Assembly: GCA_051313645.2 (NCBI GenBank)
Contig: JBNRSN020000002.1
Location: 304,544,001 to 304,608,000, forward strand
Reading direction: 5' to 3'
DNA: 64,000 nt
DNA from: Centroscyllium fabricii
Taxonomy: Eukaryota
Below the pieces are notes generated by a model. The model searched no databases, was not told where the DNA came from, and worked only from the letters and a program-made list of their open reading frames with translations. Shown piece by piece: positions 1 through 64,000 of the stretch (positions are counted from its first letter, which is position 1; the number at the start of each line of letters is the position of its first letter). The position numbers were made by a program, and so were the translations under genes.

Positions 1-2
1 GG

Positions 3-1374
3 CATCATTACCTGGCCGGTAAGCGTTTTACCCTTCTCACCGACCAACGGTCGGTGGCGTTTATGTTTAATAATAAACAGAAGGGTAAGATCAAGAATGA
101 TAAGATCCTGCGGTGGCGGATCGAACTCTCGACTTACGAGTATGACATTCTTTACCGACCAGGTAAACTCAATGAACCCCCGGACGCTCTGTCCAGGGGA
201 ACGTGCGCCAGTGCCCAGCTAGACCGGCTGAAGGATCTCCACGACCGCCTTTGCCACCCGGGTGTCACCAGACTCGCCCACTTTGTTAGATCCCGTAGCC
301 TCCCCTACTCCATCACGGAGATCAAGGCTATGACCCGAGAGTGCCCTGTTTGCGCCGAGTGCAAACCCCAATTTTTCCGGCCAGACACGGTGCACCTCAT
401 TAAGGCCACCCGCCCCTTTGAACGTCTAAGCGTGGACTTCAAAGGCCCCCTCCCCACCACCGACCGCAACTCATACTTCCTCACGGTCGTAGATGAGTTC
501 TCCCGCTTCCCCTTCGCCTTCCCCTGCGCAGATATGACGAGCGCAACGGTGATCAAACACTTCACCACGCTGTTCGCCATTTTCGGTCTCCCCAGCTACA
601 TCCATAGCGACCGGGGGGCATCGTTCATGAGCGATGAACTGCGTCAGTTTCTGCTCCAGGAAGGGGTTGCCACGAGCAGAACGACCAGTTATAACCCCCG
701 GGGGAACGGCCAGGTAGAAAGGGATAATGGGATCATCTGGAAGGCGGTCACCCTGGTTCTGAAGTCCAGAGGCCTTCCAGTGGCCCATTGGCAGGCAGTC
801 CTCCCAGACGCGCTGCTTTCGATACTCTCTGTACTGTGTACGGCCACTAACACCACCCCTCATGACTTGATTTTTTCCTTTCCCAGGAAGTCGACTTCGG
901 GGACAGCTCTTCCTCCATGGCTCACAACACCGGGGCCGGTCTTCCTTAGAAGACACGTCCGTGGCCACAAGACCGACCCCCTGGTGGACAAGGTGCAGCT
1001 CCTGCATGCGAATCCTCAATATGCCTACGTGCATTTCCCGGACGGGCGCGAGGACACCGTCTCCATCGGGGACCTGGCTCCCGCCGGGAGCACCACAGCA
1101 GAGCCCCTGGTCGGGCAGCAGCCCGCCAAGCCACAGTACTTGGAACACCCCCTGCATCTACAGTGGCCTCCGAGGTATTCAGAGCCCCAGCCGTGGCCAG
1201 CCCAAGACCACCATTCCGATGGCCCGGAGCACCTGAGACCACCAGCATCCGAAATTTCGGCACCAACGCCACTGTCACCACCACCGGACCCGAACGGGAC
1301 GGAAGATAAAGAACTTTAACCAGAGCCCCGGCGGTCCTCCAGACGGACACGACCACCGGACAAGCTTATAATGA
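3..1374 (+). pseudogene. pol: Ty3/Gypsy pol, 3' part (end of RNase H plus integrase), element A; 5' part lies outside the window
   Basis: The frame reads HYLAGKRFTLLTDQRS...RWRIELS...PDALSRG (end of RNase H), then the HHCC zinc finger (LHDRLCHPG...CPVCAEC) and the DDE core (SVDFKGP, HSDRGASF, NGQVER). TAA at 1317-1319 looks premature, because the typical basic tail RRSSRRTRPPDKL follows in frame. Confidence 0.93.
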
Positions 1375-1425
1375 ACTGCTCTGTCCATTCACCCCGCCGG
1401 ACTTAAATTTTCAAGAAGGGGTGAA

Positions 1426-1678
1426 TGTGCTAACCGTATTGTATAAGCTTACCACTGCAATATTGTCACACTGTTTACAACACTGTCGTGGAGCCAGGTC
1501 AGCCACACCTCTAACTCCTCCCCCAGGTGAGGCCCTTTATAGGTGGGGACTGACCAGGCTCCCTCATTCTGTTCTGGATGTTCCTTCGGAGTGTAGCTCC
1601 AAAGTTAGTTAATAAAAGCCTGTAGTTTAAGGTAACTACTCGTCGAAGTCTTTTATTAAGAGAATTGACGATACGTCA
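1426..1678 (+). repeat. 3' LTR of Gypsy element A
   Basis: Follows the purine tract AAGAAGGGGTGAA, has TG...CA ends and AATAAA at 1611, and is clearly homologous to the LTR at 57306-57604 (shared CAGCCACACCTCTAACTCCTCCCC, TATAGGTGGGGACTGACC and TTGACGATACGTCA). Confidence 0.88.
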
Positions 1679-3210
1679 AGTTCACTACGGACATCTGCCA
1701 CGTGGCCGGTAAAGACAATTTGGTGGCCGACTGCCTCTTGAGACCCTCATTCCACGCAGTGCACCTGGGCGGCGACTACGCGGTCATGGCAAGGGACCAG
1801 GCCACAGATGCGGAGACCCAGGCCTTCAGGTCATCATCCACCAGCCTCACCCTGGCCGATATCCACTTCCACACAGCTGGCGCAACCCTTCTGTGCGACA
1901 TTTCAGTCCCCTCACCTCGGCCGGTCGTTCCTTCCACCTGGTGCAAGTGGGTTTTCGACGTTATCCACGGCCTCTCACATCCAGGGATGTGAGCATCCCA
2001 GAAACTCATGTCCGCCAAGTTCGTCTGGCCTGGACTCCACAAGAATGTGAGGGACTGGACTAATACATGCGTGGTGTGTCAGCGCGCCAAGGTCCAGCAG
2101 CACAACAAGGCGCCATTGGAGTTCTTCCCAGTGCCCGAGAGGCGTTTCGACCACGTCCACGTCAATTTGGTAGGCCCCTTACCGCTGTCGCACGGGTTCA
2201 CACACCTTCTCATGATCGTGGACCGCACCACCAGATGGCCTGATTTGGTCCCCCTGGCTTCCACCTCCATGACCGACGTCACGCGAGCATTCATCTCAGC
2301 GTGGGTGGCCCGGTTCAGCGTGCCTGCCAACATCTCCTTGGACAGAGGCCCCCAGTTCTCCTCCCAATTGTGGAATGCCATCACCACTGGCCTCGGCGCT
2401 AAGTTGCACAGGGCAACGGCCTACCACCCACAGGCCAACGGATTCTGTGAACATTTTCATCGTTCTTTGAAAACGTCCCTCCGCGCCAGCCTGGCCGACA
2501 CCGGCTGGATCGACAAACTGCCCTGGGTTCTCCTGGGACTGCGCACCGCGCCCAAAGCGGACCTCCATGCCTCTGCTACCGAGATGGTCTATGGCCAGCT
2601 GCTCAGGTTCCCAGGCGACTTCCTCCCCCTGACAACAGAGCTGTGGTCAGCCGCCAGACAGCGTTCACTGCACCAGGAAGCGGCCCAACAGTTCCGCCCA
2701 GTGCCCACTTCACAATACAGCCCACAGCCGTCCCACGTGCCTAGAGACTTACGGCATGCGGAGTTCGTCTTCGTGCGCCGGGACGCGCACAGAGGCCCGC
2801 TGCAGGCACCATACACTGGACCTTTCCCGGTGTTGGAGACAGGGGACAAAGCTTTAATCATTGACGTCGGTGGGAAGCCGGACTATATTTCAATAGACCG
2901 CCTGAAACTAGCGCACCTGGACCTCAGCTCCCCAGTACGGCTGGCTCTTCCCCCACGGTGAGGCAGACCTCCTGCGGCACCCGCGGCCCCACAAGATGAC
3001 CAATCCGCGCCAGCACCTTACTTCCCGGCAGTCGCCCCGCCTTCGCCGGCAGCTCGTCCAGCTAGCCCACCGTTTGACCAGCCACCAGACCAGCTGATTG
3101 ACCAATGGGCCGACCTCCCAGACAGCCCTCCACGCATGCCAGATGGATACTACAGCCATTACGGCCGCTTGGTCAAGCCGCCGCAAAGACTGACTTTTGC
3201 AGTTAACAAG
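1679..3210 (+). pseudogene. pol: Ty3/Gypsy pol remnant (RNase H tail plus integrase, CsRn1-like), element B, interrupted by element A
   Basis: Begins abruptly at FTTDICHVAGKDNLVADCL. Contains IHGLSHPG...CVVCQRAK, HVNLVGPLP, LDRGPQFSS and a GPY/F-like module (GPLQAPYTGPF). In-frame TGA stops at 1990-1992 and 2959-2961 are consistent with CGA>TGA decay. Confidence 0.9.
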
Positions 3211-3227
3211 GATTCTGGGGGGGCGTA

Positions 3228-3476
3228 TGTGGTGTTTCCACATTGGGGAAATACTGTGTACATGTAAATAAATCTGTATAATCCCCTTTAACTGTTGTTT
3301 CCCCCTCCCCTTTAAGAGGAAGGGAAACCTACTCATGTGACCTGCCGGTGACGTCATCGCACGTTCGCGGGCTTTACGAATTCAGTTTGTACAGTTCAGA
3401 GTTGGAGTAAAGACCTGTTTATAGTAGCTCTCTGTGTTGGCTGTTTCTTTGCAGTGGAGACCGTAGTCTCCCCACA
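3228..3476 (+). repeat. 3' LTR of Gypsy element B
   Basis: A G-rich polypurine tract (CTGGGGGGGCGTA) lies just upstream. The ends are inverted (TGTGG...CCACA), there is an AGTAAA poly(A)-like signal, and unrelated sequence follows. Confidence 0.8.
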
Positions 3477-3564
3477 ACTTATTGAAAAGTAAGGAGGAGA
3501 TGTAGTGAATCAGCCCCTGCACTGCAAGAGGATTTGAGGTTCTGTGCACAGAGGACAGCTGAAT

Positions 3565-4000
3565 AAAGATAGACTTGCATTTATGTAGCGCCTTTCACGA
3601 CCATCACAAAGCTCTTTACAGCCAATTAAGTACTTTTGAAGTGTAGTCATTGTTGTAATGTATAAAACACAGCAGCCATTATGCGCACAGCAAGCTCTCA
3701 CAAATAGCAATGTGTTAATGGCCAAATAATCTGCTTTTTTCAGATATTGATTGAGGGATAAATATTGGCTAGGACACCAGGGATAACTTCCCTGCTCTTA
3801 TTCAAAATAATTCCATAGGACCTTTTTTGCATCCACCTGAGAGAGCAGACAGGGCCTTGGTTTAACGTCACACCTGAAAGATGGCACCTCTGACAGTGCA
3901 CTGCACTACCAGCCTAGATTTTTGTGTCTGGAGTGCGATTTGAGCTCACAACCTTCATGACTTGGAGACGAAGGTGCTGCTCACTGAGCCACTGCTGACA
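3565..4000 (-). mobile_element. tRNA-derived Deu-domain SINE (SacSINE1/DeuSINE-like)
   Basis: On the minus strand: a tRNA-like head (TGTCAGCAGTGGCTCAGTGAG), a Deu core (GCACTGTCAGAGGTGCCATCTTTCAGGTGTGACGTTAAACCAAGGCCC...GGTGTCCTAGCCAATATTTATCCCTCAATCAA) and an L2-type tail (GTGAAAGGCGCTACATAAATGCAAGTCT). Confidence 0.82.
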
Positions 4001-5544
4001 TTGGAAAGAATTTATTGTATTTATAGTGAAACCATCAGTAAATGAATGGTTAGGGTGTGTGATAAGTGAAGGTCACTGATATGAGGAAGTTACAGGGTGG
4101 GAGAGGGGACTGAGTGAAAAAGAGGGCAGGTCTCTGAAAAACTCCTGGATTGATGGGAAAATAATTCATGGAAAGGATTACGGTTGACTTTAGTTCCAAT
4201 TCTGCTATGTGGTTTAGATATCCTCACATACACGACATGATCTGTAGTCCTGCTCACATCTCTGTTCAGATGCCTTGATTACTTGGCCAAGTGACTCATG
4301 TCTCCAATTTCTTTTCAGTCAGACGTCTATGTCCTTAGTGACTCATTTGGACCAAAGCCTTCTGCCTTCAACATCAGTGACATTAGTGAAATGATTCATT
4401 CCCCAGCTATCCCAGCCTTCAATGATGATTTTCCATAGGCTGGTTACTTATTTCTGAATGTCCCTGCCTTCATCTTCACTTTATAATAAAAATACATTGG
4501 AGGAATGAAAAATCATATTTCCGCTATAGTGAGGTCATGATGGAGCCATGAAATCATTACCTAATTTATTGTGGTTTCTTAGTTAAGCAAAATAATGGAT
4601 GAATGTTCTTGTTTTATGATCTTCATTTCCACCCTTTCGTCTAACCAGAACTCAAATTGAAGTTAAAATTAGATCAACCCATAAAATATAAGATCTATAT
4701 AACATCAGAATCCCTTTTAGTATACTTCACATTTCTGGTGTCTTATTTTTCTTAACATCCTATCCATTATGATTTCTGCAGTTAATAATCATTTCGTTCT
4801 GCTCCACATAGCCTTAACAACTGCTCACCAATGATCCTGTTAATATAAACATTTACTTATTCTATGTGCTGTTTTATTTCATATTTATAAACTTTTTACA
4901 GCTCCTTTAAGCTTCCTCAGTTATACACATACACATACACAGTCATTTTGAAGATCAAGGGAAAAAAATGCATTCAAGTTGCATTGCCATCATTTTCTAA
5001 TTATGTGTGGTCATATCATTAAATTAATTGGTACTTCTTTATTTGAAGATGTTTGCAGATTTTATAGATTTTCATGAATCTCTTTCTTTTGCACCATTCC
5101 TCTTTCTTTGCTGGCATCTGCACTTCAGAATTGAGCTGACTCTAGCCCCCAGACTCTCATTGACCCCTGAAAGGAGTGTTCAGTCTCTCCTATTAACAGG
5201 AATGTCAAAAAAAAATACAATTTTTCAGAGTGCTGCACTGGAGGTATAAAATACTGAGGGAGATCAAGAACTAACAGTGAGGAAAAGATATGGAAACTGA
5301 AAAACAACACAAGGATAAAAGTAAGCATGGGTCTAAGAGAATGATCATTAAGTCTTACGGCTCTGCTCTGAGAATGAGGCAAATTAGTCGCAAGATGGCA
5401 GCTGCCCAGATTATTCTCTTCCGGGGCCCACAGATATAATTTGGCTCTGACTCGTTCCAAACAAAAATGGCAATCGGGCTACTATTTACATCATAGGACA
5501 TCAATTTCCATATTACACCATGAATGGTAGGACCCAAGGAAGGT

Positions 5545-6005
5545 CAGAAGATCAGAGGGACCTTGGTGTGCATGTAGATAGATCCCTGAAGGCAGCAGGA
5601 CAGGCAGATAAGGTGGTTAAAAAGGCATATGGGATACTTGCCTTCATTAGCTGAGGCATAGAATATAAGAGCAGGGAGGTTATGATGGAGCTGTACAAAA
5701 TGCCAGATAGGCCACAGCTGGAGTACTGTGTTCAGTTCTGGTCCCCACACTATAGGAAGGATGTGATTGAATTGGAGAGGGTGCAGAGGAGATTCACCAG
5801 GTTGTTACCTGGGTTTCAGCGCTTCAGCTATGAAGAGAGACTGGACAGGCTGAGGTTGTTTTCCTTCGAGCAGAGAATGCTGAGGGGGGACCTGATTGAG
5901 GTGTACAAAATTATGAGGGGCATAGATAGGGTAGATAGAAAGGAACTTTTCCCGTTAGTAGAGGGGTCAATAACCAGGAGGCGTAGTTTCAAGGTAAGAG
6001 GCATA
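5545..6005 (+). mobile_element. CR1-type LINE fragment (C-terminal part of ORF2)
   Basis: The translation RPQLEYCVQFWSPHYRKDVIELERVQRRFTRLLPG...SYEERLDRLRLFSFEQRMLRGDLIEVYKIMRG is the diagnostic CR1 ORF2 C-terminus. Upstream is QRDLGVHV, with stops. Confidence 0.92.
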
Positions 6006-6011
6006 GATTCA

Positions 6012-6652
6012 AGGTGAAATTCAGCTGGAGGCTGGCAGCGGTAGCCGTTAGCGCCCCGTGGCGCTGCACCACCGGCAATGACATCATCACCATGCGCAGC
6101 GCCCTGGCCACGATCTTCAGTCACGCCCCCTGACTTACCGCCGAACGCTTTGTATGACAGGGTCAGTGGGGCGTACTTGCAGCCGGGGCAGTGCAAGTTA
6201 AAAGAGCAGTACCGGGCGGCCATTTTTGTTGCTGGCCGCCTGCCAGCACCTGCCTCCTCTGCCGTCCCCGGCCTCCTCTGTGCCGGCTGTGCTCCGTGAG
6301 CCCGGCACTTCTCTCAAGTGCCGGGCTCTTTTGCCGGCACTCCCGATCCCCAGTGGCCGAGCTGGTTTCTGGGTTGCACTGCGCTAGGCCCCTCCCCTTT
6401 ATGAAGGGGAGGAAGGCCTGCAGTACTGCGGTGCGATGAGCTGCGGAGCGTGGCGCTGCGCTATGCAGCACTGAGATATTCAGTTGCAGCACCCCAGGAA
6501 CGTGGTGGAGCGCTTACAGTAGCGCCCCATCTCCTGCTTGGGGCGCTGCAGCTGAATTAGCAGCAGAACAGCGCAAACATTTTCGGGGTGCTCAAAGTAG
6601 CACCCTGCCGAGGTTCGCGCTCAAAAGGGGGCGCCACTCAATTTTCCCCCCC
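6012..6652. repeat. GC/CpG-rich putative non-autonomous DNA element (MITE-like)
   Basis: An abrupt GC-rich island with weak inverted ends (GGTGAAATTCAG ... CTCAATTTTCCCC). It resembles the other MITE-like islands in this window and has no credible ORF. Confidence 0.4.
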
Positions 6653-7683
6653 ATGACTCTATTAAAAGGGGCAGGCTGGCACTTCGGACACCTGGTGGTT
6701 GGTCCCTTTCAATATAAATCCGGCCACATTGCTGGTGTTAACTATTTTGGGGATGTTACTGCCCAGTAATGCCTGGCAAAGGCAGTGAAAGTCAACTCCA
6801 TTAACTTAGTGATGCTCACACTGAGTGTAAAATGCTGCATTCCCCCCAACACTGTCAACTCTCACTTTAATCAGCAAAATATGCCCCACAAAGGATAAAA
6901 ATATTTATTAAAAGAATAGGAAATGAAAAAAGAGAGAAAAATAAACAGAAAATAGAAGAAAATGAAAGCCGGAAAGAATAAAGTTAAAGAGTAATGAAAT
7001 GGAAAAAAGATGAATAAAGGCTTTCACAAATAATAAATAGAAAATAGGTTTCAAAACAAATATCACTGAAGAGCAAATTAACAAAAGCATGTGTTCCCTT
7101 GTTACTTTGTCCTTAAAAATTCAAAACCGTAATTGTTGTTTATATCTCTGGACTATGTAAAGACAAAAAATATGCAAAAAAACTGGTGTTTAGTAAAGCT
7201 GAAATGTTTAAGTCATAATGAAAATATTTAAGCCACCCCAATTGCTATTCCTGTTTTGGTGAAGTCCATACTTGAAACTAAATGAAGAAAATTCAAGGGA
7301 AAGTAAAGGTAAACAAAGATAGAATCTGAAATGAAAACTTTCACAAGATTAATGCCCAAAAAAAAGTTTTTCTCTTACGGCAGCTGTACTTCTTCAAATA
7401 GAAAGATCCACTGTTAAAAATTACTCAATTAAAATTGGGTTTGATTTACATTCTTAAACTCAAAATGCTGAAGGATAAACAAACTGAGTGACTTTCAATG
7501 TAAAATCCTTCTATCTATTCACTGCCGGAATTGATCAATGCTATGTTTAAATTATTGTTCTTTATTTTTATGGATTTCCTTCTTTATTTAGCCTTTAGGA
7601 TTCCTGTTTCTCATTATTCCAATTCAGAGTTATTATTTAAATCACTTATCTGTAAAAAATGTCATGTAAAAACTGCTGTGTAA

Positions 7684-10600
7684 GGAATACATCCGTGGAA
7701 CACATCCGTGGAATATATCCGTGGAACACATCCGTGGAATACATCCGTGGAACACAGCCGTGGAATACATCCATGGAATATATCCGTGGAATGCATCCAT
7801 GGAACTCTTCCGTGGAACAAATCCGTGAAACACATCCTTGGAATACATCCCTCGAACAGATCCGTGGAACACATCCATGGAATAAATCACTGGAACACAT
7901 CCATGGAATATATCCGTGGAATACATCCGTGGAACACATCCATGGAATTTATCCGTGGAATATATCCGTGGAACACATCCGTGGAACACATCCATGGAAT
8001 ATATCCGTGGAATATACCCGTGGAATACATCCGTGGAACACATCCATGGAATATATCCGTGGAATATATCCGTGGAATACATCCGTGGAACACATCCATG
8101 GAATATATCCGTGGAATATATCCGTGGAACACATCCGTGGAACACATCCATGCAATATATCCGTGGAATATATCCGTGGAATATATCCGTGGAACACATC
8201 CGTGGGATACATCTGTGGAATACTTCCGTGGAACAAATCCGTGGAATATATCCGTGGAATACATCCGTGGAATACATCCGTGGAACACATGCGTGGAATA
8301 TATCCATGGAATATATCCATGCAAAATATCCGTGGAACACATCCGTGAAATATATCCGTGGAATATATCGTTGGAACACATCCGTGGAATTTATCCATGG
8401 AATATATCGATGGAATTCATCGGTGGAACACATGCGTGGAACACATCCGTGGAATATATCCGTGGAATATATCAGTGGAATACATCCGTGGAACACATCC
8501 GTGGAATATATCCGTGCAAAATCTCCATGGAACAGATCCGTGAAATATATCCGTGGAATATATCCGTGGAACACATCCGTGGAATATATCCATGGAATAT
8601 ATCCGTGGAACACATCCGTGGAATATATCCGTGGAATAAATCGATGGAACACATCCGTGGAACACCTCCGTGGAATATATTGTGGAATATATCCGTGGAA
8701 CACATCCGTGGAATATATCCGTGGAACACATCCGTGGAACACATCTGTGGAATATATCAGTGGAATATATCCGTGGAACACATCCATGGAACATATCCGT
8801 GGAACACAGCCGTGGAATATATCCGTGAAATATATCCGTGGAACACATCCGTGGTACATATCCATGGAACACATCCGTGGCACACATCCGTGGAATATAT
8901 CCGTGGAACAAATCCGTGGAATACATCCGTGGAATATATCCGTGGAACACATCCGTGGAATACATGCGTGGAACACATCTGTGGAATATATCCGTGGAAT
9001 ATATCCCTGGAATATATCCGTGAAATACATCCGTGCAACACATCCGTGGAACACATCCGTGGAATATATCCCTAGAATACATCCGTGGAACACATCCGTG
9101 GAATATCTCTGTGGATTATATCCATGGAACACATCCGTGGAACACATCCATGGAATATATCCGTGGAATACATCCATGGAACACACCCATGGAATATATC
9201 CGTGGAATATATCCGTGGAACATATCCGTGGAATTTATCCGTGGAACATATCCGTGGAATATATCCGTGGAATATATCCGTGGAATATATCCGTGGAACA
9301 TATCCATGGAATATATCCGTGGAACAAATCCGTGGAATACATCCGTGGAATATATCCGTGGAACACATCCCTGGAATACATGCGTGGAACACATCTGTGG
9401 AATATATCCGTGGAATATATCCCTGAAATATATCTGTGAAATACATCCGTGGAACACATCCGTGGAACACATCCGTGGAATATATCCCTAGAATACATCT
9501 GTGGAACACATCCGTGGAATATATCTGTGGATTATATCCATGGAACACATCCGTGGAACACATCCATGGAATATATCCGTGGAATACATCCATGGAACAC
9601 ACCCATGGAATATATCCGTGGAATATATCCGTGGAACATATCCGTGGAATATATCCGTGGAACATATCCGTGGAATATATCCGTGGAACATATCCGTGGA
9701 ATATATCCGTGGAATATATCCGTGGAATACATCCCTGGAATACATCCATGGAACATATCCGTGGAATATATCCGTGGAATACATCCATGGAACACACCCA
9801 TGGAATACATCCATGGAACACACCCATGGAATATATCCGTGGAATATATCCGTGGAACATATCCGTGGAATATATCCGTGGAACATATCCGTGGAACACA
9901 TCCGTGGAATATATCCATGGAATATATCCGTGGAATATATCCGTGGAACACATCCATGGAATATATCCCTGGCATACATCCGTGGAACATATCCGTGGAA
10001 TATATCCGTGGAATACATCCGTGGAACACATCCGTGGAAAATACCTGTGGAATATATCCATGGAACACATCCGTGGAACACATCCATGGAATATATCTGT
10101 GGAATATATCCGTGGAACACATCGATGGAATATATCCATGGAATATATCCGTGGAATACATCCGTGGAACGCATCCATGGAATATATCTGTGGAATATAT
10201 CCATGGAACACATCGATGGAATATATCCATGGAATATATCCGTGGAATACATCCGTGGAACACATCCGTGGAACACATCCGTGGAATATATCTGTGGAAA
10301 TATCCGTGGAACACATCCGTGGGATACATCTCTGGAATATATCCGTGGAACACATCCGTGGAATACATCCATGGAATATATCCGTGGAATATATACGTGG
10401 AATATATCCGTGGAATACATCCAAGGAATATATCCGTGGAACACATCCATGGAATACATCCATGGAATACATCCAAGGAATATATCCGTGGAACACATTC
10501 GTGGGATACATCTGTGGAATACAACCGTGGAACACATCCGTGGAATATATCCATGGAATATATCTGTGGAATACATCCAAGGAATATATCCGTGGAACAC

Positions 10601-13600
10601 ATTCGTGGGATACATCTGTGGAATACATCCGTGGAATATATCTGTGGAACACATCTGTGGAACACATCCGTGGAATATATCCGTGGAATATATCAGTGGA
10701 ATACATCCGTGGAACACATCCGTGGAATATATCCGTGCAATATATCTGTGGAATATATCCGTGGAACACATCCGTGGGATACATCTGTGGAATATATCCG
10801 TGGAACACATCCGTGGAATACATCCATGGAATATATCCGTGGAATACATCCAAGGAATATATCCGTGGAACACAACCGTGGAATACATCCGTGGAATACA
10901 TCCAAGGAATATATCCGTGGAACACATTCATGGGATACATCTGTGGAATACATCCATGGAACACATCCGTGGAATATATCCATGGAATATATCTGTGGAA
11001 TACATCCAAGGAATATATCCGTGGAACACATTCGTGGGATACATCTGTGGAATACATCCGTGGAATACATCCGTGGAACACATCCGTGGAATATATCCGT
11101 GGAATATATCCGTGGAACACATCTGTGGAACACATCCGTGGAATATATCCGTGGAATATATCAGTGGAATACATCCGTGGAACACATCCGTGAAATATAT
11201 CTGTGGAATATATCCATGGAACACATCCGTGGAATATATCCGTGGAATAAATCCATGGAACACATCCGTGGAACACATCCGTGGAATATATCCGTGGAAT
11301 ATATCCGTGGAACACATCCGTGGGATACATTCGTGGAATATATCCGTGGAACAAATCCGTGGAATACATCCACGGAACACATCCGTGGAACATATCCGTG
11401 GAACACATCCATGGAACACATCCGTGGAACACATCCATGGAACACACCCATGGAATATATCCGTGTAATATATCCGTGGAACATATCCGTGAAATATATC
11501 CGTGGAACACATCCGTGGAACATATCCGTGGAACACATCCATGGAACACATCCGTGGAATATATCCGTGGAACAAATCCGTGGAATACATCCATGGAATA
11601 TATCCGTGGAATATATCCATGGAATATATCCGTGGAATATATCCGTGGAACACATCCATGGAATATATCCCTGGCATACATCCGTGGAACATATCCGTGG
11701 AATATATCCGTGGAATATAGCCGTGGAATACATCCGTCGAACACATCCGTGGAGTACATCCGTGGAACACATCCGTGGAACACATCCGTGGAATATATCT
11801 GTGGAAATATCCGTGGAACACATCCGTGGGATACATCTCTGGAATATAACCGTGGAACACATCCGTGGAATACATCCATGAAATATATCCGTGGAATATA
11901 TCCGTGGAATATATCCGTGGAATACATCCAAGGAATATATCCGTGGAAAACATCCATGGAATACATCCATGGAATACATCCAAGGAATATATCCGTGGAA
12001 CACATTCGTGGGATACATCTGTGGAATACAACCGTGGAACACATCCGTGGAATATATCCATGGAATATATCTGTGGAATACATCCAAGGAATATATCCGT
12101 GGAACACATTCGTGGGATACATCTGTGGAATACATCCGTGGAATACATCCGTGGAACACATCCGTGGAATATATCCGTGGAATATATCTGTGGAACACAT
12201 CTGTGGAACACATCCGTGGAATATATCCGTGGAATATATCAGTGGAATACATCCGTGGAACACATCCGTGGAATATATCCGTGCAATATATCCGTGGAAC
12301 ATATCCGTGAAATATATCCGTGGAATATATCCGTGGAACACATCCGTGGAATATATCTGTGGAATATATCCATGGAACACATCCGTGGAATATATCCGTG
12401 GAATAAATCCATGGAACACATCCGTGGAACACATCCGTGGAATATATCCGTGGAAAATATCCGTGGAACACATCCATGGGATACATTCGTGGAATGTATC
12501 CGTAGACCACATCTGTGGAACACATCTGTGGAATATATGAGTGGAATATATCCGTGGAATACATCCATGGAACATATTTGTGAAACAAAGCCGTGGAATA
12601 TATCCGTGAAATATATCCGTGGAACACATCCGTGGAACATATCCGTGGAACACATCCGTGGAACACATCCGTGGAATATATCCGTGGAACAAATCCGTGG
12701 AATACATCCATGGAATATATCCGTGGTATATATCCACGGAATATATCCATGGAATATATCCGTGGAACACATCCGTGGAATACCTGCGTGGAAAACATCT
12801 GTGGAATATATCCGTGGAATATATCCGTGGAATATAGCCGTGGAATACATCCGTGGAACACATCCGTGGAACACATCCGTGGAATATATCCCTTGAATAC
12901 ATCCGTGGAACACATCCGTGGAGTATATCCGTGGAATACATCCATGGAACACACCCATGGAATATATCCGTGTAATATATCCGTGGAACATATCCGTGAA
13001 ATATATCCGTGGAACACATCCGTGGAATATATCCCTGGAATACATCCGTGGAACACATCCGTGGAATATATCCCTGGAATACATCCGTGGAACACATCCG
13101 TGGAATATATCTGTGGAATATATCCGTGAAACACATCCGTGGGATACATCTGTGGAATATATCCGTGGAACACATCCGTGGAATACATCCATGGAATATA
13201 TCCGTGGAATACATCCAAGGAATATATCCGTGGAACACAACCGTGGAATACATCCGCGGAATACATCCAAGGAATATATCCGTGGAACACATTCATGGGA
13301 TACATCTGTGGAATACATCCTTGGAACACATCCGTGGAATATATCCATGGAATATATCTGTGGAATACATCCAAGGAATATATCCGTGGAACACATTCGT
13401 GGGATACATCTGTGGAATACATCCGTGGAATACATCCGTGGAACACATCCGTGGAATATATCCGTGGAATATATCCGTGGAACACATCTGTGGAACACAT
13501 CCGTGGAATATATCCGTGGAATATATCTGTGGAATATATCCATGGAACACATCCGTGGAATATATCCGTGGAATAAATCCATGGAACACATCCGTGGAAC

Positions 13601-16600
13601 ACATCCGTGGAATATATCCGTGGAATATATCAGTGGAACACATCCGTGGGATACATTCGTGGAATATATCCGTAGAACACATCTGTGGAACACATCTGTG
13701 GAATTTATGAGTGGAATATATCCGTGGAATACATCCACGGAACATATCCGTGAAACACAGCCGTGGAATAAATCCGTGAAATATATCCGTGGAACACATC
13801 CGTGGAACATATCCGTGGAACACATCCGTGGAACACATCCGTGGAATATATCCGTGGAACAAATCCGTGGAATACATCCATGGAATATATCCATGGAATA
13901 TATCCATGGAATATATCCGTGGAATATATCCGTGGAACACATCCATGGAATATATCCCTGGCATACATCCGTGGAACATATCCGTGGAATATATCCGTGG
14001 AATATAGCCGTGGAATACATCCGTCGAACACATCCGTGGAATACATCCGTGGAACACATCCGTGGAACACATCTGTGGAATATATCTGTGAAAATATCCG
14101 TGGAACACCTCCGTGGGATACATCTCTGGAATATATCCGTGGAACACATCCGTGGAATACATCCATGGAATATATCCGTGGAATATATCCGTGGAATATA
14201 TCCGTGGAATACATCCAAGGAATATATCCGTGGAATACATCCATGGAATATATCCGTGGAACACATCCGTGGAATATATCCATGGAATATATCTGTGGAA
14301 TACATCCAAGGAATATATCCGTGGAACACATTCGTGGGATACAACTGTGGAATACATCCGTGGAATACATCCATGGAACACATCCGTGGAATATATCCGT
14401 GGAATATATCTGTGGAACACATCTGTGGAATATATCCGTTGAATACATCCGTGGAATATATCCGTGGAACACATCCGTGGAATAGCTGCGTGGAAAACAT
14501 CTGTGGAATATATCCGTGGAATATATCCGTGGAATATAGCCGTGGAATACATCCGTCGAACACATCCGTGGAACACATCCGTGGAATATATCCATGGAAT
14601 ATATCCGTGGAATATATCCGTGGAACACATCCGTGGAATAGCTGCGTGGAAAACATCTGTGGAATATATCCGTGGAATATATCCGTGGAACAAATCCGTT
14701 GAATACATCCGTGGAATATATCCGTGGAACACATCCGTGGAATACATGCGTGGAACACATCTGTGGAATATATCCGTGGAATATATCCCTGGAATATATC
14801 CGTGAAATACATCCGTGGAACACATCCGTGGAACACATCCGTGGAATATATCCCTAGAATACATCCGTGGAACACATCCGTGGAATATATCTGTGGATTA
14901 TATCCATGGAACACATCCGTGGAACACATCCATGGAATATATCCGTGGAATACATCCATGGAACACACCCATGGAATATATCCGTGGAATATATCCGTGG
15001 AACATATCCGTGGAATATATCCGTGGAACATATCCGTGGAATATATCCGTGGAACATATCCGTGGAATATATCCGTGGAATACATCCGTGGAACACATCC
15101 GTGGAATATATCCGTGCAATATATCCGTGGAACATATCCGTGAAATATATTCGTGGAATATATCCGTGAAACACATCCGTCGAACACATCCGTGGAATAC
15201 ATCCGTGGAACACATCCGTGGAACACATCCGTGGAATATATCTGTGGAAATATCCGTGGAACACATCCGTGGGATACATCTCTGGAATATATCCGTGGAA
15301 CACATCCGTGGAATACATCCATGGAATATATCCGTGGAATATATCCGTGGAATATATCCGTGGAATACATCCAAGGAATATATCCGTGGAACACATCCAT
15401 GGAATACATCCATGGAATACATCCAAGGAATATATCCGTGGAACACATTCGTGGGATACATCTGTGGAATACAACCGTGGAACACATCCGTGGAATATAT
15501 CCATGGAATATATCTGTGGAATACATCCAAGGAATATATCCGTGGAACACATTCGTGGGATACAACTGTGGAATACATCCGTGGAAGACATCCGTGGAAC
15601 ACATCCGTGGAATATATCCGTGGAATATATCTGTGGAACACACCTGTGGAACACATCCGTGGAATATATCCGTGGAATATATCAGTGGAATACATCCGTG
15701 GAACACATCCATGGAATATATCCGTGCAATATATCCGTGGAACATATCCGTGAAATATATCCGTGGAATATATCCGTGGAACACATCCGTGGAATATATC
15801 TGTGGAATATATCCATGGAACACATCCGTGGAATATATCCGTGGAATAAATCCATGGAACACATCCGTGGAACACATCCGTGGAATATATCCGTGTAAAA
15901 TATCCGTGGAACACATCCATGGGATACATTCGTGGAATATATCCGTAGACCACATCTGTGGAACACATCTGTGGAATATATGAGTGGAACATATCCGTGG
16001 AATACATCCATGGAACATATTTGTGAAACACAGCCGTGGAATATATCCGTGAAATATATCCGTGGAACACATCCGTGGAACACATCCGTGGAATATATCC
16101 GTGGAACAAATCCGTGGAATACATCCATGGAATATATCCGTGGTATATATCCACGGAATATATCCATGGAATATATCCGTGGAACACATCCGTGGAATAC
16201 CTGCGTGGAAAACATCTGTGGAATATATCCGTGGAATATATCCGTGGAATATAGCCGTGGAATACATCCGTGGAACACATCCGTGGAACACATCCGTGGA
16301 ATATATCCCTGGAATACATCCGTGGAACACATCCGTGGAATATATCCGTGGAATACATCCATGGAACACACCCATGGAATATATCCGTGTAATATATCCG
16401 TGGAACATATCCGTGAAATATATCCGTGGAACACATCCGTGGAATATATCCCTGGAATACATCCGTGGAACACATCCGTGGAATATATCCCTGGAATACA
16501 TCCGTGGAACACATCCGTGGAAAATATCTGTGTAATATATCCGTGGAACACATCCGTGGGATACATCTGTGGAATATATCCGTGGAACACATCCATGGAA

Positions 16601-19600
16601 TACATCCATGGAATATATCCGTGGAATACATCCAAGGAATATATCCGTGAAACACAACCGTGGAATACATCCGTGGAATACATCCAAGGAATATATCCGT
16701 GGAACACATTCATGGGATACATCTGTGGAATACATCCATGGAACACATCCGTGGAATATATCCATGGAATATATCTGTGGAATACATCCAAGGAATATAT
16801 CCGTGGAACACATTCGTGGGATACATCTGTGGAATACATCCGTGGAATACATCCGTGGAACACATCCGTGGAATATATCCGTGGAATATATCCGTGGAAC
16901 ACATCTGTGGAACACATCCGTGGAATATATCCGTGGAATATATCAGTGGAATACATCCGTGGAACACATCCGTGAAATATATCTGTGGAATATATCCATG
17001 GAACACATCCGTGGAATATATCCGTGGAATAAATCCATGGAACACATCCGTGGAACACATCCGTGGAATATACCCGTGGAATATATCCGTGGAACACATC
17101 CGTGGGATACATTCGTGGAATATATCCGTAGAACATATCTGTGGAACACATCTGTGGAATTTATGAGTGGAATATATCCGTGGAATACATCCACGGAACA
17201 TATCCGTGAAACACAGCCGTGGAATAAATCCGTGAAATATATCCGTGGAACACATCCGTGGAACATATCCGTGGAACACATCCGTGGAACACATCCGTGG
17301 AATATATCCGTGGAACAAATCCGTGGAATACAACCATGGAATATATCCGTGGAATATATCCATGGAATATATCCATGGAGTATATCCGTGGAACACATCC
17401 GTGGAATAGCTGCGTGGAAAACATCTGTGGAATATATCCGTGGAATATATCCGTGGAATATAGCCGTGGAATACATCCGTCGAACACATCCGTGGAACAC
17501 ATCCGTGGAACACATCCGTGGAATATATCCATGGAATATATCCGTGGAATATATCCGTGGAATATATCCGTGGAACATATCCGTGGAATATATCCGTGGA
17601 ACAAATCCGTGGAATACATCCGTGGAATATATCCGTGGAACACATCCGTTGAATACATGCGTGGAACACATCTGTGGAATATATCCGTGGAATATATCCC
17701 TGGAATATATCCGTGAAATACATCCGTGGAACACATCCGTGGAATATATCCATAGAATACATCCGTGGAACACATCCGTGGAATATATCTGTGGATTATA
17801 TCCATGGAACACATCCGTGGAACACATCCATGGAATATATCCGTGGAATCCATCCATGGAACACACCCATGGAATATATCCGTGGAATATATCCGTGGAA
17901 CATATCCGTGGAATATATCCGTGGAACATATCCGTGGAATATATCCGTGGAACATATCCGTGGAATATATCCGTGGAATACATCCGTGGAACACATCCGT
18001 GGAATATATCCGTGCAATATATCCGTGGAACATATCCGTGAAATATATTCGTGGAATATATCCGTGAAACACATCCGTGGAACACATCCGTGGAATATAT
18101 CCGTGCAATACATCCATGGAACACACCCATGGAATATATCCGTGTAATATATCCGTGGAATACTTCCATGGAACACACCCATGGAATACATCCGTGGAAC
18201 AAATCCATGGAATATATCCATGGAATATATCCGTGGAATACATCCGAGGAACACATCCATGGAATATATCCCTGGCATACATCCGTGGAACATATCCGTG
18301 GAATATATCCGTGGAATACATCCGTGGAACACATCCGTGGAATATATCCGTGCAATATATCCGTGGAACATATCCGTGAAATATATTCGTGGAATATATC
18401 CGTGAAACACATCCGTGGAATATATCTGTGGAATAATACAAGGAACACATCCGTGGAATATATCCGTGGAATAAATCCATGGAACACATCCGTGGAACAC
18501 ATCCGTGGAATATATCCGTGGAATATATCCGTGGAACACATCCGTGGGATACATTCGTGGAATATATCCGTAGAACACATCTGTGGAACACATCTGTGGA
18601 ATTTATGAGTGGAATATATCCGTGGAATACATCCATGGAACATATCCGTGGAACACAGCCGTGGAATAAATCCTTGAAATATATCCGTGGAACAAATCCG
18701 TGGAACATATCCGTGGAACACATCCGTGGAACACATCTGTGGAATATATCCGTGGAACAAATCCGTGGAATACATCCATGGAATATATCCGTGGAATATA
18801 TCCATGGAATATATCCATGGAATATATCCGTGGAACACATCCGTGGAATAGCTGCGTGGAAAACATCTGTGGAATATATCCGTGGAATATATCCGTGGAA
18901 TATAGCCGTGGAATACATCCGTGGAACACATCCGTGGAACACATCCGTGGAATATATCCATGGAATATATCCGTGGAACACATCCGTGGAATACCTGCGT
19001 GGAAAACATCTGTGGAATATATCCGTGGAACATATCCGTGGAATATATCCGTGGAACATATCCGTGGTATATATCCGTGGAACAAATCCATGGAATACAT
19101 CCGTGGAATATATCCGTGGAACACATCCGTGGAATACATGCGTGGAACACATCTGTGGAATATATCCGTGGAATATATCCCTGGAATATATCCGTGAAAT
19201 ACATCCGTGGAACACATCCGTGGAACACGTCCGTGGAATATATCCCTAGAATACATCCGTGGAACACATCCGTGGAATATATCTGTGGATTATATCCATG
19301 GAACACATCCGTGGAACACATCCATGGAATATATCCGTGGAATACATCCATGGAACACACCCATGGAATATATCCGTGGAATATATCCGTGGAACATATC
19401 CGTGGAATATATCCGTGGAACATATCCGTGGAATATATCCGTGGAACATATCCGTGGAATATATCCGTGGAATACATCCGTGGAATACATCCGTGGAATA
19501 TATCCCTGGAATACATCCATGGAACATATCCGTGGAATATATCCGTGGAATACATACGTGGAACACATCCGTGGAATATATCCGTGGAATACATCCATGG

Positions 19601-22600
19601 AACACACCCATGGAATATATCCGTGTAATATATCCGTGGAATACTTCCATGGAACACACCCATGGAATACATCCGTGGAACACATCCGTGGAATATATCC
19701 ATGGAATATATCCGTGGAATACATCCGTGGAACACATCCATGGAATATATCCCTGGCATACATCCATGGAACATATCCGTGGAATATATCCGTGGAATAT
19801 ATCTGTGGAATATATCCGTGGAACACATCGAATGAATATATCCATGGAATATATCCGTGGAATACATCCGTGGAACGCATCCATGGAATATATCTGTGGA
19901 ATATATCCGTGGAACAAATCGATGGAATATATCCATGGAATATATCCGTGGAATACATCCGTGGAACACATCCGTGGAATATATCCCTGGAATACATCCG
20001 TGGAACACATCCGTGGAATATATCTGTGGAATATATCCGTGGAACACATCCGTGGGATACATCTCTGGAATATATCCGTGGAACACATCCGTGGAATACA
20101 TCCGTGGAATATATCCGTGGAATATATCCGTGGAATATATCTGTGGAATACATCCAAGGAATATATCCGTGGAACACATCCGTGGAATACATCCATGGAA
20201 TACATCCAAGGAATATATCCGTGGAACACATTCGTGGGATACATCTGTGGAATACATCCGTGGAACACATCCGTGGAATATATCCATGGAATATATTCGT
20301 GGAATACATCCAAGGAATATATCCGTGGAACACATTCGTGGGATACATCTGTGGAATACATCCGTGGAATACATCCGTGGAACACATCCGTGGAATATAT
20401 CCGTGGAATATATCTGTGGAACACATCTGTGGAACACATCTGTGGAATATATCCGTGGAATATATCAGTGGAATACATCCGTGGAACACATCCGTGGAAT
20501 ATATCCGTGCAATATATCCGTGGAACATATCCGTGAAATATATCCGTGGAATATATCCGTGAAACACATCCGTGGAATATATCTGTGGAATATATCCATG
20601 GAACACATCCGTGGAATATATCCGTGGAATAAATCCATGGAACACATCCGTGGAACACATCCGTGGAATATATCCGTGGAATATATCCGTGGAACACATC
20701 CGTGGGATACATTCGTGGAATATATCCATAGAACACATCTGTGAAACACATCTGTGGAATTTATGAGTGGAATATATCCGTGGAATACATCCATGGAACA
20801 TATCCGTGGAACACAGCCGTGGAATATATCCGTGAAATATATCCGTGGAACACATCCGTGGAACATATCCGTGGAACACATCCGTGGAACACATCCGTGG
20901 AATATATCCGTGGAACAAATCCGTGGAATACATCCATGGAATATATCCGTGGAATATATCCATGGAATATATCCATGGAATATATCCGTGGAACACATCC
21001 GTGGAATACCTGCGTGGAAAACATCTGTGGAATATATCCGTGGAATATATCCGTGGAATATAGCAGTGGAATACATCCGTGGAACACATCCGTGGAACAC
21101 ATCCGTGGAATATATCGCTGGAATATATCCGTGGAACACATCCGTGGAATATATCTGTGGATTATATCCATGGAACACATCCGTGGAACACATCCGTGGA
21201 ATATATCCGTGGAAAACATCCATGGAACACACCCATGGAATATATCCGTGTAATATATCCGTGGAACATATCCGTGGAATATATCCGTGGAACACATCCG
21301 TGGAATATATCCCTGGAATACATCCGTGGAATACATTCATGGAATATATCCGTGGAATACATCCGTGGAACACATCCGTGGAATATATCCCTGGAATATA
21401 TCCGTGGAACACATCCGTGGAATATATCCCTGGAATACATCCGTGCAACACATCCGTGGAATATATCCGTGGAATACATCCGTGGAACACACCTGTGGCA
21501 TATATCCGTGGAACACATCCGTGGGTTACATCTGTGGAATATATCCGTGGAATACATCCATGGAACACATCCGTGGAATATATCCGTGGAATATATCCGT
21601 GGAATACATCCATGGAACACATCCGTGGAATATATCCGTAGAACACATCCGTGGAACACATCCGTGGAATATATCTGTGGATTATATCCATGGAACACAT
21701 CCGTGGAACACATCCGTGGAATATATCCGTGGAATACATCCATGGAACACACCCATGGAATATATCCGTGGAATATATCAGTGGAACACATCCATAGAAT
21801 ATATCCGTGGAATAAATCCATGGAACCCATCCGTGGAACACATCCGTGGAATATATCCATGGAATATATCCGTGGAACACATCCGTGGGATACATTCGTG
21901 GAATATATCCGTAGACCACATCTGTGGAACACATCTGTGGAATACATCAGTGGAATATATCCGTGGAATACATCCATGGAACATATCCGTGGAACACAGC
22001 CGTGGAATATATCCGTGAAATATATCCGTGGAACACATCCGTGGAATATATCCGTGGAACAAATCCGTGGAATACATCCATGGAATATATACGTGGAACA
22101 CATCCGTGGAATACCTGCGTGGAAAACATCCGTGGAACACATCCGTGGAATATATCCCTGGAATACATCCGTGGAACACATCCGTGGAATATATCTGTGG
22201 ATTATATCCATGGAACACATCCGTGGAACACATCCGTGGAATATATCCGTGGAATACATCCATGGAACACACCCATGGAATATACCCGTGGAATATATCC
22301 GTGGAATATAGCCGTGGAATACATCCGTGGAACACATCCGTGGAACACATCCGTGGAATATATCCCTGGAATACATCCGTGGAACACATCCGTGGAATAT
22401 ATCTGTGGATTATATCCATGGAACACATCCGTGGAACACATCCGTGGAATATATCCGTGGAATACATCCATGGAACACACCCATGGAATATATCCGTGTA
22501 ATATATCCGTGGAACATACCCATGGAATATATCCGTGGAACACATCCGTGGAATATATCCCTGGAATACATCCGTGGAACACATCCGTGGAATATATCCC

Positions 22601-25600
22601 TGGAATACATCCGTGGAACACATCCGTGGAATATATCTGTGGAATATATCCGTGGAACACATCCGTGGGATACATCTGTGGAATATATCCGTGGAACACA
22701 TCCGTGGAATACATCCATGGAATATATCCGTGGAATACATCCAAGGAATATATCCGTGGAACACATCCGTGGAATACATCCGTGGAATACATCCAAGGAA
22801 TATATCCGTGGAACACATTCATGGGATACATCTGTGGAATACATCCGTGGAACACATCCGTGGAATATATCCATGGAATATATCTGTGGAATATATCCGA
22901 GGAATATATCCGTGGAACACATTCGTGGGATACATCTGTGGAATACATCCGTGGAATACATCCGTGGAACACATCCGTGGAATATATCCGTGGAATATAT
23001 CCGTGGAACACATCTGTGGAACACATCCGTGGAATATATCCGTGGAATATATCAGTGGAATACATCCGTGGAACACATCCGTGGAATATATCCATGCAAT
23101 ATATCCGTGGAACATATCCGTGAAATATATCCGTGGAATATATCCGTGAAACACATCCGTGTAATATATCTGTGGAATATATCCATGGAACACATCCGTG
23201 GAATATATCCGTGGAATAAATCCATGGAACACATCCGTGGAACACATCCGTGGAATATATCCGTGGAATATATCCGTGGAACACATCCGTGGGATACATT
23301 CGTGGAATATATCCGTAGAACACATCTGTGGAACACATCTGTGTAATTTATGAGTGGAATATATCCGTGGAATACATCCATGGAACATATCCGTGGAACA
23401 CAGCCGTGGAACATATCCGTGAAATATATCCGTGGAATATATCCGTGAAACACATCCGTGGAATATATCTGTGGAATATATCCATGGAATACATCCGTGG
23501 AATATATCCGTGGAATAAATCCATGGAACACATCCGTGGAACACATCCGTGGAATACATCTGTGGAATATATCCGTGGAACACATCCGTGGGATACATTC
23601 GTGGAATATATCCGTAGAACAAATCCGTGGAATACATCCATGGAATATATCCGTGGAATATATCCACGGAATATATCCATGGAATATATCCGTGGAACAC
23701 ATCCGTGGAATACCTGCGTGGAAAACATCTGTGGAATATATCCGTGGAATATATCCGTGGAATATAGCAGTGGAATACATCCGTGGAACACATCCGTGGA
23801 ACACATCCGTGGAATATATCGCTGGAATATATCCGTGGAACACATCCGTGGAATATATCTGTGGATTATATCCATGGAACACATCCGTGGAACACATCCG
23901 TGGAATATATCCGTGGAAAACATCCATGGAACACACCCATGGAATATATCCGTGTAATATATCCGTGGAACATATCCGTGGAATATATCCGTGGAACACA
24001 TCCGTGGAATATATCCCTGGAATACATCCGTGGAATACATTCATGAAATATATCCGTGGAATACATCCGTGGAACACATCCGTGGAATATATCCCTGGAA
24101 TATATCCGTGGAACACATCCGTGGAATATATCCCTGGAATACATCCGTGCAACACATCCGTGGAATATATCCGTGGAATACATCCGTGGAACACACCTGT
24201 GGCATATATCCGTGGAACACATCCGTGGGTTACATCTGTGGAATATATCCGTGGAATACATCCATGGAACACATCCGTGGAATATATCCGTGGAATATAT
24301 CCGTGGAATACATCCATGGAACACATCCGTGGAATATATCCGTAGAACACATCCGTGGAACACATCCGTGGAATATATCTGTGGATTATATCCATGGAAC
24401 ACATCCGTGGAACACATCCGTGGAATATATCCGTGGAATACATCCATGGAACACACCCATGGAATATATCCGTGGAATATATCAGTGGAACACATCCATA
24501 GAATATATCCGTGGAATAAATCCATGGAACCCATCCGTGGAACACATCCGTGGAATATATCCATGGAATATATCCGTGGAACACATCCGTGGGATACATT
24601 CGTGGAATATATCCGTAGACCACATCTGTGGAACACATCTGTGGAATACATCAGTGGAATATATCCGTGGAATACATCCATGGAACATATCCGTGGAACA
24701 CAGCCGTGGAATATATCCGTGAAATATATCCGTGGAACACATCCGTGGAATATATCCGTGGAACAAATCCGTGGAATACATCCATGGAATATATACGTGG
24801 AACACATCCGTGGAATACCTGCGTGGAAAACATCCGTGGAACACATCCGTGGAATATATCCCTGGAATACATCCGTGGAACACATCCGTGGAATATATCT
24901 GTGGATTATATCCATGGAACACATCCGTGGAACACATCCGTGGAATATATCCGTGGAATACATCCATGGAACACACCCATGGAATATACCCGTGGAATAT
25001 ATCCGTGGAATATAGCCGTGGAATACATCCGTGGAACACATCCGTGGAACACATCCGTGGAATATATCCCTGGAATACATCCGTGGAACACATCCGTGGA
25101 ATATATCTGTGGATTATATCCATGGAACACATCCGTGGAACACATCCGTGGAATATATCCGTGGAATACATCCATGGAACACACCCATGGAATATATCCG
25201 TGTAATATATCCGTGGAACATACCCATGGAATATATCCGTGGAACACATCCGTGGAATATATCCCTGGAATACATCCGTGGAACACATCCGTGGAATATA
25301 TCCCTGGAATACATCCGTGGAACACATCCGTGGAATATATCTGTGGAATATATCCGTGGAACACATCCGTGGGATACATCTGTGGAATATATCCGTGGAA
25401 CACATCCGTGGAATACATCCATGGAATATATCCGTGGAATACATCCAAGGAATATATCCGTGGAACACATCCGTGGAATACATCCGTGGAATACATCCAA
25501 GGAATATATCCGTGGAACACATTCATGGGATACATCTGTGGAATACATCCGTGGAACACATCCGTGGAATATATCCATGGAATATATCTGTGGAATATAT

Positions 25601-28600
25601 CCGAGGAATATATCCGTGGAACACATTCGTGGGATACATCTGTGGAATACATCCGTGGAATACATCCGTGGAACACATCCGTGGAATATATCCGTGGAAT
25701 ATATCCGTGGAACACATCTGTGGAACACATCCGTGGAATATATCCGTGGAATATATCAGTGGAATACATCCGTGGAACACATCCGTGGAATATATCCATG
25801 CAATATATCCGTGGAACATATCCGTGAAATATATCCGTGGAATATATCCGTGAAACACATCCGTGTAATATATCTGTGGAATATATACATGGAACACATC
25901 CGTGGAATATATCCGTGGAATAAATCCATGGAACACATCCGTGGAACACATCCGTGGAATATATCCGTGGAATATATCCGTGGAACACATCCGTGGGATA
26001 CATTCGTGGAATATATCCGTAGAACACATCTGTGGAACACATCTGTGTAATTTATGAGTGTAATATATCCGTGGAATACATCCATGGAACATATCCGTGG
26101 AACACAGCCGTGGAACATATCCGTGAAATATATCCGTGGAATATATCCGTGAAACACATCCGTGGAATATATCTGTGGAATATATCCATGGAATACATCC
26201 GTGGAATATATCCGTGGAATAAATCCATGGAACACATCCGTGGAACACATCCGTGGAATACATCTGTGGAATATATCCGTGGAACACATCCGTGGGATAC
26301 ATTCGTGGAATATATCCGTAGAACAAATCCGTGGAATACATCCATGGAATATATCCGTGGAATATATCCACGGAATATATCCATGGAATATATCCGTGGA
26401 ACACATCCGTGGAATACCTGCGAGGAAAACATCTGTGGAATATATCCGTGGAATATATCCGTGGAATATATCCGTGGAATATAGCCGTGGAATACATCCG
26501 TGGAACACATCCGTGGAACACATCCGTGGAATATATCCCTGGAATACATCCGTGGAACACATCCGTGGAACACATCCGTGGATTATATCCATGGAATACA
26601 TCCATGGAACACACCCATGGAATATATCCGTGTAATATATCCGTGGAACATATCCATGGAATATATCCGTGGAACACATCTGTGGAATATATCCCTGGAA
26701 TACATCCGTGGAACACATCCGTGGAATATATCCCTGGAATACATCTGTGGAATATATCCGAGGAATATATCCGTGGAACACATTCGTGGGATACATCTGT
26801 GGAATACATCCGTGGAATACATCCGTGGAACACATCCGTGGAATATATCCGTGGAATATATCCGTGGAACACATCTGTGGAACACATCCGTGGAATATAT
26901 CCGTGGAATATATCAGTGGAATACATCCGTGGAACACATCCGTGGAATATATCCATGCAATATATCCGTGGAACATATCCGTGAAATATATCCGTGGAAT
27001 ATATCCGTGAAACACATCCGTGTAATATATCTGTGGAATATATCCATGGAACACATCCGTGGAATATATCCGTGGAATAAATCCATGGAACACATCCGTG
27101 GAACACATCCGTGGAATATATCCGTGGAATATATCCGTGGAACACATCCGTGGGATACATTCGTGGAATATATCCGTAGAACACATCTGTGGAACACATC
27201 TGTGTAATTTATGAGTGGAATATATCCGTGGAATACATCCATGGAACATATCCGTGGAACACAGCCGTGGAACATATCCGTGAAATATATCCGTGGAATA
27301 TATCCGTGAAACACATCCGTGGAATATATCTGTGGAATATATCCATGGAATACATCCGTGGAATATATCCGTGGAATAAATCCATGGAACACATCCGTGG
27401 AACACATCCGTGGAATACATCTGTGGAATATATCCGTGGAACACATCCGTGGGATACATTCGTGGAATATATCCGTAGAACAAATCCGTGGAATACATCC
27501 ATGGAATATATCCGTGGAATATATCCACGGAATATATCCATGGAATATATCCGTGGAACACATCCGTGGAATACCTGCGAGGAAAACATCTGTGGAATAT
27601 ATCCGTGGAATATATCCGTGGAATATATCCGTGGAATATAGCCGTGGAATACATCCGTGGAACACATCCGTGGAACACATCCGTGGAATATATCCCTGGA
27701 ATACATCCGTGGAACACATCCGTGGAACACATCCGTGGATTATATCCATGGAATACATCCATGGAACACACCCATGGAATATATCCGTGTAATATATCCG
27801 TGGAACATATCCATGGAATATATCCGTGGAACACATCTGTGGAATATATCCCTGGAATACATCCGTGGAACACATCCGTGGAATATATCCCTGGAATACA
27901 TCCGTGGATCACATCCGTGGAATATATCTGTGGAATATATCCGTGGAACACATCTGTGGGATAAATCTGTGGAATATATCCGTGGAACACATCCGTGGAA
28001 TACATCCATGGAATATATCCGTGGAATACATCCAAGGAATATATCCGTGGAACACATCCGTGGAATACATCCGTGGAATACATCCAAGGAATATATCCGT
28101 GGAACACATTCATGGGATACATCTGTGGAATACATCCGTGGAATACATCCGTGGAACACATCCGTGGAATATATCCGTGGAATATATCCGTGGAACACAT
28201 CTGTGGAACACATCCGTGGAATATATCCGTGGAATATATCAGTGAAATACATCCGTGGAACACATCCATGGAATATATCCGTGCAATATATCCGTGGAAC
28301 ATATCCGTGAAATATATCCGTGGAATATATCCGTGAAACACTTCCGTGGAATATATCTGTGGAATATATCCATGGAACACATCCGTGGAATATATCCGTG
28401 GAATAAATCCATGGAACACATCCGTGGAACACATCCGTGGAATATATCCGTGGAATATATCCGTGGAACACATCCGTGGGATACATTCGTGGAATATATC
28501 CGTAGAACACATCTGTGGAACACATCTGTGCAATTTATGAGTGGAATATATCCGTGGAATACATCCATGGAACATATCCGTGGAACACAGCCGTGGAATA

Positions 28601-31600
28601 TATCCGTGAAATATATCCGTGGAACACATCCGTGGAACATATCCGTGGAACACATCCGTGGAACACATCCGTGGAACACATCCGTGGAATATATCCGTGG
28701 AACAAATCCGTGGAATACATCCGTGGAATATATCCGTGGAACAAATCCGTGGAATACATCCATGGAATATATCCATGGAATATATCCATGGAATATATCC
28801 ATGTATTATATCCGTGGAACACATCCGTGGAATACCTGCGTGGAAAACATCTGTGGAATATATCCGTGGAATATAGCCGTGGAATACATCCGTGGAACAC
28901 ATCCGTGGAACACATCCGTAGAATATATCGCTGGAATACACCCGTGGAACACATCCGTGGAAAATATCTGTGGATTATATCCATGGAACACATCCGTGGA
29001 ACACATCCGTGGAATATATCCGTGGAATACATCCATGGAACACACCCATGGAATATATCCGTGTAATATATCCGTGGAACATATCCGTGGAATATATCCG
29101 TGGAACACATCCGTGGAATATATCCCTGGAATACATCCGTGGAACACATCCGTGGAATATATCCGTGGAATATATCCGTGGAACACATCCGTGGGATATA
29201 TCCCTGGAATATATCCGTGGAACACATCCGTGGAATATATCCCTGGAATACATCCGTGCAACACATCCGTGGAATATATCCGTGGAATACATCCGTGGAA
29301 CACACCTGTGGCATATATCCGTGGAACACATCCGTGGGTTACATCTGTGGAATATATCCGTGGAATACATCTATGGAACACATCCGTGGAATATATCCGT
29401 GGAATATATCCGTGGAATAGATCCATGGAACACATCCGTGGAATATATCCGTAGAACACATCCTTGGAACACATCCGTGGAATATATCTGTGGATTATAT
29501 CCATGGAACACATCCGTGGAACACATCCGTGGAATATATCCGTGGAATACATCCATGGAACACACCCATGGAATATATCCGTGGAATATATCCGTGGAAC
29601 ACATCCATGGAATATATCCGTGGAAGATGTCCGTGGAACACATCCGTGGAATATATCCGTGGAACATATCCGTGGAACACATCCATCGAATACATCCGTG
29701 GAATATATCCGTGGAATAAATCCATGGAACACATCCGTGGAACACATCCGTGGAATATATCCGTGGAATATATCCGTGGAACACATCCGTGGGATACATT
29801 CGTGGAATAGATCCGTAGACCACATCTGTGGAACATATCTGTGGAATATATGAGTGGAATATATCCGTGGAATACATCCATGGAACATATCCGTGGAACA
29901 CAGCCGTGGAATATATCCGTGAAATATATCCGTGGAACACATCCGTGGAACATATCCGTGGAACACATCCGTGGAACACATCCGTGGAATATATCCGTGC
30001 AACAAATCCGTGGAATACATCCATGGAATATATACGTGGAATATATCCACGGAATATATCCATGGAATATATCCGTGGAACACATCCGTGGAATACCTGC
30101 GTGGAAAACATCTGTGGAATATATCCGTGGAATATATCCGTGGAATATAGCCGTGGAATACATCCGTGGAACACATCCGTGGAACACATCCGTGGAATAT
30201 ATCCCTGGAATACATCCGTGGAACACATCCGTGGAATATATCTGTGGATTATATCCATGAAACACATCCGTGGAACACATCCGTGGAATATATCCGTGGA
30301 ATAGATCCGTGGAACACATCCGTGGAATATATCCCTGGAATACATCCGTGGAACACATCCGTGGAATATATCTGTGGAATATATCCGTGGAACACATCCG
30401 TGGGATACATCTGTGGAATATATCCGTGGAACACATCCGTGGAATACATCCATGGAATATATCCGTGGAATACATCCAAGGAATATATCTGTGGAACACA
30501 TCCGTGGAATACATCCGTGGAAAACATCCAAGGAATATATCCGTGGAACACATTCATGGGATACCTCTGTGGAATACATCCGTGGAACACATCCGTGGAA
30601 TATATCCATGGAATATATCTGTGGAATAGATCCGAGGAATATATCCGTGGAACACATTCGTGGGATACATCTGTGGAATACATCCTTGGAATACATCCGT
30701 GGAACACATCCGTGGAATATATCCGTGGAATATATCCGTGGAACACATCTGTGGAACACATCCGTGGAATATATCCGTGGAATATATCAGTGGAATACAT
30801 CCGTGGAACACATCCGTGGAATATATCCATGCAATATATCCGTGGAACATATCCGTGAAATATATCCGTGGAATATATCCGTGAAACACATCCGTGGAAT
30901 ACATCTGTGGAATATATCCATGGAACACATCCGTGGAATATATCCTGGAATATATCCGTGGAACACATCCGTGGGATACATTCGTGGAATATATCCGTAG
31001 AACACAACTGTGGAACACATCTGTGTAATTTATGAGTGGAATATATCCGTGGAATACATCCATGGAACATATCCGTGGAACACAGCCGTGGAACATATCT
31101 GTGAAATATATCCGTGGAATATATCCGTGAAACACATCCGTGGAATATATCTGTGGAATATATCCATGGAACACATCCGTGGAATATATCCGTGGAATAA
31201 ATCCATGGAACACATCCGTGGAACACATCCGTGGAATATATCCGTGGAATATATTCGTGGAACACATCCGTGGGATACATTCGTGGAATATATCCGAAGA
31301 ACAAATCCGTGGAATACATCCATGGAATATGTCCGTGGAATATATCCACGGAATATATCCATGGAATATATCCGTGGAACACCTCCGTGGAATACCTGCG
31401 TGGAAAACATCTGTGGAATATATCCGTGGAATATATCCGTAGAATATATCCGTGGAATATAGCCGTGGAATACATCCGTGGAACACATCCGTGGAACACA
31501 TCCGTGGAATATATCCCTGGAATACATCCGTGGAACACATCCGTGGAATATATCTGTGGATTATATCCATGGAACACATCCGTGGAACACATCCGTGGAA

Positions 31601-34600
31601 TATATCCGTGGAATACATCCATGGAACACACCCATGGTATATATCCGTGTAATATATCCGTGGAACATATCCATGGAATATATCCGTGGAACACATCCGT
31701 GGAATATATCCCTGGAACACATCCGTGGAACACACCCGTGGAATATATCCCTGGAATACATCCGTGGAACACATCCGTGGAATATATCTGTGGAATATAT
31801 CCGTGGAACACATCCGTGGGATACATCTGTGGAATATATCCGTGGAACACATCCGTGGAACACATCCGTGGAATATATCCCTGGAATACATCCGTGGAAC
31901 ACATCCGTGGAATATATCTGTGGAATATATCCGTGGAACACATCCGTGGGATACATCTGTGGAATATATCCGTGGAACACATCCGTGGAATACATCCGTG
32001 GAATACATCCAAGGAATATATCCGTGGAACACATTCATGGGATACATCTGTGGAATACATCCGTGGAACACATCCGTGGAATATATCCATGGAATATATC
32101 TGTGGAATACATCCAAGGAATATATCCGCGGAACACATTCGTGGGATACATCTGTGGAATACATCCGTGGAATACATCCGTGGAACACATCCGTGTGGAA
32201 TATATCCGTGGAATATATTCGTGGAACACATCTGTGGAACACATCCGTGGAATATATCCGTGGAATATATCAGTGGAATACATCCGTGGAACACATCCGT
32301 GGAATATATCCGTGCAATATATCCCTGGAACATATCCGTGAAATATATCCGTGGAATATATCCGTGAAACACATCCGTGGAATATATTTGTGGAATATAT
32401 CCATGGAACAAATCCGTGGAACACATCCGTGGAATATATCCGTGGAATATATCCGTGGAACACATCCGTGGGATACATTCGTGGAATATATCCGTAGAAC
32501 ACATCTGTGGAACACATCTGTGTAATTTATGAGTGGAATATATCCGTGGAATACATCTATGGAACATATCCGTGGAACACAGCCGTGGAATATATCCGTG
32601 AAATATATCCGTGGAACACATCCGTGGAACATATCCGTGGAACACATCCGTGGAACACATCCGTGGAACACATCCGTGGAATATATCCGTGGAACAAATC
32701 CGTGGAATACATCCATGGAATATATCCGTGGAATATATCCATGGAATATATCCATGGAATATATCCGTGGAACACATCCGTGGAATAACTGCGTGGAAAA
32801 CATCTGTGGAATATATCCGTGGAATATATCCGTGGAATATAGCCGTAGAATACATCCGTAGAACACATCCGTGGAACACATCCGTGGAATATATCGCTGG
32901 AATACACCCGTGGAACACATCCGTGGAATATATCTGTGGATTATATCCATGGAACACATCCGTGGAACACATCCGTGGAATATATCCGTGGAATACATCC
33001 ATGGAACACACCCATGGAATATATCCGTGTAATATATCCGTGGAACATATCCGTGGAATATATCCGTGGAACACATCCGTGGAATATATCCCTGGAATAC
33101 ATCCGTGGAACACATCCGTGTAATATATCCGTGGAATACATCCGTGGAACACATCCGTGGAATATATCCCTGGAATATATCCGTGGAACACATCCGTGTA
33201 ATATATCCCTGGAATACATCCGTGCAACACATCCGTGGAATATATCCGTGGAATACATCCGTGGAACACACCTGTGGCACACATCCGTGGAACACATCCG
33301 TGGGTTACATCTGTGGAATATATCCGTGGAATACATCTATGGAACACATCCGTGGAATATATCCGTGGAATATATCCGTGGAATAGATCCATGGAACACA
33401 TCCGTGGAATATATCCGTAGAACACATCCTTGGAACACATCCGTGGAATATATCTGTGGATTATATCCATGGAACACATCCGTGGAACACATCCGTGGAA
33501 TATATCCGTGGAATACATCCATGGAACACACTCATGGAATATATCCGTGGAATATATCCGTGGAACACATCCATGGAATATATCCGTGGAAGATGTCCGT
33601 GGAACACATCCGTGGAATATATCCGTGGAACATATCCGTGGAACACATCCGTCGAATACATCCGTGGAATATATCCGTGGAATATATCCGTGGAACACAT
33701 CCGTGGAATATATCCGTGGAACACATCCGTGGAACACATCCGTGGAATACATATGTGGAACATATCCGTGGAACACATCCGTGGAACATATCGGTGGAAC
33801 ACATCCGTGGAACACATCCGTGGAATACATCTGTGGAACAAATCCGTGGAATACATCTATGGAATATATCCGTGGAACACATCCGTGGAACATATCGGTG
33901 GAACACATCCGTGGAACACATCCGTGGAATACATCTGTGGAACAAATCCGTGGAATACATCTATGGAATATATCCGTGGAATATATCCATGGAATATATC
34001 CATGGAATATATCCGTGGAACACATCCGTGGAATACCTGCGTGGAAAACATCTGTGGAATATATCCGTGGAATATATCCGTGGAATACATCCGTGGAACA
34101 CATCCGTGGAACACATCCGTTGAATATATCACTGGAATACATCCGTGGAACACATCCGTGGAATTTATCTGTGGATTATATCCATGGAACACATCCGTGG
34201 AATACATCCGTGGAATATATCCGTGGAATACATCCATGGAACACACCCATGGAATATATCCGTGTAATATATCCGTGGAACATATCCGTGGAATATATCC
34301 GTAGAACACATCCGTGGAATATATCCCTGGAATACATCCGTGGATCACATCCGTGGAATATATACGTGGAATATATCCGTGGAACACATCCGTGGAATAT
34401 ATCCCTGGAATATATCCGTGGAACACATCCGTGGAATATATCCCTGGAATACATCCGTGGAACACATCTGTGGCATATATCCGTGGAACACATCCGTGGG
34501 TTACATCTGTGGAATATATCCGTGGAATACATCTATGGAACACATCCGTGGAATATATCCGTGGAATATATCCGTGGAATACATCCATGGAACACATCCG

Positions 34601-37600
34601 TGGAATATATCCGTAGAACACATCCGTGGAAACCATCCGTGGAATATATCTGTGGATTATATCCATGGAACACATCCGTGGAACACATCCGTGGAATATA
34701 TCCCTGGAATACATCCGTGGAACACATCCGTGGAATATATCCCTGGAATACATCCGTGGAACACATCCGTGGAATATATCTGTGGAATATATCCGTGGAA
34801 CACATCCGTGGGATACATCTGTGGAATATATCCGTGGAACACATCCGTGGAATACATCCATGGAATATATCCGTGGAATACATCCAAGGAATATATCCGT
34901 GGAACACATCCGTGGAATACATCCGTGGAATACATCCAAGGAATATATCCGTGGAACACATTCATGGGATACATCTGTGGAATACATCCGTGGAACACAT
35001 CTGTGGAATATATCCATGGAATATATCTGTGGAATACATCCAAGGAATATATCCGCGGAACACATTCGTGGGATACATCTGTGGAATACATCCGTGGAAT
35101 ACATCCGTGGAACACATCCGTGTGGAATATATCCGTGGAATATATCCGTGGAACACATCTGTGGAACACCTCCGTGGAATATATCCGTGGAATATATCAG
35201 TGGAATACATCCGTGGAACACATCCGTGGAATATATCCGTGCAATATATCCGTGGAACATATCCGTGAAATATATCCGTGGAATATATCCGTGAAACACA
35301 TCCGTGGAATATATCTGTGGAATATATCCATGGAACACATCCGTGGAACACATCCGTGCAATATATCCGTGGAATATATCCGTGGAACACATCCGTGGGA
35401 TACATTCGTGGAATATATCCGTAGAACACATCTGTGGAACACATCTGTGTAATTTATGAGTGGAATATATCCGTGGAATACATCTTTGGAACATATCCGT
35501 GGAACACAGCCGTGGAATATATCCGTGAAATATATCCGTGGAACACATCCGTGGAACATATCCGTGGAACACATCCGTGGAACACATCCGTGGAATATAT
35601 CCGTGGAACAAATCCGTGGAATACATCCATGGAATATATCCGTGGAACAAATCCGTGGAATACATCCGTGGAACACATCCGTGGAATATATCCCTGGAAT
35701 ACATCCGTGGAACACATCCGTGGAATAAATCCCTGGAATACATCCGTGGAACACATCCGTGGAATATATCTGTGGAATATATCCGTGGAACACATCCGTG
35801 GGATACATCTGTGGAATATATCCGTGGAACACATCCGTGGAATACATCCATGGAATATATCCGTGGAATACATCCAAGGAATATATCCGTGGAACACATC
35901 CGTGGAATACATCCGTGGAATAGATCCAAGGAATATATCCGTGGAACACATTCATGGGATACATCTGTGGAATACATCCGTGGAACACATCCGTGGAATA
36001 TATCCATGGAATATATCTGTGGAATACATCCAAGGAATATATCCGCGGAACACATTCGTGGGATACATCTGTGGAATACATCCGTGGAATACATCCGTGG
36101 AACACATCAGTGTGGAATATATCCGTGGAATATATCCGTGGAACACATCTGTGGAACACCTCCGTGGAATATATCCGTGGAATATATCAGTGGAATACAT
36201 CCGTGGAACACATCCGTGGAATATATCCGTGCAATATATCCGTGGAACATATCCGTGAAATATATCCGTGGAATATATCCGTGAAACACATCCGTGGAAT
36301 ATATCTGTGGAATATATCCATGGAACACATCCGTGGAACACATCCGTGCAATATATCCGTGGAATATATACGTGGAACACATCCGTGGGATACATTCGTG
36401 GAATATATCCGTAGAACACATCTGTGGAACACATCTGTGTAATTTATGAGTGGAATATATCCGTGGAATACATCTTTGGAACATATCCGTGGAACACAGC
36501 CGTGGAATATATCCGTGAAATATATCCGTGGAACACATCCGTGGAACATATCCGTGGAACACATCCGTGGAACACATCCGTGGAATATATCCGTGGAACA
36601 AATCCGTGGAATACATCCATGGAATATATCCGTGGAATATATCCATGGAATATATCCATGGAATATATCCGTGGAACACATCCGTGGAATACCTGCGTGG
36701 AAATCATCTGTGGAATATATCCGTGGAATATATCCGTGGAATATAGCCGTAGAATACATCCGTAGAACACATCCGTGGAACACATCCGTGGAATATATCG
36801 CTGGAATATACCCGTGGAACACATCCGTGGAATATATCTGTGGATTATATCCATGGAACACATCCGTGGAACACATCCGTGGAATATATCCGTGGAATAC
36901 ATCCATGGAACACACCCATGGAATATATCCGTGTAATATATCCGTGGAACATATCCGTGGAATATATCCGTGGAACACATCCGTGGAATATATCCCTGGA
37001 ATACATCCGTGGAACACATCCGTGTAATATATCCGTGGAATACATCCGTGGAACACATCCGTGGAATATATCCCTGGAATATATCCGTGGAACACATCCG
37101 TGGAATATATCCCTGAAATACATCCGTGCAACACATCCGTGGAATATATCCGTGGAATACATCCGTGGAACACACCTGTGGCATACATCCGTGGAACACA
37201 TCCGTGGGTTACATCTGTGGAATATATCCGTGGAATACATCTATGGAACACATCCGTGGAATATATCCGTGGAATATATCCGTGGAATAGATCCATGGAA
37301 CACATCCGTGGAATATATCCGTAGAACACATCCTTGGAACACATCCGTGGAATATATCTGTGGATTATATCCATGGAACACATCCGTGGAACATATCCGT
37401 GGAATATATCCGTGGAATACATCCATGGAACACACCCATGGAATATATCCGTGGAATATATCCGTGGAACACATCCATGGAATATATCCGTGGAAGATGT
37501 CCGTGGAACACATCCGTGGAATATATCCGTGGAACATATCCGTGGAACACATCCGTCGAATACATCCGTGGAATATATCCGTGGAATATATCCGAGGAAC

Positions 37601-40600
37601 ACATCCGTGGAACACATCCATGGAATATATCCGTGGAACACATCCGTGGAACACATCCGTGGAATATATCCATGGAATATATCCGTGGAACACATCCGTG
37701 GAATATATCCGTGGAACACATCCATGGAATATATCCGTGGAACACATCCGTGGAATATATCCGTGGAACACATCCGTGGAATATATCCGTGGAACATATC
37801 CGTGGAACACATCTGTCCAATACATCCGTGGAATATATCCGTGGAACACATCCGTGGAATATATCCGAGGAACACATCCGTGGTACACAACCGTGGAATA
37901 TATCCGTGGAGCACTTCCATGGAACATAACCGTGGAACACATCCATGGAACACATCCGTGGAACATATCCATGGAACATATCCGTGGAACACAACCGTGG
38001 AACATATCGGTGGAACACATCCGTGGAACACATCCGTGGAATACATCTGTGGAACATATCCGTGGAACACATCCGTGGAACATATCGGTGGAACACATCC
38101 GTGGACCACATCCGTGGAATACATCTGTGGAACAAATCCGTGGAATACATCTATGGAATATATCCGTGGAATATATCCATGGAATATATCCATGGAATAT
38201 ATCCGTGGAACACATCCGCGGAATACCTGCGTGGAAAACATCTGTGGAATATATCCGTGGAATATATCCGTGGAATACATCCGTGGAACACATCCGTGGA
38301 ACACATCCGTGGAATATATCACTGGAATACATCCGTGGAACACATCCGTGGAATTTATCTGTGGATTATATCCATGGAACACATCCGTGGAATACATCCG
38401 TGGAATATATCCGTGGAATACATCCATGGAACACACCCATGGAATATATCCGTGTAATATATCCGTGGAACATATCCGTGGAATATATCCGTAGAACACA
38501 TCCGTGGAATATATCCCTGGAATAGATCCGTGGATCACATCCGTGGAATATATCCGTGGAATACATCCGTGGAACACATCCGTGGAATATATCCCTGGAA
38601 TATATCCGTGGAACACATCCGTGGAATATATCCCTGGAATACATCCGTGGAACACATCTGTGGCATATATCCGTGGAACACATCTGTGGGTTACATCTGT
38701 GGAATATATCCGTGGAATACATCCATGGAACACATCCGTGGAATATATCCGTGGAATATATCCGTGGAATACATCCATGGAACACATCCGTGGAATATAT
38801 CCGTAGAACACATCCGTGGAACACATCCGTGGAATATATCTGTGGATTATATCCATGGAACACATCCGTGGAACACATCCGTGGAATATATCCGTGGAAT
38901 ACATCCATGGAACACACCCATGGAGTATATCCCTGGAATATATCCGTGGAACACATCCATGGAATATATCCGTGGAAGAGATCCGTGGAACACATCCGTG
39001 GAATATATCCGTGGAACATATCCGTGGAACACATCCGTCGAATACATCCGTGGAATATATCCGTGGAATATATCCAAGGAACACATCCGTGGAACACATC
39101 CATGGAATATATCCGTGGAACACATCCGTGGAACAATCCGTGGAATATATCCATGGAATATATCCGTGGAACACATCCGTGGAATATATCCGTGGAACAC
39201 ATCCGTGGAATATATCCGTGGAACACATCCGTGGAATATAACCGTGGAATATATCCGTGGAACACATCCATGGAATACACCCATGGAACACATCCGTGGA
39301 ATATATCCGTGGAACACATTCGTGGAATAAATACGTGGAATATATCCGTGGAATATATCCGTTGGACACATCCGTGGAATATATCCGTGGAACATATCCG
39401 TGGAACACATCCGTCAAATACATCCGTGGAATATATCCGTGGAAAACATCCGTGGAATATATCCGAGGAACACATCCGTGGTACACAACCGTGGAATATA
39501 TCCGTGGAGCACTTCCATGGAACATAACCTTGGAACACATCCATGGAACACATCCGTGGAACATATCCATGGAACATATCCGTGGAACACAACCATGGAA
39601 CACATCCATGGAATACATCTGTGGAACATATCCGTGGAACACATCCGTGGAACATATCGGTGGAACACATCCGTGGAACACATCCGTGGAATACATCTGT
39701 GGAACATATCCGTGGAACACATCCGTGGAACATATCCATGGAACACATCCGTGGAACACATCCGTGGAATATATCCATGGAACACATCCGTGGAACATAT
39801 CCATGGAACACATCCGTGGAACACATCCGTGGAATACATCTGTGTAATTTATCCGTGGAACACATCCGTGGAACACATCCGTGAAACACATCTGTGGAAC
39901 ATATCCGTGGAACACATCCGTGGAACATATCCATGGAACACATCCGTGGAACACATCTGTGGAATACATCTGTGGAATTTATCCGTGGAACACATCCGTG
40001 AAACACATCTGTGGGACATATCCGTGGAACACATCCGTTGAACAGATCTGTGTAATACATCTGTGGAATATATCTGTGGAACACATCTGTGGAACACATC
40101 CATGGAACACATCTGTGGAATATATCCGTGGAACACATCCGTGGAACACCTCCATGGAATACATCTGTGGAACACATCTGTGGAACATATCCATGGAACA
40201 CATCCGTGGAACACCTCCATGGAATACATCTGTGGAACACATCCGTGAAATATATCCAAGAACCACATCTGTGGAATATATCCGTGGAACACAGCCGTGG
40301 AACGCATCCATGGAACACATCCGTGAAACACATCTGTGGAACATATCCATGGAACACATCCGTGGAACACCTCCATGGAATACATCTGTGGAACACATCC
40401 GTGAAATATATCCAAGAACCACATCTGTGGAATATATCTGTGGAACACATCTGAGGAACACATCTGTGGAACACATCCGTGGAACACATCCGTGTAATAC
40501 ATCTGAGGAACACATCCATGAACCACATCCATGGAATATATCCGTGGAACACATCTGTGTAATACATCTGAGAAATACATCTGTGGAACACATCCGTGGA

Positions 40601-41166
40601 ATACATCCATGGAACACATCCGTGGAATACATCCGTGGATCACATCCGTGGAACACATCCGTGTAATACATCTGAGGAACACATCCATGAACCACATCCA
40701 TGGAATATATCCGTGGAACACATCCGTGTAATACATCTGAGAAATACATCTGTGGAACACATCCGTGGAATACATCCGTGGAACACATCCGTGGAATACA
40801 TCCGTGGAACACATCCGTGGAATACATCCGTGGAACACATCCATGGAATACATCCGTGGAACACATCCATGGAATAGATCTGTGGAACACATCCATGGAA
40901 TACATCCGTGGAACACATCCATGGAATACATCTGTGGAACACATCCGTGGAATACATCCCTGGAAAACATCCCTGGAACACATCCGTGGAATACATCCGT
41001 GGAATATATCCAATGAACACATCCGTGGAATACATCTGTGGAATACATCCCTGGAAAACAGCCGTGGAATAAATCCATGGACTACATCCATGGGACACAT
41101 CCGTTGAATACATCTATAGAACACATCCATGGAATACATCCATGAAATACATCCGTGGAATACATC
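7684..41166. repeat. 13-bp tandem satellite array, consensus ATCCGTGGAAYAY, about 33.5 kb and about 2,575 units
   Basis: Directly visible. The main variants end in CAC, TAT, TAC or CAT, and the core variants CCATGG and CTGTGG are frequent. Both boundaries with AT-rich unique sequence are sharp. Confidence 0.99.
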
Positions 41167-41218
41167 TCTGTCTTTAATTTATAACATTTTATTTTTTCCA
41201 TCAACACCATGTAATATT

Positions 41219-41355
41219 TGTAGTGATAGTTACCCTCTGCCCAGTAGGGGGCAACAGAGGATTAACAGGAAGAGAGAGAGATTAAACAAGGCCTCGAGCA
41301 ATGGCTGAACACACACACCACTGTGAGTCTGTCTCAATGTGTTGAACACTCTACA
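41219..41355 (+). repeat. 5' LTR of element C
   Basis: TGTAG...CTACA. By manual alignment it has 7 mismatches in 137 bp against the 3' LTR. Confidence 0.97.
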
Positions 41356-41366
41356 TGGTGTCAGAA
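41356..41366 (+). promoter_or_regulatory. tRNA primer-binding site (TGGTGTCAGAA, probably tRNA-Leu)
   Basis: Starts with TGG immediately after the terminal CA of the 5' LTR. Confidence 0.75.
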
Positions 41367-41524
41367 TTGCAATCTGAACCCACAATAGAACTGACATCCG
41401 CAGTGAAACCAGTCAGCTCCCGGTGAGTGAAAGTTTACAATAGCTGTTTAAGCCACAACTGAGAAAACCAGAAGAGACTGAGAGAGAGAAAGAAAAAGTG
41501 TATTTACCCGATAGTGCTTAGCTT

Positions 41525-44500
41525 ATGATCATGGCCACTCAAAGTCCTGCATTCTTTCAGATTTCTCCCCCCTCCGAGTTTGATTTTATGCGGCCAGAAG
41601 AGTGGCCGTTGTGGATCAGCAGATTTGAACGTTTCAGACAGGCTTCGGGCCTCAATAAACAGGCACAGGAAAAACAGGTTAATACCCTATTATATTCCAT
41701 GGGAGCGGAGGCTGAAGCGATCGTCCGGTGCAGGAATATTACGGCTGATCAACTGAAAAGCTATGACACACTTAAAACGAAGTTGTCTAATCATTTCATC
41801 CCGCGGAGGAATTTGATATTTGAACACGCAAGATTCCATAGGCGCGTGCAGGAGAGAGGGGAATTGTATGACAGCTTCATCAAAGTGCTATATGAGCTCA
41901 TCGAACACTGTGAATATGGAGATATGCAGGATGAACTAATTCGTGACAGATTGGTTGTTGGACTAAAGGATCTTAAACTCTCTGGAAAATGACAGATGGA
42001 TCCAGACCTCACAGTTGACAAAGCAAAAACACAGGTTTTCCAAAGTGAAACAATAAAGAAACAGCAATTAATGCTTCAGAAAGGTAGTAATGAGGAGGAG
42101 GAGTCCATTGAAACCATAAGTGCCACCCGACAAGCAGGTCCCCAAAAACATTTTTCAAACAAATCAAGACAGACTGACTCACGTGAATATGTACAGCGGC
42201 CTCGCACTGGAACTCAAACTGGAACACATTTCCAAGCAGAAAAGCGGAGTTGCAGATGGTGTGGCCGGAGTACACACAATAGACAAATCTGTCCAGCCAA
42301 AGATGTTAGCTGCAGGAATTGCCAGAAAAAGGGGCATTTTGCTGCAGTTTGCTGATCCACACCTGCGGTTGCTGAAATATCAGAGGACAATGACAATGAG
42401 ATAGCGTTCCTGGGGTCAATTGGAAATGGGCAGGACCAGCCATGGACCATCACACTAAGCCTGTGTGGCCACATGACTGAATTCAAAATTGATACAGGGG
42501 CTGATGTCACTGTTATCCCGGAGTGCCTCAACAACGACCTAGGTCTAGAGGCTCTTCAGAGCACCTCTAAGATTCTTCAGGGGCCTGGTCAAGTCCCGTT
42601 GAATGTGAGAGGAAAATTTTCAGCTACCCTGACCCGTGGTCCACGGTCTACAAAGCAGGTTGTGTATGTGGTACGCGGTCTACGGACAGCGCTCCTCGGT
42701 CGCCCCGCCATCATTTCCTGCGTCTGGTGTCCAGGTCGGACCCACATATAGCAGAGACAGTATCTATGGCTCTCGAACGGGAGGTCAGACAACAGTTCCC
42801 CAGACTGTTTCAAAGCAGTGGGCGACTGCAAGAGGAGTATCACATTTGCCTCAAGCCGGAGGCCAAACCTTTTGCTATCTCTACATCCCGACGTGTCTCG
42901 CTCCCCCTTATGACCAAAGCTAAGGAGGAACTCACCCACATGGAGCAACTGGGGATAATTGCAAGAGTTGAGGAACCCACAGCCTGGTGCTCCGGAATGG
43001 TCGTAGTCCCAAAACCCAACGGAAAAATCAGAATCTGTGTAGACCTAACAAAACTCAATGAATGTGTCTGTAGAGAGCTGCATCTCCTACCCTGTGTAGA
43101 GCACACTCTGGGGCAGCTGAAAGATGCAAAGGTTTTTTTACAAAGCTTGATGCTCAATCTGGTTTCTGGCAAATACCCTTGACAGAGGAGTCAAAACATC
43201 TTACCACGTTCATCACGCCATTTGGACGTTACTGTTTCCACAGATTGCCCTTTGGAATATCCTCCGCCCCTGAGCATTTCCAGTGCCGCATGTCCCGCCT
43301 CCTTGAGGGACTTGATGGTGTCTTATGCCAAATGGATGATGTGTTGGTGTTTGGCGCAACCCAAGAACAGCACGATCAGCGACTGTTTGCAATTCTCAGT
43401 AGACTACAGCAAGCTGGACTTACTCTCAACTCCAAATGTGAATTTGCCAAAACACAGGTGAAATTTCTCGGCCAGGTCATCAACGGGACCGGTGTCAGAG
43501 CAGATCCTGACAAAGTCAAGGCCCTCACACACATGGTGCGTCAAGGAATGTATCTGAAATACACCGCTTCATGGGCCTGGTCAATCACTTGGGCAAATAC
43601 ATACCCCATCTAGCCGATAAAACCAAGCCACTCCGGGATTTCCTCAACAGGCAGACCTCATAGTATTGGGGACCCCAGCAGTCCCAAGCTTTCAGTGAGA
43701 TAAAGATGAGCTAACCACCCCGCCAGGCCTTGCACTGTATGACCACAATACACTCATTAAAGTGTCAGCTGACACCTCATCGTTTGGCTTGGGTGCAGTC
43801 CTTTTACAATAGAGACCTGACACCGACTGGTGCCCTGTAGGCTATGCTTCACGAGCCCTTTCAAAAACAGAGCAGCGCTATGCGCAGATTGAGAAAGAGG
43901 CCTTGGCCATTACATGGGCATGTGAGCGCTATAGAGACTTCCTAATGGGCATGACATTCCAGGTCGTAACAGATCACAAGCCCCTCCTTACACTATTGAG
44001 ATCTAAAAACCTGGACAAGTTGTCCCCCCGCATTCAGCGCTTTCGGATGCGACTCATGCACTTTCACTTCACTATATCACATGTGCCAGGGAAGAGCCTA
44101 GCAACTGCCGACGTTCTCTCCAGAGCTCCCTACCAGCCGCTGGTGGATGATTCCTCTGAGGTGCAATGCACAGAGAATTATGTACACTCAATACTCATTG
44201 CTCTGCCCATTACCGAGAAACGCCTGGCTGCACTTCGTCACGTACAGGAAATGGATGAACTATTTTGTCAGGTCTTCACATACTGCCATGAGGGCTAGCC
44301 AGATGATGCAAAACTTGACAACGCTCTTAGACCTTACGCGGCTATTTCAGGTGACCTCACTATTGCACAAGGATTGCTGCTACAAGGGTGTCGGTTGGTC
44401 ATTCCAGCATCAATGCAGAAAGACATTCTGGACAAACTGCATGATGGCCATCAAGGGATCACAAAATGCAGAGCACGAGCCAGGTGTTCTGTCTGGTGGT

Positions 44501-45477
44501 CTGGATTAAGCGGTCAACTACAACATAAAGTACAACAGTGCCCAAGCTGTGCCCAAATGAGACAACAACCACCAGAGCCATTGATTCCAGGTGACACCCC
44601 TGAGGGCCCATGGCAGAAGGTTGGGGCTGATCGATTTCATTTGGATAACTCAACTCACCTGGTAATGTTTGACTACTTCTCTAAGTTCATTGAAGTTATC
44701 AAACTTTCCTCCACCACCTCACATGCAGTCGTTGAGTGCATGAAATCCTGCTTTGCCTGCCTAGGGGTCCCACTGCTGGTCCGAACAGATAACGGCCCCC
44801 AATTTGCCTCGGTCATCTTTCGCTCATTTGCCGACAGCTGGGACTTCACCCATGTCACATCCAGCCCTCTGTATCCTCAAAGCAATGGGGCTGCCGAGCG
44901 CGCTGTCCAGACAGCCAAACATCTTTTTAAAAAGTCACCTTACCCATACCGGGCACTCCTTGCATACCGCTCCACACCTCTTTCTAGCGGGTTAAGCCCT
45001 GCTGAGTTGCTACAAGGCAGGAAACTTTGTACAACCGTGCCAACTATGCCATCACTCCTGACCCCAGGCTGGCCTGACCTCCAGAATTTTACAGACAAGG
45101 ATAAACAATCTAAACTAAGACAACAGGCCAACTTTAACAGGCGCCACAAAGCTAAGCCCTTGTGTCCACTCCTTCCAGGTGACTATGTGTGGATACAGGA
45201 CTCCCGCAAAAGAGGCATTGTGCAAGGACAGGCCAACACCCCAAGATCGTATCTGGTTGATATCCAGGGCCAGATTGTTTGTAGGAACCGCAGACACCTC
45301 GCACTTACACAGCAGCCCCCAGACGCTGATGAGCCTTCCATTCCCGATGACGACAATGGGGATGTCGGTCCTGGAACTCCCCCACCCACAGTGGATACCC
45401 CACCTCCATCGGGTTCCAGACGATACCCTGAAAGGGTCCGGAAGCCTCCTTCATACCTCCAGGACTTTGAAACATGA
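41525..45477 (+). pseudogene. gag-pol: Disrupted gag-pol of element C
   Basis: Contains Gag (WPLWISRFERF, LIRDRLVVG), two CCHC knuckles (CRWCGRSTHNRQIC, CRNCQKKGHFAAVC), protease (KIDTGAD), RT (RICVDL, LPFGISSAP, QMDD), RNase H (TDHKPL) and integrase (LHDGHQG...CPSC, TDNGPQF, NGAAER). Stops occur at 41990 and 42353, and frameshifts near 42715, 43135 and 43535. Confidence 0.95.
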
Positions 45478-45753
45478 ATAGCTTAAGAACCAAGACACCT
45501 CATTGGGTCAGAATAATACCCAAGATACTTTGTGGAGGGTTCAGGCAGTCGTCTTGTCCCTCCAAGCTTACTCTGCTTGTATTATTCATTTTTTAAACAA
45601 AAAGGGAACGAGAGATGCATTAGCGATGTTATATTTGTTAGAGTTGTTATGATGTTTGTTAGAGTTTGTTATTTCTTAAGCACTGTAAAAAGTAATGATT
45701 TGAAAATGTTAACAGTAATGGAATAGTTTTCAAAGTATGTTTAGAAAGGGAGA

Positions 45754-45890
45754 TGTAGTGATAGTTACCCTCTGCCCAGTAGGGGACAATAGAGGGTTAA
45801 CAGGAAGAGCGAGAGATTAAACAAGGCCTCGAGCAATGGCTGAACACACACACCACCCTGAGTCTGTCTCAATGTGTTGAACACTCTGCA
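45754..45890 (+). repeat. 3' LTR of element C
   Basis: Direct repeat of 41219-41355, followed by the ATATT TSD. Confidence 0.97.
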
Positions 45891-46099
45891 ATATTGCTTT
45901 TATTTCTTGTTTAATTTGAATTTACCTTCATATTAATTTTGTTTCATAAAGCAATTTACAAATTATCCTATGGGTACCAGAGACATCTTTAAATGTCTAT
46001 TTAAGTATACCGGACACTTGTATTTACATTTTAATTTATATTTACATATATTAATTTAGAGTGCAGATGCTAATTCATAATCAAATAATTATCTTGTCA

Positions 46100-46197
46100 T
46101 AAAAACAGAAAATGCTGGAATGCTCAGCAGGTCAGGCAGCATCTGTGGAGAGAGAAACCGAGTTAACGTTTCAGGTCAATGACCCTTCATCAGAACT
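46100..46197 (-). mobile_element. Penelope-like element terminal fragment containing a minimal hammerhead ribozyme motif
   Basis: The minus strand reads AGTT-CTGATGA-A-GGGTC-ATT-GACCT-GAAA-CGTT-AACT, followed by CTCTCCACAGATGCTGCCTGACCTGCTGAG...CCAGCATTTTCTGTTTT. Confidence 0.75.
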
Positions 46198-47499
46198 CTT
46201 GTCATATGGAGTAATCATTTGTTTGCAAACTAAATACCTAAAAAATTGTTTCAGAACATACAAGATCTGATTACAAGGGTGCTTCTTTCAGGCATAACTT
46301 TAATTGCATTGAGCAATTTAAAAAATATATATAACACTGCTATTTTCAATGCTTTGTTCATTATTTTTGCTCCTCTATTCTTTTCTTTGACTTACCTCCC
46401 CTTCCGTTATATATCACCTTTCCTGAGCTGGTGACTCTTTGGTACATTTCTTAATGCAATGGCTGCTCCAAGTACCTCACTTAAGCAACCATTAGAGTTG
46501 GACGATCGGAGAGTTAGAGCTGCCGGCCTGATTGATTGCGTGGGGCATCAGAGTAAGCCTGACACTGTCTTCACATGAGGGGAGTAGGTGGAGCAAGTGC
46601 TGTCCCAATGTTAATGTTAATGTTGGGGTACAATGCACCCCCCCAGTCTGAGCTAATTACCTCTGATCTGAAATAGCTTACTGCTGGAACTTGCCAGCTT
46701 GTCCATTTTACATTGCAGTTAAGTCAACAGATTCAAATTCACCATACTCCAGTAGGTAGTTGCCTATTCTTCACTGAGCTGCTCAAGAGTGAGGGAAGTT
46801 TGAATCTGTTGGATTTTAATTGTAAATATGAAAAACTGGGTCCCCAATAAGCAGTAACGAGTCTGCTGCAATTTATATGATAAGGGCACTTAACACTTCT
46901 TTTCTGAAGAAACAGGAAAATATTGCCAGATGTCTAAGTTTTACATTTTCATCTCCTTTTACCTTTTGTGTTAGAGTTGGCACAGCTAATGAATCCATTG
47001 TCATGAATTCTGCATTCTGATTCATACCCTGTTAGCCCATTATACACTGCACAGTAGCATTTCTACTTCTAAATAAGTCAGAGTACACAAAGGACCACAT
47101 CATGCAATAGGATAAATGTTGTGCAACATAAAGCTACAGTGCTCTAAGAACTGGTCTGTTTTTAATAAGTTGGTGTGAACATTCAACCACATTTGACTCA
47201 ACAACAGGGGTTGGGCATCAAACTGATTCTGAACCAGCTTGCTTTCTTCCTTCTTAAATGCAGATCCCACTTCTGGAGTGACACAATGGGGATTCTAGGA
47301 GGTTGTCAGACATCTGCAGGGGCTGTGTGTTTACAGTTCCCATGGAAACACTCCACTGTGACATCACAGTGGCGTGCAATCAATGGGAAAGGCCAAGTGC
47401 TCTGAGCGACAGGTAGGCAGGCAGGCTGCAAATCGTTGACAGCTAGGGGCCGGCTGTCAATGGAGCTGTCAATAGAGCTGGCAAGGTAAGATTTCTAAG

Positions 47500-47824
47500 T
47501 TTTTCCCCACAGCTGGTCTTCACCCAAGGGAGTGACTTACACCTCCAGGGTGTTGAAGGTTTGTGGCGGGGTTTGTGTGGGAAGGGAAAATTGCTAAGGC
47601 CCATAAAATGGCATTCTAGATGCCAATTAAGGGCCCTTAATGAGCTTAACAACCATCCCTGCCGGCCACCGGCAGGAAAGATTCGGGGCAGGGCGACAGG
47701 GCAGCGGAAAATGGAAAAGCGGCGGGAATCTGGCGTGGGTAGGGGTCGGGACCCACCGGTTCCGCTATTTTGCCGTCCGACCCGCCCAAAACCCCACCTC
47801 ACGGGGACATGAAAATTTTGCCCA
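47500..47824. repeat. Partial GC-rich MITE-like repeat
   Basis: A GC-rich island ending in GAAAATTTTGCCCA, similar to the termini of the element at 54845-55536. The left end is not defined. Confidence 0.35.
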
Positions 47825-49229
47825 ATGTACCACTCTGCAGACATTTCAATTATTATGCTGTATTCCTGTCATGGTAAGTGATGGACACATGGCTATCAAC
47901 TACATCTAAAATCACAGTAAAAAATTAAGAATACCAGTCAACTGGTAATTTCTCCATTTCCCGATTGTCTAATGGGGAATGTGATTTCTGGTAATCTAAT
48001 AAGAGGGACATCTGTCTGATTCATGGTAGTCTATTGGTAAGGAAATAGCTGACCTAATGGTAGTAAAATATCAATTTGATTGCTATTAGCGTGGCAACAG
48101 ACTGATAAGCAGCCTCATAGGATTTTCTATGACACATAAAAAGTATTATTTTGTTAAAGCACAGCACAAACATCGGAATAGCTCCCCTTTCTTCATCGCA
48201 CATCGAGAGCATGGGGTTCTATACTGTTTTGCATAAAGAAGAAGTTAACTAATTAACCCAAATGGAGTGTTGCCAGGATAAATCTGATACATAACCTGAA
48301 CTCTCAGCACATTCTGACACTTTGAATACTTCAGTACTTTAGTGACAGATCAATACATTCAAATTCCTTGAAATCTCTTTCTAAAAACTAAATTCTCAAC
48401 CTTCCCATCGGAAGCATTTCCTGAAGAGCGACAAGGAACTCCCCACAGGTCTGTAAGCAGACTGCCACAATCCAAAATGGCTTCAGAACAACAAGGGGAA
48501 CATCAGGAATGGTGTTCTTGGCCAGATAGTGCCACATAGTTTGCATTTATGTAATATTAATTGGAAATATTACATTTAAAAAGCCATATTCATCAGGTTT
48601 GAAGATATCTTTATCATTGCCTGAGAGATACTGTGAAAAATGGCCAATTATTGTGGTTGCTGTATATGTAGAATAAGACTTTATATATGGCATGTAGGTA
48701 TTTATATTGAATGGAAATAGATGCTTCTTTGTAATGTTGATGATGTAGGCAAGGATGATGGATGTTATTACATTTCAACATCGATATTGTGTCCCAGACA
48801 ATACACACTCTTCCGCTCTAACCCATGACAGCTCTTCTAGCACTTGCTAGCAAACATCTGAAGGCAAAGCTGTCTAAGCCTTCTGCTCTACTGCTGCTGT
48901 CGAACTGGTCTTTGCTCCAATTAATGTTGTTAAACTGCTATGGGCCTGCTAGACTGGACTGAGCGGATAGTCTCTACTCCCAATAAATTACAAGAATACC
49001 AGATGGACAGTAAATATTACCAAGTGTGCCGATCTCTCTCCAGAAACTAGACCATTGAATTAATTCAACAAGGGACCATATGACCCTTGAATGGCATTAT
49101 CCATCAAATATATGCCTTTGTAACCTATAAATTTGGGTTCACAAGATAAATTGATTATAGAGCATATAGGGAAATTACATTAATACCCAAATGTTATATC
49201 TACAGGGGGATTCTGTTTCATTCCGTATA

Positions 49230-49623
49230 GGGCGGCACGGTGGCATAGTGGTTAGCACTGTTGCCTTACAGCACTAGAGACCCGGGTTCAAATCCAGCCT
49301 CGGATACTATCTGTGTGGAGTTTGCACATTCTCCCTGTGTCTGCGTGGGTTTCCTCCGGGTGCTCCGGTTTCCTCCCACAGTCCAAAGATGTGCGGGTTA
49401 GGTTGATTGGCCAGGATAAAATGACCCTTAGTGTTAGGGGGATTGAATATGTGGGGTTACGGGGATAGGGTGGGATATGTGTCAGTGCAGGCTCGATAGG
49501 GATATGGGGAGAGGGTAGGAGGGGGTTTGGATGATCAGCCATGATCTCATTGAATGGCAGAGCAGGCTCGAAGGGCCAAATGGCCTACTCCAGCTCCTAT
49601 CTTCTATGTTTCTATGTTTCTAT
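49230..49623 (+). mobile_element. HE1-like V-SINE (tRNA head, V domain, CR1-derived tail)
   Basis: A box (TGGCATAGTGG), B box (GGTTCAAATCC), V domain (GTGTGGAGTTTGCACATTCTCCC...GCGTGGGTTTCCTCCGGGTGCTCCGGTTTCCTCCCACAGTCCAAAGA) and tail (GGCTCGAAGGGCCAAATGGCCTACTCC followed by TTTCTATG repeats). A second copy starts at 53774. Confidence 0.92.
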
Positions 49624-50152
49624 TCTTAATTTCTCAGTAGCTAGCTTTGGCCTAGGATAGAACAAAAAATGGACTCTAATATAATTCCTTCCCACAGCTC
49701 CTGATAACTAGATTCTTTACATAATATAAAGACAACTTTAAATCTCGACAACTTGAAAAATCTGAAGAAACTTCACAAGAAGAGTAGTCTATTTACAGCA
49801 TTGTTCAGATAATAATGGTGAGTCCTTTCTCTAGGTAGGTACATTTAGGCAGTTAAAGGTTTTAGGGACTCTTTTCTGTTTTGTGCTATACACTTTTGGA
49901 ATGTAGATAACCTTCTTTCTAATTTGATTGCTTCTTATAATTGCTCTTGTTAACTTCGCAATTTTGCAACTTTCCTGATGAATGTGCCCTGAGCTTCAAG
50001 GAATTCAGAATTTTCCCCATAAACCTCAGAACCCTCCTTTAGGGATGGAGTTCCTTTCTCAAGCATTGTTTTAAACTCCAGCTGTTCGCCTTCCTGGCTG
50101 CATGTTTATTTATATGGATCTGCTTGCCTTATGCCCTAGTTTCACTGGAGGC

Positions 50153-50422
50153 TAAGAATGCCAAGTATCCCAAGAATCGTCAAGAATCGAAAATCTTGGC
50201 GATTCTTGGGGATTCTGCAAGAAATGCGAAAAATCTTGGTGGATTCTTGGCGATTCTTGGTGAATTCTTGGCGATTCTGGACAAGGTTACGAATCTATCA
50301 CGAATTATTTTACGAATGAGGTACGAATCACTCACGAATCCACCACGAATTGCAAGAATTAATTAAGAATCCACTACGAACTCCACGAATTAGTTACGAA
50401 TTCTAAGAATCATCTAAGAATT
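50153..50422. repeat. Left subterminal repeats of the Harbinger (A[A/C]GAAT motif, both orientations)
   Basis: Many CAAGAAT, GATTCTTGG and (C/T)ACGAAT copies at roughly 11-bp spacing. Confidence 0.85.
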
Positions 50423-50512
50423 GATTTTGATAGTTGGCATTTCTGTTGATATTCCGGCATATTCCAGCATTTAAAAAAACCCTGAACCCCTGCTGAACCT
50501 GTCATTTGTACA

Positions 50513-51799
50513 ATGGGTGTTCGATGGAAAGCATGTGTGGCTCTGGCTGCAGAGTTGGAGCACTATCACGTCCTGCTGTTCTTGGAACCCCCAAGAAGAC
50601 AGAGAAGACGCAAGCACTGGTGGGTTCGACCATGGATGACACCGGCTAGAAGGCTAGAGTTTGGGCACTACCACAGACTGCTGCAGGAACTGAGGCTGGA
50701 AGATCAGAACTCCTTCGTCAACTATGTGAGAATGCCACAGCAGATGTTCGATGAGCTCCTCCAAAGGATCACCCCTTTCATCCAGAGGCAGCACACCCGG
50801 CTGAGACCACCCCTAGAAGCTGGACTGAAGCTGGCCCTCACCCTCAGACACCTGGCTACAGGAGACGGGTACCCGACCCTCCACTTCAACTTCAGATGTG
50901 GCAGGAGCACCGTGGGAGTGATCATCAAGGAGGTATGCAATGCCATCATTCAAGCACTAAAGGACGAGGTCATGCCACTGCCCCAGACCCAGGAGGACTG
51001 GAAAGCCATTGCCCACCAGTTCCAATACCGGTGGAATGTTCCTCATGCCCTGGGGGCCTTGGATGGCAAACACATAGCCCTCAAGAAACCACCCAAGTCT
51101 GGCAGTGTGTACTACAATTACAAGGGCTTCTTCTCCGTGGTTCTGTTGGGCTTGGTGGATGCAGATTATAAGTTTATCTGGATTGACACTGGTGGACAAG
51201 GTCATCAATCTGATGGACAGATATTTGGGGCCTCACAACTGAGGGAATGCATAGAAGACCAAACCATCCACTTCCCTGACGCTGACCCTCTGCCTAATGA
51301 TGACAGAGACATGCCCTACTTTATCCTGGGAGACGAAGCTTTTGGCCTCAGAACTTTCCTCATCAAACCCTACTCCAGGAGGGGTCTCAGTGATGAGATG
51401 ATGGTGGCCAACTACCGAATCTCAAGGGGCAGACGCGTGGTGGAGAATGCCTTTGGAATAATGGCCAACAGATGGAGATGCTTCCTTGGAACCCTGGAAC
51501 AACATCCAGAAATGGTGTGCACCATGGTGGAAACAGCTGTCCTGCTTCACAACCTCATGAGGATCAGGTTCCCCGCAATTGGAAACACAGAGGTGGACCA
51601 CGAGGATGACAACCACAGCATCATCCCTGGAGCCTGGAGGGACGGCATGCAGATGCATGCGGTTACACACCCCTCTGCACGTAACATAGACCACCAGATG
51701 GGCAAGATCCAGAGGGACTACCTCACAGCATACTTCAACAGTGCTGCTGGATCTGTTCCGTGGCAGGACAGAATGGCAGGACTGAGCAAGCGTGTGTGA
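50513..51799 (+). CDS. PIF/Harbinger DDE transposase (HARBI1-like family), 428 aa, uninterrupted
   Basis: Contains WWVRPW, an HTH region (LALTLRHLATGDGY), the catalytic motifs ALDGKH, LGDEAF and VVENAFG, and also YYNYKGFFS and LLHN. Confidence 0.95.
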   Translation: MGVRWKACVALAAELEHYHVLLFLEPPRRQRRRKHWWVRPWMTPARRLEFGHYHRLLQELRLEDQNSFVNYVRMPQQMFDELLQRITPFIQRQHTRLRPPLEAGLKLALTLRHLATGDGYPTLHFNFRCGRSTVGVIIKEVCNAIIQALKDEVMPLPQTQEDWKAIAHQFQYRWNVPHALGALDGKHIALKKPPKSGSVYYNYKGFFSVVLLGLVDADYKFIWIDTGGQGHQSDGQIFGASQLRECIEDQTIHFPDADPLPNDDRDMPYFILGDEAFGLRTFLIKPYSRRGLSDEMMVANYRISRGRRVVENAFGIMANRWRCFLGTLEQHPEMVCTMVETAVLLHNLMRIRFPAIGNTEVDHEDDNHSIIPGAWRDGMQMHAVTHPSARNIDHQMGKIQRDYLTAYFNSAAGSVPWQDRMAGLSKRV

Positions 51800-51958
51800 A
51801 TTTCAGTGATTTGACATTACCAGTGATGTTGTTTAATTTGATGATAAATGGATAAAAATGGTTAATAGACTGAGGTGTTAAACTATGCTAATTTGCCTAT
51901 GTATAAGTTCAGATTTCTCCTCTCCCCCATGTGTGATGTTTGACTTCAGTCTGTCTGT

Positions 51959-51998
51959 GTTACCTGACGAAGGGGCAGAAGCTCCGAAAGCTTGTGAT
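51959..51998 (+). ncRNA. Putative minimal type I hammerhead ribozyme (Penelope-type) inside the Harbinger
   Basis: GTTAC-CTGACGA-A-GGGGC-AGAA-GCTCC-GAAA-GCTT-GTGAT. It has the conserved CUGANGA and GAAA boxes, a 5-bp stem II, a palindromic AAGCTT stem III and a stem I (GUUAC/GUGAU). Confidence 0.72.
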
Positions 51999-52077
51999 TT
52001 TAAATAAAACCGTTGGACTAAGAAACTGGTGTTGTGTGACTTCTTTGATAAATTGAGACAAATTGCGCTAAATCTCT

Positions 52078-52515
52078 GATTCGTGACGATTCGTAGTGCA
52101 TTCGTAGTGCATTCGTAGTACATTCGTGGACAATCGTGGTGCATTCGTGGTGCATTCGTGGTGCATTCCTGATTTTGAAAAAATCAAGAATGCCCAAGAA
52201 TAGTCAAGAATGCACCACGAATTCACTACGAATCAGTTACGAACGGTAAGAAAGGGTCACGAACGGTAAGAATGGGTCACGAATTGTTTACGAATCTATC
52301 ACGAATTGGAAAATCGGGAACCCTCCTACGAAATTTTTTGACAAACAAAAACTTTCTTTAAAACTAAAAGAACTCCCGCGAACTACCGCGAACTCTACGA
52401 TTCCGCTACGAATCCACTACGAATCCACTACGAATCTACTACGAATCCACTACGAATTGCAAGAATGACCCACGAATCGGCCAAATTTCACAATCGGCAC
52501 GATTCGGGAATTCGT
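52078..52515. repeat. Right subterminal repeats of the Harbinger
   Basis: 11-bp tandems GCATTCGTRGT (about 52098-52168) and CCACTACGAAT (about 52414-52457), plus a short duplication of CGAACGGTAAGAA.GGGTCA. Confidence 0.85.
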
Positions 52516-52733
52516 AGCCTCCAGTGAAACTAGGGCATTAGGGGTATACCTTCAGTGGTCTGCTTTCATGTGGAGTTTCACTAACATGAGCAGATCGGAG
52601 AATTGGGTGCAGAGGTCAGCACGCCTGATTCCCGGTGCTCCTCATTTTTTGAGCCTACAAAAAAAAGTAAGTTCAAAGAAAGTTCCAGTGATAGGCCACA
52701 TGCCAACTGACTCAAAAGTTGGTATTAACATTA

Positions 52734-53684
52734 TGGGGGTAATTTTGACTTACATTTGACTTAATTTTGAAGTCAATGGGTGAAAAATTCATCAGCGCAC
52801 AAATTGGGCGCTAAATTTGGTGCTGTGCAAAAATTTAGCGACGCCGTTAAATTAGCGGCGACAGTTACGAAATTGCCGTTAGCGGCGGCCTTGAAGATTT
52901 CGGCGCAAATTCCCGCCTTGCACGAGAGTCAGATGGCTAATATCCCGGCGTTAATGGCCGTTCCCGGGCGCAACGCTCCCTGACTAGTTGCTTGCTTCCC
53001 CTTCGTCTCTGCAGCCGATGAGGCATTAAAGGGGGAGCAGCAGCTGTTCTCCGTGCTGTCTGAGCAGTTGCATCTTGGAGAGAGCGGGCAGGGGGTCCGG
53101 ATCTCTGATCATTTGGGCCTCGGAGAGAGCAGGGAGGGGGGCCGGATCTCTGATCATTTGCACCTTGGTAGGTCGCCGCGACCCACCAAGACGCAAATGA
53201 TCAGAGAGCGGCCCCCCCTCCCCGCTTTCTCATCAATTGGCCGCTCAGGCTGGCTCCCCCCATCAGCTGGCCGCACTCGGGCCGAAGAGGGAGGGTGGCC
53301 CTTTTAGCAGCACTGAAGCGGCCACTCAAAGCCGCTGCAGCACTTGCAAAAGCTGTCGCTAATAGCGCGGGTGGCGCTGCAAAGGCGCTAAGGCCAATAA
53401 CGGGCGCAGCCCGCCGGCGGCTGTTGCACACGCGTTGCCATGACGACTGTTGATCGTCAGGTGGCGCAGCGCTAGCGTTTAGCGCCAGCGCTAACCACCA
53501 TGCCAATTTATCGCCCTGCGCTAATTTGGGCGCTATGTCGGCGCTGCCCCATTCACGCCAATTTTTGGCGCTAAAGACCCGGTCGCGCCAATTTTTCGGC
53601 CAATGAAAATCGGGAGATGTAAAACAGGCTGCCGATTTCCTGTCACCCACTTTACATCATTGCACAACATTAAACTTACCCCCA
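52734..53684. mobile_element. MITE-like non-autonomous DNA element with an internal long hairpin
   Basis: Inverted ends (TGGGGGTAATTTT / AAACTTACCCCCA) flanked by TA on both sides, with a CpG-rich non-coding interior. Confidence 0.7.
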
Positions 53685-53773
53685 TAGTGGTAATCCTGCA
53701 GCCCAAATGGTCCCACTGAAAATGGTGGTGGGATAACAAGAGTTGAAATAAAATTCCAAAGGTGTGGACCAAA

Positions 53774-54178
53774 GGGCGGCATGGTGGCACAGTGGTTAGC
53801 ACTGTTGCCTCACAGCTCTGGAGACCCGGGTTCAAATCCAGCCTCGGGTGACTATCTGTGTGGAGTTTGCACATTCTCCCCATGTCTGCGTGGGTTTCCT
53901 CCGGGTGCTCCGGTTTCCTCCCACAGTCCAAAGATGTGCGCGTTAGGTTGATTGGCCATGATAAATTGACCCTTAGTGTTAGGGGGGATTAAATATGTGG
54001 GGTTACGGGGATAGGGTGGGATATGTGTTGGTGCAGGCTTGATAGGGATGTGGGGGGAGGGCAGGGGCGGGGTGCTGGGTTTGGATGATCAGCCATGATC
54101 TCATTGAATGGCGGAGCAGGCTCGAAGGGCCGAATGGCCTACTCCTGCTCCTAGTTTCTATGTTTCTATGTTTCTATG
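53774..54178 (+). mobile_element. HE1-like V-SINE, second copy
   Basis: Colinear with and highly similar to 49230-49623; ends in three TTTCTATG repeats. Confidence 0.92.
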
Positions 54179-54274
54179 ACTCACAAAAGCAGCCCTACTA
54201 GGCTGTATGTGTTTCTTCATTGGCAAAATATTTACAGGACAAAGAAAGTTTGGGGACTTCCTTTTGTTTAAAGT

Positions 54275-56435
54275 ATTTCCCACTGTCTGATATTGTTAAC
54301 GGTTTTCTCTCCTCAGGTACTGTCCCCCTCTCCTTCAAATCCGCCGTCATCACCCCATTCCTCAAAAAAACAACACTTGGCCCCTCCGTCCTTGCAAACT
54401 ACTGCCCATCTCTAACCTACCTTTCCTCTAAAAAGTCCTTGAACTTGTTGTCACATTCCAAATCTGTGATCATCTTTCCCGGGACGGCACGTTTGAATCG
54501 CTCCAATCAGGTCTCCGCCCTTGCCACAGAACCAAAACGGCTCTTATCAAAGTCGCAAATGACATCCTTTGTGACTGTGACAAAGGTAAACTATCCCTCC
54601 TCGTCCTTCTTGAATTATCTGCAGCCTTTGACACGGTTGACCGAATCATCCTCCCCCAACACCACTCCACTGTCGTCCAGCTGGGCTGCACTCGCCTGAT
54701 TCCATTCTTATCTATCTAATCGTAGCCAGAGAATTACCTGCAATGGCTTCTCTTCCTGATCCCACATCTTTACCTCTGGTGTCCTTGGCCCCCTCCTATT
54801 TTTCATCTACATGCTGCCCCTTGGCGACATCATCCGAAAACACAGGCAGAATTTTTACCTTGGAGTCGGATGCATGCAGGCTGCGTAGCGGGTCGGTAAT
54901 GCGATATTTTGCTCAGCACATTCCTCAGGGTGACTTTAATTTAATGGCCTATTCTGAGGACCAAAGTGAGACAGTATAAGCGGCACCCATGCTGATGTAG
55001 GAGATGTCAGGTAAAGCGGAGATCAGAGGGCCAATCCTTCAATGTTCTGATACCGAGTAACAATGTGGTGAGAGTGGTTCCTGAGGTTTCACAAATAACC
55101 TGTAAACTGCTGACACCTAAATCTGTGCCCAAATTCTAGTCAGCAAGAGCCTTTCCATGAGGCAAGTAATCAGGTGTAATGTTGGTCTATTTATGTGCTT
55201 GTCCCAGCTCTCAATGAATGGACTCGCCAATGGACACTGAGCTTCTGCCTTCCATTCACAGGTGAGGTACCTGAGCTATGTGAATCTGTGTTCCTGCAGT
55301 AAAAGTCAAAAGTTGTTGTTAAAAACCCTCTTAAGGGTCTCTCAACAAGTAGTTAATAACTTCAATGAGGTCGCCCGCCTCTACCGATCGGCTCCATATC
55401 GCTCCTTCAAAGCCGCCTGAGTTAAATGCGTGAGGCGACAGGATGACGGCAGGTTCCCGACGAGCTGGCAATTTCTGGGATTTTACTGCCGACCTGCCCC
55501 CAAACTTGTAGGCATGGCAACGATAAAACTCCGGCCACAGTGTCAGTTTCCACTACCGGGATGCAGCTCTACCTCACCACCAACTCTCTCAACCTCTCCA
55601 CTGTCTCTAAATTGTCAGACTGCTTGTCCGACATCCAGTACTGGATGACCAGAAATTTCCTCCAGCTAAATAATGTGAAGACTGAAGCCATTGTCGGTTC
55701 CTAACCACCAACTCCATTCCTCTCCTGGCAACTCTGAGGCTGAACCAGACTGATCGCAACCTTGATGGCATATTTGACACTGAATTGAGCTTCCAACCAC
55801 ATATCCATGCCATCACTAAGCCCACCTATTTCCACCTCTGTACCATCATCCATCTCCACCCCTGCCTTAGCTCATCTGCCTCATTCATGCCTTTGTTACC
55901 TCTAGACTGGACTATTCCAATGCTCTCCACACATTCCACCCTACGAAAACTCGAGGTTATCCAAAACTCGGCTGCCCGTGTCCTAACTTGCACCAAGTCC
56001 CGTTCACCCATCACCCCTGTGCTCGCTGATCTACATTGGCTCCCGCTTAAGCAACATCAGGATTTTAAAATTCTGATCCTTGTTTTCAAATCCCTTCATG
56101 GCCTTGCTCCTCCCTATCTCTGTAATCTCCTCTAGCCCCATAGCCCCCTGAGATATCTGCACTCCTCTATGTCTTGATTTTGAGCATCCCCGATTTTAAT
56201 CACTCCAGCATTGGTGGCCGTGCCTTCAGCTGCCAAGGTCTTATGATTTGGAATTCCCTCCATAAACCTTTCTACCTTTCTTTCCTCCTTTAAGACACTC
56301 CTTAAAAACTACCTCTTCTGCTCTAATATCTTCTATGTGACTTGGTGTCAAATTTTGTTTTATAACACTCCTGTGAATCGCCTTGGAATGCTTAACTATG
56401 TTAAAGGTGCTATATAAATGCAAATTGTTGTTGTT
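54275..56435 (+). mobile_element. 5'-truncated, decayed L2 LINE, split by a MITE insertion
   Basis: RT remnants include SDIVNGFLSSGTVPLSFKSAVITPFLKK, TKTALIKVANDILCDCDKGKLSLLVLLELSAAFDTVD and IQNSAARVLT...ITPVLADLHWLP. The 3' end reads AAAGGTGCTATATAAATGCAAA followed by TTG repeats. Confidence 0.9.
54845..55536. mobile_element. Non-autonomous DNA element (Harbinger-like MITE) inserted in the L2
   Basis: Interrupts the L2 codons for IIRKH|SVSFH, with a 3-bp duplication (ACA at 54842-54844 and 55537-55539) and imperfect TIRs (GGCAGAATTTTTA / TAAAACTCCGGCC). Confidence 0.75.
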
Positions 56436-57305
56436 ATCGATTGATAAAATATGTACACTTTGGCGATTTTGGCAAAATTAGGGTTGAGCACACCTGTGGA
56501 GCAGACGCACTCATGGCCATTGTGCAGAGGCAAGCTGCACTGAATTTTGTAATATTGGCTTTGCTTCCTATTTTGCCTCAGCTCCCAGCCCATGGAAAAT
56601 CAGTCCAAGGAATCAGGCTTGCAACATGGCTGGCTGCCAATTACAAAATTGGGGCAGCCAGCTACATGTAAATGGAGTAGCCTAGACGTTCTACAGCAAC
56701 AATACAATCTGGGTGGGAGAGATTGGAGACAGAACCCACTTCTGCTCCTCCTGGCCACACAAAAATAAAGTTGTAAAATGTCTTTGTCCATTTTTGAACA
56801 GCCTTTAGCAATCCCATTCAGTACCATTGGTTAGGCCGCTCAAAGCCTAGTACAAATGGTTTGAGAGTGCAACTGAAAATTCTATACTTAAGCAGCCTCC
56901 TGGCGGAAACTGCTGCTTACCCATTTACAGACCTGCCTGAAGGTTGGCTCACATTTGGGCATCAATGGAGTGGCCGAGGTGCCCAACCCACAACAAATCT
57001 TCAACTGTCAGCCATCCATTTTTCAGGCATGTAATGGGTGGTCAGCAGTTGAAAACCGCTCCCCCAACCCCCTGCCTTACCACCCCCATGCAGTTTCTAT
57101 TCTAAATACTGTCATGAAAATCATTCCAGGAAGTAATGTTTGTCGATAGGAAGTGTACACCATTTGCAAAATTTTTAATGCATATATATATAGACATGGC
57201 TTGATTCCTCTCTCAAGCATGTAGGCTTGAAAACAATCCCACAAACCTCACAACATTCGTATTGATATAGGTGAGGACAGTGCAGCCTATATTGATATTC
57301 GGCAG

Positions 57306-57604
57306 TATGGTAACCGTTGTATATATTATTATTACAACCCTAATATTGTCACCAATATTATATGTATGTATAGCGGTCGGGTGCATGATGCAACTGTCCT
57401 GTATTGCGACACTGTCGCGGGGCCAGGACAGCCACACCTCTAACTCCTCCCCTCAGGTGAGTGCCTTATAGGTGGGGACTGACCGGCCCCCATTCATTCT
57501 GTACCTGATGTTCGATCGGAGCGTAGCTCCATTGTAAGCTAATAAAAGCCTTTAATTAAGGTAACTACGCATCTTAGTTTTATTAGACTATTGACGATAC
57601 GTCA
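57306..57604 (+). repeat. 5' LTR of Gypsy element D (related to element A)
   Basis: Homologous to 1426-1678. It starts TATGGTAACCG (probably TG>TA), ends GATACGTCA, has AATAAA at 57541, and lies 25 bp upstream of the gag ATG. Confidence 0.85.
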
Positions 57605-57629
57605 ATTTTATTAGCTTAGAAATTTTGAA

Positions 57630-59123
57630 ATGGAGAGCGGCGCTGTGAAACCCGAAAAGCTGGACATTAGTCCACAGGACCCAGCCGCCACCAACACCTT
57701 CGAACACTGGTTCGGTCTCCTGGAGGCCTACATGGATGTCGCCAAGGCTACAACCGAAGGGAACAAGCTACAGGTTCTCCGATCCAGGATCTCCAGCCGG
57801 GTATTCTCCTTCATCCGTTACACCAAAACGTACCCCGATGCGGTGGCTAAACTGAAGAAATGCTACGAGCGCCCGGTCCACTCAGTCTACGCCAGACATG
57901 TGCTCGCGACCAGACTACAACTACCGAGTGAGTCAAACGAGCAGTTCGAGCAGGCGCTCCAAGTCCTTGTCCGGGTCTGTGGTTGCCAACCACGGATGGC
58001 AGAAGAGGAGGCGAACCTCCTCGTCCGGGACGCCTATGTAACGGGACTCAGGTCCGCAGAGGCCCGCCAGCGGCTGCTGGAAAAAGACACTCTAACTCTG
58101 GAGGACGCGATCTCTATCGCCAACGCCGTTGAGGGCGCACGCTGCAAGCTGCAGGCGTACGGCGGCCCAAACCCACAGGCCTACGACGCGTGGGCAGTCC
58201 CACAACGGGTCGAGACCCCCACAATGGCAGCGGCAGCTGCGAAGACGCCGGCGGAGAAGAAATGCTACTTCTGCGGCCAGGGACTACACCCACGGGTGAG
58301 ATGCCCAGCGAAGACCGCGACCTGCGAGAGGTGCTCAAAGAAAGGATACTACGCCAAGGGCTGCAGATCAGCCCCGGCGTCCAGCTCCAGGTACAACAGC
58401 GCGGCCTGTGAAAGTTCCAACACCGGCCCTTGGCCTCAGGTAAGCTGCAACTGCAGCGCGACCCAGCGACGGTCCGGGGGTAGAGTACAAGCGCCCCCAT
58501 CTCCCACCCTGAGGCGGCAGAGGCCGGCTGCACCCACGGCACGCCAAACTCAGCCACGGCCGGCCATGCGCAACCCCCCAACGCCGGCATCCCGCCCAGC
58601 GCGGCTCGCTGCGTGCGAATCACGGGCACCGCCAACCCAGCCACCGCAGCCCTCTGTGTGCGAACCACGGGCACCGCCACTGCGTCTACAGTGGCCCGCC
58701 ACATGCGAACCATGGGCGCCGCCATCTTGTCTGCAGCGGCACGCCATGTGCGACCCCCCGGCGCCGCCATCTTGTCTTCAGCGACCAGCCATGTGCGACT
58801 CTCCGGCGCCGCCATTTTGTCCCCAGAGGCCGGCCATGTGCGAACCACGGGCGCCGCCATCTTGTGTACGGCCCCGAACAGCGGAGTGCTCCCACACACA
58901 CACACACAATTCGGCCTCAGCCATCCCGAAAGTCAATCAGGCTAGGCTGCACACCCTATCAAATTCCATGATGGGGATTAAAGTCAACGGCCACGCCACT
59001 AACTGCCTGTTCGATGCCGTAAGCAAAGAGAGCTTCATTCACCCCGATACAGCGCAGCGCTACGGACTGCAGATCCGGCCCACGCGCTACCAGGTCTCCC
59101 TTGCTTCACAGTCCCACACCGCG
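57630..59123 (+). pseudogene. gag: gag plus start of protease of element D, interrupted by element E
   Basis: Contains Gag (YARHVLATRLQ...VRDAYVTGLRS), zinc knuckles (CYFCGQGLHPRVRC and a degenerate CERCSKKGYYAKGC) and a degenerate protease site (VNGHATNCLFDAVSKESFIHP). The last residues of the listed ORF read into the inserted LTR. Confidence 0.9.
58563..58870 (+). repeat. In-frame 45-bp (15-aa) tandem repeat between the zinc knuckles and the protease
   Basis: Six to seven units of C(E/D)xxAPPxxxQxPAM, with GCCGCCAT(C/T)TTG at 58718, 58763, 58808 and 58853. Confidence 0.88.
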
Positions 59124-59696
59124 TGTCATGGGTGGACTGTCACTTTAAATCTCTAGGCTGCAGTTCATTATTGGATTATTACCTATTGTCATGTGTCACA
59201 TCTGATTGGTCTAAATTCTAGCATACTGGTTACTGGAGCTAAATATAAACCACCTGTTAGCCCTATGACTTTGTCGGAGTGTTATTTCTTATGTCGCTTG
59301 TTGAAGAGTTCTGTATTTCCTGTATCCTGTTATTCTGGTATTATATATTTGTGTTCGATTCCAATCGTTTTGGATTCCTGGTTCCTGTCGTGTTGGATTA
59401 CCTGTTACGCTGAACAAGGAGTGTCCTTTCCTGGACTGTGGATTATTGGGAGTACTTCTGCACCAGACTTTTGGGCCTTGCTTCTTCAACCACCAAGATT
59501 TGGGGTTTGGATATTTGAACTCCTGCTTACCGGCTCTCGGTATATTGGACTATTGCTTTCTTCGTTTTGCTATGTGTATTATGCTCTATGTGTTTTGATA
59601 TCTATATACACTGTTGTTATAATTAGGAATAAAGCACCTATTTACTATAGACTGTCTCCGGTGTTTTGCAATTGGGTTCAAAACCGAACCCTTACA
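59124..59696 (+). repeat. 5' LTR of element E
   Basis: TGTCA...TTACA ends, TATAAA at 59244, AATAAA at 59628, and an abrupt junction inside the element D protease. Confidence 0.88.
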
Positions 59697-59697
59697 G

Positions 59698-59708
59698 AAC
59701 ACTCCGAC
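59698..59708 (+). promoter_or_regulatory. Self-priming PBS (Tf1/sushi type)
   Basis: AACACTCCGAC is the exact reverse complement of GTCGGAGTGTT at 59273-59283, which lies about 25-30 nt downstream of the TATA box. Confidence 0.87.
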
Positions 59709-59713
59709 CTATC

Positions 59714-60670
59714 ATGAACCCAGCGGACACACCGGGACGTCTGGCACGCATGGAGGAGGTCCTAACACATCAGGGTCGGGCTTTTGGGGATATGTTCTCT
59801 AAAATAGAACGGCTAACATCCGACATGAGGGCGTTCGCAGTATCGAACCCAGCAGGGACTTCTTCCACACCGGAACCAGATTCAACAGCTGAATCAGTTT
59901 CCATGCCTCTACTACAGAGCTTCACACCCGAGCCCCGAGTTGGGGTACCAGAGCGTTATGCTGGTGAACCAGAACAGTGCGACCCATTCATTACGAACTG
60001 CTCTATTTTGTTTTCCTTACAACCGCGCACCTTTGCCAGCGAGAGGGCAAGAGTAGCGTTTATGATCAACCATCTCTCGGGGAGAGCTAGACTCTGGGGT
60101 ACTGCCGAGTGGGAGAGAGATACTCCGGCATGCAGTTCATTCAGAACATTTTCTGAGGAGTTAAGAAGGGTTTTTGGCAGGGTAGCCTTTGAGGTGGAAA
60201 CGGCTGAGGGCCTCATGAGTATGAACCAGGGAAATCAGACTGTGGTAGATTATGCCATTGACTTTCGGATTAAGGCTCGTCGGAGCAATTGGAACATGGC
60301 TGCCCAATGTGAGGTTTTCCTTCATGGATTGGCTGGGTACATCAGGGATGAGTTGGTATCACATAATCTCCCTTCCACCTTGGATGAGATCATCAGCCTG
60401 GTTACGAGGATCGATCTAAGGATCCAAGCACGGCAGCGTGAGAGAAGACTGGGAGAAACGGGTCATCATCCTGGTAAACGGGTTCAGGAGAGATTCGTGG
60501 CGCCCAGAGATTCGGCCACGTCAGGGGTTCCCGAACCCATGCAGTTGGGCCGCACAGGCATCTCGCCATTAGAGCGGAGTCGGCGCCGCAGGAAGGGTTT
60601 ATGCCTATACTGTGGTCAGGCCGGCCATTTTGTCGTAAGGTGTCCGGTAAAAGACCAGACTCACCAGTAG
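59714..60670 (+). CDS. gag: Gag of the sushi-like chromovirus
   Basis: Contains [46 protein letters not shown] and the knuckle [14 protein letters not shown]; no internal stop. Confidence 0.95.
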
Positions 60671-63600
60671 AGGGAGTCGTACTGGTGAGCCGAACTCCGA
60701 TTAGACTCTCTTCAAATTCACGGCCTTTGTGCCAGGCCCGACTTCTTCTGCCGTCAGGATCTCGGACGTTTGCCATATTCATCGACTCGGGGGCGGATGT
60801 TAATATTATTGATAAGGAGCTGGTTACACAGTTGGGGATCGACCGGTGTCCACTGCCGCAACCGGTCGCTGCCAACGCTCTTGATGGCCACCTTCTGGGA
60901 ACGGTGACTCATCAGACGTCGCCCATTCACTTATTGTTTTCAGGGAATCATCACGAAAGCATTCGGTTCCATATCCTGGATTCGCCTCAGCTTCCTCTTA
61001 TTCTGGGACACGCGTGGCTTCGTCGTCACAATCCCCACATTGACTGGAACACGGGAGCCATTTTGGGTTGGAGTCACTCCTGTCACCAAGTCTGTTTAAA
61101 ACAAGCCACTGGAAGCCGTCAGTCGGTCACACCTCTTCCCAGTTCTGATCTTTCTGCAGTTCCCACCGAGTATCACGATTTCAGGGAGGTGTTTAGTAAG
61201 GCTAGAGCCACTTCGCTACCTCCACATCGCCCATACGATTGTGCTATTGATTTGTTACCAGGCTCCTCTCCACCTAGGGGGCACCTGTATTCACTATCGG
61301 CACCTGAGAGGAAGGCCATGGAGACCTATATCGAGGACTCAATATCTGCTGGGATCATCCGTTCTTCCTCTTCACCAGCAGGGGCGGGATTCTTCTTCGT
61401 AGGTAAGAAGGACGGTTCGCTCCGGCCTTGTATCGATTATAGAGGACTTAATGAAATCACTATCAAGAATCGGTATCCTCTGCCTCTTATCTCATCAGCA
61501 TTTGAGTTAATTCAGGGAGCTACCATCTTTTCTAAGTTGGATCTTCGCAACGCGTACCATCTGGTCCGGATAAGGGAGGGCGATGAGTGGAAGACCGCTT
61601 TCAACACTCCGTCTGGCCATTACGAATATCTCGTTATGCCGTTCGGGTTAACCAACGCCCTGGCGGTATTTCAAGCCCTGGTCAACGACGTTCTTCGGGA
61701 CATGCTGAACATTTTTGTATTTCTGTATATGGACGATATCCTAATATTTTCCAAGACTCAGGAGGAGCATGTCCATCACGTACAGACGGTTTTACAAAGG
61801 CTCCTAGAAAACTCTTTATTTGTGAAGGCCGAGAAATGTGAATTTCATGTAGCCACCGTTTCATTCCTGGGTTATATCATTGCACAGGGGAGCGTGCGAA
61901 TGGACCCGGAGAAAGTGACAGCCGTTACGTCTTGGCCTAGTCCAGAGAATCGCAAGCAATTACAACGGTTCTTGGGTTTTGCTAACTTTTACCGGAGATT
62001 TATTCGGGGCTATAGCACGGTAGCGGCACCATTATCGGCGCTTACATCATCTAAGGTGCCATTCAGATGGTCTATCGCTGCTGAAGAGGCGTTTAAGGAA
62101 CTTAGGTCCCGCTTTACTTCGGCTCCCATTCTGCAGGTGCCTGATCCGGATCAACAGTTTGTCGTAGAGGTGGATGCATCGGATGTGGGAGTTGGAGCCA
62201 TCTTGTCGCAAAGGTCAGTTTCAGACCAGAAGATCCATCCATGTGCTTTCTTCTCCAAGCGTCTTTCACCGGCAGAGATGAATTACGATATCGGAGACAG
62301 AGAATTGCTGGCGGTCAAGATGGCCTTAGAGGAGTGGCGCCACTGGCTGGAGGGGACCAAGCTGCCATTTCTTGTTTGGACGGATCACAAGAATTTGGAA
62401 TATATACGTACGGCCAAAAGACTAAATTCACGTCAGGCTAGGTGGTCTCTTTTTTTTACGCGATTCCACTTCACTCTCTCCTACAGGCCTGGCTCCCGCA
62501 ACGTCAAGCCCGATGCTCTATCACGCCTATTTCTGAGGGAGGAGGGTTCCGCTCCAGGACCAGACCTCATTTTGCCAGCCTCCTGCCGTATTGCTGCGGT
62601 CACATGGGAGATCGAAGAGAGGGTAAGAGCAGCTGCGGGGGAGCAGGGCGGGCCCAGCGGTTGTCCTCCCGACCGTTTGTTTGTGCCGAAGAACATTCGA
62701 TCGGATGTCCTTCAGTGGGCTCATGCGTCCAAGCTGTCCTGCCATCCTGGGGCACTCAGGACCAAGGAGGTGATTTTGCGGAGGTTCTGGTGGGACACGC
62801 TAGAGGAGGATACTCGGAGGTTCGTCAATGCCTGTCCGATTTGTAACCAGCACAAGTCTTCTCGTCGGGCACCTGCTGGCCTGCTACAACCATTACCTAT
62901 ACCCCATCGGCCTTGGTCTCACATAGCCCTGGACTTTGTCACAGGACTACCCTCATCCAAGGGACTGACCACGGTGCTAACGGTGGTTGACAGGTTTAGC
63001 AAGATGGCACATTTTATACCCTTAACTAAGCTGCCCTCTGCTAAAGAAACTGCAGAGCTCATGTTGCAGCACGTGTTTCGGCTTCATGGGCTTCCGGTGG
63101 ATGTGGTTTCTGATCGAAGTCCCCAATTTACTTCTATATTTTGGAGAGAATTCTGCAGTCTCATCGGGGCCAAGGTCAGTCTGTCGTCGGGATTCCATCC
63201 TCAGTCCAATGGACAATCGGAGAGGATGAATCAGGAGATGGAGAAGGCACTTCGGTGCATGGTCTCCAAAAATCCCTCTTCCTGGTCCACATTACTATTA
63301 TGGGTGGAGTATGCGCACAACACGCTGACCAGTTCCGCTACAGGACTTTCGCCCTTTCAGTGCGCTTATGGGTTCCAGCCTCCATTGTTTCCGGATCTGG
63401 AGAAGGAGGTATCTTGTCCGTCCGTCCAAGACTTCATCCAACGATGCCACAGGACATGGGATCAGGCGCGGATGTCGCTGCTTCGCTCGGCGGATCGATA
63501 CTCGGCTTCGGCCAACCGTCGTCGTTCTACTGCTCCGGAGTATCGAGTCGGGCAGAAGGTTTGGCTCTCCACAAAAGATCTGCCTCTACAAGTGGAGTCC

Positions 63601-64000
63601 AAGAAACTCGCTCCAAGGTTTATCGGACCGTTCGTGGTAGAAAGGATCATTAACCCTGCTGCGGTACGACTCAAGCTCCCCAGTTCCATGCGGGTCCACC
63701 CGACTTTTCACGTGTCGCGCATCAAGCCTGCTCAGGAGAGTGCCTTAGTACCCGTTTCCGCACCCCCTCCACCTCCTCGTATGCTCGACGGTGGATTAGT
63801 GTACACGGTCCGTCGTTTGCTTGACTCCCGTCGCCGAGGGAGGGGACTTCAGTACCTAGTGGACTGGGAGGGGTATGGTCCTGAGGAGAGGTCCTGGGTC
63901 CCTGCTCGGAATATCATGGATCCCAAGCTCATTTCCGACTTTCGCAAACAACACCCTGGTCAACCGAGAAAGGGGAAGGCGATTCCTAGGAGATCTGGAC
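60646..64000 (+). CDS. pol: Pol polyprotein (PR-RT-RNase H-integrase-chromodomain), -1 frame relative to gag, 3'-incomplete
   Basis: A single frame carries FIDSGAD (about 60778), [15 protein letters not shown] (about 61726), [26 protein letters not shown]...[20 protein letters not shown] and [17 protein letters not shown] (about 63847). It is missing from the ORF track apparently because no stop occurs before the window ends. Confidence 0.94.

Follow-up and report, generated by a model that had tools for sequence, protein, structure and literature searches.

A Penelope-derived minimal hammerhead motif carried, probably as a neutral passenger, by a Harbinger DNA transposon family of Centroscyllium fabricii

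Minimal type-I hammerhead motifs of metazoan Penelope-like elements are set out by Cervera and de la Pena (2014, PMC4209133), who describe a helix I that is short, a single unpaired base separating positions 9 and 10.1, a G10.1–C11.1 pair and a palindromic 15.2–16.2 segment without loop 3. That paper places them in the pLTRs (Penelope terminal repeats), with solitary copies numbering in the thousands in a genome. As single units, such minimal hammerheads are reported there to show no detectable cleavage in vitro, and dimers to show low cleavage; the question of whether metazoan minimal hammerheads cleave in vivo is left open.

Two further systems are close. Animal non-LTR retrozymes (PMC7229834; bioRxiv 10.64898/2026.07.22.740005), like the cassette described here, are non-autonomous hammerhead-bearing sequences related to Penelope pLTRs. 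Unlike them, the present cassette is not a tandem array of 150–450 nt units, and a DNA transposase rather than an RNA intermediate has spread it. Mammalian Clec2 hammerheads (PMC2950038) also lie in a 3′ UTR, and cleavage at such a place would make the mRNA less stable. Those motifs are single ribozymes conserved across mammals, whereas the present motif has no helix III and its core is broken in two of three long lineages, a comparison to which three lineages lend little power. A full-text literature search, with most subscription papers outside its reach, yielded no account of a DNA transposon family with a fixed hammerhead.

The window, by which the whole analysed stretch of 64,000 nucleotides is meant, contains such an element, with the following parts:

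50129..50131, no strand: left target-site duplication TTA of the Harbinger, read from the sequence
50132..52537, + strand: Harbinger DNA transposon, 2,406 bp, delimited by its terminal inverted repeats (TIRs)
50132..50154, + strand: left TIR, 23 bp, from an inverted-repeat match
50513..51799, + strand: transposase ORF, 428 aa (PF13359, DDE_Tnp_4, E 3.6e-27; HARBI1/ALP1-like relatives)
52064..52065, + strand: deletion joint, where the native TTTATT..AATAAA region and the second ORF are gone from the window copy
52515..52537, + strand: right TIR, 23 bp, from an inverted-repeat match
52538..52540, no strand: right target-site duplication TTA of the Harbinger, read from the sequence

The element resembles other PIF/Harbinger transposons in its DDE_Tnp_4 transposase, its short TIRs and the TWA duplications of the window family. 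A convergent second ORF, putatively MADF/Myb-like, would be a further likeness; it is seen in full-length copies and deleted in the window. The element differs from them in a retro-inserted cassette of 180–220 nt that follows the transposase stop and precedes the native poly(A)-like region. Full-length copies (L081–L086) measure 4.2–4.9 kb, hold the cassette between the stop and the native TTTATT..AATAAA region, and carry the second ORF in six of six cases, its MADF match (E 5e-4, 20.7 bits) lying below the Pfam cut-off of 22. The window Harbinger is a transposase-only deletion derivative of a 4.2-kb element. TTA or TAA follows the right TIR at 19 of 20 loci examined.

Several other features of the family were recorded. 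The right TIR lies less than 1 kb from the transposase stop, with the second ORF lost, in 21 of 30 sampled window-family copies (L087–L116). Subfamily A (L177–L183, about 3 kb) has lost the transposase ORF and is complementary to these derivatives; the two kinds might complement each other in trans. TIR letters vary by subfamily, with CTAG in the window family (50132–50154) and CCGC or CCGG/CCAG in its sisters (L139–L190). The changes affect both ends together, on a branch rich in transposase amino-acid changes (0.11 per site; pN/pS about 0.45). Subterminal arrays of 10–11-bp ACGAAT-type repeats in both orientations (window 50160–50420 and 52080–52510), whose copy number differs among elements, are likely binding sites for the second protein. 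The nearest named transposases to the window ORF come from marine invertebrates (abalone 71%, Lingula 67%), and no shark is among the named transposase matches in the 120 listed; horizontal transfer may account for these invertebrate-like relatives. Near-identical pieces also occur in sequencing runs labelled as several different organisms.

Behind the transposase stop lies the hammerhead:

51959..51998, + strand: minimal type-I hammerhead (stem I, CUGACGA, extra A, stem II, GAAA, AAGCUU), predicted cut at 51993/51994

CTGACGA (51964–51970), 165 nt past the stop, is followed by the extra A (51971), a 5-bp stem II (GGGGC/GCTCC, 51972–51976/51981–51985), GAAA (51986–51989) and the palindrome AAGCTT (51988–51993). 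Stem I (51959–51963/51994–51998) has 5 bp, two of them G–U, and the predicted cut after U51993 falls 10 nt 5′ of an AATAAA. The preliminary description had placed the core, GAAA and AATAAA at these positions inside the TIRs, with the same stem II and palindrome, and all of this holds. Its link of the motif to Penelope also stands. The architecture agrees feature by feature with the type-I motifs presented in PMC4209133. The core reads CUGANGA plus GAAA..UH, helix I has 4–5 bp, an extra base follows A9, helix II is closed by G10.1–C11.1, and a palindromic remnant of helix III is present. Compared with those published motifs, the present one has a helix II of 5 bp, is fixed as a single motif within a DNA transposon, and has multiplied through cut-and-paste.

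A strict minimal-hammerhead descriptor recognised two motifs in the window, and all 100 first-order Markov resamples gave zero; a loose pattern by itself was not significant (four seen against 2.28 expected). The 33-letter motif pattern has at least 55,939 matches in the 7.2-Gb genome, against none for a control pattern, and together with the resamples this rules out a chance motif. An Rfam scan of 48000–56000 gave no hammerhead family among its 28 matches at E<=10, and the minimum-free-energy fold of 111 nt around the motif is not a hammerhead (z 0.72).

Elsewhere in the window, a second minimal hammerhead of another family lies on the − strand at 46160–46198, in a short repeat-like stretch, with a 7-bp stem II that includes the A after the core and a palindromic AACGTT. 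Two tRNA-like SINE copies with TTCTATG-repeat ends (49229–49623 and 53773–54177) are 90–96% alike. LTR-retrotransposon-like ORFs occupy 43945–45477 and 57630–59156, one integrase-like, the other gag-protease-like with a 45-nt internal tandem repeat. A 54-bp GC-rich inverted repeat (53123–53231), probably part of a non-autonomous repeat, is the source of weak Rfam miRNA-family matches.

The hammerhead belongs to a larger piece of foreign sequence:

51867..52044, + strand: Penelope-like 3′ end (part of a pLTR), 5′-truncated, without the roughly 38-nt tail and with a 23-nt internal deletion, identified by BLAST to free copies

Homology between the window and free Penelope copies begins at element position 1735. 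Among the first 30 matches to the motif, 5 were Harbinger-borne and 25 free, and several free copies stand behind an ORF with a reverse transcriptase (RT) domain (RVT_1, E 1.3e-8). The closest proteins to this ORF come from sharks (82–89% identity). Several of its relatives combine an RT with PF01541, which we take to be GIY-YIG. Pfam returned no GIY-YIG match on the ORF itself; its C-terminal part holds a YLI..WYIG motif, with R, H, E and N downstream, which we presume to be GIY-YIG (endonuclease-like). These comparisons point to an element with RT and GIY-YIG, and to its terminal repeat, as the source of the cassette hammerhead. The order of hammerhead and then AATAAA is Penelope's own layout, being present in free copies.

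Penelope tails of 30–40 bp, often at one end only, are mentioned in PMC8557442. Here, 14 of the 25 free copies continue into a tail of roughly 38 nt and 11 do not; the cassette in Harbinger belongs with the tailless copies. The cassette of Harbinger subfamily B is 94.4% identical to a free copy (L026) over 198 nt. A genome search for a free Penelope subfamily with the window's own variant letters gave no matches, so those changes arose inside Harbinger. Four free Penelope ends (L024, L033, L037 and L039) carry, just upstream of the hammerhead, a partial copy in inverted orientation.

The preliminary description took presence in most Harbinger copies as the sign that the cassette travels with the element, and the genomic copies bear this out. 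Of 150 identical transposase matches, 30 loci were sampled, and every one has the motif, 154–163 nt after the stop. The motif is also present in all 30 loci picked by position among 1,921 exact matches to the stop region, of which 28 have the exact 33-mer, one has G8A and one a loop-position and a stem change. An insertion private to the window copy is thereby ruled out. A 401-nt region was full-length in 40 of 40 scored matches, a sample biased by having been picked by similarity. The copies sit in different flanks with TWA duplications, and each of the 30 elements counted has a single hammerhead. A pattern covering all core forms has 4,700 genome matches, corresponding to about 4,700 cassettes; all eight of those fetched were Harbinger-borne. 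By hand count, 71 of the first 100 have an intact core (68 of the window type, 3 of a sister type) and 29 a broken one. One locus (L192, G000:C224:141385461–141390276) holds two 2.4-kb elements in head-to-tail order with a single TAA between them, which places two hammerheads 2,409 nt apart on the same strand.

The insertion event can be read at the margins of the cassette:

51830..51842, + strand: 5′ copy of the 13-bp Penelope target-site duplication, degraded (9/13), from alignment with empty and perfect-duplication subfamilies
51843..51866, + strand: junction filler of 24 nt, without Penelope homology, repeating target letters
52045..52057, + strand: 3′ copy of the 13-bp Penelope target-site duplication, degraded (12/13)

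No clear duplication had been noticed in the preliminary description, because both window copies are degraded; a 13-bp duplication does exist and is plain in sister subfamilies. The filler may consist of short re-copies of the target site. An 8-bp duplication considered at 51849–51856 was rejected, as an empty-site pattern built on it gave no matches. The sister subfamilies, about 92–94% identical in DNA, were found by a genome search with an 85%-identical outside protein (P0001). One of them is empty: it lacks the cassette and has the 13-bp site in one copy (18 exact junctions, 19 allowing one mismatch), its transposase frames are open, and TIRs and different flanks were found in three of three elements checked. 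Subfamily A has perfect 13-bp duplications on both sides of the cassette in seven of seven copies, and its 3′ flank agrees with the empty allele.

In a rooted protein tree with invertebrate and metagenomic relatives as outgroup, all 21 cassette-bearing rows form one clade (100/97), with the six empty rows outside it, in an open fork with P0124. The subfamily A copies are absent from this tree for lack of a transposase; L145, with another insertion in its UTR, was left out, and L149, which ends after the hexamer, was used in the trees only. The core alignment does not include L151, for which a neighbouring free Penelope copy had been taken. Taken together, the empty and filled alleles, the duplication and the tree indicate that the cassette was gained once; that the empty form lost it through recombination of the two duplications is the less probable account, although the fork of the empty rows is open. 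The simpler alternative offered in the preliminary description, a one-off Penelope insertion, was right too; the target of this single insertion was a master element. Fixation in the copies of a master element does not show function. Two distant metagenome relatives (46% and 59%) have no hammerhead-like pattern after the ORF, one sequence (L118) ending early, and are too distant to inform.

The core has had different fates in different lineages. It is intact in subfamilies A and B, the window lineage and intermediates. In lineage C, all seven aligned copies show C3A, A6U and a mismatch in stem II, and lineage D/E/F has G8U, with two more inserted A in subfamily F. G8U accounts for 1,428 exact genome matches, against the 4,700 cassette matches, and subfamily F, the youngest with it, has terminal branches of about 0.1–0.2%, making it as young as the window's subfamily. 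Hammerhead G8 supplies the general acid, according to PMC6155905, and pairs with C3, according to PMC4209133; loss of activity is therefore predicted for the broken cores. About 3 of about 20 lineage-shared changes, tallied by eye, fall in the 11 core positions of about 200, against 1.1 expected (P 0.09). For two or more of three lineages being hit in the core P is 0.23, and for the window lineage sparing core and stems 0.17. From these counts, the core changes appear to agree with neutral expectation, with neither constraint nor a clear drive to break the core, although three lineages give the tests little power.

The cassette is probably a neutral passenger, namely one 5′-truncated Penelope end that landed in the Harbinger 3′ UTR and has been copied along, with a single ribozyme that would cleave little or not at all. 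A retro-insertion into an active master element, by a presumed priming mechanism, came first, as the empty and filled alleles and the duplication show. Cut-and-paste then spread it, as is shown by the TIRs, TWA duplications and different flanks. Having no loop 3, the motif by itself cannot form helix III; given this structure and the literature, cleavage would require a partner motif, and one transposase mRNA would not provide it. The core drifts and was broken twice by observed mutations, with a predicted loss of activity, while amplification went on. Where the native signal has been deleted, as in the window copy, the imported AATAAA would likely form the 3′ ends.

Several points count against the passenger reading. 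The window lineage, the largest, has kept core and stems intact through about 9 changes and 11% synonymous transposase divergence; cassette-bearing copies outnumber empty ones by about 4,700 to 19; and the title of a paper by Lunse, Weinberg and Breaker, known here from its citation in PMC6765202, states that such variants cleave as dimers.

The cassette's likelier effect lies in its AATAAA, with a GU-rich element behind it, and not in the ribozyme:

52003..52008, + strand: AATAAA of Penelope origin; from the stop to the right TIR of the window copy, this strand has no other AATAAA/ATTAAA
52027..52038, + strand: GU-rich stretch, 19–30 nt past AATAAA, candidate downstream poly(A) element

The role of the GU-rich stretch is presumed from general knowledge of poly(A) signals. 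The imported hexamer likely serves as the poly(A) signal where the native one is deleted. It is less probable, though it fares best among the alternatives, that the cassette was kept for this signal, as a better or independent 3′ end that helped its clade to overtake the empty form and allowed derivatives to dispense with the native signal; this is considered unlikely. AATAAA is kept in every aligned cassette subfamily (A, B, C, D, E, F and the window lineage), broken cores included. The three lineage C copies inspected have a deletion that removes the nearest native + strand hexamer, which is AATACA in the empty form and in subfamily B; the excess of filled over empty copies would also fit. 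Against it, a single gain event is indistinguishable from chance, and the survival of six bases through what is estimated as a few dozen changes over 200 nt is unremarkable. Moreover, a native AATAAA follows 94 nt later in full-length members of the window family, and the empty form too possesses one at a more downstream position.

In the model of the preliminary description, the hammerhead would cut the transposase mRNA off its poly(A) signal when RNAs pair, limiting transposase as copies rise. The pairing partners would be Harbinger with Harbinger transcripts, tandem copies, or Harbinger with Penelope RNA. The core residues, both stems and the palindrome are all intact in the biggest lineage, and the predicted cut site just ahead of AATAAA is suitably placed. 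The tandem locus would supply two motifs on one RNA, and a drawn heterodimer of Harbinger and free Penelope motifs has a similar energy. A precedent is given in PMC2950038, where the Clec2d 3′ UTR hammerhead lowered reporter output by 80%. Against these points, the empty lineage and the broken-core lineages also transposed recently, there is no sign of core constraint in tests of little power, and single motifs of this class are the ones for which PMC4209133 reports no detectable cleavage in vitro. Any benefit would fall in trans, to the host or family more than to the carrier copy.

Folding estimates also disfavour a dimer. The drawn double hammerhead reaches −18.3 kcal/mol against −22.4 for two monomer ensembles (a penalty of +4.1), its contacts being only a 4-bp helix III and two 5-bp stems, and stem I has a pairing probability in context of 0.006–0.36. 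Pairs of free Penelope motifs pay a similar penalty (+3.5 kcal/mol), although the motif is conserved there; the penalty is therefore a weak argument and not proof of inactivity, the more so because the model omits core and Mg2+ contacts. Concentration-dependent self-limitation of the transposase by the ribozyme is thus unsupported, and the model as a whole is judged quite improbable. The same low standing is given to an active dimer-gated switch whose second copy comes from another Harbinger transcript, a tandem element or a Penelope motif.

That the ribozyme is slightly active and costly, with lineages selected to break the core, is the least probable reading of all: two independent broken-core lineages and the concentration of changes in the core would suit it, but that concentration is not significant, the second hit in lineage C would be neutral after the first, and the most numerous lineage is intact.

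On the passenger reading, the mechanism is ordinary, a nested insertion carried by its host element, and the record of it is unusually complete. Several thousand hammerhead motifs (about 4,700 cassettes, roughly 70% of them with an intact core, compared with the genome-wide total of motif matches) can spread without an RNA intermediate, so that neither copy number nor fixation in a transposable element family is evidence of ribozyme function. If the dimer-gated switch were nevertheless true, retrotransposon RNA would set the output of a DNA transposon, and the lineages with G8U and with C3A/A6U would have escaped this control by mutation. The young families that coexist in this one genome comprise an empty allele, a recent insertion whose duplications are still perfect, lineages with an intact core and two with a broken one. 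They provide a natural set of matched alleles with which possible in vivo cleavage by metazoan minimal hammerheads can be studied.
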